A DNA stretch of 61,468 nt, filler included, from Circinaria calcarea (Eukaryota), in NCBI GenBank assembly GCA_051942165.1. It is 8 parts of 8 records of this genome, joined end to end, with 100 filler letters (N's around TTAATTAATTAA, not from the genome) between each part and the next. Parts side by side here need not be neighbours in the genome. Positions count along the whole stretch, not along the records: positions 15,430 to 23,036 come from JAVECS010001284.1; 7 more parts are not named here. One strand, written 5' to 3'. This document shows, one piece after another, positions 1 to 61,468 of this stretch. The notes under the pieces were generated by a model, which was not told the DNA's origin, made no database searches, and worked only from the letters and a program-made list of their open reading frames with translations. The number at the start of each line of letters is the position of its first letter. Position 1 is the stretch's first letter. The translations under genes and the position numbers were made by a program.

Positions 1-2371
1 CGGTTGAACTATCCACCGAACGCACATATGGCAGAGCCTTCTGCCATGTAATTCCATAGTGAAGTCCATACACATAGAGTGGTAGTTACCATAGCCAATA
101 CAGCCTATTCCACCCTGTATCACATCCATTGATTAACAATAATATTACGGCGAAAAAAGCGGCGATAAAAAGGGCTAAAGAATTATAAACGAATAATATC
201 GCCGTATTTTTCCTTTATTAAATTTTATTCGGACGAACGGGACTCTGATGCGGTGGAGCCGGATATATAGAATACTTAATGTTCTTGAGTTTATAGTTAT
301 ATTTGAGAATTAGATTTTATAAAATATAATATATTTATATTTATCGAGAGCTATATTTTGTATCATCTACAACTCGTGTTTGAACCTACATTACCTCGGC
401 AGGCTACTTCTGAATGACTGATAAGCGCTGAGATGTCTTGGACGCTACTTCATCGCAGCCCAAGCTATTTACCTACTTATTAAACTTACGCAAAGCGCTT
501 ACAGTACGAATACTGATATTAAATGAATGAAACGGCCTAGAGAATAGGACTGAAAATGCAGAGGTTGAACAGGAGGACTGTGGGTCTTTCCTGGAGGGTA
601 ATGGGACAGGTGACACGGATTCATTATTGATGAATCTAGACAACGTTGACCGACGTTTCCACCCCGGCGATATTACGCTTCTGGAGCGCTGTGAACAAAA
701 GTCGAGCATGATCGAGATTTCAAATAAGGAGGACAAATCCGGGATAAAATGGATATGTTCGAAAAAGGAAGTTTCTGCTCAAGAAGATCTATTGACAGAA
801 GAGATTTCGTTACTCGAGCAGCTGTATGGTATATGGGAGGAATGGCCAAAGAGCATGCTGGTATTTCAACAAAGTAGCCGCGCAACCGGTTCAACACATA
901 CCACGGACGGACAGTCCGAATGAGAGGAAGAAAACTCTCTTGGTTGACCTCTCCGACTCGACCACTGAAAGCGAGTTCTCCTTATATGACCGTTTAGGAA
1001 CCAATAGCAGCTCACAAGAAGCGCATTCGCCCGAGCATACCCGTTCAACAAACGAAGAACCAGCCAGGTGGAACCACATCTGGCACTTCGACCCTCCTTC
1101 AGCAGAGAAATCCAGGGAAGGCCCGCCCCTTTCTGACAAGCAAGCCCTCCCAACACAAACCTCCACCACGCAGAAAAATCCTCCCTACCAAACCGCCAAA
1201 CCGCCTCAGGGCGCCATAGGTAAAGTCACCTGTGCTATGTGCCAGGAAGTCCCCTGGAAATGGTGGTACAATCCTCCCATCCCTCGGCGTCAGCGTCACC
1301 GCCGGCGTCAGCGTACACCGCCGAACCGGCGGCGCTATCCCAGAATGCCAGATCTGTCAGGAGGGGCTGACACTCCAAGGCTGGATATCAGGCCGGCCCT
1401 ATCAGGTAGATCCCGCGGAACGTGATGAGGCGGATAAGGAGTTTGACTGGAATTATTCCTGGGACCAGGGAGGTTCGTATGTGGAGTGTTGAAGGGTAGG
1501 ATATGGTTCCCACAAACACCGCGATTGCCAGTTTGCGAAGCCGTGCAAGGCTTGAGCTGTAACTATAGCTGTTTTTTGTTATCTTGACCCAGATTTCGTA
1601 GCATCTAGCTATAACTCCTACTCTCACCTCTTCTATTTCTTCCCCCCTAGTTTCCCTTTACACGTTTTTACTCCCCACGGCCTATATTATCTACCCCCAC
1701 CACCATCTACCTCTACCCCTAACCCAACATCCCAACACACCCCCTTCGTGCAAGGTACTCCCTACCTACCACCACTCTCCCACACTACTATACCATAGAA
1801 AGAATAGCCAGTTTTCTACGAGGCCCGCACCTAGGTATCAAATACTCAAATCTCCCCTTCTCCCCCTTCCCTCGAAATTCCCCCTACTCCTTCCCTATCC
1901 CCACTTCCCTTCCCTTCCTTCCCACGTCAGTACGGACCGGAATTTAGAAGAAGGGGGGTAACTCCATACTCTGGTGAGATTGGGGTGCAAAGCTCATTGC
2001 TTGCTTCCTTGCTTCCTTGCTTGCTTCATGAACGGTGGTGGTGGGAGGGACCGTGGGTCTACTGTAAACCTCTATGGTATGCAGTGCACTGAAGTGAAAT
2101 TCCTATCTTAGAATCCCTTGTAATTCAGCCTTTGCAATTTTTCTCTCTCACTCATCCCTCCACCTCAGTGGGGCCAGGGCACCTGGGACTTTTTTTCTTA
2201 GCCCTCCTCATCGCCAGAAAAGTAGAATTTCATATTTTCTATGTATTTTTTACATTTACATGGTTCTAGATATTCTATACGCGCGCTACGGGAGTAGATG
2301 CAGATGATAAATATACAGCTATTCAAGATCCCGTACCCCCTTTCCAAAATTATCCAAATCCCCTTTCTCCA

Positions 2372-5300
2372 TCAATCCTCCCTATCCCCACTGAACCCAT
2401 CCACCGCCCCGCTCCGCCTCTTCATCCTCTTCTCCAGCTCCGGCTTGCGCCCATTAGACTTGTAGTACAACAGCACGTCTCCGCCCGTCTTCCAGACGTG
2501 AGCTCGCAGCGTCGCGAGGGTCATGTGGTGTGGGACGAGCTATAAGAAACGGCCAGAGTTAGTTCAACAAACCTCCCAAGGCAACTGATAATAAATATTG
2601 GGGGAGGTGCGTACTTGGTTTTGACAATACAAATCAAGATATTCTTCCGGTTTCAGGGGATTGGGATCGATGTGTTCGGGTTGAGGTTCGATGCGCTCAG
2701 CAATGTACGCGAGGATCTTCTTGGCACGGAGCATGCGGTTGGCGTTGAGGCGGGAGTTACTGCTTATACCGGTTAGATTAATAGTTACGATCGTACGGTG
2801 CAAGGGAAGAACCATACCCATCCGCACTTGCTATACTTGGTAAGAGGTCTTGGTAAGGTTGAAGGACGAAAGAAACCTTGACGGTATCTTTGAAAGGGAT
2901 TTGGTTCTGGTATAAGTTAGCACACTACTTATCGCCTGTATCACGACATTGCATGCCCTTAGTAACAAGTCCCCCAGCCACGTCGGGGCGACTTTCTCAA
3001 TTATATCCGCGTCTTGGCCGACGGAAGCAACGGTGCCTCTATACAAATCTGCTACACCCCCGGAATCGAGGCGATCCTCTTGAACAATGACGGTTGTGAA
3101 TGGCGGTGGCTTGAGTATTGGTGTTTCGTTAGGCTGACTGGGAACAATGCTAGACTGCAAAGGCTCGCCTGGAGCATGTTGCAGCTGCTCCTCATATTCG
3201 TATCGGATCTTTTGAATGATGCCCAGAAAATTATCTTCGACAATCCGATCTTCCTTGACCGATGAGGTATCTGATTCTTCAAACTTCTCATCTACGACAA
3301 CCGGTTTTGCCTCGACGGAAGATCTTCCCAGCTTTTTCGGAAAGTTCATACGGAACTTCTTACTAAAGAGTGAACTGATATCCTTGGGTTTATCTCCTTT
3401 ATCAGGCTCAGATGATGCCTGCGTCAAAGAGTCCGTCTGGGTACCACCAGGGGTACTCGGTCCACCGTTTGTCACCACCTGGTTTTGCGGTGGTGGATTG
3501 CTCGAGAAATAGTCTCCTGATGTCCTGGGTTGGCTGCTGCGCGATTGATGCTTCTCAAGAGAGGTACTTTCTTCAGCTGTGCTGGGTAGGTGATTCTGCG
3601 CCGCTATGCCCGGATTAGAGGCAGGCGCCCCAGGCGTAGCAATACCAATCGCAAGGCCCGGGGTCATGGCAGGGTATGGATAACCATTTGCCGGACGTGG
3701 AGTGACGATAGAGCCGACATCGTCCTCACTGTCCTGCCATCGACTGGTTTCAAACAAAGGTAACGATATTGACGGAGGTGCGTTCTCCCTCAATAGACCT
3801 TTCGATTCCTTTGTGGAATTACCGAGGTGGACTCGAAAAGCTTCATCCCGCCTGATTTCTTCATTCACCAGGTTAGCGAATAAGTATCGCAATACCCATT
3901 TTCCAAGATTTACTGCAGATTCACGTTAGTCTAAAGATGAAAAAGTGATCAAATGCTCGATTCGATAGGTATCTTATCGGCCAAAACAGACACGTGTAAG
4001 CTTACTTCGTTGATCCTCCCTAAGGTCAGTCATCTCCTCTATTTCTGCCTCATCAGCATACATTTCTGCATCAAAGCAGTAATTCTCTTCAAGAACCACC
4101 GCCAGTCTTCCAGTCCTGGTATCCACTCCACACCAATTCGCCACGCTTTCCATTGTATTGACCTCGGGCATGACATCTTCAAGATGACGCATGCCAAATG
4201 ATTGTATGGGTACGCACTGATTATGCTTTAGACAAGACCAGTCACCGAGCGGCATTGAAACAGACCTTTAGAAGGTCCCACATTACCACCTCGCCCGCCG
4301 TGTCTAAAGTTAAGACCCTTTTCCGGTCGTTAAGCATGACATGCTTGATCAGTCCGTTTTGACCCTCGATGGTCTCCTCAGGAAGGCTGAAATATGGTAC
4401 CACAGTTCCGTAGTCCCAGTCCAGTTCCACTTCGGAAGGTTTTCTGGCATTGGAACCACTCTGAATCGTAGCACTTTCCACATCTCGCGTCTTTGGAACC
4501 GCCAAAGCAGATGCATGCGAAAGTCTCAAAATGCAATTGAGAGGAATCTTCTTGACGGCGTCCCCGTTCACCCCGCTCTGCTCAGATGAAGTGTGGGTAG
4601 GAAGCTTAGGCCGTTGTACCAGACTCGAGGCGCGCTGATGCCGTGGAGATTCAGGTAGTTGGAAGCCTGCGCTTGTTTCGACATCTTTCCAGCGGTTGAT
4701 ACTTGAACTCGATGTGGCAGTCCAGAAGTAATCTCCGGCGGCCACAACCTTACAGACACCTTGATTTTCTTGTGCGAGAGCCAAAGAAAGTCCCTGATCC
4801 CAATCTGCACTACCGCGTGTGTCGGTCTTGGCGACCAGGCCGGACCTGTCACTAGAGTAGAAAATCGACAATTGCGGGTGATCCGAGTAGAGTGACCAGA
4901 CACTATCGTTGTGCATTGACAGAGTATACATGCATCTTCCGGCAGCCATCGACCAGACTTTGATCGTCTGATCCGAAGAAGCTGTCATCACAGTGTCGCC
5001 ATCTTGATTGATTAAGATGTTGCGAACGTTGTCTGTATGACCTACCAGTTTCGTGATGCGCTTGCCAGATCTTGGATCCCAGACTCTGACGACACTTTCC
5101 GGTCCTCCGCTGGCCATAATCGAACCTCGGGCAGTCAAGGCATACACAGACCCCTTTGCACTCTGCTCATCCTCTCCCACATCTATCTGGAGCATTTCAC
5201 CGCCGCCATTAAGATCCCAGATCCGTATCTTGTGATCTAGGCCGCCCGATGCAACCCAGCCTGAATGTCTGCCCGGCGTCGTAAGACATTTGACATAATC

Positions 5301-5847
5301 GCTGTGAAGTCCGATTGTGGTCGCAGATTGGCCATCCTCTGCATGAGGTCGCCATATCTTTACGGTAATATCAGATGATGCGGAAACGAGTGCAGTGTTA
5401 CTCTGAGCAAGTATAATATCATTAACCCAGTGAGTATGAGCTTGAACTTGGCTTCGAAATGTGGTAGAAGTGGCCTTACTCGAGCTCGTATCGGGAGGGG
5501 GGTCGTCGGGGGAGGAGAATGGGTTCTGGAGGGAGTGAGGGGGATGCTTTAGGTCGAGGTTGAGGTCCCACGCGCATATAGCTCCATCACGTCCTCCGGA
5601 GTAGCTGTCATTGGGTTAGCATTTGAAGAGCATCGAATGGAGAGCGCGGACTTACAGAATAGATTGGTCACTATCGACAGCGAGACCATTGACCCCCAGG
5701 CGATGTCCTCCAGGAGAGTTGGCCAGGGGAAGAACTTGATATGCACGATAGGGTCAGTTTCGAGGGCGAAAACTTGCGCCGGAGCGAGAAAGGAGGTTAA
5801 GGGTTCAGCGCACCGTAACTTATGCGCTGGCGAGCCTTGCGGGCCAT
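2372..5847 (-). CDS. WDR48: WD repeat-containing protein 48 / UAF1 (Bun107/Duf1-type deubiquitinase cofactor), multi-exon
   Basis: ATG at 5847 gives [32 protein letters not shown] across GT-AG introns. WD40 repeats follow ([29 protein letters not shown]), then C-terminal [16 protein letters not shown] and [22 protein letters not shown]. Stop TGA at 2372-2374. Confidence 0.9.
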
Positions 5848-7426
5848 TTGAGACAGCGCTCCTCATACGAAGGGGGCAGGGAGGTATTTAGAGGGGGGTA
5901 CAGGTAAATCGATGTTACAGAGGTCTTCATAATTCCGGAGAGTCTAGCTGAGGGTACCTGACAAGCTACATAGTACTATGGGGGTCTTTCGGTGTCAGAA
6001 GGGACAAATCTGTGCCGCCGCCCTGAAGTATGTGCTAAGCCTAGTGAGTGGGGGGCCTGACCCAAGCCGAGCGTTAGGCCATACTCTAATCCAACCTCAT
6101 CCGTCTTCTCCAAGCATCTCCATCCACCAACTACCCCGTATCTTACTACCCTCAACGCCGTAGTGCTTAGTATAGACTGAATACTGCCACGCGAGCGTGT
6201 CCGAATTCACATCACACGCATCATCAGACTAGATATAGCTGGCTGCAGGTCATATTTGTGTGAGCCTGCATACAATGGTACTACAGTCGCCATACTTAGT
6301 TCCCGGCTGGGTTGCAACTGTGCCCAAGGTACCTCTGCTGTTGCTTCCGGGGCTAGAGCTGCTACCCGTAGCTCACTGTCGCGTATCTCGAGAACTCTTG
6401 GAGCTTTTCTATTATTCCAATCGAAGCACGGACTCGGTGTGTCTTGTATAGTTTGGCATACACTCGATGCAAAAGTCTGTGCGAATTTTGAATCCGAGAG
6501 CACGGTTTGACAGCTAGACCTCTCATTGGTACGCCTTCACATTATTCTCCAATGCCACCCCTCCATTTGTACATCCGTATCTTCTCCATTTCTTCTCGGC
6601 GTGGCTACGGCCGCCGTCCTGTTCACTTGTCACTCTACGCTAATTTTCTCATCACCTTGCCAACTCTTCCATGTATGGGGTTTACCTTGAGATCGGGAAG
6701 CTTTGTTCATGTTGAAAAGTGATATTGTACGAGGGACTTGGCTAAAGAGAAAAGTGACGAGAATAGCTAGAAAATGAGGAGTACAGGGTTGAAATCGCGT
6801 AACAAAAACATAGAATGGAATATGAAGTCGTGGGAAGAAATTTTACTCTTTTGATCGTTGTCACTGCTAACGGGAAGATTTATTTCAACTCTAAGCGCTC
6901 GGTCGAATTAGAATTAGGCTTTTCTCTGAATAACCAAATCGTTATTGGAGTGACTTGTTCTCGGAGAGAAGATGCTTCACGAGTTATGATCATGCTGTAG
7001 AAATAAATGCTGGGTCTGGAAATTAGCCCTATAAGGATACAGCCTTAAGCGTATATAACTTGCGGTTTTGGAAAGTAGAGCGTGGTTGACTTTGGTGCCG
7101 ATGCTCTCCCTAGTATGCCGTCTATGACTCCGACTTCCTGCCCTCGACCGTAATCGCTACCGCACTATGATTTTCCAATCAATTGGAGAATTCGATCGTC
7201 TCATATCCTATTGGGTTGGCCATGACGACGTCCTCGTGCCGGGCCTTGTATGCCCGAGTACCGAGAGGCCCCTCCCCCCACCATCCATTGTCAACTGTAC
7301 ACCGGCATCACTGGATACTCCCTTTTTGACAACGGCTATAGGTCAATCGTTCATGCAACTACTAGTGAACAAATAGAGCTTCCATTTCAGGTGATAGGTT
7401 GGATTCCGGAAATTAGCCCGTGTTCC

Positions 7427-7620
7427 ATGCTCCAATTGAGCCGCTCGGCGCAAAGATCCATGTACATCCCTCCCCACCTCCCCTCCTTCAGAAATCCCTA
7501 AACATCAAAGCACTAACCGTCTACAGAAAACCATCCAGTCTACAAATCTTTCCTAAGAGAGTTCCCTACCAATCACACATCTCCCATCTCTCCTCCTCTT
7601 CCCCCTCCTCCCCTTCCTCC
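7427..7620 (+). CDS. Possible 5' end of a gene with a mitochondrial-presequence-like N-terminus, truncated by the contig end
   Basis: ATG at 7427, then an intron (GTACAT...GCACTAAC...CAG). The spliced peptide MLQLSRSAQRSIKPSSLQIFPKRVPYQSHISHLSSSS is R/S/L-rich with no acidic residues. No family is recognisable. Confidence 0.35.
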
Positions 7621-7720
7621 NNNNNNNNNNNNNNNNNNNNNNNNNNNNNNNNNNNNNNNNNNNNTTAATTAATTAANNNNNNNNNNNNNNNNNNNNNNNN
7701 NNNNNNNNNNNNNNNNNNNN
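7621..7720. other. Artificial contig-joining spacer
   Basis: N44-TTAATTAATTAA-N44, which has stops in all six frames and is identical at seven positions. Confidence 0.99.
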
Positions 7721-8249
7721 ATTTATTATTATTATATTTTATAATATAATTTTTATATAAATAAAAGTTATAGGCCCGGAGTAAAGAAATATATTTAATT
7801 ATAAATTCTAATTTCGCGTAAAACTCGGATCGGTAAATTACCGAATAATCCCCCCCCCCGGAATTTAAGCGACGACCCCTTCTAGATACGGGGTTAATTT
7901 AAAGGATTTTTAATAATCCGTAGGATATTGTTTTGGACTACTCATTCAGCCAATTTGAAGGAATATATTCGATAGCCGTGATGTAAGACCGTTGCAATGA
8001 ATATAAACTCGTAGAGCTGTTTTTGAAACCATTCGATAGAAATAATATTAAACTACCGCTGGGAAACTCTCTATCCATGCTTGAAGTTGCGAAGGCGGAA
8101 TAATGCAGAACAGTTCAGCGCGCCAGCCCACGGGAACTCGGAGTACATGTTCATGTACTTTTCTGCGGAGTGTTGGTAGCTGCTTGCTTCTCATTAGTGA
8201 CTGGTAACGCGCGCCAGCGCGCAGAGCCCTGAAACGTATTGTATTTAAT

Positions 8250-8745
8250 ATATAATGCAGCATTTAGTATAGCATCCAGCATAACAAGCTGTATAGCACG
8301 CGGTATATTATAATAATAGCATGCCGTATAGCATAAAAGAAGCATAGCACTCAGTAAAGCACGCTGTATAACACGCTGTATAGCATGGCAATAGCACGTA
8401 GTATAGCATAGAATTGCAGTATAATAGAGTATTTATTAAGCGTTAGGGTTAGGTGGGCCTAAGCGGCCCACCTAACCCTAACAGGCTGGAAGTATGGAGC
8501 ATAGCATGGAGCATAATATAGAAAGAGTATGCTGCAGAGCATGGAGCATAGCATGGAGCATAGCATGAAGCATAGCATAGAAAGAGCATGGTATAGAGCA
8601 TGAAGCATGGCATTGAGCATGGCATAGCGAAAACACGCGGCATAGCATGGAAAAAGCACGCAGTATGGGATGGAAAGAGCATGCTACATAGGATGGAAAG
8701 AGCATGCTGCATAGCATGGAAAGAGCATGCAGCATAGTATATAGT
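8250..8745. repeat. Degenerate minisatellite of about 12-bp GCATAGCATGGA-like units in AT-rich, probably transposon-derived DNA
   Basis: Many GCATRGCATR units, e.g. gcatagcatgga gcatagcatgaa gcatagcataga. Variants differ mainly by transitions. The tract produces the spurious MLHAMLHA and MLCSMLCS ORFs. Confidence 0.75.
8442..8482. repeat. Perfect 18-bp inverted repeat containing telomere-type TTAGGG units
   Basis: GTTAGGGTTAGGTGGGCC (8442-8459), loop TAAGC, GGCCCACCTAACCCTAAC (8465-8482). Confidence 0.95.
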
Positions 8746-9372
8746 ATAGTATCGAAAGAACACGCCGCATATAAATCTCAAATATATGCGCAAAGGGCGT
8801 ATAATCGAGCATTTTACGACCTTCCTATAAAGGTAAGAGCTAAGGCCCAAAATTGATAAAAAACTAGGCCGAAAAGCGTAAAAAAATTAAACCCTTTACA
8901 GCCACTTTAAGTGTTCTGCTGAGACTCCGGTAGAATTTTGCTCGGATCGGACCGGGTCGTGCCCAGATTTATAACCCTTCAACTTCGTTCCTCGTTTCAG
9001 GGCATTATCGTTTAGGAAGACGTGGCATCGATTGGCATCTGCTATGGGAATCTCTGTGCGCGCTATTCCATTTTCGCTATGAGAACCGCGTGACGAAAAT
9101 GGAACAGCGCGCACAAAGATTTCAGCCTCGGACTTCTGCCACTGCACACACATCGCCCGTCAAAGATGGCGGTAGATGATAACTTTATGATACTCTAGAA
9201 AAGCTTGTTCGATTATCTACACCAACATTGCGAGCATTGTCCTGAATTCAGTGAGCGATAGCATGACTTATCAGACGGGCATGTGGTTGTTATTCCCTGC
9301 GGATATCCATCTGGTGAACCTTCTTCTAAGAAACGAAAGATTCTACACGGATCAGAGCCTCAAGAATTGTCG

Positions 9373-9449
9373 CAGCCTGAACCACAGCAGCCTGAACCAC
9401 TGCAGCAGCCTGAACCACAGCAGCCTGAACCTCAGCAGAGCAGCCTGAA
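9373..9449 (+). repeat. Tandem 15/18-bp repeat (CAGCCTGAACCACAG) that would encode QPEPQ repeats; coding status unclear
   Basis: Four to five copies seen directly, in frame with a KKRK-containing short ORF (9283-9468). Confidence 0.7.
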
Positions 9450-9863
9450 GTTTGCGAAGAGCAGCTGAATCGTGGCTATCGAAGCCTTGTGCTTGGCACA
9501 CCAAATAGGAAAGAGCTAGCACAGTAATACTGGCCCAGATCTACCAGCCACGTCACGTATTTCTAGTGGCGGCTTTGATTAGGGCAATCAAAAGGAAATC
9601 TCTGTGCATGTGATGCTACCATATCTACTCCGTAGAATCTGACACGACTGAGTCGATGCTCGTAGATTTAGCGTAGCGCTAGAGACTCCATCTCAGAGGG
9701 TAGCGGTGACGATTACTGCCTTGGAGGATCTTACCTCAGAGATGCTTTAAACGAGGCTGGGCTGGAAAACTATTTTATAAAGCTTTATTCGATAGTCCTT
9801 CTAGTATCTACCAGTTTTGTATATTTCTAGCAAATAAACGACAATAACAGCTGCAGAAGCTGA

Positions 9864-11782
9864 ATGCGAAAGACTTATTTGCCTGACCTTGATCCATCCA
9901 AGATGCAGCCCCAACAGAAGCAGCCTGATTCTTTGACTAAGCAAAATTCTTTGAAGGAGTGGAAAGCTCAGTTTTCGGAGCCAGAGACATTTCCAATTGT
10001 TAATGGTAGCTGCTATGCTCAGCAATTGCTAGAACAGCAACAAAATAGGCTCTTTATAGCCGACCTTGGCAAGATTCAGCAGGAGATTTGGGCCATAAGC
10101 CCGGTGCAGAATGGTATTATCTCTACACCGATAGTTGAAGGTCACTTATTCATTGCCTAATAGTTATGAAATTTATAATATCGTCTGAAAACGATTTTAA
10201 AAACCATCTCAAGGTCCGTATTGCGAACTTCGTCTCGGCAAAAGCTTTTTCACATGGCTGACGTTTCAGATAGGATTTCAAACACTCAAGCTATGAAGCA
10301 ATTATATTGTGGATCCAACTTTCTTGCTTCATATACAACAACAAACTAACCTGTCCTCGCACAGTTTTATCAAGCAGGCCACAACATGGAGCCGTTTGAA
10401 GCTGACATATGAAATGTTCTGTCAGCTCTGCAGTTCCTATCAAATCACCCCGTCGTTTCTGGAGTTAGTGACTGCCTTTGGATACCGAAGGGCAGATACG
10501 GACAGCCACTTCAATTCCTACTTCAGCAATTCCCAGATTGGGCCGGTAGTAGCGTCGCAAACAACCCACGGTGAGGGCCGCCAAGTTTTTTTCGCTATTC
10601 AAAGACACCTCTAATAGAGCGACATAAGCAGAGGTCTGCTATAATCTCAGACATGTTCAATTACATGGTAGAAGTAAGGGAGATCCATGGTCGTTCCGGA
10701 ACTTTGCAGTCTACCATCGATATTCCACGTCCAAAAAATCGGTCTGGATCTTTATTGGTTTACCTAAGTCCATGGAAGATCATCTTGAACATGCCTTACC
10801 GGATTCTGGTCTCGAAGGTTCTCATCCGCTGCTCTTGCATGCATACCTTTTGACCGCCTCTCTTAAGAATTGGCGCTGGTATTTCAGTTATCTAGAGGAA
10901 CAGCTGCAAGAAATAGTATGCACACTGAGTTCTCTTTGCCTGAACAAGGCCGACTTTCGATATTAACGTGTACAGTCAGAAGCAGTTACATTCTCGGATG
11001 TCGAGACAACGGGCAAGCCTGACTACAACGTTAGCTTCTCGAAATGTCAAACGTTAGGCAAATTGCGGAGTAAGCTAGAAAGGAGTCTTTCGATCCTTCA
11101 ATCGAGTATGGGGATTGATGAGGCTATATTGTCCCATGCCCAGGGGCTCGTAGGGGAAACTCATGCACAGATTTATGACAGCAGGTACCTGAATTCTGTA
11201 CTTCAACAACAACAGTTTATAATCCAAGGGCACATCCGCACAGTAAAAATGCTTCTGCAGTCGTGTGATTTTACCGCTCAGATGGTAGGTAATACGTGCC
11301 ATATTGCCCTGGAGTGGCATATTTGCTAATATGCTAAATACGTTGAAGCTGTTTCAACTACTAGGATTTCGAAGTGACAACCTGCTGCATCAAAATGGAA
11401 ACTCACTCCGAGAGTTTGCCTCTACAGCGTCTTCACAAAATAAGAGTATGCTCTCGCTCAGTAAAGAGACAAGCATCGATTCCCGAGCAATGCGAATCGC
11501 TGCATTCATTTCCCTCGCCTACCTCCCGGCTGGTGTTGTTGCAGTGAGTGGTTTAGAAAAAGTAAGCTTTTGCAGTCTAATAGCTGACCGAGTATTTGGC
11601 ACGTTCAGGCTGTCTTCAATAGCAATCTCGTGGGCCTTGAGCAAAATGGGCAGTCGGGATTCATTGTCCGTAGAGAAATGTGGATTTTTGTGGTTATCAC
11701 GGCAGGGCTAAGCTGGATAACTTTGATGGCATGGTGGATTCTGGAGCGAAAGCAAAAGAGCACGCTGCTTCATTTAATTTGA
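9864..11782 (+). CDS. Fungal CorA-like domain protein with two C-terminal TM helices, multi-exon, apparently intact
   Basis: Spliced exons give FIKQATTWSRLKLTYEMF...FLELVTAFG, CYNLRHV...DPWSFRNFAVYH, NWRWYFSYLE, SIDSRAMRIAAFISLAYLPAGVVA/AVFNSN and MWIFVVITAGLSWITLMAWW. Stop TGA at 11780-11782. The start could be ATG 9864 or 9903. Confidence 0.7.
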
Positions 11783-11866
11783 TGAAATCGATAGCGCATT
11801 TCTGATATCAAAAGCGTATTGTCATCGCCTGATCGAGCGCATTCGAACGCCGTCGAAATTTTTCAA

Positions 11867-12680
11867 TTACGGTCTGTAGGGGGAAAAGTGCGGCGTTTCA
11901 ACCATAACGTTGATAGCTATAATTTGGATTTGGCTTTTCGTATCCACGAGCGATTCTAGTATGCGCACGAGATAGTTCAAAGGTTCTTGAACCGTGCCTC
12001 TATAGATGCCACTATGGATGTTTTCTCGTGGTCCTCTGATAGTGACTTCGTAACAAATAATGCTACGCAAACCGCATATCAAGCAAGATCTGTGGGAGTC
12101 TAACCAGTAATTGTCAGATATGCTAATAGCATTTACTTTCTCAAACAGCCATTCAACTTCTGTTTGTCCCTCAATGAACGCTTTCAGTCCTTGGCTGCCA
12201 GACTCTTCCATCCCCTCAAAACACATAATTAGGTTAACTGGGATGTCCATACCGGCCTCCTGGTATGCTTCAATTGTATTCAGCCAGGCAATTATAGGAC
12301 CCTTGTCATCGGTGGTCCCTCGCCCATATATTGTCCCATCCTCGACTCTTAGCTTGAAATGATCTAGGTCCGTGGTAGAGGCCGGCTGATCATCGTAATG
12401 GCCATAGATAAAGATATTACGCTTGGTGGGAGACGATCCATAATGAGCTACAACGGCTGGAGGCAGGTCAACGTCTTCTTCGCCAGCTTGTTTGCCTCAG
12501 GGCTACGTCTTGGCTTCGATTCCTAGATTTTAAAGCTCCTTAACCCAAAAATCGGCCATCTATCAAACGTTAGCATGCATTTATACAACGATTTAGAATG
12601 CTGAGGGTACCTCAATGACTTAAGGCCGAAAAAGAATGCCGCTGGAGACAGAATGGTATGGAACGGCATCTGCAAGACCT
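11867..12680 (-). pseudogene. DUG1: Dug1/CNDP2-like Cys-Gly metallodipeptidase (M20 family) pseudogene, 3'-truncated
   Basis: Motifs IYGHYDDQPA, YGRGTTDDKGP, CFEGMEESGS and ISDNYWL. In-frame stops at 12530-12532 (TAA), 12503-12505 (TAG) and 12497-12499 (TGA). The C-terminal half is absent. Confidence 0.85.
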
Positions 12681-14534
12681 CCCAAAACTGTGTGAGATAA
12701 AAGATAGTAATAAGGATGGAAAAGGGAGCAAAATACAGGTAATGAATTTGTCTTTCGAGTTATCCACCTTATGGTTTCAACGGTTAACAGTTAAGCAGAA
12801 AAGAAACCGAGGTCCTACATATACCTTTAAAAAAAACCGTCGAGCTGCATAGTATTGGGAGCTATCTTAATGATTGGCTGTACCGGCACCAATAGTAAAA
12901 TCCCGTGCTTTATAAAGGTAAATATACAACAGCGAAAATATCGCTAGCAGATATAAACTGTATATAAACCGGCTATAATAGCGTTCGGGGGGCTCTTGAG
13001 CTAGAGTGTGAAAAGGGGAAATACTTGCAACAATTGAAAATGATAATGAAATAAGCGCCTAAACACCAGAGACTAGCATGATTTCATAGATTCCTGTAAA
13101 GTGAAAAATTGAAGGGCTAGGAAATACAACTCCGTTACCGCTGTCACAGCTGTTCTATAACCTCAACAGTCCTGACTAGGCACTCTGCCTGAGGTCGTCG
13201 ACACGCATTGTATTAGTGCTCTTGGTTTTGACCATATAGCGCTAAGGCGCATTGAAACCAGATCGCAGAGTTGGCCATGGTGAGTACCCGGCTGATGCCT
13301 AAAATTTGCCATCGATTATGCTCTTGTCAGAGATGAACCACCATCGGGGCGGATTAGAGTAGAGACAGTGAATTTGTGTTCTGTAATGATGCGTGTCCTG
13401 CAAGCCTTGCCGATGATGCCAACGCTATCATGTATCAAGAGAGCAGCGAGCTGCTTAGCTTTTGCCGCAGTTTTCTTTTTATGCAACTGCTTGAATGTTC
13501 TGCCGTCGGGCCGTACCCGTATTCCGCATTAGAGACAGAGTACGGTACATTTCCTGTCTTGTTGTTTCTCTCCTCCGGGACGAATCTGCAAACAACATAT
13601 CTAACAGAACCAACTACACCTTCTCGAGTCATAGTTGCTTGAGATCGTCGCTGCCTGTGGAAGATGGCGCTGTTCTGTTGGAACTCTCTGCGTTGCCAGC
13701 GTCGACGATCAAGTCCCTTTGAACCCTGTCGCCATGTATAGCACCTGAGGCATTGCTATGATTACAGCACCGCCAATAGAAGACAGCTCTTTGACGGTCA
13801 TGTCTGCCAAATGCGTATGTAGCCTCGATTCAGCCGCTTCAAAAACTGGGACTGCAGTGCACAGACTTGGTATTTTGTACTTTCCCCTCACCGGAGGATG
13901 ATCAGGAGATCACATCATGCATGGGAAAGTCATTGACGGATTCGATGGGGTATGGCCGACGTCGGCCATCTTGCGGAACAACCTCAGTGTTCTTCCAAAT
14001 GGTATCCTGACGATAGTAGACTGGCCGGGTATATCTCGAGGTTCAATATACGGTTGAAGGGCCGGCATTCCGTAATCCACTTTAAACCTGTAAGATAGAT
14101 AGATGACAGAGCAAATAAGGCGATCTAACATGCGGGGACGAACCAAAGCATTCCTGATCGCTTTTCGTAAGCGGCACGCTTGAGTAAGGACCTCTTGGGG
14201 TAAAAGGTCTCGATCACGATCAGACTTAGGCGCTGCGAGCTCAACTGCACTTTCCTCCAACTTGGTGAATGAAGTCATAGTTCCAAGGAGGGAGCTTATG
14301 GTAAACAGAAGCATCACGGCTAGGCAGCCAGAGAATTTGCTGGATCAGTGAAAAACTCATGAGACGGTTCTGTGAAACACGCGAGATACTTGCATCACCA
14401 ATATGCTTAGACTGCTTTATCTTTGTAAATCCCTTTAATCATATCTCGAAGATCTCAGTAGCTGCATTACCACGACGTATATATTCTACTGCAATATATT
14501 TTTCCACCAACGTCGAGCACGCGCCATTTTCCCT

Positions 14535-15329
14535 TTACTCCACCGGGTAAGCCTTGGCAATCCTCGTGCCCACCTTATAATGGGTACCCAACTGAGCAGT
14601 CAAGCTCACATTGCTCTTCATTTCGAAAAGCAACACGATTTCTGACCCGCCAAACTGGAAGTACGAAATTTCCTCCCCCTCTCGGAGCGTCATACCCACT
14701 TCGGCAGTGAGAATGACTGACGACACCTGCCCCATTCCCATCGGCAACACCGCAACGAGCCCGATCGCCGTCTCCAAAACCACAAGACCACGTTCCTGTG
14801 TAAACTGGTAGCCGACCGTGTCCGGTGCGTCAAACTGCCTCATGGCACCGTCCATGCTCCGGGCCGCCACGAGCTTCTTGCTGGCGCCGTCTTCTCGGGG
14901 CGGACCGTCCACAATGTTGATTTCCAAGTACACATCACCTGGAACGACACGAGCTTCGAGGATCTTACCCCTGACCGGCGCGTACTGTCGATGGTAGTCC
15001 TCTGGGCCGAGGAAGGCGTGCATAAAAATGTCACCATTGAAATTGTGCTGGTAAGGGCTACCGTGGAGTAACTCGGCGATTCTCCAGTGCATGTTTTTGA
15101 TCGTCACGCCCGAGTCTGAGCGGACCTCGCATTGCCCCGCTTTATGTCGAGTCCGCGGGGCTCACAATGACCGTGGGGTCGGTGATGGCCGCAATGGGCC
15201 TGTACCCTGGTTTGAAGGAGCGAGCGAAGAAATCGTTGAATGTACGCCAGCCACCGCGTGGTACAATGTATTCCTTCATGTTGTAATTGGGCGAATCGCG
15301 GAAGCTCTCCAGGGTTTCTGGTGTGAGGG
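14535..15329 (-). pseudogene. Phosphatidylserine decarboxylase-family (pyruvoyl-dependent) gene, 5' part cut off by the contig end, with a frameshift
   Basis: Motifs GGWRTFNDFFARSFKPGYRPI, VIVSPADS, FLGPEDYHRQYAP and YFQFGGSEIVLLFE (GGS autocleavage site). A +1 frameshift with an immediate TAA lies at about 15142-15145. Confidence 0.8.
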
Positions 15330-15429
15330 NNNNNNNNNNNNNNNNNNNNNNNNNNNNNNNNNNNNNNNNNNNNTTAATTAATTAANNNNNNNNNNNNNNN
15401 NNNNNNNNNNNNNNNNNNNNNNNNNNNNN
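15330..15429. other. Artificial contig-joining spacer
   Basis: N44-TTAATTAATTAA-N44. Confidence 0.99.
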
Positions 15430-15498
15430 ATATAATAATATATATAGCATTTATTATGAAGCGTTAGTAAGTAAAACGCCGCATGTATGTTTTAGTTT

Positions 15499-16660
15499 CT
15501 ATATATTTGTTATTGTGCTTGCGTTAAACTCTATAAAAGAGATAAGCCTGGATGACCGTTTTAGAACCACGTTCGAGCCGTGCACTGCAACACTACGTGT
15601 ACGATACTCCGAAGGTAGCCATAATATATTCTACTGCCTCCAAAGCACCCACGACTCTTTTACATATACATTTGATAACTACATTGGAACATGCTGAGGG
15701 TCTTCCTTGGGAAGGTACCTGCTTAATAGCACGCCTCTATTAGTCTGTAGGTAGGATCCGTCGGGCGAGAAGGAGAGTTTGTTGATGTATCCGTCAGCAT
15801 GAACTGTATCTAGCAGTGCTCCTGTCACCGCGTCCCACAGCTTAACTGTGTTGTCTTCAGATCTAGACGCCACCGTGTGTCCGTCCGGCGAGAATGCCAC
15901 TGCGTTGACAAACTCTGAATGGCCCTCGAGCGTGCTGTGCAGTGCTCCTGTCGCTGCGTCCCACAGCTTGACTGTGTTGTTTTTAGATCCAGACGCCACC
16001 ATGTGTCCGTCCGGCGAGAATGCCACTGCCCTGACCCAGTCTAAATGGCCCTCGAGCGTCTGCAAGCAGGCACTCCACTCTTGCTCGACCGCCGGCAGTT
16101 GAGATATCTACCCTGGAAGATGCTCGGAAAACAACTGTCGCATAATGCTTCTTTGCGGCGCGAATACCAACGCCGACCTGTATATCTGCAGTGGGGCTTG
16201 CTCGATAGTGAAGCGGCTGTATAAAATAAATCTTGTCGCATCCAGCAATAGTGCGCGCAGATCGCGGGACTGATCCTACAAGTTTTACACCTTGTTAGTC
16301 TCCTGGTAGGACAAAGGCGCTCTCGACTTACCTCGGAAGCTGTCCGTAGAGTGCTGAGCATATGCACGCCATCCGATAGCCTCTCTATAAGGCTAAGCGC
16401 CTCGAGCCAGAAGAGTAGCTTCTTTTGCAAGAAGGAATATACCAGCCTGCCCTCCTCCTCATGATGGAATTTGCCCTCCTTAACATGATCCACCCAGTGG
16501 CAGCATGCGTACTGTAAGTGGCGTGGAAGGGAGCACTGGAATGTCTCGCTGTCGATCTCACTAACGAGCATGCCCGGTCGACCAATACTGCACATATCTT
16601 TCTTCAGTAGTCGTGACATAGAGCCGAGCAGTCGTTGCGCTAGCTGACCATGCGAAGTTA
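15499..16660 (-). pseudogene. C-terminal remnant of a NACHT-WD40 (HET-E/NWD-type) NLR gene
   Basis: Motifs LQYACCHWVDH, LLFWLEALSLI, IEQAPLQIYRSALVFAP, two LEGH..V.AVAFSPDG..VAS.S..NTVKLWDA.TG WD repeats, and NILWLPSEYR. Nonsense codons include TAG at 16108-16110 (expected TGG) and at 15679-15681. No NACHT domain is visible upstream. Confidence 0.85.
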
Positions 16661-17241
16661 AGACCCCCAGTTTAGAGTCATTGATCTGACACCAAGATAA
16701 AAGCGACCACTGATATACAATTGTAACACAATTACAGAAACAGCTGCCGAAACGTCGTTCTGGCACCAAGAGCCTTACACATAAATCACAAAATTTCTCA
16801 ATTATTAAGGGTGGAAGCAGGCGAGAAACCACTGTTCTCCAGTAAGGGTTTAAAGCGTTGCTGGTGTTTTCAAACCATAATAGGTTGGGTTAAACTTAAG
16901 TTTTATAGCTGCATTACTACGGCTGGGTATCTTAAGAATAAATCAATCATACAGCCCCTGAGCGCACAGGCGCGGGCGCCTTATATCGCGTTGTACGCAA
17001 TTTTGCTTATACACTTATACGCTCGTTCCCCCATTAATTACAGAAGATAAAGCAATTAGACAGTTATTTCATCACCCCCAATTGTTTTCAATCATCACCA
17101 AATAAGCGCTACAACTTTCAGAATTCGACAAACCGCAATGATTCTACTATTGCGATAGGCTGAACGTAAAAGTGACGACCCCACGCTTCTCCCTCCTGCC
17201 CACAGATTGCCACTGCCACCCCAGTTTCCCAGCCTAGCTCT

Positions 17242-19602
17242 TTAGTCCTTAGACCTGCAAGCCTTCCGAAGAAGATTGTAAATATCGCGTTGCTCGGGCC
17301 GTTGCCCACTAGATACCATACGATGTTTTGCCATTTCTAAAGCCGTCCAGGAGAGCTTCTCGTCAGGCCAACACCCCTCGTCGCAGTCCCAGCACCAAAA
17401 ATCCGAACACCATTCACGCACAAATTGAGTCCAATATGGTGCTTTTGAGAGTTTCTTGTCGTCAACTCGCCAGATCGCTTCAATGTCAAGATTATGATTC
17501 GAGATCAAAAGTTCGACCATAATTTTGTTCTCGCGGGCAACTGCGATGTGGATCAGACTAAGACCGTCAGGAAATGCCACATTGACGTTGACTTCAGGAC
17601 GAGCTAGCATCGCCTCGCAGATCTCATGTGTTCCGAATGCCGCCGCCGCTCCGAGGAGAGAAATACCACAACTGTCTTGCCAGTTCACGTTGATGTCTTT
17701 GTCTTCAAGATAATCAAGTACATCAAGTATATAAAAAGGATGAAATTCATAATTGTCCTCTTTCGACCTTTGGCACAGAGTTCGGTAGAGTATCGCGTGT
17801 TTCAGCTGCGTCGGCTCAACGCCGATAATTTCTGCAGCCAATTGCTCGCCTTTGCGCCAGGCCTCGCTTTCATAATCTTCCAAGTGAGCGTTACCAATCG
17901 TTTTTGTGTCTCTAGACCAACCATAATCTCCATTAAACAAGCTTCGAATATCCCTATTTTCAAATTGAGTGAAGGTTATTACAGCACATAGCCATAGCGC
18001 CCTTTGATTCCAGACGCTACCATTCGGCTTTCTGTAATACGAACAGAGACGTGCGACGATGCTAATGATCTGATCGAGTTTCGTATTATTCTGGCAAGTC
18101 GTCGCGATTCAATTGTGGACGTGCCATATAGTACTAACAGTCTCTGTATAGAGATCTTCCTCTTCGTCGTCCAACCAGTCACCCAAAATCTCGAGAACGT
18201 TGCTAAGCATTTCATACCATCTGGTCGCACATTCTACAACGCAAGATCTGTTTAATGACAATTCTTCTTCCAGCGGTGCTTCGTCCGAAAGCAAGGAGAC
18301 TGTGGTTCCAGCGGGCCTGATATTCTTTAACCTCGACTTAAGAATATAATTGCTGGTGTAAAGATTTATCTGAATGTCTTCGATACCCATCTTGGTCAAT
18401 AAGAAAATAGCGATGAACCGGAACAATAACGGTGTGGATTTTCCAGATATTCTCGAAATAGAACTGTACTGAGATCGAGAACGAAGGCTCATCATGGAGA
18501 ACGATTCTCGTACGTGAGTTATCGCTTGTTTCTGCTCCTGAGTTTTGATAAAACCGGCCATTTTGTTCTTCAGATCATGTGGTGAGCGGATATTGCAGTA
18601 TTCGAAGAAAATCGCGATGGTATTAATACTAGGTTGTTTGTCGCCGAACTCCTTTAGCAAGAGTCTATGTTTTGGCTGTAGTGCGTTGATGATTGCCTGC
18701 CAGAAGTGGTTTGGTTCGTCGAATTTGAACAATTCGCAATCACGCTTGATGCGTTGTTCGCGTAATTTAAATAAATGATCTTGCATGATCTCGCACGACG
18801 CAATGGTACCCTTGATTGCATCGAGCACTCGAAGTTCGTCCCCTGACGGATATCCTAAAATGTGTTTGTAGTCAAGATCGTGCCGAATTTCTGCCCAAGC
18901 GTCCATCAACACTGTGCGAACCTGGATTTCGATCGCCTCATCATCATAATTCGGAATCTTCTCCGATACTTTAGGATGCGTCTTCTTCAATCGGATCCAG
19001 TAATGATCCGCTTCGTAGTATCCCATCCGCTCCATATATGGACGGGTCTCTGGATCCCTCATGATGTATTCGCGCTCTCGAAAAGGTTTCGCCGGCAAAT
19101 ATTCGGTCGGCCTAGGCTCTGTATCCTTATCCTCGTCCTCAGGGGTGTATGGAATTATTTCAAAATGCTCGTTCTGCTCTATAAAGTTCTTCACTTGCAG
19201 CAGTTGGCAGGGGAAGTACAAGCAGATCCGGGTAGCAGCAATGTCCCATCGCATTTCTCGAATGGAATCCAGAGTCTGACATTTTTTCGATTTCTGCATT
19301 CTCTCAATCTTTCCCTGCAACGATCCATTCTCCTTGACTCGGGATGAGTACGTTGCGTCGACGACTGGATCTTGCTCCTTCAAGCGCTTCAGTTCTTCTA
19401 GGACGAACGTGGCTAAAACACGCCAAAGAATCTCGCCTTTCTTCTTCACACCGTTTTCCTCGAATTCTACACGCTTGTTAAGAACTTCTTGAATAAACTC
19501 CAATTTTGCTTGCTCAGCCGTGTTCGAAGCAGTGCCTTGTTGCTCTACTGTGGTTTCTACGTCTTGTTGCTCAGCTGTATTTTCCGGTGATTGTTGCTCC
19601 AT
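17242..19602 (-). CDS. RelA/SpoT (small alarmone synthetase-like) nucleotidyltransferase domain fused to C-terminal ankyrin-like repeats, about 770 aa, with one 48-nt intron (18091-18138)
   Basis: Synthetase motifs in order: SRVKENGSLQGKI, WDIAATRI, GYYEADHYWI, EIQVRTVLMDAWAEIRHDLDYK. The two track ORFs are in the same frame and are joined by GTTAGT...CAG, which removes the only stop. Exon 2 has INVNWQDSCGISLLGAAAAFG and VNVAFPDGLSLIHIAVARENKIMVELLI. First ATG is 19602 (19620 is TTG). Confidence 0.85.
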
Positions 19603-20195
19603 TCTGTGAGTTGTAGCCAAGGCAGCGAAATTGTGGAGGGGAGATCAAAGATGCCGACCCAACCGGGCATAACTGATTTTTACGCTCAATGGACTTGGGC
19701 ACAGCCCTGCGGCTTGCATAAGCTGAGACCGTTAAGTGCCGACGCTGAGATGACGGAAAAATACGGCGCGATTTCTACTTTTTGGTTCCATTTCACTTTA
19801 TACACTTTGGCGGATAGTCTGATTCTCTACAGAGTGTGTAGAATATGGGGCCGCGGACACTTGCAATCCTGTCCTAGTTCGACCTTTCCATAAAGTTTTG
19901 ATTAATTATTCCCCGCAAGCTCTTGCTAGGCTGTGAGTTGAAAAAAACCCCGCAAGCCCCCTCATTTGTCCAATTATCGGAGCGCCGATCATCTATTAAT
20001 AAATGCTCACTTCAGCGGATGCCACCTAGCTAAATTTAATTTACTTGACTACAACCTCAGATAATCCATGTAGCCTTATCCCTCTCACGTTGTCAGCACA
20101 TCACTCCCTGAACTTTTCTCATTTTGATCGAGGAAAGCTCTCGAAAATCAAGATTGGCACATTGTCTAGCTGACTAAGCTACGAGATGCTTGAAG

Positions 20196-21703
20196 ATGTA
20201 TTCCAGCCGAGTTCAAGCCCAGAAACAGCGCAATTCTTGTCTTTCAGACCTGTACGAATATCTCCAGCAGCCTCGTCCAGCCCGAGACCACTCTCGCATT
20301 ATGTGTTTAGATATTTTCGAGCACCCGAGGCCTCCTATAAAGCGCAGTATAACCGTAAATGATCTCTCTAGCGAATTGCGAAAAGTAAAGCAGCAAGGGC
20401 ATTCACTCGAGCCTGATCGCAATGGTCGAATTCTGCTTATTGAAGATATTTCGAAGCAAACAGTCGAAGAGCTTGGCAGCTTTTTCGATATCGACCCTTG
20501 GTTCTTTACTTTTTATGTACACCAAACATGGTGTAAAACCAGCACTCATAGTCTCACAACCTGCTCACTACCGTCGCGCGATAGGAAGTAGAGCGTTTTG
20601 CTGTTGTAATATCACCGAACCGTGGTTTTCTAACTAAAAGATACAAGACTGAGATCGTTAACTCGCAATTGCAATCACCAACGCAAGGCGGTTATTCTGC
20701 CCGCGATAGGAGGGGATCAAGTTGGCTTAATATAACACTACTGTTCGGTTCTGCTCGTGAATTGTCCGGGGCAGGAATGGACCGGTACATCGTTCTGTCT
20801 CGATTATAAAGCTGCCTTTAAGTATGCACAGGTATTGTACTCGTTGATCCGTTAATATCAAATAACTACGTTCCATCGAAACGACACGGATCTTTACCAC
20901 CAAATCTTGAATTATCGCCTTTGCTTGGCGGCTGCGAAGACTTCTCCGATTCCCCAACAACAGAAGCCGAGAGATAGACACCCCCACTTATTTTAAACCG
21001 CGGTATGCTCGACGAATTGGTTCATTTCTGGACGCGTTAAACTCCACCAATGTTCACAGCCTTAACCCCAACCCTCCAAGCCCTCTTTTACTACCCACTC
21101 AAGATCGTAGCCGCAGAATGGGTGAATTATATCTTCGTCCTAGGAATGAGTCTGCGTGAATACGAACTCTCGATATCCCTTACCGGCGACTTGATCGCTG
21201 AACTCGAGAAACTGAATATCAATTTTCGTATCCTACAAGAATGGCGTAGGCGAATCCTTTCAACCTAAGCTAAAATACGGCGCATTATCCGCTTCGTGAA
21301 GAATCACCGTGATTCTGAGAAGCCGAGCGAGGACTGGGACGCGCTTGGAGAGGATTATGAGTTCATATATACTGAGGTGTCTGAGCACGGCGAGCGACTG
21401 GAGGCTATGGTTCCTCTCATCACGTTAGCTGCTGCACTGATTGAGAGTCGGCGGTCGTTGACTGAGACAGCCAATGTGACGCGTTTGACTATCTTGGCTC
21501 TTATTTTCATCCCCTTCAGCTATATTGCTTCACTGTTCAGTATGGCGGAAGACTTTGGGCCTAGGGGATCGCTGTTCTGGGTGTATTTTGCTACGGCGAT
21601 TCCGCTCGCTGTGGTTGTGGCGCTGTTTGCTACAATGCCTGTGAGGGCTGCGAGAAAATTGCAGGCAAGGTTCCTAGACATGAAGATGTTCAATTTTGGT
21701 TAA
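20196..21703 (+). pseudogene. Fungal CorA-like domain gene inactivated by multiple in-frame stops
   Basis: Motifs GRILLIEDISKQTVEELGSFFDIDPWFF and IESRRSLTETANVTRLTILALIFIPFSYIASLFSM...FWVYFATAIPL. At least seven TAA/TAG stops with no frameshift, e.g. 20589, 20607, 20631, 20733 and 21266. Confidence 0.85.
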
Positions 21704-21848
21704 AAATATAGGTAGCAGTGAAAACTGGCATATTAGTAAGTCGAAGACCTCAAGTATTTATAAAACCACTTAAGCGTGCTTAAGCACACACATTTCCAGT
21801 GAATATGCTCCCCTTCTCCGCATTCAGAGCAGCAGCCCCCTTTCTCTG

Positions 21849-22897
21849 TCACCAAAGTAGCACACCCGCAATCTCAGCGCAGATTGCAACAACACCCAGT
21901 GTCACCATGGCCCCGATAAAACCAGGCACCGCATTCAATATTATATTTCCACCACCTTTTACTTCCGTCGAGGCCGAGACTTCCGTATACATCTTGCAGA
22001 AATCCTCTTCGCTACCGTATATCTGGCACCACTCCTCGTACTCAGTAATCCCCCTATCCTCCATCTCCTCAACAAACTCGCTCCAGGACATCGTCGCCCT
22101 TTCGCATCCAAAAAGCGGGAACACATTCTGATCCCGGTAGTCCCATTGCGGAACAAGATCGGACGTTCAAACTCCCCACTGTCCTCCGGGAACGTCGTAG
22201 TATTCTCCTGCATGAAAAGTTCAGACGCCATCGTCGATGCGTAATCAGGCAAACCGGTAGAGTCCTTACTTATAGCCGTCAGGTTCGCAGAAGCCGAAGA
22301 AGGCGAGGAAAGAGTCGTAACTACCGGCTAGGAACGAGAACTTGGGTTTCTTGCCCTCCGATGCAACAGTCTGGTTTAGTTGGTGTAAAATGGCGCCTGC
22401 GAGCGTCTATTCACCGACGGAGCGCTCGGGTTGGCTGGCGTTGAAATTACCTGCGAATTCAGCGCTGTTGGCCAGTGTGCGCAAGTGGAACAGTTTTTTA
22501 TCCGTGAGGTTCCGCGGCACGGAGCTGTTGTGGAGGTTTGCTATATTCAGCAAATCGGAGATGTTGTACGCCTTCGCATAGGTCAGGTTCTCTAGCGTGT
22601 AGACGTATATATCTTCCAGTAGGTTCTAGAATCCGGCGTAGAAGTCTTTGGTCGACGAGAGTCTGGAGGCGTATTTCTCGCTGTAAGCGAAGGTCGAGGC
22701 GGCACTTATTAGTGCGGAGCATTCGTCGTCGCCTTTAAGTTAGATAATATCCGGGGAGTTTGCGTCGGCGCCGTGGAGGAAGACGTATTAATAGCCGTTG
22801 AGTGGATTCTGGATTATTGTGCTATTATTGAAACGCTGAGTGAAGAGATCGGTGTTATCGCTTCCTAGAAATAGGTAAAAGCCTTATAGAAAAACGG
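21849..22897 (-). pseudogene. Histidine acid phosphatase-family (C-terminally membrane-anchored) pseudogene, 5' part missing
   Basis: Read-through translation gives FL*GFY, NPLNGY*YVFLH, DII*LKGDDEC, GSYDSFLAFF, GLPDYASTM and LFRNGT, then a frameshift to FPLFG..MSWSEF..EWCQI and TM GFIGAMVTLGVVAI. Stops sit where Q or W codons are expected. Confidence 0.75.
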
Positions 22898-23036
22898 CTT
22901 CCATTACATGTACACCCCTTTAACCTACACGTACACCCCAAAAATCATAGTTGTACACCCCCCGGATTAGGTAAAAAAATAAAGTTCTTGCACTCGCGTA
23001 TATACCCACCAACACTGGTTTTCTACTTTGAAAATG
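22895..23036. mobile_element. Probable DNA-transposon terminus truncating the phosphatase gene
   Basis: Coding similarity ends abruptly and is followed by three GTACACCCC direct repeats within about 60 bp, running to the contig end. No transposase is visible. Confidence 0.35.
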
Positions 23037-23136
23037 NNNNNNNNNNNNNNNNNNNNNNNNNNNNNNNNNNNNNNNNNNNNTTAATTAATTAANNNNNNNN
23101 NNNNNNNNNNNNNNNNNNNNNNNNNNNNNNNNNNNN
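23037..23136. other. Artificial contig-joining spacer
   Basis: N44-TTAATTAATTAA-N44. Confidence 0.99.
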
Positions 23137-24712
23137 GCCCATAATAGTGTGAGTACAGCGTAAGGTATCCTGAGTTCATCCCTTTTTAGCAACGGAAACA
23201 GTGTCCACGCTCCCAGTATATTTGCCCAGCCTATCCATGCTCTTGATTCCGGTCCTAGACCCTTATCGCTGGCCAACAGAGCCGTCATCGGTAGTAGAGG
23301 CAGGAGTATACTCTTTTCATGGACCTGGAATGAGCATAAGAAGAAACCCCAAGCGGAGCTTGCCATTGCCAAGGGGAGAAGCTCTTTCCGTGGAGCATGA
23401 GAAATCGTCATGCACGCTGGTAGAATAGCGATCAAGGTTGCTGAAAAGGATGTTCGTTGCAGCATAGGCATAGGAAAGTTGTTCAGTTTGTAGCCCGTGT
23501 GAATAACGCACCACAAATTTGCAACCTTGTCTTCAAAGATGCCCCGAGCAAAGGGGAAAATGCGGTGGAGAGATTGAGTCAGCTGTAGGAGAGGAGAGAA
23601 TATCCAGCTCCTGTTGTTGAACTTTATAGGGAGGAGATCGAGAATAGCGGGAGGTTTCGCGTCGATACTTAAAGAAGGGTTTCGGATATGCACGTACAGA
23701 GAGCCAAGAAGTAGCGGCGCGAACATAATCGCAAATGACGCAAGGGTAGTGGCGGAGATGGCAGTAAACCGAAGAGGGTTCGGTTTAGGATGTATACACA
23801 CGCCTAGCAAATAAGCAAACACGGCCGGCGCATAATATAGAGCCATCTGCTTGAAACATAATGCCGCCACGAAGAAGACACATCCCCAGAGGAGTCTACC
23901 AGCGATGATGCTGGACATGCTAGCGAGTACGAAACCTAGCATGACAGTATTATACTGAAAATGACCATGGTCAATTAAGATATTCGCCGGTTGCATAAGG
24001 ATTGCTACCAGTGCCACTGAGCTCTCCCACGCACTAACACTTCGTAGTCGTGAGAGTCGTCGAGTAAAGACAATAGTAGCGGGAATGTATATGAGGTACT
24101 CGGAGATTAAGACGGTCGATCGCATGTAAACTTTGAGGAGCTGGTTTTCCATTCCCCTTGAGGTATCTAGTGCGAACCAGCTCGGGTTAATTAGGGAACC
24201 ACTACAAGTACCATCAGCATAGGTTCACGTGCACCTTCTTGTGGTAGCTTCTTACATTTTCCCAAGAAGCCAGCTATGGTATGCAGTTAAAGGCGGGTAG
24301 TCGAGACCCCAGTATGGTAGGTCATAGAAGTACCATTGAGACATTGGTAAGTGGGCGGTGACTTCCATCCAATGTCTCTGAGCTTCAAAGTCGCCATACA
24401 GGGGGGGTTTTTGGAAGCCTAAGGCCTTGTTAGCTTCGAGGGTAGGATGTTCGGCTCAATTCGCGTACCTGAGTAACCCCAAAATCCTACTACCCACCTG
24501 AAGAGCCCTACCGCCATAAGTATCAGCGGTATTATAACCCATTGTGAAGTTGATTTCCGTGCAGGCCAGAAGAACGCTGCGAGCGGAAATGCTGGACTTG
24601 AGCTGTCTGAATTGGGAGTAGTTGTAACGGCGCCCTGGCTGGAATTGGCCAGTAGAGCATCCTGACCCTTCTTCTTCTTCCTCGACCGATGAGGAGAGGA
24701 AATAGAAGGCAT
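23137..24712 (-). CDS. ALG6: Dolichyl pyrophosphate Man9GlcNAc2 alpha-1,3-glucosyltransferase, 3'-truncated by the contig end
   Basis: ATG at 24712. Motifs [64 protein letters not shown] and [11 protein letters not shown]. Two introns. Confidence 0.95.
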
Positions 24713-25049
24713 CGCTTTTATAAACCAGTAGGCAATATGGTTAGCTGCATATAAGGAGTACGTGGTAAGGTAGACGTGTAAAGACCGTGAGCTGAATGCT
24801 AGCCTTATGGGATAAACGCGCTTCAAGTCTTGGCTTTATCAGCTCGTGCGGTTGAATAAGTTACTGTGGTACAAATCGAAGCTATCTTGAAGAAGTTAGT
24901 GTATGCGCTAGCTACCGATGGTCGAAGAAAGTTTTCTTTTCGACTCAGATCCCACAATCTTCTTACTCGTATCAACACCATCCTCTCAATCGATTTGAGC
25001 TTCACCTACTTCCATCAAACTCATTTCGTAGACTGCTCTGGGTCATATC

Positions 25050-25360
25050 ATTGTGGGCATCTATCAGTGGGCTTTTGCGGTCTTGACTGTGGGCTTTGAC
25101 ATTGAAAGGCTTATCTGTGGGCTATCTCTCGACTTCTCCATCGAGAATTGACAACTGTTCCTGTGAGCACAAACAAGAGACTGTGGGTTCTTGAGCATTC
25201 GCACGCTACTTTGAGCTACTTGGACATTTGTGTGTAAGCACATCTGTCTTGAGGGTTTTACCGTGGGCTTGTTGACTTTTGATACTTGTGGGTTGTCGGA
25301 AATTCTCGTGGGCTTGCCGCACAAGAGAATTCGATCATCGAATTCTCAAGTTCGCTTGAG
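25050..25360 (+). promoter_or_regulatory. Cluster of GTGGGY motifs plus two palindromes in the ALG6-NSR1 divergent region / NSR1 5' leader
   Basis: Eight GTGGG(C/T) copies in about 260 bp, all on one strand. GAGAATTCGAT-C-ATCGAATTCTC at 25325-25347 and CTCAAG-TTCG-CTTGAG at 25345-25360. Function is inferred only. Confidence 0.4.
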
Positions 25361-25508
25361 TTGAGTTAAAGGGTTAGTTCACATCATTATTTACACCTAG
25401 TACGTTGCCTCTGTACAACCGCACCCTGAGTTGAATGGCCTGCGTGAGCTAAACAATAAATCTTAAATCGCTAACAACCACGTCAGGTAAAGAGTGTGGG
25501 CATTCAAA

Positions 25509-27261
25509 ATGGCAAAGACCAAGACAGATAAATCAGCAAAGGCTGTCAAGGCTGACAAGGCCGGCAAGGACGCGCAGGTCAAGACGATTTCTGCTGTCAA
25601 GAAAGGCGCCATTACTAAACCATCCCAGACGCCCAAGGCCAAGAGTCAAGAAATTGCGAAGCAAGTTGCCGGAAAGGCAGCAAAAGCATCCAAGGCCGAG
25701 AAGAAGTCGAAGAAAGTCAAAGAACCGATTCGCGAGCCAAGTAGCGAGAGCGAAGAAGAAGCCAGCAGCGCTGGATCCGACAGTAGCGCTTCTGAATCTG
25801 AAGAAGAAGTTGCGAAACCCGTTGCTAAGGCAAATGGGAAGGTGAATGGCGCAACTAAACCGGTCGCTAAGGTAGATGCCGAGACATCGGAGTCCTCTTC
25901 GTCATCAGAGGAGAAGGATGAGCCTGTTGCCAAGAAAGAAGGTCCTGCTCCAGGCACGAAGAAGGCCGCTGCCGCCAAAGCTGAATCGGACAGCGAGGAA
26001 GATAGTGATGACAGCGAAAGCAGCGATGAGAGCGAGAGTGACGAAGAGGACGTTAAGGCTAAAGGGCCGGTTGACTCCAAGGCCTTGAACGGAGCGCTTC
26101 TCAAAGTTGCGAGCCAGGAAGTGGGTCGATTATTGACATGTTACTAGTATCGCGCTGACTTTACCTGTAGGTATCCTCGGAAGATTCCGACGGTGAAGAT
26201 GCATCCGCTGATGAGAACTCCAAATCTGGTGGAGCCTCGGCGGACTCAGACTCGTCTGAAGATGACAGTGAAGAAGAGGCTGCACCGAAAAAGCGCAAGG
26301 CTGAAACTACTGCTGCTCCTGTCTCTAAGAAGGCGAAAACTGAAGCTGCTGGAGGGGCAGCCGGAGGGATTAAGAATCTCTTCGTCGGCAGCTTGTCGTT
26401 CAATGTTGACGAAGACTGGCTCACACGGGAATTTGAAAAGTTTGGAGAGCTCTCTGGTGTTAGGATCATTATGGATAGAGATAGAGGCCGCTCTAAAGGG
26501 TCTGTATCTTCAGCCTCGTTTGAAGGTATTACGATGCTAATGGCATTATAGGTTTGGCTATGTCGAGTACGTCAACGCTGCAGATGCCGCAAAGGCACAC
26601 GATGCTATGAAGGGAAGCCAGATCGACAACCGTGAGATCAATGTAGACTTTGCTCAACCGCGGGGTGATGCAGATGGCGCCGGTGGATATCAGAACAAAG
26701 CCAATGATCGAGCTAAATCCTATGGTGATCAGCCAAGCGAGCCTAGCGATACTCTCTTCGTTGGAAACATCTCTTTTGAAGCTAACGAAGATATTATTGG
26801 AGAAGAATTCGGCAAACATGGTACTGTTCTTGGTGTTCGCTTGCCAACTGATCCGGACTCTGGAAATCCCAAGGGGTTTGGATATGTGCAGTATGGTTCC
26901 ATCGACGAGGCCAAGGTCGCCTACGAGAACATGAAAGGGGCGGCTATCTGTGGCCGTCCTATCCGTCTCGATTATGGTCGATCTCGTACTGACAGTGGTG
27001 ACTCTCCTCGTGGCGGTCGTGGAGGACGCGGCGGAGGGCGTGGATTCGGAGACCGTGGCCGTGGCCGTGGTGGGTTTGACCGCGGTGGACGTGGTGGAGG
27101 CCGTGGCCGGGGCGGCTTTGAGCGAGGAGGTCGCGGTGGCTCGCGAGGTGGACGTGGGGTACGTAGAGCTATCACTAGGCTTCCTTTTTGCTAACGAGTG
27201 ACAGGGCTCCACAAATCGTGGTGGCTTCGGGGACTTTCAAGGGAAGAAGATGACATTCTAA
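25509..27261 (+). CDS. NSR1: Nucleolin-like protein Nsr1/Gar2 (acidic-serine N-terminus, two RRMs, RGG tail)
   Basis: K/A-rich and S/E/D-rich N-terminus. RRM1 NLFVGSLSFNVDEDWL...SKG/FGYVEY; RRM2 TLFVGNISF...PKGFGYVQY; RGG repeats; ends FQGKKMTF with TAA at 27259-27261. Probable 5'UTR intron at 25400-25486. Confidence 0.93.
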
Positions 27262-28446
27262 GGAGCTGCATTCAACATGAAGCACCTTACCTTGGCTGCC
27301 CGCCGTAAGTACTGTCACAGCTGTAGCTTTGACAACATTCCGTTGTCTTATTTGGCTCCGTAGCATGGCGACTTGCGCTCTGTTTGTCTTCGAGGGTTGC
27401 CCACTCTGCTTACTCCTTTACAACCGGGGGACAGCTACGATTGATGTTCATAAAAGTTTTTGACACTGCTCTGTTTCTTTTACTTCGATAATTGGTAGAG
27501 ATGCCGGTTGGCTTAGCTAACGTGGCGATTGAATAGAGGTTGTATGCTTGTAAAATACAGTGAAATCGAGCTGTATCGATTCAATTGATGTCTCTGTAAT
27601 TACTGTAGATTGTCTCCTCGCTTGGATGACAAGAACGACAGCAGTGGTGGTGACGGCAAATATGACGATGGTGCATTCCCTGCATCAACCTAAGACTCGT
27701 CGAAGCTTTGGGTAAGGCTTCGAGAGGCATGAGGGGTGGGATGGAAGGAGGGGCGATGCAGCGACAGCAGCAAAGCGCAGCACACCACCAGCGCCATCAT
27801 CCGGACCCTGGATTTGCAGCGGCTCCCAGTTATTATCCAGGTCACGTTGCACTCCATCATCAACTACGGATCATCTTGGGGAATTTTCTATATTCCTTTC
27901 GAGTTTCGGGATCATCTTACCGGAATTTGGAATCCTCCAGCGAATATGCCATCTTGGTGACATGGTATTTGATTGTTTTTGCCGTTGCCCTTAATCTGAA
28001 CAATCTTCCCTTTGCGATACGGTCCAAAGGGTCCAATTTAGCGTCATCGCAGCCAACCCGCCGTGCCTCGTGCCCGATGCCAACAGCAGCGTCAACTTGC
28101 TCTCACGCCCGCCATGGCAGCTGCTGCGTGGCAGAAGTGACTTGACCTGCTGCGCTTGAAAGGTATCACTCTTGGGACATTACAACAATCCCACACGGTC
28201 GTCAGCGACCGGTAATGACCCAGTGGTCAGCGTCGTCCTCTCCTGATCACCTTGCACAACAGTGCTGTTGCCTGTCCCCGCCATCGAATTCCGCAAACAA
28301 AGGGCGGAGTGTGTGGTCAAGGCCTTGAATCAATCTTGCCTGTCCCAGATGAAATATCCGTCGAACGGCTGCTAGTTATCCACCGCAGCTCCATCGATTT
28401 CTGCCTGGATCATCAGCTCCGGATTTATATATTGGCTCACGACACC

Positions 28447-29823
28447 ATGCAACCCGCCAACCTCAATTTACTTGGGCAGACGCCCGAAGAAGATGCCAGG
28501 CAGAGCATGCGACCACCGCGCGATACACGTACGGCCGCCACTCCCATATTGACTGGAGTCAGAAGGTTGAGATCAGAAGGTATGTGCAGTCCCCGCTACC
28601 AGCGTTACGATCGAGACGATCTTCCCTCTACATTGATTCTGCACCATTGTTTACATCAGAGGCGTTTATTAACCCGGTTAAAAATGGAATACTTATACTC
28701 ACTCCAATACTGCACAGAGTCGTGGATCGAAGTGTCGTCGCAACCCTCGTCCTCCTCTCTCTCCTCTGCTGCGACAGATGAGCTCGTCACCACCGGACTT
28801 CGGGTTCAGCACAATCCCAATCCTCGTCGAAGAAGAAGACTGAACTCGAGTGTGCCCACACATGTCGATCTACCACCGAGGCCGACAAGTGCGGCAGGAA
28901 GTAGCCAGGAAGAATATGACGAAAGTGAAAGTGAATCGGACCGCATTATGAGCAGTTCAAACGAGGAACTCCTACCCGGTTTCCGTCGTGAATGCGACTT
29001 AGCAGCACCACGATCGACGAGCTCTGAAGACGCCCTCGTGGAAAGTGATGAAGACGAGAACTCGACGGCTCTCGGTATTACCTATGCTGAACCGGTTTTT
29101 ACTCCCCAGCCGAACGCCTTTTCTCATCCGCCATTATCGCAAGCTGCAAGACATGCGCAATCCACAAACATACCAGGGTCATACTTCCCTGCAATCAATT
29201 CGACGAGAGCAAGGCCGCAGCGTCACTCATATCCAAGTCAAAGAACGAGATCCCATACCCCGTATAATGTGATATCTCCATCGTACCAGGCGGACCATGA
29301 TGCTGCGCTCCGTGCAAGCTTATCTACTTTGCTCTCATGTGCTGCAGCTGCCAGAGGTTTACCGAAGCGAGAACAGTCTGTTCAACGCGGCGTAGGCCCT
29401 TCAAACAGGATCGAGCCATCCACATTGCAGATAGTTTCGGAATCCTCGATGGTGAAAGATGAAACGACAACGCGTCGAACAGCTGTCCGTCGCCTTTCCG
29501 AAACGTCGTCGAGTGCCATATCAATACAAAATAAGGGGAAACGGAAAGCCTCTTCACGAGATAGGCGCGAAACTAAAAAGAAAAGATCAGGTGCCATAGA
29601 TGAGATGATGATTAGCCCGACCCTCATGACTTGGGTGGTGAGTGCAGGAGTAGTGGTACTTTTCAGTGCGATCAGTTTTTCGGCTGGTTTTGCATATGGC
29701 AAGGAAGTGGGTATGGTTGAGGCTAGTTTGACTTCTGGAGGTGATGGGATGGCTTGTGGCAAGGAAATGGGGAGGTCAATTAGAAGGATGAGATGGACGC
29801 CGACCAGGACGGTAGCTGGTTGA
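28447..29823 (+). CDS. Fungal hypothetical protein, largely disordered, with a single C-terminal TM anchor and an N-terminal ESWIEV motif; intron 28580-28717
   Basis: The GTATGT...CACAG intron gives ...RSEESWIEVSSQPSSSSLSS. Also DHDAALRASLSTLLSCAAAARGLPK and TM WVVSAGVVVLFSAISFSAGFAYG. The start could be ATG 28447 or 28507. Confidence 0.75.
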   Translation: MQPANLNLLGQTPEEDARQSMRPPRDTRTAATPILTGVRRLRSEGMCSPRYQRYDRDDLPSTLILHHCLHQRRLLTRLKMEYLYSLQYCTESWIEVSSQPSSSSLSSAATDELVTTGLRVQHNPNPRRRRRLNSSVPTHVDLPPRPTSAAGSSQEEYDESESESDRIMSSSNEELLPGFRRECDLAAPRSTSSEDALVESDEDENSTALGITYAEPVFTPQPNAFSHPPLSQAARHAQSTNIPGSYFPAINSTRARPQRHSYPSQRTRSHTPYNVISPSYQADHDAALRASLSTLLSCAAAARGLPKREQSVQRGVGPSNRIEPSTLQIVSESSMVKDETTTRRTAVRRLSETSSSAISIQNKGKRKASSRDRRETKKKRSGAIDEMMISPTLMTWVVSAGVVVLFSAISFSAGFAYGKEVGMVEASLTSGGDGMACGKEMGRSIRRMRWTPTRTVAG

Positions 29824-30352
29824 AATGGGCTTTGGCGGCTAGGCCGGCTCATTGGGATCTGTGGGGTGACATGGCCCACCCTGATCACGCAATTATGGCG
29901 TTACAGTGGGCGACTCGGCGTTGGCCCGGACGGAATCGAAGATGAGGTGAACACATGAGATGTGATTGCATGGGAATGGGAATTTAGCATGGAGGCAAGG
30001 CAGGGTATCATTCGGCATGAGCTTATATGAAGCGGCGCTTCTTGACATCTACTTTGTCTAGGATATACGCTTTACTCAATCAATACTTGTTAGATCTCTC
30101 ACCTCGGTCCTGCCTATGGTATTATTCAATCGACTTGTTCCGGCATACGTCTATCTTATTCCGTAGTGCTATTCGGTATAGACTGCCCAGACCGAGATAG
30201 GTACCGTTAAGGCTCTAGTTACGCAGTATAAATTAGAGAATTTCCTATAGTTTGGCGCTTAGCGGCTATGCATAATTATTTGGGTCGCAAATCGAATTAT
30301 ATTACTAGCTACTAATAAATACCACGCCTACTTGGTTCCTAACTTGCTGACC

Positions 30353-30736
30353 ATGATTTGCTATCGCTGCCTCCATCACTTCCGACTCTCTCCATCTCCT
30401 CTGACCCGACTCCTCTCAACTACGACCCATCTCTCCTCAGGCGGCCCCCCGGCCCCAACCTCAGCCCGCGATCCTCCCTCTCACACCCACGAAGGCTCAC
30501 CTGTCGCAACTTCCACATCCGCGGCGCAACCTTTCTCCACGCCCTTCTCCCCGACTTCTGCTTCGGCACCGAAGAGACAGATTAAAAGCTCGGTCCCGGC
30601 GGGAACGCCCTTGAAGGGACTAGGGTATCTGAAAGGCAAGGAACCGCCGATTGCAAAGGAAGACGACGAGTATCCGGACTGGTTGTGGGGGCTTTTGGAC
30701 GAGAAAGCAGAAGGGGGTCAGGGGAAAGGTGAGGGT
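30353..30736 (+). CDS. MRPL37: Mitochondrial large ribosomal subunit protein mL54 (yeast Mrpl37), 3'-truncated
   Basis: Presequence-like N-terminus, then SSVPAGTPLKGLGYLKGKEPPIAKEDDEYPDWLWGLL. Confidence 0.88.
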
Positions 30737-30836
30737 NNNNNNNNNNNNNNNNNNNNNNNNNNNNNNNNNNNNNNNNNNNNTTAATTAATTAANNNNNNNN
30801 NNNNNNNNNNNNNNNNNNNNNNNNNNNNNNNNNNNN
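30737..30836. other. Artificial contig-joining spacer
   Basis: N44-TTAATTAATTAA-N44. Confidence 0.99.
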
Positions 30837-30979
30837 GGGGAATTAGTGTAGGGTGGTGGTGGTGAGGGAGGGTTCGTACCTTCATATTCGGGTTGGAGGT
30901 CTCTCTTGACGGCGGTGGCGATTGCAGAGGATTTGCCGCATACGATGACGGGAATGGGATTGGGATTGGTATTTGACAT
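30837..30979 (-). CDS. First exon of a small fungal hypothetical protein, truncated
   Basis: MSNTNPNPIPVIVCGKSSAIATAVKRDLQPEYE is followed by a GTACGA donor and a CTAAT branch site at the contig edge. Confidence 0.55.
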
Positions 30980-32079
30980 TGATGGGAGTGGGAGTGGGAG
31001 GAAAGGGAAAGGGGAGGGGGTTGGTAGTACTTTTGGAATGGATGGATGGATGATATTGAGGAGGCCGGTAGAGACGAATCAATCATAGGCTTTTTTTTTT
31101 CTGTCAGGATTTAAGAATGAAATAAAGGAGAGATGAGTTGGTCGGCAGGATAGTGTCTTTAAATACGGAGTACCAACGTACGATAGATGAACCTTGTGGC
31201 TATGGTAGGAACTTCTTCTTAGGGGGTAGGGGGGGGCTTTGTAAGCCTAAGCGGTACGAGAGTACCCTTTGTCGCGTAATAACTCCCCGGAGTACCGACA
31301 GATCAAATGCGAAAGGCCGAGTTACGGGAGAGCTGACAATTATTGACTTTTTCTCCAGATAATCAGTCAGCCTGGGACCGACCGGAGAATGTGAAGCAGT
31401 GAGAAAGTAGCGGGCTGGTTTTACAGCATGAAATTTAGTAATGATAGTCATTTGGGATCAACTTTAATAATCTTCGCCTACCATATTGGTAATGCGTCGG
31501 CATTGATCTAACCAGTATATTCCGAGGCCCGGACTCCGCGCACAGTGGTTCCCCTTGATACTCCGTAGTGTTTTGGCAATTGGGGTCCCATGTCTGAACG
31601 CCAAGAAAGATCGGAAAACATATGTAGTTACATATAGATTTGATTCTATCATAACAGTCGTCGAGGTGCTTATGACGGTTAGTAGAGTGTTGACCTTTTG
31701 ACGTGAAGGGACGGTTAACTGATGGTTATGAATTTCTACTCCATACCCTGGATGTAGGGTGATTACGGCGTCACATAGCATATCAGACTCACGCATGATA
31801 GGTATACCCATTGCTAATCTATGATCCTTTTCCAATCTTGTGTCCTGTTATCTCTCTGTCTGATTGCTCGAGCGGCATCCTACTCAGCCTTTCCGCTACC
31901 CCACCAGTTCTGCTGCATCATGCTTGTACCACCGAGCATTTCCCCACATAGCCTCCCAAAAACCCCACCGTCATCTCTTCTTTTTGCGTTTGCGGCACCC
32001 TTTCCAAGTTGTACGCCTCTCTATTTCTCCTGTATCTCGATTTAACCAATTGACCTCACTTCATCCCCCTCCTAAAAAA

Positions 32080-32757
32080 ATGGCTACCAACCTCGACGTC
32101 GACTTCTACGATAGCTTGGGCATACGATACGAAGAAGCATTCGGGCACGACGTCGGCCTGCAGCGCTTCATCCAAGAAGCCCTGGACATGCTTCCCCCCA
32201 CCGCCACGGTCCTCGACATCGGCTGCGGAACCGGGAAACCTACATCCGCCATGGTTACCGCCAGCGGGCGCCGCCTGCACGGCATCGACTTCTCCCCCGT
32301 CATGATCGAGCTGAGCCGCAAGCAAGTCCCCCTCGGTTCGTTCCAGCAAGTGAACATGCTTGAATACACGCCCCGGGAGCCCTTCGACGCCGCCTTTACC
32401 ATCTTCTCGATATTCCCACTCTCGCGAGAGGAGATTATAACCGTAGCGGCCAAATGGGCCGAATGGATCGTTCCCGGTGGTTTCCTCTTCATCGGGACGA
32501 TTGCGGCCGATGACGTTCCGACCGAACCGTCCATGTTTGATGCGGACGGGCAGTGCGCTCGGGGGGTGGAGAGTAGGTTTATGGGGAAGATAACAGAGGT
32601 CGTGCTGTATACCAGACACGGCTGGAAGACTTTACTGGAGCAAGTTGGCTTTGAGATTGTTCGGGCCACAATGACGCTCTTTGAGCCGCCTGCTGAGGCA
32701 CAGTGCGAGCCCGAAGCGCATTATTATATCGCTGCGCGGAAAGTCTCCAGTGCGTGA
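32080..32757 (+). CDS. Class I SAM-dependent methyltransferase (225 aa, intronless)
   Basis: Motif I VLDIGCGTG, GIDFSPVMIELSR, FDAAFTIFS and WIVPGGFLFIG. ATG at 32080. Confidence 0.9.
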   Translation: MATNLDVDFYDSLGIRYEEAFGHDVGLQRFIQEALDMLPPTATVLDIGCGTGKPTSAMVTASGRRLHGIDFSPVMIELSRKQVPLGSFQQVNMLEYTPREPFDAAFTIFSIFPLSREEIITVAAKWAEWIVPGGFLFIGTIAADDVPTEPSMFDADGQCARGVESRFMGKITEVVLYTRHGWKTLLEQVGFEIVRATMTLFEPPAEAQCEPEAHYYIAARKVSSA

Positions 32758-33596
32758 GGAAGAAGAGTATCAAAACCTTATCTGTTGGTTGAAAGACGGT
32801 GCATCCCATCTTAAGCATAACGTAGCGTAGTTCTGGCCCCAAGTATTTCTCTGCCCACGAAACGTAAGATAGCTACCCTAGTTAGTTAGACGCTCAATAC
32901 AAATAGTGGTTTTATCCTCTCGACCCTTACATCTTCCCTTCCGCCGTCTGCCCGGAATCGAAAGACTGGCAGGTCACCTGACTGGTTGAACATATGATTC
33001 TAAACGGGGGTTTGGGGAGAGGGCATAGATAGTGAATAGCGGAGTTTGGAAGTGGCAAGGGGGCAGGTGGGATGGAGCGAATGGCGACTTCGGGGCGGAG
33101 GCCATTTGTATGATAGAGGCATTTGATTGGGTAGATGAGGTTTCTCGTGGAGATTTAAGTGGCAGAGGGGGTTAGACACGGCGGTAAAGGAGGAAAGTGG
33201 ACAATGGGTTCATGGGAAGGAAGAAAAGTCCCCCTTCTGAATAGCGCTAGGGGGGTATAGACTACGTGAAACACGGAGTGGTTCACTCAAAGAAAGCTAA
33301 TAGCACGAGTCGGCACTTTGCTGCTGGAATATATGGCAGCGCTTGCAGCAATAGGTGAGATTTCTCAACGTCTTCAAGGTAAAAAGGGTTCTCTGCCGAT
33401 TCCAGAGACAATACAGCGAATCAGCGTGAACAACTCCCCACCGACGTACTACCTTGCTCCACCATTCCGTATATGTGCAGACCTTCCAGAGATTATGCAC
33501 CTGAACGCTTTCCGGTCTCCTATCCCCGAACCACCGGGTAGTTGTTTTTCTAGGGTAAACACCCGCCAATTCATAACGCTCAGCGTTGCGTACAGT

Positions 33597-36500
33597 TCAT
33601 GGAAGGTTATGTACTTTCTGTGATACTTCCTCTGCATGGTGGCTTGCGATGCTGGTGGTTTCTTCGTTTTCATGATCGGATAGCTCCTGGACTTTACCTG
33701 CTTTCTCTAGAGCCTCTCTTTGAGTATTAAGTTCGTCTGCTTCCTCCATTCGTCCAAGTTGCTCGTAAATTAATGCTAGGTTGTGCAAGCTTTTGAGCGT
33801 ATCGGGATGTTCTTCCCCCAGCACCTTCTTCCTTAATCTTAGCACCTCTGTTTGTAGCTCCTCAGCCTCATTTAATCTCTGTTGATTCAAGTAAGTATAT
33901 GCTAGGTTATGCAAGCTTCTGAGAGTCTCGGGATGTTCTCCCTCTAGCGCTTTCATCCTTAATCTTAGCACCTCTGTGTGTAGCTCCTCAGCCTCATTTA
34001 ATCTCTGTTGATTCAAGTAAATGCATGCTAGGTTGTGCATGCTTCCGAGAGTATCAGGATGTTTTTCCCCCAACACTTTCTTGCTTAATCTTAGCACCTC
34101 TGTGTATCGCTCCTCAGCCTCATTCAATCTCTGTTGATTCAAGTAAGTGTATGCTAGGTTATGCAAGCTTCTGAGAGTCTCAGGATGTTCTCCCCCCAGC
34201 GCCTTCATCCTTAATCTTAGCACCTCTGTGTATAGCTCCTCAGCCTCATCCCAGCTCTCTTGCTTTTCGTAAGTGTATGCTAAGTTTCCCATGCTTTGGA
34301 GAGTATCGGGATGTTCTTCCCCTAACACCTTCTTCCTTAATCTTAGCACCTCTATATGTAGCTCCTCAGCCTTATCCCAGCTCTCTTGCTTTTCGTAAAT
34401 ATATGCTAGGTTATACATGTTTCCGAGAGTACGAGGATATTCTTCCCCCAGCACCTTTTTCCTTAATCTTAACACCTCTATGTATAGCTCCTCGGCCTCA
34501 TTCAATTTCTCTTGCTGTTCGTAAATGCATGCTAAGTCTTCCATGTTTTCGAGGGTTTTAGGATGTTCTTCCCCAAACACCTCCTTCCTTGATCTTAGTA
34601 CCTCTGTGTATAGCTCCTCAGCCTCATTCCACCTCTCTTGGTTCGAGTAGGTATGTGCCAGGTCCGCCATAACATTTAGCGTCAGAATATGTCCTTCTCC
34701 AAGCATTTCGTTTCTCATCAATCTTAACACCTTCATCTGTAACTCTTCGGCTTCGTGCCATCGTTTTTGCCTTTGATACGTGGATGCTAAATCTTTGAAA
34801 GATCCTAGCGTCTCAGGAGATATCTCACCATACACCCTTTTCTTGAACTCCAACACTTGCTTTTGCAGCTCTTCAGCTTCCACTAATCTGCCGGTCTGGC
34901 AATAGGACAGTGCTAAATTTGCTATACTGATAATAATATCAGGGTGCTCCGTTCCCAACATTCTCCTTTGTATTTCAAGAACATTTTGGTAAAGCTTTTG
35001 ACCCATTTCGTGAGAATCTAAACCAAAGTAGCTGTTTGCTAGATGTGCTGTGAAACTCACAGTCAAACCGTTCTCTTCTCCTAGCGTACTCTTTGCTATT
35101 TCTAATAAGCGCACTTGGAGGTCCTTTGCTTCGTCGTAACGCCGCTGCCGCTGGCAACTGAATGCAAGGCAATCGATACAGCTAAGTGGACCTTCGTGTT
35201 TGTCCCAATTCACCCCCAAAACGCACTCATAAATCGCCAACGCTCGCCGGCTCAGTTCTTCGGCTGCTTTGTACTTTGCTCGATCGTTCAAACACCGTGC
35301 TAAATCCCTCATTCTATCCAGTGTTATCAGGTTCTGGTCGCCATATGCACTTATGCTCCACTCCAGAGCTAAGTTCGCCAGTGATTCTCCGTCATTGGAG
35401 GTGCCTTGCTTTGAAAAATAGCGAGACAAATTCGAAGCTAAATAAGCTCGGAGATCGTCATGTGCAGGAGAGAGCTGGTCATAAGCAAGGACGGCCCGTG
35501 CGTGTGGCAAGTACAACCGGCAAGTGCCCCACGTTTCATACTCTGGATCCGGGAACTCATCCGAGAGGGTTATCAAGCACGACTTTGCCCAATTGTCAAA
35601 CTCATCATTCAGTCTCAGCCAATTCCGCGTGGCCAAATACACCAATCGGTGCATATCAAATAATGTGTCATTTTGGCTGGCGGTGATTAGGGAGTATGCT
35701 TTTAGAATGCCTATAGCATTGGAAAGTTTCACTGTGCTTCCACAAGGCGGCAGAAGATCTTTCGGTATTCCTTGTCGATCGAGACAAGCCATGAAAGAAA
35801 GTAGATCGGCCGCTGAAGGATTGGACTGTCGGATCTGGTCGAATGAAATCACCCATGTCGCAGCAACGGGATTGCGCGTCTCGCCTTCTCTTGCGAGGTC
35901 CTCGAAATCCTCACTGAGAAGTTCTATCCGAGAGGCCTCACTTTCGTTGTACATCTGAAGGTACTCTTGCACCGTGGTCGAGTTCTCGGCGATATAAGAT
36001 GCGGCCTGAGTGATTGCGAGAGGGAGGTATTCCAGTACTTCAAGCAATTCCCTTACACTTTCCTGATTAGCGGTATTATCTTCCGAACGAGCTTGGAAGA
36101 GCTCTTCTGAATCGTTCCGTTCCATTGGTCCTAGGGAAATAACCCCGCTAATCGTCGAGAATTTTATGCCAACTTTCTTGTTTCGCGTGGTGAATAAGAT
36201 CGATCCATTCGAGCACTGGGGGACGAAATCGGAAAGACGCTTCGTGCCAGCAGACTCCGCTGGCCCGAAGAATAGATCCGCATCGTCCGCATTGTCAATA
36301 ATCATCAACCACTTGCCAGCCGCCTTGCTGTTTAGCCAATCTTTGACAAGCTTCTTAGTGTCTTGGTTAGGATCATTAATCCCAGGTATCTTTGCCCTTG
36401 TTCCAATCTGGAGGTAGTCCTGATCAAATCGCGATGCGGTACTTGCGTACACCCAGAATACTGAGGCTTCAGGGTGCTTTTTATGGAATCTATAAGCATA

Positions 36501-37485
36501 CTCAATGGCAACCTGTGACTTTCTGAACAGTATCAGTCAAAAGTAGTGCAACTAAATGCCATTGATTCCACGTACCCGATCCCGCCGAGACCAACCAAAG
36601 TCACACGATTGTGTCTATTCCCTGGCTCAAGTTTTGCAGCGAGATCGTTGAGGTAGATGTCCTGGCCAACGAAGCCTGGATTCCTGGCGAAGGGAACCAT
36701 AAAGTGACTTGCTATACTGATGCATTCAGGTGGCAATGGCTGCGCGTTTGAATTCAACTTTACCGTACTGTCAGCTTCACAGCTCATTCGATGCTTATGC
36801 AGAGTCTCTGGTGTTGTAAAATCTTGTCGTATGAGCAACCACACCAATTTAGACCAGATATAAGAACATTGGTAATAGCAGGCATATTTCGGAACTAGCA
36901 TTCAAAGGCAAGAACATCAATAAGCACGATAGAAACGTAAGGAAAAAGATCTCTGTACCGTGAGTTGCTGCATGATACTGTTCATCTGCAAAGTAATTGC
37001 CGGGAGTTCTTTATGGAGTAATGCTCTAAACGGGTGTCAGTCATAGTCACAGTCGAATTCTGGGAATCCTACGAATCTATTGTCTGAATGGCTAGGGTTA
37101 ATGAGCTCTTCTGCCGCTCGAGTTTCTCAAACAGTGCATTGATCTTCTTTTCTTTCATGATCCCATCAATAGCCTTCCAGAGCTGCTTTACTTTCCCATC
37201 TCCGACTTCCAAGGCGGTCTTCCTTAAAGTATCTTGTAAAAGATTCACTTCGACGAGACATTCTCTCAGTATCGAAGCTACCGCCCCAGTCTGAAGTGAC
37301 TGATTACTCTCAATCAGTCGGGAGACCTCGACGAGCCGCTCAATCTGGACCACCTGCTTCCGGACGGATTCAGGCGCGTCTTGGACCTTCTTGTATAGAT
37401 CTGAAACGAAGACTATTACTTTGACGCCCTGCTCAACAAGCTGGGAGGCGGCTGCCAAGGCTCCCAGCACTTCGAGTCCGGACAT
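33597..37485 (-). CDS. Fungal NLR-like STAND protein: SesA/HeLo-like N-terminal domain + NB-ARC + TPR array, multi-exon, apparently intact
   Basis: N-terminus MSGLEVLGALAAASQLVEQG..; VPFARNPGFVG; Walker A GLGGIG/KSQ across an intron; Walker B WLMIIDNADD; GSILFTTR; LPLAITQAA; DMHRLV; then 42-aa repeats of the HPDTL.S..NLA..Y..Q....EAEEL...VL type. Confidence 0.92.
33730..34700 (-). repeat. Array of highly similar 126-bp TPR-coding repeats
   Basis: The sequence cttaatcttagcacctct...tagctcctcagcctca recurs at a 126-nt period. Confidence 0.9.
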
Positions 37486-37965
37486 CGCCTCATGCGAGAA
37501 CGGTAGGTGCCTTCAGTGGAACGCTCGTTATTGTTCTTCCACCGGAACTATGGGAGTAACTGTTGTGTATATGAGATAGGCGATATGATCCTGTATATCG
37601 ATTCAACACGCGAGGCTGAGAAAGAGGAGGTCCAAGGCAGCTCTTGTGTGCCCCTGCTGTCAGCCACAGCCACATGGAAGCAGGCCCGACCAATCACTCG
37701 ACATATCCCTCCACTATAAGGAATCCAGCGATGGGCTGCAGGTATCGCAGATTGCCGACATCGCTATCGAAGCCTATGGTTGGATACAATCCTGCAAGTA
37801 TCAATGGACGTTGCATGAAATACCATCACGTGCGCTTAGATTCCACTCCGCCCCCTGTCCTACTTTATCTCTATCTCCTCCCTTATCGGCTCCCCATGCG
37901 CCAAGGACTGACTCCGGAACCAATGCCTTAAGAACGTGTCCCGCCGCCCAGATAATTCAACGACT

Positions 37966-38422
37966 TCAAAATGAGCAAGCTGCTGGGCGCCCTAGAGAGA
38001 TTCTTCTCAAGATGGTCCGACAAGTCCGTCCTCCACCCAACTTGCAACTCGTACAGTTGCAGGAAGATGGATCGGGACCTGAGTTTGAGCACGCGACGGA
38101 TCTACTGAAGGAGTGGGATCTCGACTTTGACTTTGGCGGGACGGCTATTGAGATTGGAAGCGGGATTCGGGATAGGATACCTGGGTATAGGACCTCTGCT
38201 GGTGAGTACAGGAGGAGGTCCTTGCAGGGATTGCGCCAGACGGTTATGCGATCTCCCGCACATTCGTCGAAGCACATTAGGCAATGAATAACCGTCATGC
38301 TATTAATATCCTCTTCAATAGACGGATACTTTGGATCAATTGCTAATCTATCGAACTTGTCAGCCTTCCTCTCCACTCTCCGCCAAAACCTCCACCTCTC
38401 CTCTTCCCTCCTCGCCCCAGAC
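37966..38422 (-). CDS. 3' part of an unidentified protein, frame open to the contig end
   Basis: The open frame reads ...RWRFWRRVERKADKFDRLAIDPKYPSIEEDINSMTVIHCLMCFDECAGDRITVWRNPCKDLLLY... No family is recognised. Confidence 0.4.
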
Positions 38423-38522
38423 NNNNNNNNNNNNNNNNNNNNNNNNNNNNNNNNNNNNNNNNNNNNTTAATTAATTAANNNNNNNNNNNNNNNNNNNNNN
38501 NNNNNNNNNNNNNNNNNNNNNN
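38423..38522. other. Artificial contig-joining spacer
   Basis: N44-TTAATTAATTAA-N44. Confidence 0.99.
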
Positions 38523-38708
38523 TCCTCCTCCTCCTCCTCCGTGCATACCCTTCCCTTCCCTACCCCTTTTGGCCTTTCCTTTTGGGCTTTTCCCTTTCCC
38601 TTTTACCCCGCCCCCAAACTTAACCCTTTGGTTTTGGGGGGAAATCAAAAAATCAATTGAGGGGATGAATTGAGGGGGGCCGAAAGAGATTCCCCCCCCT
38701 CTTGGGAG

Positions 38709-38811
38709 CAAGGCTTCCAATAGTGCAGCCGGTGCAGTGCAGAGGACTGTACTGCACCGTCTTGGCAGTGCAAGGCTCTGCACTGTACTGCACTGCCGCA
38801 CTGCCAAGGTT
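38709..38811. repeat. Double hairpin built from TGCAG/CTGCA units; possible MITE or DNA-transposon subterminal region
   Basis: CGGTGCAGTGCAG-AGGA-CTGTACTGCACCG (38730-38759) and CTTGGCAGTGC...GCACTGCCAAG (38761-38771 / 38798-38808). Confidence 0.6.
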
Positions 38812-40484
38812 TCATAGAAAATAGCGTAGAAGCCCCAACCTTCTACTCCACCCCACAGTACCTCTTTATAGTTGTAATCCATCTCCTTCCATGGTCTATA
38901 AGACCTCGCCCATAGCCTATGCTTTCCGGACTCAATTGCGCGGAGGTAGGATTCGAATAATATAGAAAGGCGGAGGACGATGTATGAAGGCAAATAGTAA
39001 AAGGAATAAAGGAAAATCTCATTCCGCTTAAAGCTTAAGGTAAAAGCTTAAGGGATTAATACATACGGAGCTAAAAACTATTAATTAATTATCACGACCT
39101 TTTTAGGTGTGGTGTTTTTTATATAAAGCCGTGTCAGGGCGCTGCAATCCTTGGGGGCCTATTGAGGAATATAATAGGTCCCGATTGGTAATAGCACGGT
39201 TACATAGGGTGTAGTTGAACTGTTGCCCTAGGCTTAAAATAAAAGGAGTATATTGAACTCGTTATGGTTCTATAAGCATACTATTCTAAAGAGCGGGAAT
39301 AGCCTATTTGTATATTACAGTGCTCATCATCCTCATTTTTATGAGTATATTGAATAACCTCCGTGCTCACCTTGCTCACCTCCATGAGCATGCTAAACAA
39401 CCGGCCTCATGATTCCTTTCCTCCGGGGTTAGTCCATTCTGGGCTTAGTACATGTCATGGTGCTGGCGGCATAACAGAGGCGAGGAAAATAAGCTTGAAG
39501 CGGATTAATTTTATTTCTTGGATTTTAATTTCCGGAGCTATGCAATAATACTATATATATTATATCCTCTGTATAATAGTATAATTCCGGGAGCGGAGGA
39601 GATTTTATTATATCGTTTTTATAAGTCTGTAGTCGAAAATGATTGCGAAAGTTGTTGGAAGCCATAGGGCTTAGAATACCGAGTCGTGTAATCGACGTGA
39701 ATATTGAGGTCAATGCTTCAACACCTCTCCCACTACATCAAAGCTGTTTCCATAGCGTAGCATAGCTAGATACCTACACTACACACATAGCAATACATGC
39801 ATGCCACCATACATGCTGCTTATCAAAAGTACATCACGTTTCAGCATGCAGAGCACACGGTTGATAATCTACTTTACACCACTCCATTTTTACAACCTGC
39901 AGGCAGCTTGTATACCTAGAGCTCCCTCGCACTATACCGCTCGTGTCTTTAGTCGAATCTCGTGGTTACGGTGCTAACGATGGTGTGGTCAACCGGTCTG
40001 AGATCTGCCATTCAGCAGAGGACAGAAACGTGCCCCTGAGCTCAGTCAGAGCTCTCCCAAAGGTTGCGGCTTTCGCGAGAGAGCTGAGTAGTCCGAGGAT
40101 TCAGGTAATATAATGCCCTGATTGGGTAACAAGTGCGTAGGTTATGCTTCCACTCGCCAACTCTTAATATTCGAATACGAAAGCGTTCTGCAGTGGATGT
40201 CCCCTGCTCCTTTCTCACGGAGACGTTGGTTTGGAGAGGATGCAGGGAAGACAGTTTGGCTTATTGAAATATCAGGTTTGGAGTGAGTGAGATGCTCGGA
40301 GTGCTAAATAGGAGTGGAGGAGTCTGTTGGATAAGAAATGGGGACTTGTGCTTGAAGGAAATTGTGCTCAAAGACTGGATGCACTTTGCTAAACGATTGG
40401 ATTTCTGCAGTAAGATATTTATTTATAAATCACTATTGTATTATCATTGAAACCTGCCTGATTCTAATGATAGTATTCTAGAGT

Positions 40485-42782
40485 TCAGCTTTGTGATGTC
40501 TTTGATTGCATTGCTTCCTGTAAGCACTCCATCACGGGTGCATACAACGTACCGTTCCTCATGGAATGATAAACAGCAGTCATCAATGAGGAGACGGTCG
40601 GCGTCTGGATCCTTTCTTGCCGATCTGACTGCGCGCCGTTTACCTTGTGCTCAGCTGACTCAGGCTCAGGGGTAGTGATGGTCATCTCCTGCATAAACGG
40701 CACACGGAGGTGCTCACGTACGAATCGATACATACGGCAAGACGCCAGCCCCAGAAAAGGTGTTGCGTCCTGCGCGCCGATATAGCTCTCCCGGTTAAGG
40801 TTGAACTCAGCAAGAGCCCGGGCTGAGCAGCGTGCTGACCATACGCTCAAAGCTGTGAGTGTTTTTAACGAGCATGGCGCGGCTCGCAAGATCGTGGATT
40901 GCAGTAAGTCCATAATGTGCGCGAATCGCTTGCCAGAATCCATTCCAACAGTCTGATCCATATGCCTCTTGAAGGCTGCCCATAAAGTAAGTTCGCATGG
41001 GTTCAGCCAGCTTCGATCCTCTCCCACATCTTTGAAGACCTCATACGTAATTTCAATGAAGAGAGAATGAAAGGTCTCGAGAAAGTTGATGTTCGTAGCC
41101 CGCAGATCAACAGCCTGGCAAACAGCAATTAAATGAACCGCCGACAATTGAGACAACACATCAAGGGCGTCAAGGGTATATCGTGCTGAAATTAGAGCCA
41201 GAGAGTTCAGTGCCTGATTGCCCATCTCGGCTGTCTGAATATGGCTTCCGACCGGATTTGCGAGAAAACCTAGCTCGGATTGCAAGGCCGCGACCATAAT
41301 ATCAGTCCCTTTCCAAATATATGATTCACTGGGTTCGTCTACTACCAAATTGGGTGGAAGCCCGCGGCTTGTAGCCGGATTAATAAGCTCCGTACATTGG
41401 ACTGAAAGCATGCGACCGATTGTTTGACAGCCCTGGCGAACTTTTTCCATAGCAGACGTGATCGCCTTGGCCTGGAAGTTCCCGCCATGTATCATGCGGT
41501 CTGTTCCAGTATTTACAAGTGGATTATCTGTGACAGAGTTGATTTCAATAGTCACTTGTTGGTGAGCTAGAAGCAGATCTTCGAGAACAGGCCCAATCCA
41601 TTGTGATGCTGTACGAATAGAATACCTATCTTGACGGAGCGAAGCCTCTTCTGAGCCATCGCTGCGATGAACTAGCCTAGATTCACCCAGGAATGAGTAG
41701 ATGTTGCGTGCTGATTCTTCCTGGCCTGGGTGGGGACGAAATTTAGCAAAAAAAGGGTCAAAACTCTCGTCCGTTCCGCACAAAGCTTCGACGGTCATGG
41801 CTGTAAGCGTCTGCGATAGCATAACCTGACAGTGTATTTCGTGCATTGCCAAAGTAGCGACTGCTGCGGATATGGCTGTGCCATTAACTATGGCAAGACC
41901 TTTTTTTGGCCCCAACTTCACAGGTTTAATACCTGCTTTATTAAGAGCGACATCAGCTCTTTCAATCTGCCGCTGTTCTATGGATCTTTTGCCGGTCCAC
42001 GCTGCGATAGTCGGCTTTCCCTGCATTATTCCAGCAATATATGATAGAGGACTTAGATCTTCTGATGCAGAGATGCTTCCGCGGATTGGGATCCTTGGGA
42101 CTATATCGTGCTCGAGGAGTTGCACAAGGCTGTTAACGGTAGATACTTGCACTCCCGATACGCCACTGGCAAGGGAGTTCAGACGAATCAGCATGGACGC
42201 CCGGACCCAAGACTCTAGCATGCAGGTGGCAGCTTCAGGGTCATCGAGAGGCAATGACTTCAAAAGTTTAGCCGTCACGCTCGATCCGTTCTTGGCGGGT
42301 GTGTGTTCCAAGTCTACCGGTTACACCAGCATACCATAGTGAAGGCCTCGAGTCAATAGCCGTTGGAGTTCCTCTACTGCCTTTGTCCGAGTATTTGCAC
42401 TACCTCCAAACCCAGTATTGACGCCTTTTATTTCCGCCTTAGTATACTACTAGGACAAAATATTAAAGTGGTTCTCTTCACCGACCATATATAATATCTC
42501 CCCTTTCTAGGCTTTGGTGGACCGCCTGAGCGCTCTTTGCCACAAGCTGTATGGCAGCGTCCTCGAGGTGAATTGCAGAACCATTCCTAACGACCATTTA
42601 TATTAGTATTAGAAATGCCACACTCTAAAGTACTAAACTTGCCTGGCTACTACTACGATTTCGGCAAGATTAAGACTGTGACCATTGATAGAAATATCGC
42701 CGTTTGTTGAGTTGAAAATCTTTATGAACGAATTCCAATGTGCCAGTAAAATTTCATTATAGGAGTCTGTCCAACACTCCAT
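40485..42782 (-). pseudogene. PAL: Phenylalanine ammonia-lyase (aromatic amino acid lyase family), inactivated
   Basis: Motifs Y/GVNTGFGGSA, GSISASEDLSPLSY, GLAIVNGT, LRQDRYSIRT, NSVTDNPL, HGGNFQ and AEMGNQALNSL. In-frame TAA at 42321-42323. The MIO triad ASG is changed to ASE (42060-42062). Confidence 0.88.
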
Positions 42783-43995
42783 ACTAAATATTCTTTTGCT
42801 TTCTTGACTGCGGCAAGTCGATCTACGGTCTTCGCATTATTCACACACGATTATGTGCTGTCAACAAATAGAGATGTTAATGTTATAAAGTAATCCAAGA
42901 AAACAGGAAGGTATACAGGTAGGGCATTACGTCTTCTACTATAAGGCACGAGGGAAGGAAATATGTATAAATGCTATGGAAAAATGCTATGAAAAATGTG
43001 ATGAAGAAGATGGTGTTGGAAGAAAGCCGGTGGGGATGGCGCAGGTATGGAATAAAATGCGTGCTAAACCAGCCCTAACAATTGGCGCGTTTCTCGCACT
43101 TTCGGTTTCCCGTCCATGCAGGAGAGACATCGAAACAGCTCAGCGTCGGTGCCACCCAGAGTGGATCCTGACAATACCGCTTAGGTACCTTTCTAGCGGC
43201 ACAAACATCAATCCATATCCACCGTCCTTCGAGTAACATTGGAGTAGGTCTAAGGCACAGTACAGTCGGATTATTTCTATACAGGAGTACTCGTGACGTC
43301 GAATCGTAGGTTGGCTTGATCCCGAGGGCTTATCAGTCAAGGCATCAAATCGGTTCAGCTATGGAGGCAAAGCAGACTCTTGAGTTGCATTGCCTACTCC
43401 GTAAGTACCCCCCAGCTTCTACGTCTGGTCAATAACCAGAATTGTCCTGCAGAATGATAATAAAGTGACGTACTACTGTGCCAGGAATAATCATTACTAG
43501 CGCTGAAAATCATACAAAGGACTTAAAAGAGTCTAGGGTGTAGGCGTTGAATATGCCGGGCGACGTGGTTATTTGGGAGTTTGGTGAGTCTCAGCGTTAG
43601 CGGTAGCTTGCTGGACTAGTTTAAAATTTTAAGCTGACAGCCTACCTTAGCTTACTATCTTTACGGTGGGCTGAGCCGCTGAGCCGCTTAAATCGATCCG
43701 GTCAGTTCAGGCCGTATGGCCGTCGGTAACGGCCCGTTTTTGCCAACGCTAGCCATCGTTATCCTGGACGCTGGCTTCGCATCAGATACTCCGTACCGCA
43801 CTCAATGCCTTAGGCCGAAAAGTGCAAGTTAAGCGAGTCGTCTAACTATTTTTGCATCCTCCGGTAAATCTATCGAGTATGTGCCCTTCAGTTTATACTA
43901 CTCAGTAAGCTATCGTGTCTTCTTACCAGAATTAACTGCTGAGAGATCTTGAGCTTGACTTGGGATTATTTCCTTCGCCTGCAGCTACGGCAATA

Positions 43996-45441
43996 ATGTC
44001 TGCTTCTTTGTTCGAAGTCACCGAGCATATTATACCATGCCAGCACATTAGAGAATATCCTCATGCCGTCAAGTCCTCCCAAGATGCTATCAAACTCGCC
44101 ATCAAGGAATATAGGCCTTTGAACAATTTAAACGCTTCACCTGATTCCATTACCATTATAGCGGCTCATGCCAACGGCGTGCCAAAGGTTCGTAGTATAC
44201 GTGCTCTCAGACACTGTGCAGCTGGGCATCAGGGAAGGCTCACCATAATCCAAGGAGACTTATGAGCCTTTGTGGGATGATCTGCACAAGACCCTCGACG
44301 TTAAAATCAGAGCGATTTGGTTCGCCGATAGCTCTCATCAAGGAGCTAGTGGGGTACTGAACGAGAACCTTCAGGGTGATGACCGTAAGCTGTGCTTTGC
44401 CCGGAAATATTACATATTTGGCACTGATACGGTTTGCCTCTTAGCATCTTGGTTTGACCATTCACGAGATCTGCTTAATATGGTCAATCACTTCAGGAAC
44501 TCTATAGTCCAACCTATTTTAGGAATCGCTCATAGTATGGGCTGCGCGCAACTGTACCTCAATTGCTGTCTAGTCCAGCTAGCAACCAAAACTAATGTTT
44601 TCCAAGTGTCCAGCTATCTTTAATACACCCTCGCCTCTTTCACAGTTTGATATTAATGGAGCCGGTTATTCAGGACGCTCCTCCTTCCGGTCCAAACGCC
44701 GCCTATCTTACCAGCTACCGACCAGACCTATGGCCTTCACGCAGCGACGCAGAGTTCTACTTCCGCCAAAACCGGTTCTTTAAGACCTGGGATCCCCGCG
44801 TTTTCGATAGATACCTACAGTTTGCTCTCCGCAACGCACCTACCGCACTGTACCCCGAGGCTGTCCCAGATGCCGTCACACTCACGACCACCAAGCATCA
44901 AGAAGCCTGGTCGTATGTCCGTTCAAACTTCACCCCGCGTTCAACAAACCCGCATGATACAGTGGAGCACTTAGTGGCACCCGATCTGGATTTCTTTAAC
45001 GAGGGATCGTACCGTTTCCACCGCGCAGAGTCCTGTCTAGGATTACGCGCTTTGCCGTATGTTCGGCCGACCATACTATGGATATTCGGTGCGAAGAGCT
45101 TCATCAATACCCCTGCGTCCCAGGACCAGAAGATGGCGATGGCAGGGTCCGGTGTAGGGGGCAGTGGGGGAGCAGGAGCTGGAATGGTTGAAAGGGTTAT
45201 TATAGAAAGTGCAGGACATATGGCACCGTTAGAGCGGGTGCAAGAGACGGCAGATATTACTGCTCGATATTTGAAGAAAGAAATTAAGAGATTCAGGGAC
45301 GAGGAGGCATTCTATAAGAACTTCAACAGCGGCAAGTCGGAGCGAGACATGCTAGTTATGTCCAAGGAATGGCTTGATGCGGTGAGGCAGAAGGCGGACA
45401 CGAGAAGGTCTGTTAAATTGAGTTGTAAATCGCATCTATAG
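43996..45441 (+). CDS. Alpha/beta-hydrolase of the MpaH / toxin-biosynthesis type with a PTS1-like C-terminus (SHL), multi-exon
   Basis: Motifs EHIIPCQHIREYP, AHANGVPKE/TYEPLWDDL, SWFDHSRDLL, GIAHSMG nucleophile elbow, LTTTKHQEA and GHMAPLE. Ends KSHL. Confidence 0.85.
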
Positions 45442-45512
45442 TTAGAACTTATAGGTATAGGGCTTCTGAGAATCTCCCGTATACCTCTAGACCTAGAAGT
45501 ACCGTGCTGAAA

Positions 45513-46107
45513 TCATGAATTGTACAGTTTGTCTATTTCTTGCAAGTAGAGCGTGAGGCTCTGCTGCCTCGAAACCGTTCCTTTTGCCGTCCGCACCAGA
45601 GGCTTTGCATGATCGGTAAATATGATCAGACGCCTGGAAAGCTTGACATAGTCAGAGCACTGCTTATTCGCCTTTTCGACAACGGGCCAGAGCTCATTAA
45701 GCTTTGTCTCCGCTATCCTCGCATTATCTTTCCACTCGATTAGGAGGAATGGTCTGGACCTTCCGTTCCCGCCAATAAGCGCTGCTGCAACGTCTGGATG
45801 CTTTTCGATCTCGGCCTCCATATCGGAAGCATAGAGATCTTCTCCATGTGAGAAAATAATCAGGTCGTCGGTCCGTCCCGCATATTGCCAAAGCTCAGGC
45901 TCAGAATGGTGTTTTCTGAATAGATCTTTAGTCGGAAATCGATTAAGATCTGGGTAGACGTGAAAGAGTTGTTGCCAACGCTCAAGCTCGGCTTTCCGCA
46001 CAAATACAAGTTCGTAAAGGTCAGTAGTCCTTTGCTCAAACTCGACGCCCATACCTGGACGGAAACGGTAGTAGTCCCAATCGTCATCATTACGAATTTG
46101 AATAAAA
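45513..46107 (-). CDS. C-terminal part of an ANL-family adenylate-forming enzyme (NRPS-like A domain) with no following T or R domain; 5'-truncated
   Basis: Motifs WDYYRF, YELVFVR, TKDLFRKH...WQYAGRTDDLIIFSHGE and RTAKGTVSR...EIDKLY, then a stop. Confidence 0.85.
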
Positions 46108-46207
46108 NNNNNNNNNNNNNNNNNNNNNNNNNNNNNNNNNNNNNNNNNNNNTTAATTAATTAANNNNNNNNNNNNNNNNNNNNNNNNNNNNNNNNNNNNN
46201 NNNNNNN
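46108..46207. other. Artificial contig-joining spacer
   Basis: N44-TTAATTAATTAA-N44. Confidence 0.99.
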
Positions 46208-47970
46208 TGTTGAAAGTCATCGACGAAAAGTGGCCCGAGCAAGTTAGAGACAATATTCCCTTCTGCTTCCCAGCCTGGGAGGTCGCACTAAAGTAAGGGT
46301 GGTCATCGGCTCTAGTATCGTGTGGCAATAGACTTTTAGTAACTTATCATAGGAGATTTGTCGGCACTGGGACAAGTTCATAATGACGAGCCGTTAGCAA
46401 GGGAGGTTTTGCGAAAGAGGATTATCGCTAGTGAATATGGGCGATATTTTACTCCATCATCTTCGTGAACAAGGTTTCCATTGCAGCTCAGAGAGGGGCC
46501 TCGATGAGACAGCGTTCGATTTAAAAGCTATGATTCTTGATACGCTACCAAGGCCACAGCTGCTTGCAATGCAGTACTCGGAACAAAGTCCATTCTCATA
46601 TGCGCATATCCTCCACACACACACGACGTGATGCATCAATCCAGCTGACCGTACTGAAGGAATTCGATAATTCCTGTTGAGCAGGTTCTGATATGGATAG
46701 GTATCTTGCGTCAAACTCGTGGATCCTGGCATAGCGGTACGCCTTGCTCGAAACAAGCCGGCAACTAGAGATGAAGGGTTCATTTATCCGCTATGCAACG
46801 GGGAGACATTTTGAATTAGGAAAGCACATCGGATGCATATACGTTAGGATCGGGAGACAGGCCTTCGTAGGCCGGTTATGCTAGTCTTTATCGATTCTAA
46901 CCTTGGCATGGTGTCTCTCTACGAATGGAAGGTCGTTGGACTTGATAAGGGGCTTCAGGATTACAGCCATACCGGTGCAACCCAGAGCGAGTCAGTCTTT
47001 ATATAAGCCTATTAGCCGTAGTAAAACAGGGTACATATGACGCTTTCTGGCAGGGAGAGACGGCCTTCATTTACACTAGGGTTTCGACGCCAGAGACGAC
47101 CTTTGTCGCTTTTCTCTCCCCTGGCATATATATGTAATATGGCCTGAAAAAAGTGTCAAATGGTTCGGATTCAACAATCGTAGGAACATCGGATCATGTT
47201 AGGGTTAGCGTATGTAACGAAGCCTTGGCGTTCTAGGATGTTGAAATAGATTCAATCCGCATTGGCCAAAGTCATTCGACGACTACCCCAGATGAACGCT
47301 TCCACCAGCTCGGAGTGCTTTCAACCCAAGACGACCAGCAGAGCTTCTAGTTGACTGATACCCCCAAACTATTGTAGCGCTCTTCTACATCGTCGACTAA
47401 TACGGCCGCTGAGAAGGGAACCCCGACGTAGACATCCTAGGTTACTCGCAGCACCTCCCGCCCCCGACCTTTCAATAAGAGCTAGACAGGATTCTTTCTT
47501 GAAATTGACAGAAAGAACATACTCGTCGGAGATTTAGCCAGAAAGAGGTCGTACTGAGGAGCACAACGGCACGAACATTTTAGATCTCTTTGGTACAGAG
47601 CCAGAGTCAGAGCCAGATCCGTTTACCTCAGAGGTCTTAGGCGGGATCGTCGATTCACCCTCACAATCGACACTGCGTCAACGCAAGTTTGTAGACTGCA
47701 TAAGTTAGAACTCCCTATACTGGCTGCTACAGTGCTAAGCTATCCGGCGAAACAGGGAGGTGGACGTCCGCGTAAAGGGTGGGTGGAGGTGGATCAGTTT
47801 AAGAAGTGGGATCTAGTGCAGTGATTGTACATGGTCGCCTGGGAGAATAGTTCAAGGCAGAACAAGGAGCACCATTGTCATTCGGTGTCTAGGGCTTTCT
47901 AGATGACAGAGACTCCGCAATCTGATCCTCTACAGGACTACGGTACCTACTCCTTTTGATCGGATCGGGG

Positions 47971-49856
47971 ATGGAGTCGCAGTTTGCCTTCGCTTCCAGG
48001 GACGATCTCTGGCGCTTACAGAACGATATGAAGACGGTATATGCAACTCAGGCCGAACACTCGGATAGAATTGTACGCCTAGAGAGACGCCAGGACGACG
48101 ATGCTCGAGTAAAATCTGTTTGGGGCAACACCTCTCCATTCCCGGGTGTTATCAATGGAACCCCTCAGCAAGGTAAATATGGACCTTCATCTCCTGGTCA
48201 CGTTGAAACTGATGGTACTACGCTGCAGAAACTAGTTATAACCCTGCTGCAGAGGCATTCAAGAACTTCGATCAGGAGCAAAGCAGCAACACCCTCCTAG
48301 GAAGTCTCCATCTGGAAACAGAGGAAGAACCACGACGAGGAACTTCCAGGGCCAATAGCGTTCGTTTCGATGAGAGTGCCTTGCATGGCCATTTTGCTCA
48401 GGGATCACGGTCGTCGAGTGACTTCTTCCCCGTGCGAACAGGCAGTGGCCTCGGAAGCCACCCAATGACGGAACGGTCATCTTCGCACAAGTCGGAGGGT
48501 AGGCAAAGCTCAATCGGTCAACCAAACCACTTGGCTCGAGTGAACAGTCTGGGTTTGGACACGCGTCAGTCAAGCCTCGGAATGATCACTGCTATTGGAC
48601 CCCCACCCGGCCTGTTTCTGCTTACTGCACTTCCGTCTATAATTCGCTGCTGGCTCGACACCAACTTCTCAAATGACTCGCTGCTCTACGCCGCGGTCTG
48701 TACGGGATCATGCAAATCAACGCTAGGTCAAAGTCTTGCATCTCGGTTAGGTTTACAGGATCAAATCTCGTTTCGCGATGGAGAAAAAAAGGTCAAGCTT
48801 CAAGTCTATCTTCCCGAAGCCACCATCCAACATTCTTCAGTGAGGTCGTCGAGCCCAGCACCGCAGCTCCCTGTTGTTACTGTCGACTTCACCGTGTATG
48901 ACATCCACGGCGATGCCGATGCTATGCAAATTTATCTTGGTAGTGATATTCTTCGTTTGCGAAATGCGGATATTCTTTTCTCTCAGGATCGTCTCACTTT
49001 ACTGGATGATGCCCGCAACAGGGTTGCTGTGCCGTTAGTACGACCAGAGAAGACTGCTCTATACCAAAACCTGCGCACCGTGCATAGCGTAGTGGACCAG
49101 CAGAATCTGGATCCCGACACAAGCTGGACTAGTACGTACAACAATGTACGTAGCGCATCCGCAGTACAAGATTCAAGGCTCAGAGTCGATACCAGTCATC
49201 CACAGCAGGAAGGGACCCTAGATTTCCATACTAGACGGTCATCGTACGATTCTTACTCACCGATCACGCCATCTGTTTCACAACCGTCAGCTGTTGGTGA
49301 TGGACGAGGATCAACATCTAGTAAGATGAATGATGGAAGCAAATCAACAGTGAACCTAGATGATCATGCAAAAGAATCAACTCACTTAGCAAACGGTACC
49401 ACACCTAATACTCCCACAAGGACGGAAGCCAACAGTATTTGGGGCTCATGGCGACGTGAATCTGGGGACAACGCTCGGCAGGAGCTTTCTTTCTCTAACG
49501 TCGCTTCTAATCCATCCTACCAGAGAGCTGGTCGCGGAAGGGGCATGAAGGTACTAAAACCTGCCCGATCAACCACAACGTCTCGATCGACGCCCATGGC
49601 GCAAACACCGACTAATTCTGAGCCTACGTCGGCCCAGTCTTATGAAAATGGCGTTCGCGGGATCCAGAATGCGGACAACTCAGCAGATACCCGGCTGGCA
49701 GAGCCTCCAGGAACATCCCTAGCCAGCGAAGCCAAGTTACCTTTTCAACAACTTACTAACAAGTCTAGATCGGCCAATCCAATTGGGGGTGCCTCTGCAT
49801 TTGGATGGCTCAATTCCAGTCAACAGAAGAGGTCAGCAGCAGCAGCAGCAGAATGA
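47971..49856 (+). CDS. Fungal hypothetical protein (N-terminal coiled coil, central retropepsin-like segment, disordered tail), one intron
   Basis: Begins MESQFAFASRDDLWRLQNDMK...VKSVWG, with an intron after PQQ (GTAAAT...CAG). Continues SRANSVRFDESA, IIRCWLDTNFS..LLYAAVCTGS and ends NPIGGASAFGWLN. Confidence 0.8.
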
Positions 49857-50026
49857 TAGAAGTCTGCGTTTAGCAAAAAAGTCCTTGCTTTTATTTACGA
49901 TTAAGCTCGCGACGCAACAGTATAATGTCCTGCCAATGATGTACAGTATCTGCATATGACAGCATAATCACAGATCATAGCGAGCCTCCATGTCCCCATG
50001 GCCAACATTCGGGTGATATGGCTCAG

Positions 50027-50864
50027 TCATATCTTACACAAGGTTTGCATTGCATCCTTTGTACTCTCCTTGGTCTCCTTCACCAGGCCGGCTATCCCCT
50101 TGAACGCTGTGATCCCCGCATCGCCCATAACCTCGTAGATGAAGCTTTCACTCGTCGTTACGACAGCCCCCTCCTTTGCCAGCCTTCTAAGCGCGATAGG
50201 AATCTCTTCCTTGTTGCAGCTGCTGATCCCATCCGCCAGCACATAGACTCTATGCCCGTTTGCGAGCAGGTCCAAGGTCGTCTGCGTCACGCAGATATGT
50301 GACTCGATACCAACAATGGCTACGTCCCGCGGTCCGCCCACGGAGAAGGCGGATTGGATTTGGGGCACCCACATGGAGAAGGCGGTTTTGTCGACATGAG
50401 CGGCAGTGGGAGAGTGGTCAAGGCCAAGTTCGGAACATGTGGTGCCCAGACTACTCCTTTTTTGCGTTGTGGCGTAAATGGGTATATTGAGGAGGTGGCC
50501 TTCGGGAAGACATATGAGACGTCAAGAACCTGCCAGACACGCGATCAAACGGCCGGACTCACTCGCTTTGATCATTTTTTGCGCGGTAGCGATACTGCAT
50601 TCCGGTCAAAACAGGCCCAACAACCAATCTACGTTCACTATGGTGGCGTCTTGTACACTGTCTGATATTCCCATATCGCCGGTCTGAATTTCTCTTGAAT
50701 GTCGCAGATACTATAGGGAGCGATGGTGAGCTTAGGTTGATACATGACCCTGAAAAACCGCTAACGGCGTACAATAGTGCGGGGCTGCCTGGGTCACTTG
50801 CTTAGCTGGAAGTCCTAGACGTGAAGTTACCAGTGGCAAACCTACTCAGTCTATGTTTCTCCAT
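50027..50864 (-). CDS. Isochorismatase-family hydrolase (ISOC/YcaC-like), multi-exon
   Basis: Spliced MEKHRLSSPALFICDIQEKFRPAI, DKTAFSMW, VAIVGIESHICVTQTTLDLL and VLADGISS. Confidence 0.88.
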
Positions 50865-51448
50865 TATTGGAATGAAACCAAGGGGCGGGATAGAGAGTCG
50901 AGTTTGAGTTTGTAGGTGGTTATATGGTACAGGTAGCATTGATAGATAAGATAACCACGAGGCTCCCCGCCCTGTCGGCTAGGATATCTATTCTAGGCGG
51001 ACTTCCCCTCGGAGCCTCGGCTGTTCTTCCATGTGACTGTCATGAACCCTAAGGGGTGATTTGGATACTTCAGTGGTTCGTCCGACTCTCCCTTCCCAAA
51101 TTAGAGAGACTGGCCGATACCTGTATGTAAAGAGAGATACACCCTGGTGTTGAAAAGAAGAAGACGAAAAAATTGCCTATTGCCTACACGATAGAAGAAC
51201 TTGAGACTCCTCCCCTTCTCAAGATCAGGCTACTGCGTGGAGGCCGCCATCCAAGAATATATAACCTCGACCTTCGTGGCACGCTCTTATATATGTTTGT
51301 TTCAATTGCAACCCGAGTCCAACCATTACGGCGTTAATCTTCTTCATCAACTGAGCCTATCTTTTCTCTATTCTAAGGCACGGGCTACTTAATTTTGATT
51401 TATCCGATTTCGTAACTGAGCTCCCACGAACCTGTGTCTCCCATCAGC

Positions 51449-53215
51449 ATGCCGCCAAATTATACCTTGTACCTCGTCACCGACTCGACCAAGGCTATCC
51501 TTGGCGAAAAGGACCTTGTCTGGGTGGTTGAGCAGGCCATTAAAGGAGGTGCGCCTACTTAGCTTCTGTCCTTCTTTACAGGAGTTGATTTATCCTAGGG
51601 GTTACTATCGTGCAATATCGGGACAAGGTCAACGAGACTTCAATTTTGATTCGTGTGGCAAAGGATCTTCACAGGGTCTGTAAAAACTATGGAGTGCCGC
51701 TCCTTATTAACGACCGAGTGGACGTTGCTCTTGCCGTCGGCGCCGAAGGTGTACACATTGGTCAGGATGACATGGGTTGGCCTTCCTAATCGACCATACC
51801 AACGCCCACAACCTGACGATCCTAGATCTCAAGACTGCACGTGAGCTTCTTGGTCACGATGCCGTTATCGGTGTGACGTGTTCTTCTGTCGAAGAGGCTT
51901 GTGCTGCTGCGATGGGTGGTGCCTCCTACCTTGGAATCGGGACGGTGTTTACCACGCCTACGTGAGACCCATAGTTGGTTTGCATTTACCGATGCCCAGC
52001 GCTCACCGGGTGTAGGAAAGAAAATGTGAAGTCAATTATAGGTACTGCGGGTACCCGCGAGATTCTTGATACCTTATCCATCGATGACCTAAAGACGCCT
52101 ACTGTAGCAATTGGTGGAATCAATGGATCCAACATACAGAGAGTTGTATATCAGACAAAGGTAGGTTCTAAGAGCCTCGATGGAATTGCAGTCGTTAGTG
52201 CTATCATCGCAGCAGACGACCCTAGGAGTGCGGCTTCGCAGTTGAGAGACATGATAGGGCAGCCCCGGCCATCCATTGTGGAGACTGCGTCTAAGGCCAA
52301 CGAGGTTGAGCAACTATTGGCAGGGGTGCCAAAAGTCATCCAGCAGCTGAAGAGAGCCGCTCCCATCTGTCATAATATGACAAATCTGGTAGTGCAGAAC
52401 TTTGCAGCTAACGTCGCCCTTTGCATGTAAGCAATCACTCGTTATGCGCCTCCAAACCCCGACTGATGCAATCCAGAGGGGCAAGCCCAATCATGGCTAA
52501 TAACGGAGAAGAAGCGAAAGATCTTGCAAAATTAGCCGGGGGGTTGGTCGTTAATATGGGGACTGTTACCCCCGAAGGTCTTTCGAACAGCCTCCGGGCG
52601 ATAAAAGCATACAACACATACGGCGGACCGGTACTGCTTGATCCAGTTGGTGCAGGAGCCACTCAGGTCCGACGCGATGCCGTAAAGACGCTCATGTCTG
52701 GAGGATATTTTGATGTTATCAAGGGCAACGAGAGTGAAATCAACGTCATACTAGGAGAAGGTAATGTGCAGCAAAAGGGGGTAGATAGTGCAGGGAGCAA
52801 GGCATCGGATAGGGACAGAGCAAGCAGGGCGAAGAAGCTAGCTGCTCGCGAGCAGAGTATCGTCATTATGACTGGACCAGTTGACTTCATCAGTGATGGA
52901 ACGCGGACGTATGCCATCAAGAATGGTCACGAATATCTCGGAAAAGTCTCGGGGACGGGATGCACACTGGGAACAACGGTCGCCGCCTTCATCGCGGTGG
53001 AAAAGGAAGATAAGCTGTTGGCAGCACTCTCTGGATTACTCATGTATGAGATAGCTGCCGAGCATGCTGGATGCCAACCAGGGGTCAGCGGACCAGGGAC
53101 GTTTGTCCCCGCCTTCCTCGACGCCCTGGACAACCTTGCCACACGGACAGAAAACGGTGATAGTGATTGGCTGGTATCAGCAGCCAAGGTGGAAAAACTC
53201 GATGTCGAGATCTGA
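51449..53215 (+). CDS. THI6: Bifunctional thiamine-phosphate synthase / hydroxyethylthiazole kinase, multi-exon
   Basis: Synthase part: YTLYLVTDS, VTIVQYRDK, LINDRVDVALA, GVHIGQDDM, VAIGGIN. Kinase part: HNMTNLVVQNFAAN, LDPVGAGAT, IKGNESEI, GTGCTLG. Confidence 0.95.
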
Positions 53216-53788
53216 AAGACCTTCTGCATAGAGCTATACAGATTGATAGAAGATGCTGTGGAGTGGACAGGTGTACTAGGACATAATGAAGAAATAACCT
53301 GCGGTTGTCATCCACACGGGTAGGCGCTCGGCAAAGCTCGAGTGAATATGTTTCTGCAATACCAAAAAAGCGACTACCATTGTATTATAGTATCGTGTAT
53401 CTAAGAACCTTGACCGTGATTGGAACAATATCATGCAACCCGGGGCGGGTTGATTTGGACAGGACTTGCAAGCAAGAGAATGTATTTTTTTAGGATCAAC
53501 ATGTTGTTGGAATGTGCGAAACACAAATGAAGCGCAGATACCTTCACTTGAGCGCCAAGGAACTTCCACCACCCCTTTTTGAATAGTGCTGCTGCACGAC
53601 ATATATCGTTCGCCTTAACATACGGAGTACTGCAAAAAAAACGCGGAGACTGTTGACAGAGGCGTTCCCATGCCTCGTAATGTTTCAGTATTACATAATA
53701 GACGCAAACAGCAACGTGACGCAGATCTCCTGCTACGCTATCCTATTCTAGACCCGGCCTGGCCTGTGCTGACGCCGATTTATTTTTT

Positions 53789-53888
53789 NNNNNNNNNNNN
53801 NNNNNNNNNNNNNNNNNNNNNNNNNNNNNNNNTTAATTAATTAANNNNNNNNNNNNNNNNNNNNNNNNNNNNNNNNNNNNNNNNNNNN
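53789..53888. other. Artificial contig-joining spacer
   Basis: N44-TTAATTAATTAA-N44. Confidence 0.99.
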
Positions 53889-53931
53889 TACACACCTCAT
53901 ATCTTAGATCTGCTCTCCGGAGCGCAGCCTG

Positions 53932-56900
53932 ATGGCCCCTGGCGGAGGAGGGAAGCGGAAGAGAGGGGACAGGACATACTCTCAGGACAGCGCTCATGAA
54001 GGATCAAGACCGTCACCTCATCGGCCTGGCAATCTAAGTCTGGCACACCAGGGTTACCAAAATCAAGGTCCACAGCAGCATCACTTTAATAGGGACCAGC
54101 AAGACCAACGTAACAGGGGAAGCAGGAGAGGCGGTCGAGGTGGGCGCGGAGGTGGACCGCTACGAAGTCCTCATGATAGTCCAAATGCAATTCCTATCCA
54201 GTCCCGTCAGAGCGTGTCAGCCCCGGGCGCCATGTCTCCGCCTCTTGCTCCAACACAGCGACAAGACGAGCCAAGACAGACTACTCTACCTCGCCCATCA
54301 GGACCGGTAGCGGCAGTCTCAACCCAGACTCCGGCATCACAACCTCCTATCATCGATACATACTGTTATGATTATTTGACGAAAGAAGCTACAAACACAT
54401 GGCAGCAATCTGGGAGGAAAGCTGTGATGGAGTATGCTATCCAGGCTCTCGATGACGAAGATCCACTTGTGCTAGGTATGATATTTCAAGAGATAATAAG
54501 GTCGGCACTTGATGGACGACTCAGTGCAGAAGATGCTGGAGGTCTTGTCAAAGAGATTGTTGATCAGAACGCTAGCCACGACATGCCAGTCGACACCCCT
54601 CAGGGAACAAGCAAGTCCGTTCACTTTAACGCGACCTCTCTTTTCCTTGATTGCCTCTCCATCCTGACCGAGACCGAAGCAACAAACCCAGCTTTGCAAA
54701 CTCTGATAGTTTCTACCGGAATCTCACCTCTCACCATGCGACAACAGTTGGAGAGCACACTGCTGCAGAACATTGGTCTCATACGAGACACCTTTTTTAG
54801 GATGGGGATTCGAAAGCAAACAAATCTACTGTATCGCCAAGCCAATTATAATCTGCTTCGTGAAGAAACAGAAGGATATTCGAAGCTAGTAACGGAACTC
54901 TTCACGACAAGCAGTAATGAGCCTCCAACTGCTGAAGTCGTGGAGGATACATTCGAGAGAGTTAAGGGTATGATTGGTACCTTTGACTTGGACGTTGGGA
55001 GAGTGCTCGATGTTACCCTGGACGTCTTCGCTGCTGTATTAGTGAAGCAATATCGGTTCTTCGTCAAATATCTACGCGTCAGTTCCTGGTGGCCGCAGCA
55101 AGATAGTCTAGCAAATGATGATGCCTCGTCGTTCAGCTATCAACGCCTCCCTAAATGGGCATTACCTGGCGTATCGGGTTGGTCAAGCCTTAACGAGGAA
55201 GAGAGAAACGAGTTATCTCGTTCTAGAACTGAACGTGATAGTCTCTTTTGGGAGAGGGTTCGCCAAGTCGGTATGAGTGCTTTCTTCGAGCTAGATGGTC
55301 GCTCAATCGGAAAAAATGCTTCGCAAGCAGGAACGACTACCGAATCTAGGCAGGATCAGCCGCAGGATGATGAAGATCGGAAGTGGATGGAAATAACCGG
55401 CGTTCCACCTTCGTCCGGTAACAAAATTGCAGCCCAGATTCTTGGATTCAAGCTGCGATTCTACAGCAGCGGCGCCCGAGATCCGAGCGATGTTCTCCCA
55501 GGCAATCTCATCTATCTTGCCGCTTTGCTTATTAAAATTGGTTTCATCTCCCTACGCGATTTATATCCTCATCTTTGGCCCGCCGACGAAGGTATGGAAG
55601 CTGTTAGGGAAGAGAAGATGAAGGAAAAGGCAGAGCGAGAAAAACTCAATCGACCAGGTGGAGGTGCCATGAATGCTCTAATGACAGCAGGGGCTCTAGC
55701 GGACGATACGTTGCCTGCCCCTTCTAGATTGAGGGAGACGGATGGAAATCGTGGAAATCTGTCGAAACCGGATCCCAATCCGGACAAGGCCGGAACTGCT
55801 GCCAAAACGGAGGAAAAAGAGCAGCTTCCCGAGCCTCTAGACCAAAAGGTTCAGTTACTCAAAAGCCTACTTTGTATCGGCGCCATTCCGGAAGCGCTTT
55901 ACATCCTGGGGCGCTTTCCCTGGTTACCAGATGCTTTCCCAGACCTGCCCGAGTACATACATCGCATTCTCAATCACTGCATTAGTAAAGTTTATGAGCC
56001 CTTACAGCCTCTGCGTGATCGTTCCGATCTACGAGAGCCGCAGAAAATCGTGGATTCCGATCAAGCTGGCTTGCCAAAAGGCCAGCTACGACAGGTTGAG
56101 CAGCCGCCGCGAAAGATACTACGTTGGGCACAACTCGATAAGGATGACACAAATGAGGGAACCGATTATCGGTTCTACTGGGACGATTGGGCGGACAGTG
56201 TTCCCGTATGCCAATCCGTCGACGACATCTTTTCACTTTGTGGTACGCTGCTCAACTTCTCCGGCGTCAAAATAGGGCAAGACCCTACTCTACTACTCAA
56301 GTTAGCACGTATCGGCAATCACTCTTTGGCAATCGATACTTCCGAATCTAACAGGGCCCGATGGATTGATCTATCTAAAAGATTGATAGTACCTGCTCTA
56401 AGTCTCACAAAGTGCAATCCAGGAGTAGTGAACGAAGTGTTTGATCTCATCAAACACTTTTCCACCACCACCCGCTTTTCTATATACGCCGAGTGGTACT
56501 CGGGCGCAACATCACGACTGCCGGATATCAAGGCAGCCTTTGACCAAGCGCGTGCGGAGACCAAGGACGTGTTAAAACGTATCAGCAAGACCAATGTCAA
56601 GCCGATGGCCAGAGCTCTTGCAAAAGTTGCCTACGCGTCTCCCGGAATTGTATTCAGTGTCGCCATCGGCCAGATTGAGTCATACGATAATCTCGTCGAA
56701 GTGGTCGTGGAGTGCGCGCGATACTTTACGTACCTGGGTTATGATGTGCTCACCTGGTCGTTGATGAGCTCTCTAGGTGCTCGTGGTCGAAACAGAGTAC
56801 AAGCCGATGGTATGCTCACGAGCCGATGGTTGGCAGCCCTTTCGCTGTTTGCAGGTAAAGTATTTAAACGGTACTCTATCATGAGTCCAACGCCGATTCT

Positions 56901-59900
56901 CCAATATGTCGCCGAACAGCTTCGAAAACGTAACCCTACAGATCTCATTGTCTTAGAAGAGATTACGACTTCAATGGCTGGCATCGTTTCCGATACCAAT
57001 TTCAATGAAGCTCAAGTCCTTTCTATGGCTGGAGGTGACCTCTTGCAAGCCCAGACAATGCTACAGCTGCTTGACCGAAGGCATGAGTCGAAATCGACTG
57101 CCCGTCGACTGATGAAGTCGCTTGTCGAACCAAAGCTAGCTGGTCAGCTGCTGATACTGATTGCTCAAGAGAGACAGACTTGCATTTTCAAGATCGCTGA
57201 GCCAGACGCCCACCTGAAGCTTCTAGGAAACCTCTTTGATGAGATTCATCGAGTCTTTACTCAATACCTTGATCTGCTTCGCAGCAACCTGTCAGTCAAG
57301 GAGTTTGACTCTTTGGTGCCTGAAGTCTCGCAACTCATTTGTGAATTTGGGATTGAGCCCAGCGTTGCTTTCTGGGTTGGTAGACCAAGCATTGCTGCTG
57401 CCATGGCAGATCACGACGCAAAATTAACTGAGAAAGGACCCGAAAGGAAAAGTTTACCGGCTAAAGACGTTGCCGACGCGACCAATCTACAAGACACAGA
57501 GATGACGGATGGAGATAGGACCGCTGTGGAGAAAAACCTTGTAAAGAATGCTGAGCACGGTGACGGATCTCCGGTGTCTCAGGAACAACCTGATAACACC
57601 AAGCAGGATGCGGTGACAAAAGTGTCCACTGAGTCTAACTTGGTGTTGCCATTTAATCCTGAGAATAATGAGGTTGTCCAGCCATGGCACCCTGTGCTAC
57701 GAAAAATAATGGAGACGATCCGATCTACTCTTCCCGAGTCGACCTGGGAGAACCTTAGCGAGTCTTTCTATGTTACTTTCTGGCAGTTGTCACTTGGTGA
57801 TATGCTTGTGCCTACCCAAAGCTACGAGGATGAGATCAATCGACAGAAGAAGAAGATCTTAGCTATCAATAATGATCGATCTGATATTAGTGTTGCCGGA
57901 ACCCAGAAAAAAGAACGCGAAAAGAAGGCACTTACGGATCTACAAGATAGGCTACGGACAGAGCTTAAGGATCAGGTTCAGGCATATACGCAGACACGAA
58001 CGCGTTTACAAAAGGAGAAAGAATACTGGTTTGCACATTCTTGGGGCAGATGGGATGCTTTGAATATCGCATTGATCGAACATTGTTTCTTCCCACGAAT
58101 TCTGATATCCCCAGTTGACGCTATCTACACCTTCAAAATGCTAAAGTTCCTTCATTCGTCTGGTGCAACCAATTTCAGGACGATGGGCGTATTTGATCAA
58201 CTCTTCAATGAGAAGAGGTTAACCTCTATGATTTTCCTCTGCACGTCCAAGGAAGCCGAGAGCGTTGGACGTTTCCTTAACGAGGTTCTTCGAGACCTTA
58301 CTCGGTGGCATACGGACAAAGCTGTCTTTGAAAAAGAAGCTTACGGTACGAAGAAGGATCTTCCAGGTTTTTGCAAAAAGATGGCGAACGCGAAAACGGT
58401 ATCCACATTCTTGTCCTACGAAGATTTCCGCAGGATTCTGTTGAAGTGGCATAGAAATCTCCATGCCGCACTAAAGGCATGTATCACTGGTGGCGAATAT
58501 ATGCATATCCGAAACGCCATCATCATACTTAGAGCCATTTGTCTCTACTTTCCTGCGGTCAACTGGATGGGCCAAAGTCAGGTTGCTAGTATCGAAGAGC
58601 TCAGCAAATCGGAGTCAAGAGAAGATCTTAAGCTTGCCGCTGCATCTCTACTAGGAAACCTTAAGCGTCGCGAGAAGGATTGGATGCTTCCCCAAGCTTT
58701 TAGTCTAGTAAGTGGTCAAAAAATCGTCACCATATGATACTAACAAAGTACAGAACGAAGGTTCAACGAACGGGACCAATGGTGTAAGAGCGACCTCAGC
58801 TAAACCGCCCACGCCACAACGAGAAACCGATGTCACCAAGTCACTGAATGCGAAGGCTCTAGAGTTTAACCCAAGCACTCACGCAAAGTGAGTGTGTCCT
58901 CTTTCATACAGGCGTCGATGAAATTCTAATGACAACTTTCAGTGCCATCGCAGCACCAAGGATATCGTCGATAGCGTCAGGAAAATTAGAAGTGGAAGAT
59001 GGCGAAATTGATGATGCCAACATGACAAACGCAACAATAAAATCAGCCGCCCTGAGGAATCCTCTCCAGCCGGTCGAGTCTGCTTCAGAAAACCAGGCAC
59101 TTGCACCCACGATGCCGCAAAAGCAAGCCATCACAGATACAGAGCCTCGAGGAACAGCGCAAGCGCCCAAGTCGAATGTTGAAGAGCCAAAACTACCTAC
59201 GGCACCATTAGCGGCGTCTGAAGCTCCACAGTCACAGAAGAATCCACTACAATCTGTTGCTGACATTTCAACAAGCCATTCTCACATTGCAGTTCGACAA
59301 GATATGAGTCGTAACTTTTCAGATCAAGCCACAAATTCTCGCCCACAACACGCTCTACCAAACCGCCCGGACCCTCCACCCCCTAGAGCAAATGAGCATC
59401 GTATCATAGACCGACACGGGGACCGTGGACTTCGCAACTCAAGCGACCCACGGTTTCCAGACCCAATCCGCAGTGATAGGTCTGGTGAAGGTACGCGGGA
59501 ACGAGTTGATCACCATGTGTCAGGTACATACTTGAGAGGTCCTGAGAAGTCATTTGATAGACCTCCGTTTGATGACAGGGATCGCTCTGATCAGAATTGG
59601 GGGGGCGATAGGAGTGTTCCTGGCCGACTGCATTCTGACGACCGATATCCTGGGCCACATCACCGGGATCTACGACTGTCATCAAGGGATGTTAGGCCAG
59701 AACGGCCGTCTCGGGAGAGGCAACATGAAGAGTTATTGGAAAATCCCCGCCACACTGAACTACAAGGTCGATCATCCAGAGATCCTTCAATGGCACCACC
59801 TAGGTCAGCGGTGCTGCAACATCCGGATCGAGCTGCTCTGATACATGGGCCCAATGACCAAGACCGTGGACACTCGAATGCCCATTCCGACCGTCGTTCA

Positions 59901-61468
59901 GAACAATCGAGGTATGACGGTCATCCAAACTCGCAACGTGGCTCCCGAACCGCTTCACCAGCACGCCACGATGACAGTCGGATGAGCCATCGTGATAGCC
60001 ATCGTGATCGAAATGATCGTGATGATCGTCCAAGCTTAGACAATCGACGACCGCCTGAAGAGAATTCGCGTTCTCGCAGTTCGCGACATGAAGACTCTCG
60101 GCCCCCCACTGGTCCTCGAACAGATAGACCAGGAGAAGCAGCCCCACTCAGTTCAGGTGACAGGTTTCGTGATTCTTTGAGAAGCGGACCTCCCAGTAGC
60201 ATGCCACCAGCGGACCTGAACCACGGCCGGCTGAATCAAGATTATAACGGTTCGCATCGACAGGCGGAATCACAGTATGGCCGTTTGACATCTGGCCCTG
60301 AGATTCCTTCAGGTCCACGACTACCCAACGGGACACCTGCCACATCAAATCGTGGCGGTGGACGTAATGTTAGCGGTCCGCAACCTCACATCAACACGCA
60401 GCAGCCACCTTTGCCGCAGAATCCGATGTCATCCCCAACCGTACCAGGAAGGGGAGCACCAACAGGACCTTCATTGGGCAGAGCACCTTTACGTGATCCT
60501 GCTCAGTTCAATCGACTTCCATCAGCCCCATCTTCCACACCAGCAACCCCGGTAACTGAGACGCCAGATGTCGCAGGCATACATCCAGATCGCCTTAAGG
60601 CCATCCAGGGTCCGGAGGTACCTGTTGCTTCTATCCCGAACACCTCTGCACCCAATTCTGTTCATGGAGCAAACCCGATACCACCGTCTCCGATCTCCGC
60701 CCCTCCACCCGCTGCACCGCGTGGCCCGAATAATGCTCAGCCGCCAAGTCCTCTTGGTCCGCCACGGCAGGGTCCTCCAACCGGACCGTCTTTCGCGAAT
60801 GATAGAAACCGTAGCGACAAACGGTTCGCCGGTATCCAAAACGTACTTCAACAAGCTGGTGCACCAAATGGCCTTGATCGTTCAAACCAAGGTGCTAGTA
60901 TTCGAGGTAGGGGAGGACGTCCGCACAACTCCATGAACCACTCATCATCCTCTCCGGTCACCTCGGGCCCGCCCACCCCACACATGACACGACATGATGC
61001 CTTTCCTAACAGAGCGGATCTGTTTGCTGGGAGATCTAGTGGGCCAGGCACACCGCAACACGGTGAAGAGGACATGAATCGGGGCAGAGATATGAGGAGA
61101 GATCGAGCACGAGATGACGGCGAGAGGCGATCGGGGCAGATTAGGGAGAGCAGTAGCTCAGGTCGGGATCGACTACCTAGCGGTAACGGGGCGCCTCCTG
61201 CGCAGGGACCGCCAACGATCCGAGACGACGGCAGATCCCTTAGGAGAGCAGATGAGCATGGACTGGACGTGGAGCGTGGCGCTATATTGGCTGATGCCGA
61301 CCGACTGGGTAGAGGCAGTGGAAGTGGCAGAGATGGCGGTAAGGATCGGGAGCGAAGAGCAGAGTCGGATCGGAGGGACTTGGCAGAATGGGGTGGAGAG
61401 AGACGCGGCCCAGGTCCGGACAGGAGAGACGAGCGAGATCGGGAGAGGAGAGACGGGGGCAGGAAGAG
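53932..61468 (+). CDS. THO2: THO complex subunit 2 (Tho2/Rlr1), running off the window end
   Basis: Motifs LYRQANYNLLREETEGYSKL, IGTFDLDVGRVLD, KDVLKRISK, FYVTFWQLSLGD and EYMHIRNAIIIL. Introns near 58708 and 58888 lead into a long R/D/P/G-rich C-terminal exon in which I saw no stop before 61468. Confidence 0.95.

Follow-up and report, generated by a model that had tools for sequence, protein, structure and literature searches.

Our analysis of the window, by which we mean the whole 61,468-nt stretch of joined parts of the Circinaria calcarea genome that was studied, revealed on the negative strand an ascomycete gene that encodes a synthetase-only RSH protein of the small alarmone synthetase (SAS) type with an ankyrin C-terminus. 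The gene is probably a copy of a fungal SAS family in which a RelQ/RelP-like domain is followed by a helical and an ankyrin domain; in this copy the open reading frame (ORF) appears to be broken by a TGA at codon 498, and the intron that would remove this TGA appears to be an artefactual rescue. According to this explanation, a single ancestral ORF would have been interrupted at codon 498, where a conserved Trp codon became TGA, and the 48-nt "intron" present both in the public gene model and in the initial annotation of this DNA would represent a rescue of the stop. The gene is laid out as follows.

17242..19602, negative strand: whole gene in read-through, 786 codons counting the internal stop
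19602..19600 and 17244..17242, negative strand: start ATG and final stop; the in-frame TGA is codon 498
19602..18112, negative strand: ORF with the synthetase domain (Pfam RelA_SpoT)
18108..17245, negative strand: second ORF, ankyrin (Pfam Ank families)
18109..18111, negative strand: in-frame TGA, codon 498; Trp in homologues, TGG in the related contig L001
18091..18138, negative strand: proposed 48-nt intron GTTAGT...CCAG, equal to codons 489-504 (VSTIWHVHN*IATTCQ)

One TGA (18111..18109) is the sole separator of the synthetase ORF and the ankyrin ORF, and the public gene model P0002 (770 aa) treats the identical 48 nt, 18138..18091, as an intron. The ankyrin ORF contains no Met ahead of the repeats and therefore could not be expressed independently.

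The protein comprises three domains, and the synthetase motifs fall within the first of them.

18751..19500, negative strand: small-alarmone-synthetase fold, aa 35-284 (structure superposition)
19344..18862, negative strand: Pfam RelA_SpoT (PF04607) match, aa 87-247 (E value of 8.6e-11, 42.6 bits, cut-off 27)
19309..19341, negative strand: motif RVKENGSLQGK (R88, K90, S94, K98), which pairs with RelQ GRVKPIESIKEK
19228..19245, negative strand: motif DIAATR (D120, R125), from the alignment
19003..19023, negative strand: motif GYYEADH (Y196, H200), which pairs with RelQ GYRSYH
18865..18930, negative strand: motif EIQVRTVLMDAWAEIRHDLDYK (E225, Q227, W236, H241, Y245, K246), that is, EIQVRT...WAEIRHDLDYK
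17818..18750, negative strand: family-specific all-helical domain, aa 285-595 (AF2 models)
17245..17817, negative strand: ankyrin-repeat domain, aa 596-786, about four repeats (Pfam and DARPin matches)

The initial annotation had read four RSH synthetase motifs in order, and all of them lie where it had placed them; the Pfam profile search recovered RelA_SpoT with the score given above. Its statement that the protein has no HD, TGS or ACT domain also held, as none of these was present in the Pfam scan of both ORFs, and neither was NACHT or NB-ARC. The Pfam families reported at E values up to 0.1 were RelA_SpoT, Ank and a chance-level match to CagD. Among 99 sequences of the family, the retained residues R88, K90, D120, R125, Y196, H200, E225 and Q227 are near-invariant, as are Y245 and K246, which are also present. 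The family profile matched the RelQ and RelP structures with E values of 5e-15 to 4e-10, and it matched the PDB entries 7ztb and 9erv, which we take to be CapRel, with E values of 3e-3 to 3.5e-3 over only about 58 positions. NCBIfam yielded only a partial YjbM match far below the threshold (35 bits versus 320).

The structure predictions agreed with this assignment. The AF2 model of the protein (pLDDT 85.5, pTM 0.79) superposed on RelQ (5dec_B) over 187 of 191 residues with a Z score of 15.9 and an rmsd of 2.7 Å; the Z score with RelP (6ewz_B) was 15.6. Foldseek searches for the synthetase fold returned a probability of 1.00 and TM scores of 0.70-0.78 normalised by target. For the helical domain, a search of 48,161 chains gave no convincing known fold, the best matches being generic helical bundles (Z 5.5); residues 254-640 modelled separately reached a pLDDT of 79.8. 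The ankyrin-like C-terminus, which had been described as lying in an ORF of its own, was confirmed there by Pfam matches to Ank_2 (28.7 bits, cut-off 27.3), Ank_3 (26.8, cut-off 22.3) and Ank_4 (28.6, cut-off 22.7), and aa ~596-786 matched DARPins with Z scores of 14.2-14.8 over 123-139 residues. In the model, this domain contains a low-confidence insert (aa 731-740).

RelQ (SAS1/YjbM; PDB 5dec, 5ded, 2be3) and RelP (SAS2/YwaC; 6ewz, 6fgk) share with the lichen protein a fold that extends across almost all of the RelQ chain, the order of the motifs, the catalytic Asp and Glu, and the possession of a synthetase without a hydrolase domain. However, the identity is just 18-20%, and the lichen protein has some 45 residues inserted ahead of GY..H, an insert that is conserved, carries about 500 additional helical and ankyrin residues, and comes from a eukaryotic host. 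Published accounts of RelA_SpoT enzymes in fungi, as stand-alone proteins or as parts of NLR proteins, date back to 2011 and 2014. The stand-alone fungal SAS were described as "divRel" by Atkinson et al. in 2011 (PMC3153485), and the "FunRel" subfamily was named by Jimmy et al. in 2019 (bioRxiv 10.1101/575399); in the accessible text of these two reports they are ascomycete synthetase-only proteins from genomes without an RSH hydrolase, and that text does not describe the ankyrin-bearing architecture. RelA_SpoT was also reported as a head domain of fungal NLRs in 2014 (PMC4986451) and 2025 (PMC12258605). These NLRs resemble the lichen protein in having the same N-terminal Pfam domain within a multi-domain protein of an ascomycete, with superstructure-forming repeats at its end, whereas the lichen protein lacks NACHT/NB-ARC and has a short, divergent ankyrin part. 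CapRel, according to the accessible part of PMC9712102, is a fused toxSAS-antitoxin acting in phage defence. It likewise combines an N-terminal synthetase-type domain and a noncatalytic, potentially regulatory C-terminal part in one polypeptide, but its sequence relation to the lichen protein is weak (profile E value of 3.5e-3 over about 58 positions), its C-terminal domain is a different one, and the host of the lichen protein is eukaryotic.

The logic of CapRel and of NLR head domains suggests that the C-terminal part might restrain the enzyme until a non-self protein binds, whereupon poisoning or signalling would follow, a reading that we regard as doubtful for this protein. The gene adjoins a NACHT-WD40 NLR relic, an NB-ARC-TPR gene lies 14 kb off along the window, and among the scanned relatives the same synthetase is fused to ankyrin (6/34) or TPR (1/34) without a NOD; the high pTM would be consistent with a compact multi-domain body. 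On the other hand, the domain is near RelQ/RelP (5e-15) and scarcely matches the CapRel chains, and the PADLOC defence library returned a single weak match (PDC-S33, E value of 0.0042). The roughly four ankyrin repeats are divergent, unlike a repeat-rich NLR-type sensor array, and the C-terminal module (aa 499-786) was not seen on other head domains in a word-based search of limited reach, which matched P0002, P0003 and one generic ankyrin protein; a protein atlas search with the same residues led to generic bacterial ankyrin clusters. Nor was a family-wide partner gene detected beside 80 bacterial relatives, the largest cluster of neighbouring ORFs (at least 60 aa) comprising 11 of the 80. 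Our literature searches found no published product or phenotype of a eukaryotic synthetase-only RSH enzyme. It is possible, though we would not expect it, that the family represents a eukaryotic enzyme of immunity or allorecognition without a NOD, self-restrained and triggered by non-self, which modifies RNA or produces a pyrophosphorylated nucleotide that is toxic or serves as a signal. It would do so in the cytosol of fungi, where no alarmone hydrolase is known.

The initial annotation had joined the synthetase to the ankyrin repeats by splicing out the 48 nt at positions 18091 to 18138. It was right that removal of this GT-AG stretch eliminates the only stop in the frame; as an intron, however, the stretch is not supported, as it is coding in 8 of 8 homologues. 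All of these aligned homologues continue through codons 489-504 with the sequence (V/L)STxWHVHEW(V/I)AT.YQ, and the position of codon 498 is occupied by Trp in each of them as well as in the 10 closest of 10 sequences in a larger alignment. Over the 16 codons, 9 residues are identical to P0004, P0008 and P0009, compared with 15-20 of 60 in the flanks, and the stretch ranks among the best conserved in the noncatalytic part of the family. The related contig L001 contains a single uninterrupted ORF of 865 codons with TGG at the position of the TGA; it reads GTC AGC ... TGG ... CAA where the window reads GTT AGT ... TGA ... CAG, and it lacks the GT/AG pair at the boundaries. The Trp is likewise retained in L002. 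The description of the gene as domesticated and intron-bearing was thus not borne out, the family gene being intronless where its DNA is readable (L001). Fungal branch sites follow the consensus CTRAY or YTNAY, and neither motif occurs within the 48 nt. In the model, the block of aa 481-510 has pLDDT values of 92, 94 and 85, and a helix (479-496) extends into the stretch. Given the conservation in homologues, the single ORF of L001, the lack of a branch motif and the predicted helix, we judge the 48 nt to be, most likely, conserved coding sequence, and the proposed intron to be spurious and to mask the stop.

It is unlikely that the 48 nt are a truly spliced GT-AG intron, perhaps newborn by cryptic-site rescue, which would yield an intact synthetase-ankyrin protein of 770 aa. 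The boundaries are GT...AG, the donor being GTTAGT and the acceptor CAG, the excision restores the frame, and the length is compatible with fungal introns. Boundaries so strict are not common: when codons of the long ORFs in the same window were taken as the background, an in-frame rescue by GTNNGT...YAG within 42-120 nt was available at 346 of 5571 test codons (6.2%). Furthermore, the independent public model P0002 adopted the intron, and the remainder of the gene shows no decay. At otherwise invariant columns the copy carries three private changes (L351F, E497N and W498stop; the other eight sequences carry 1-19), and two of the three, E497N and W498stop, fall within the 48 nt. All these observations, namely the better-than-average boundaries, the otherwise undecayed gene with private changes that also fit a young intron, and the use of the intron by an independent model, weigh against our main explanation. 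Nevertheless, the stretch is coding in all 8 aligned homologues and conserved beyond its flanks, and GTT AGT and CAG merely encode the conserved Val-Ser and Gln, for which L001 uses GTC AGC and CAA. The YTNAY branch motif is missing as well, and splicing, judged from the model, would cost half of a confidently predicted helix and the following turn. By the same measure, there is little likelihood that the lichen copy captures an intron being born, in which a nonsense change is bypassed by cryptic GT-AG sites in conserved codons.

With the ORF cut by the stop and the intron spurious, the copy therefore most likely represents a very young nonsense change, giving a pseudogene or a 497-aa product without ankyrins, or a sequence error. 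Long ORFs elsewhere in the window, of 1609, 979 and 611 codons, are intact, and frequent sequence error is thus not apparent.

A genuine and tolerated stop would leave a 497-aa synthetase-helical protein without ankyrins and the downstream ORF as a fresh relic, which we consider quite improbable. Stand-alone relatives of comparable build exist in P0031 of Fusarium (476 aa), P0020 (516 aa), P0040 of Rhizobium (412 aa) and P0041 of Chromobacterium (432 aa), and the missing Met before the repeats would agree with a relic. However, the break lies within a helix that is conserved in the fungal clade and not at a domain border. The 288 downstream codons are all open and 58% identical to P0003, and an ORF that is still open and so similar argues that there has been too little time for selection of a new role. 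Transcripts that carry an early stop are, moreover, usually degraded.

Returning to the broken copy of an SAS-family gene as the preferred explanation, the intact enzyme would, as its sequence suggests, move pyrophosphate from ATP onto the 3'-OH of a purine nucleotide, and the helical and ankyrin part would probably set the site or timing of this action by binding a protein partner. The catalytic side of the explanation has to accommodate the replacement of Gly123 in the DxxGxR motif, where this copy has Ala and at least 90% of the family (99 sequences) have Gly. It is very unlikely that the synthetase domain, in this copy or its clade, has lost catalysis and acts as a module for nucleotide binding or scaffolding, as this Ala, the acceptor-side motif YEADH versus YRSYH of RelQ, and the fungi reported, in the accessible text of PMC3153485, with such synthetases and no known RSH hydrolase for product removal might suggest: the copy retains the residues that align with the catalytic Asp and Glu of RelQ as well as the basic residues of the ATP site, all of them near-invariant (99 sequences), the Gly-to-Ala change is mild and common to the homologue P0012, which also reads DIAATR, and the family carries E/A/D at the R/S/Y positions of RelQ, YxAxH being its norm in bacterial members too.

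The intron of the public 770-aa model most likely hides a stop, which makes this copy ill suited to experiments. The locus also serves as a caution that gene callers can mask young pseudogenes.

Bacterial species genomes contain 445 loci for relatives with the RelA/SpoT domain, which are about 410-450 or 590 aa long and include the Rhizobium and Chromobacterium proteins mentioned above and many from Clostridia. They resemble the fungal family over aa 30-360, that is, the synthetase and the first helical part (profile-profile probability of 100%, E value of 3e-39). In contrast, they have no ankyrin repeats, and their tails weakly resemble HEPN families and compare with fungal aa 430-640 at an hhalign probability of only 0.1%. 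MAFFT had set W493 beneath a bacterial F...W..LE motif present in 72 of 80 sequences; in view of the hhalign result, both the notion that bacteria share the "intron" segment, which came from this column, and a HEPN ancestry of fungal aa 430-640 were dropped.

The neighbouring gene is a relic of a NACHT-WD40 NLR. Simple insertion of the synthetase gene into this relic was considered and rejected, because inspection by eye of the ORFs of at least 70 aa upstream (19650-23100) revealed no NACHT half. Among the fungal relatives of the synthetase gene, those named are from Fusarium, Hypoxylon, Alternaria, Curvularia, Ophiobolus, Lophiotrema and Dendryphion. Of 34 relatives that were scanned, not one carries a NOD (NACHT/NB-ARC), and all of the best 150 relatives are at most 927 aa long. 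The synthetase-helical-ankyrin family has a compact, NOD-less architecture, and intact natural members of it are available in culturable fungi.

A gene on the minus strand at 17242..19602 encodes a RelA_SpoT synthetase followed by a helical domain and ankyrin repeats, in a single frame that is interrupted by one TGA at codon 498 (residue numbers refer to the read-through frame).

Features of the synthetase gene (ORFs and motifs as read from the sequence)
19602 (ATG) to 18111..18109 (TGA), minus strand, first ORF, 497 codons
to 17244..17242 (stop), minus strand, same frame open again, 288 codons
19341..19309, minus strand, motif RVKENGSLQGK
19245..19228, minus strand, motif DIAATR
19023..19003, minus strand, motif GYYEADH
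18930..18865, minus strand, motif EIQVRTVLMDAWAEIRHDLDYK

The second ORF has no Met ahead of the ankyrin repeats, so it continues the first ORF and is not a separate gene. Pfam placed RelA_SpoT in the first part (aa 87-247; E value of 8.6e-11, 42.6 bits with a cut-off of 27) and ankyrin families in the second (Ank_2, 28.7 bits; Ank_3, 26.8 bits; Ank_4, 28.6 bits), and it reported no HD, TGS, ACT, NACHT, or NB-ARC domain for the protein. The domains of the gene are real, and the initial annotation, which had described four synthetase motifs (all found within 19341..18865, minus strand), a RelA_SpoT-ankyrin composition, and the absence of HD hydrolase and TGS/ACT domains, was borne out on these points.

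When the PDB was searched with the single sequence, RelP/RelQ chains were the only matches (best E value of 9e-5). A profile of 99 family members matched RelQ 2be3 (5.3e-15), RelP 6fgk (1.9e-13), and RelQ 5dec (3.1e-10), whereas 7ztb and 9erv, which we take to be CapRel entries, reached only about 3e-3. For structural comparison, the read-through protein was modelled with AlphaFold2, with X placed at the stop (mean pLDDT of 85.5, pTM of 0.79). Foldseek ranked RelP and RelQ at the top (TM of 0.70-0.78 on the target), and VIA-align superposed aa 35-284 of the model on RelQ 5dec_B (Z of 15.9, rmsd of 2.7 Å, 187 of 191 residues) and on RelP 6ewz_B (Z of 15.6). The structural match on which the initial annotation had made its RelA_SpoT reading depend was thus found, and the synthetase domain is real, close to RelQ/RelP in profile score and fold and far weaker in its profile score with CapRel. 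Residues conserved in at least 90% of the 99 sequences are kept in the window (R88, K90, D120, R125, Y196, H200, E225, Q227, W236, H241, Y245, and K246); the sole departure among near-invariant residues is Gly123, replaced by an Ala that is also found in the homologue P0012. The GYRSYH of RelQ aligned to GYYEADH in the window, and Y.A.H occurs throughout the family, which suggests that the acceptor pocket may differ from that of a GDP/GTP enzyme. Beyond the synthetase, aa 285-595 were all-helical in the model, and this stretch, when folded alone (pLDDT of 79.8), matched no known fold at a Z higher than 5.5. The following aa 596-786 superposed on designed ankyrin proteins (Z of 14.2-14.8, 123-139 residues, about four repeats).

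An exhaustive HMMER search yielded 934 relatives at E values up to 1e-3 and 16 at up to 1e-30. The close clade comprises fungal proteins of about 640-905 aa, with Alternaria, Curvularia, Lophiotrema, Dendryphion, and Ophiobolus among the named sources; next-nearest are stand-alone fungal proteins (Fusarium, 476 aa; Hypoxylon, 677 aa) and bacterial ones (Rhizobium, 412 aa; Chromobacterium, 432 aa). A domain scan of 34 relatives detected RelA_SpoT in 33, ankyrin repeats in 6, TPR in 1, and NOD in none. One relative of 593 aa (P0116), also NOD-less, combines the same synthetase with TPR repeats; this is the family's second architecture in which a head is joined to repeats with no NOD. The bacterial group is homologous to fungal aa 30-360 (hhalign probability of 100%, E value of 3e-39). 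The species-genome collection contains 445 of its loci, many from Clostridia, and no neighbour gene is common to the whole group (largest cluster, 11 of 80). The C-terminal tails of the ~430-aa bacterial relatives (e.g., P0041, P0046, and P0055) share an F...W..LE ... R..RN...HG pattern and did not match the fungal region. Their matches to HEPN-type families were weak and sub-threshold (HepT-like, 1.4e-4 in 2 of 27; DUF4145 in 3, 0.0042; RiboL-PSP-HEPN in 4, 0.013; Swt1-HEPN in 2; Csm6-HEPN in 1) and suggest a synthetase-HEPN fusion, for which no paper was found as judged by titles and abstracts.

According to the accessible text of the sources, a 2011 study described divergent synthetase-only RSH proteins in Aspergillus and Gibberella, where no RSH hydrolase accompanies them (PMC3153485), and a "FunRel" subfamily was named by Jimmy et al. 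(bioRxiv 10.1101/575399). In a 12-class scheme for the N-termini of fungal NLRs, RelA_SpoT belongs to the classes below 1% of annotations, and the authors suggested that it might manipulate bacteria (PMC4986451); it is still a canonical NLR head in a 2025 listing (PMC12258605). The occurrence on ascomycete and NLR-like proteins mentioned in the initial annotation is, by the same text, in print (PMC3153485, PMC4986451, PMC12258605). In the openly accessible article texts searched, no paper was found on the NOD-less ankyrin form, a product, or a phenotype. The window gene is a further member of an already known, uncharacterised kind.

The frame encodes a compact protein of three domains whose active site is complete and of the RelQ/RelP type. 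We propose that the enzyme would catalyse ATP-dependent pyrophosphorylation of a purine nucleotide and that the helical-ankyrin part may bind a partner that sets its activity or location. The more specific idea that a sensor releases a toxin draws on the literature link of RelA_SpoT to NLRs and on two immune-type neighbours; however, the domain is closer to housekeeping SAS than to CapRel and the ankyrin part is short and divergent, and we consider this idea unlikely.

Immune-type neighbours in the window
15679-16889, minus strand, tail of a NACHT-WD40 NLR without NACHT, two WD40 repeats, directly downstream of the synthetase gene
33597-36536, minus strand, intact 979-codon ORF, NB-ARC-TPR NLR-type (NB-ARC, 22.6 bits, just under the cut-off; ten TPR_10 repeats)

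The NLR tail is spread over three frames (16889..16276, 16275..16108, and 16107..15679). Its relatives carry PF05729 NACHT in 10 of 11 lists, among those listed, plus WD40, and it looks from its sequence like a 5′-truncated, frame-broken NLR relic. The NB-ARC-TPR gene lies 14 kb along the joined window from the synthetase gene.

The TGA had been explained by a 48-nt GT-AG intron at 18138..18091. This segment starts with GTTAGT, ends with CCAG, and is in frame, and the public 770-aa model of the gene (P0002; entered by its source as a hypothetical protein from a Circinaria calcarea MAG, with 100% identity across aa 1-488) leaves out precisely these 16 codons. However, in a 10-sequence alignment the segment was present in all 8 homologues besides P0002 (ISTSWHVHEWVATTYQ in P0003, VSTTWHICEWIATIYQ in P0004), all 8 with Trp at the TGA position. 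Trp also occupied the TGA column in 10 of the 10 closest homologues of a 99-sequence alignment, beyond which the column was mixed and the alignment there unreliable. Identity within the segment was 9/16 with each of P0004, P0008, and P0009, compared with 20/60, 19/60, and 15/60 in the flanks, and 10/16 with P0003 (flanks, 40/60); as judged from these alignments, the segment is conserved above its surroundings. In L001, DNA of a 45% identical relative, a single unbroken ORF of 865 codons reads ACT GTC AGC ... GAA TGG GTG ... CAA, compared with ACT GTT AGT ... AAT TGA ATC ... CAG in the window. Thus, the "donor" corresponds to Val-Ser codons and the "acceptor" to a Gln codon, and neither splice dinucleotide is present at the matching places in L001. 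The contig L002, which is more distant and has a broken frame of its own, also retains Trp at the stop position. The fungal branch-site consensus (YTNAY/CTRAY) is absent from the 48 nt, and a confident model helix (479-496) extends into the segment (residues 481-510, block pLDDT of 92, 94, and 85).

In favour of splicing, an in-frame GTNNGT...YAG of 42-120 nt, the strict form of the boundaries, could be placed at only 346 of the 5571 codons (6.2%) in the window's long ORFs, where any GT...AG rescue was available at 96% of codons. Furthermore, the gene is otherwise undecayed: where columns are invariant in the other sequences, it carries 3 changes of its own (L351F, E497N, and W498stop), versus 1-19 such private changes in the 8 others. 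E497N and W498stop are adjacent and lie within the 48 nt. Weighed together, a real intron appears improbable and the claim is unsupported: the fusion of synthetase and ankyrins in one frame stands, whereas their joining by an intron lacks support.

If not an intron, the TGA seems to be a young real nonsense change or a sequence error, and the former seems the likelier because the window's remaining long ORFs are intact. The stop site (18106-18117, minus strand) reads AATTGA in the window and GAATGG in L001, three base differences in six, which have the appearance of a single clustered mutation or of a local fault in the sequence. The window copy is probably broken. In the metagenome homologue L002, the frame changes within 1040-1240, immediately ahead of the "..AWHGMHVW.." segment, and a TAG lies directly upstream. 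The L002 ORF is either broken or intron-bearing within a few codons of the window's stop position.

Paired 44-base N runs occur at 7621-7720, 15330-15429, 23037-23136, and onward, at a spacing of ~7.7 kb. They cut through genes, such as the ALG6/ALG8 ORF at 23085-24224, and resemble masking more than a biological feature or gaps in the assembly.
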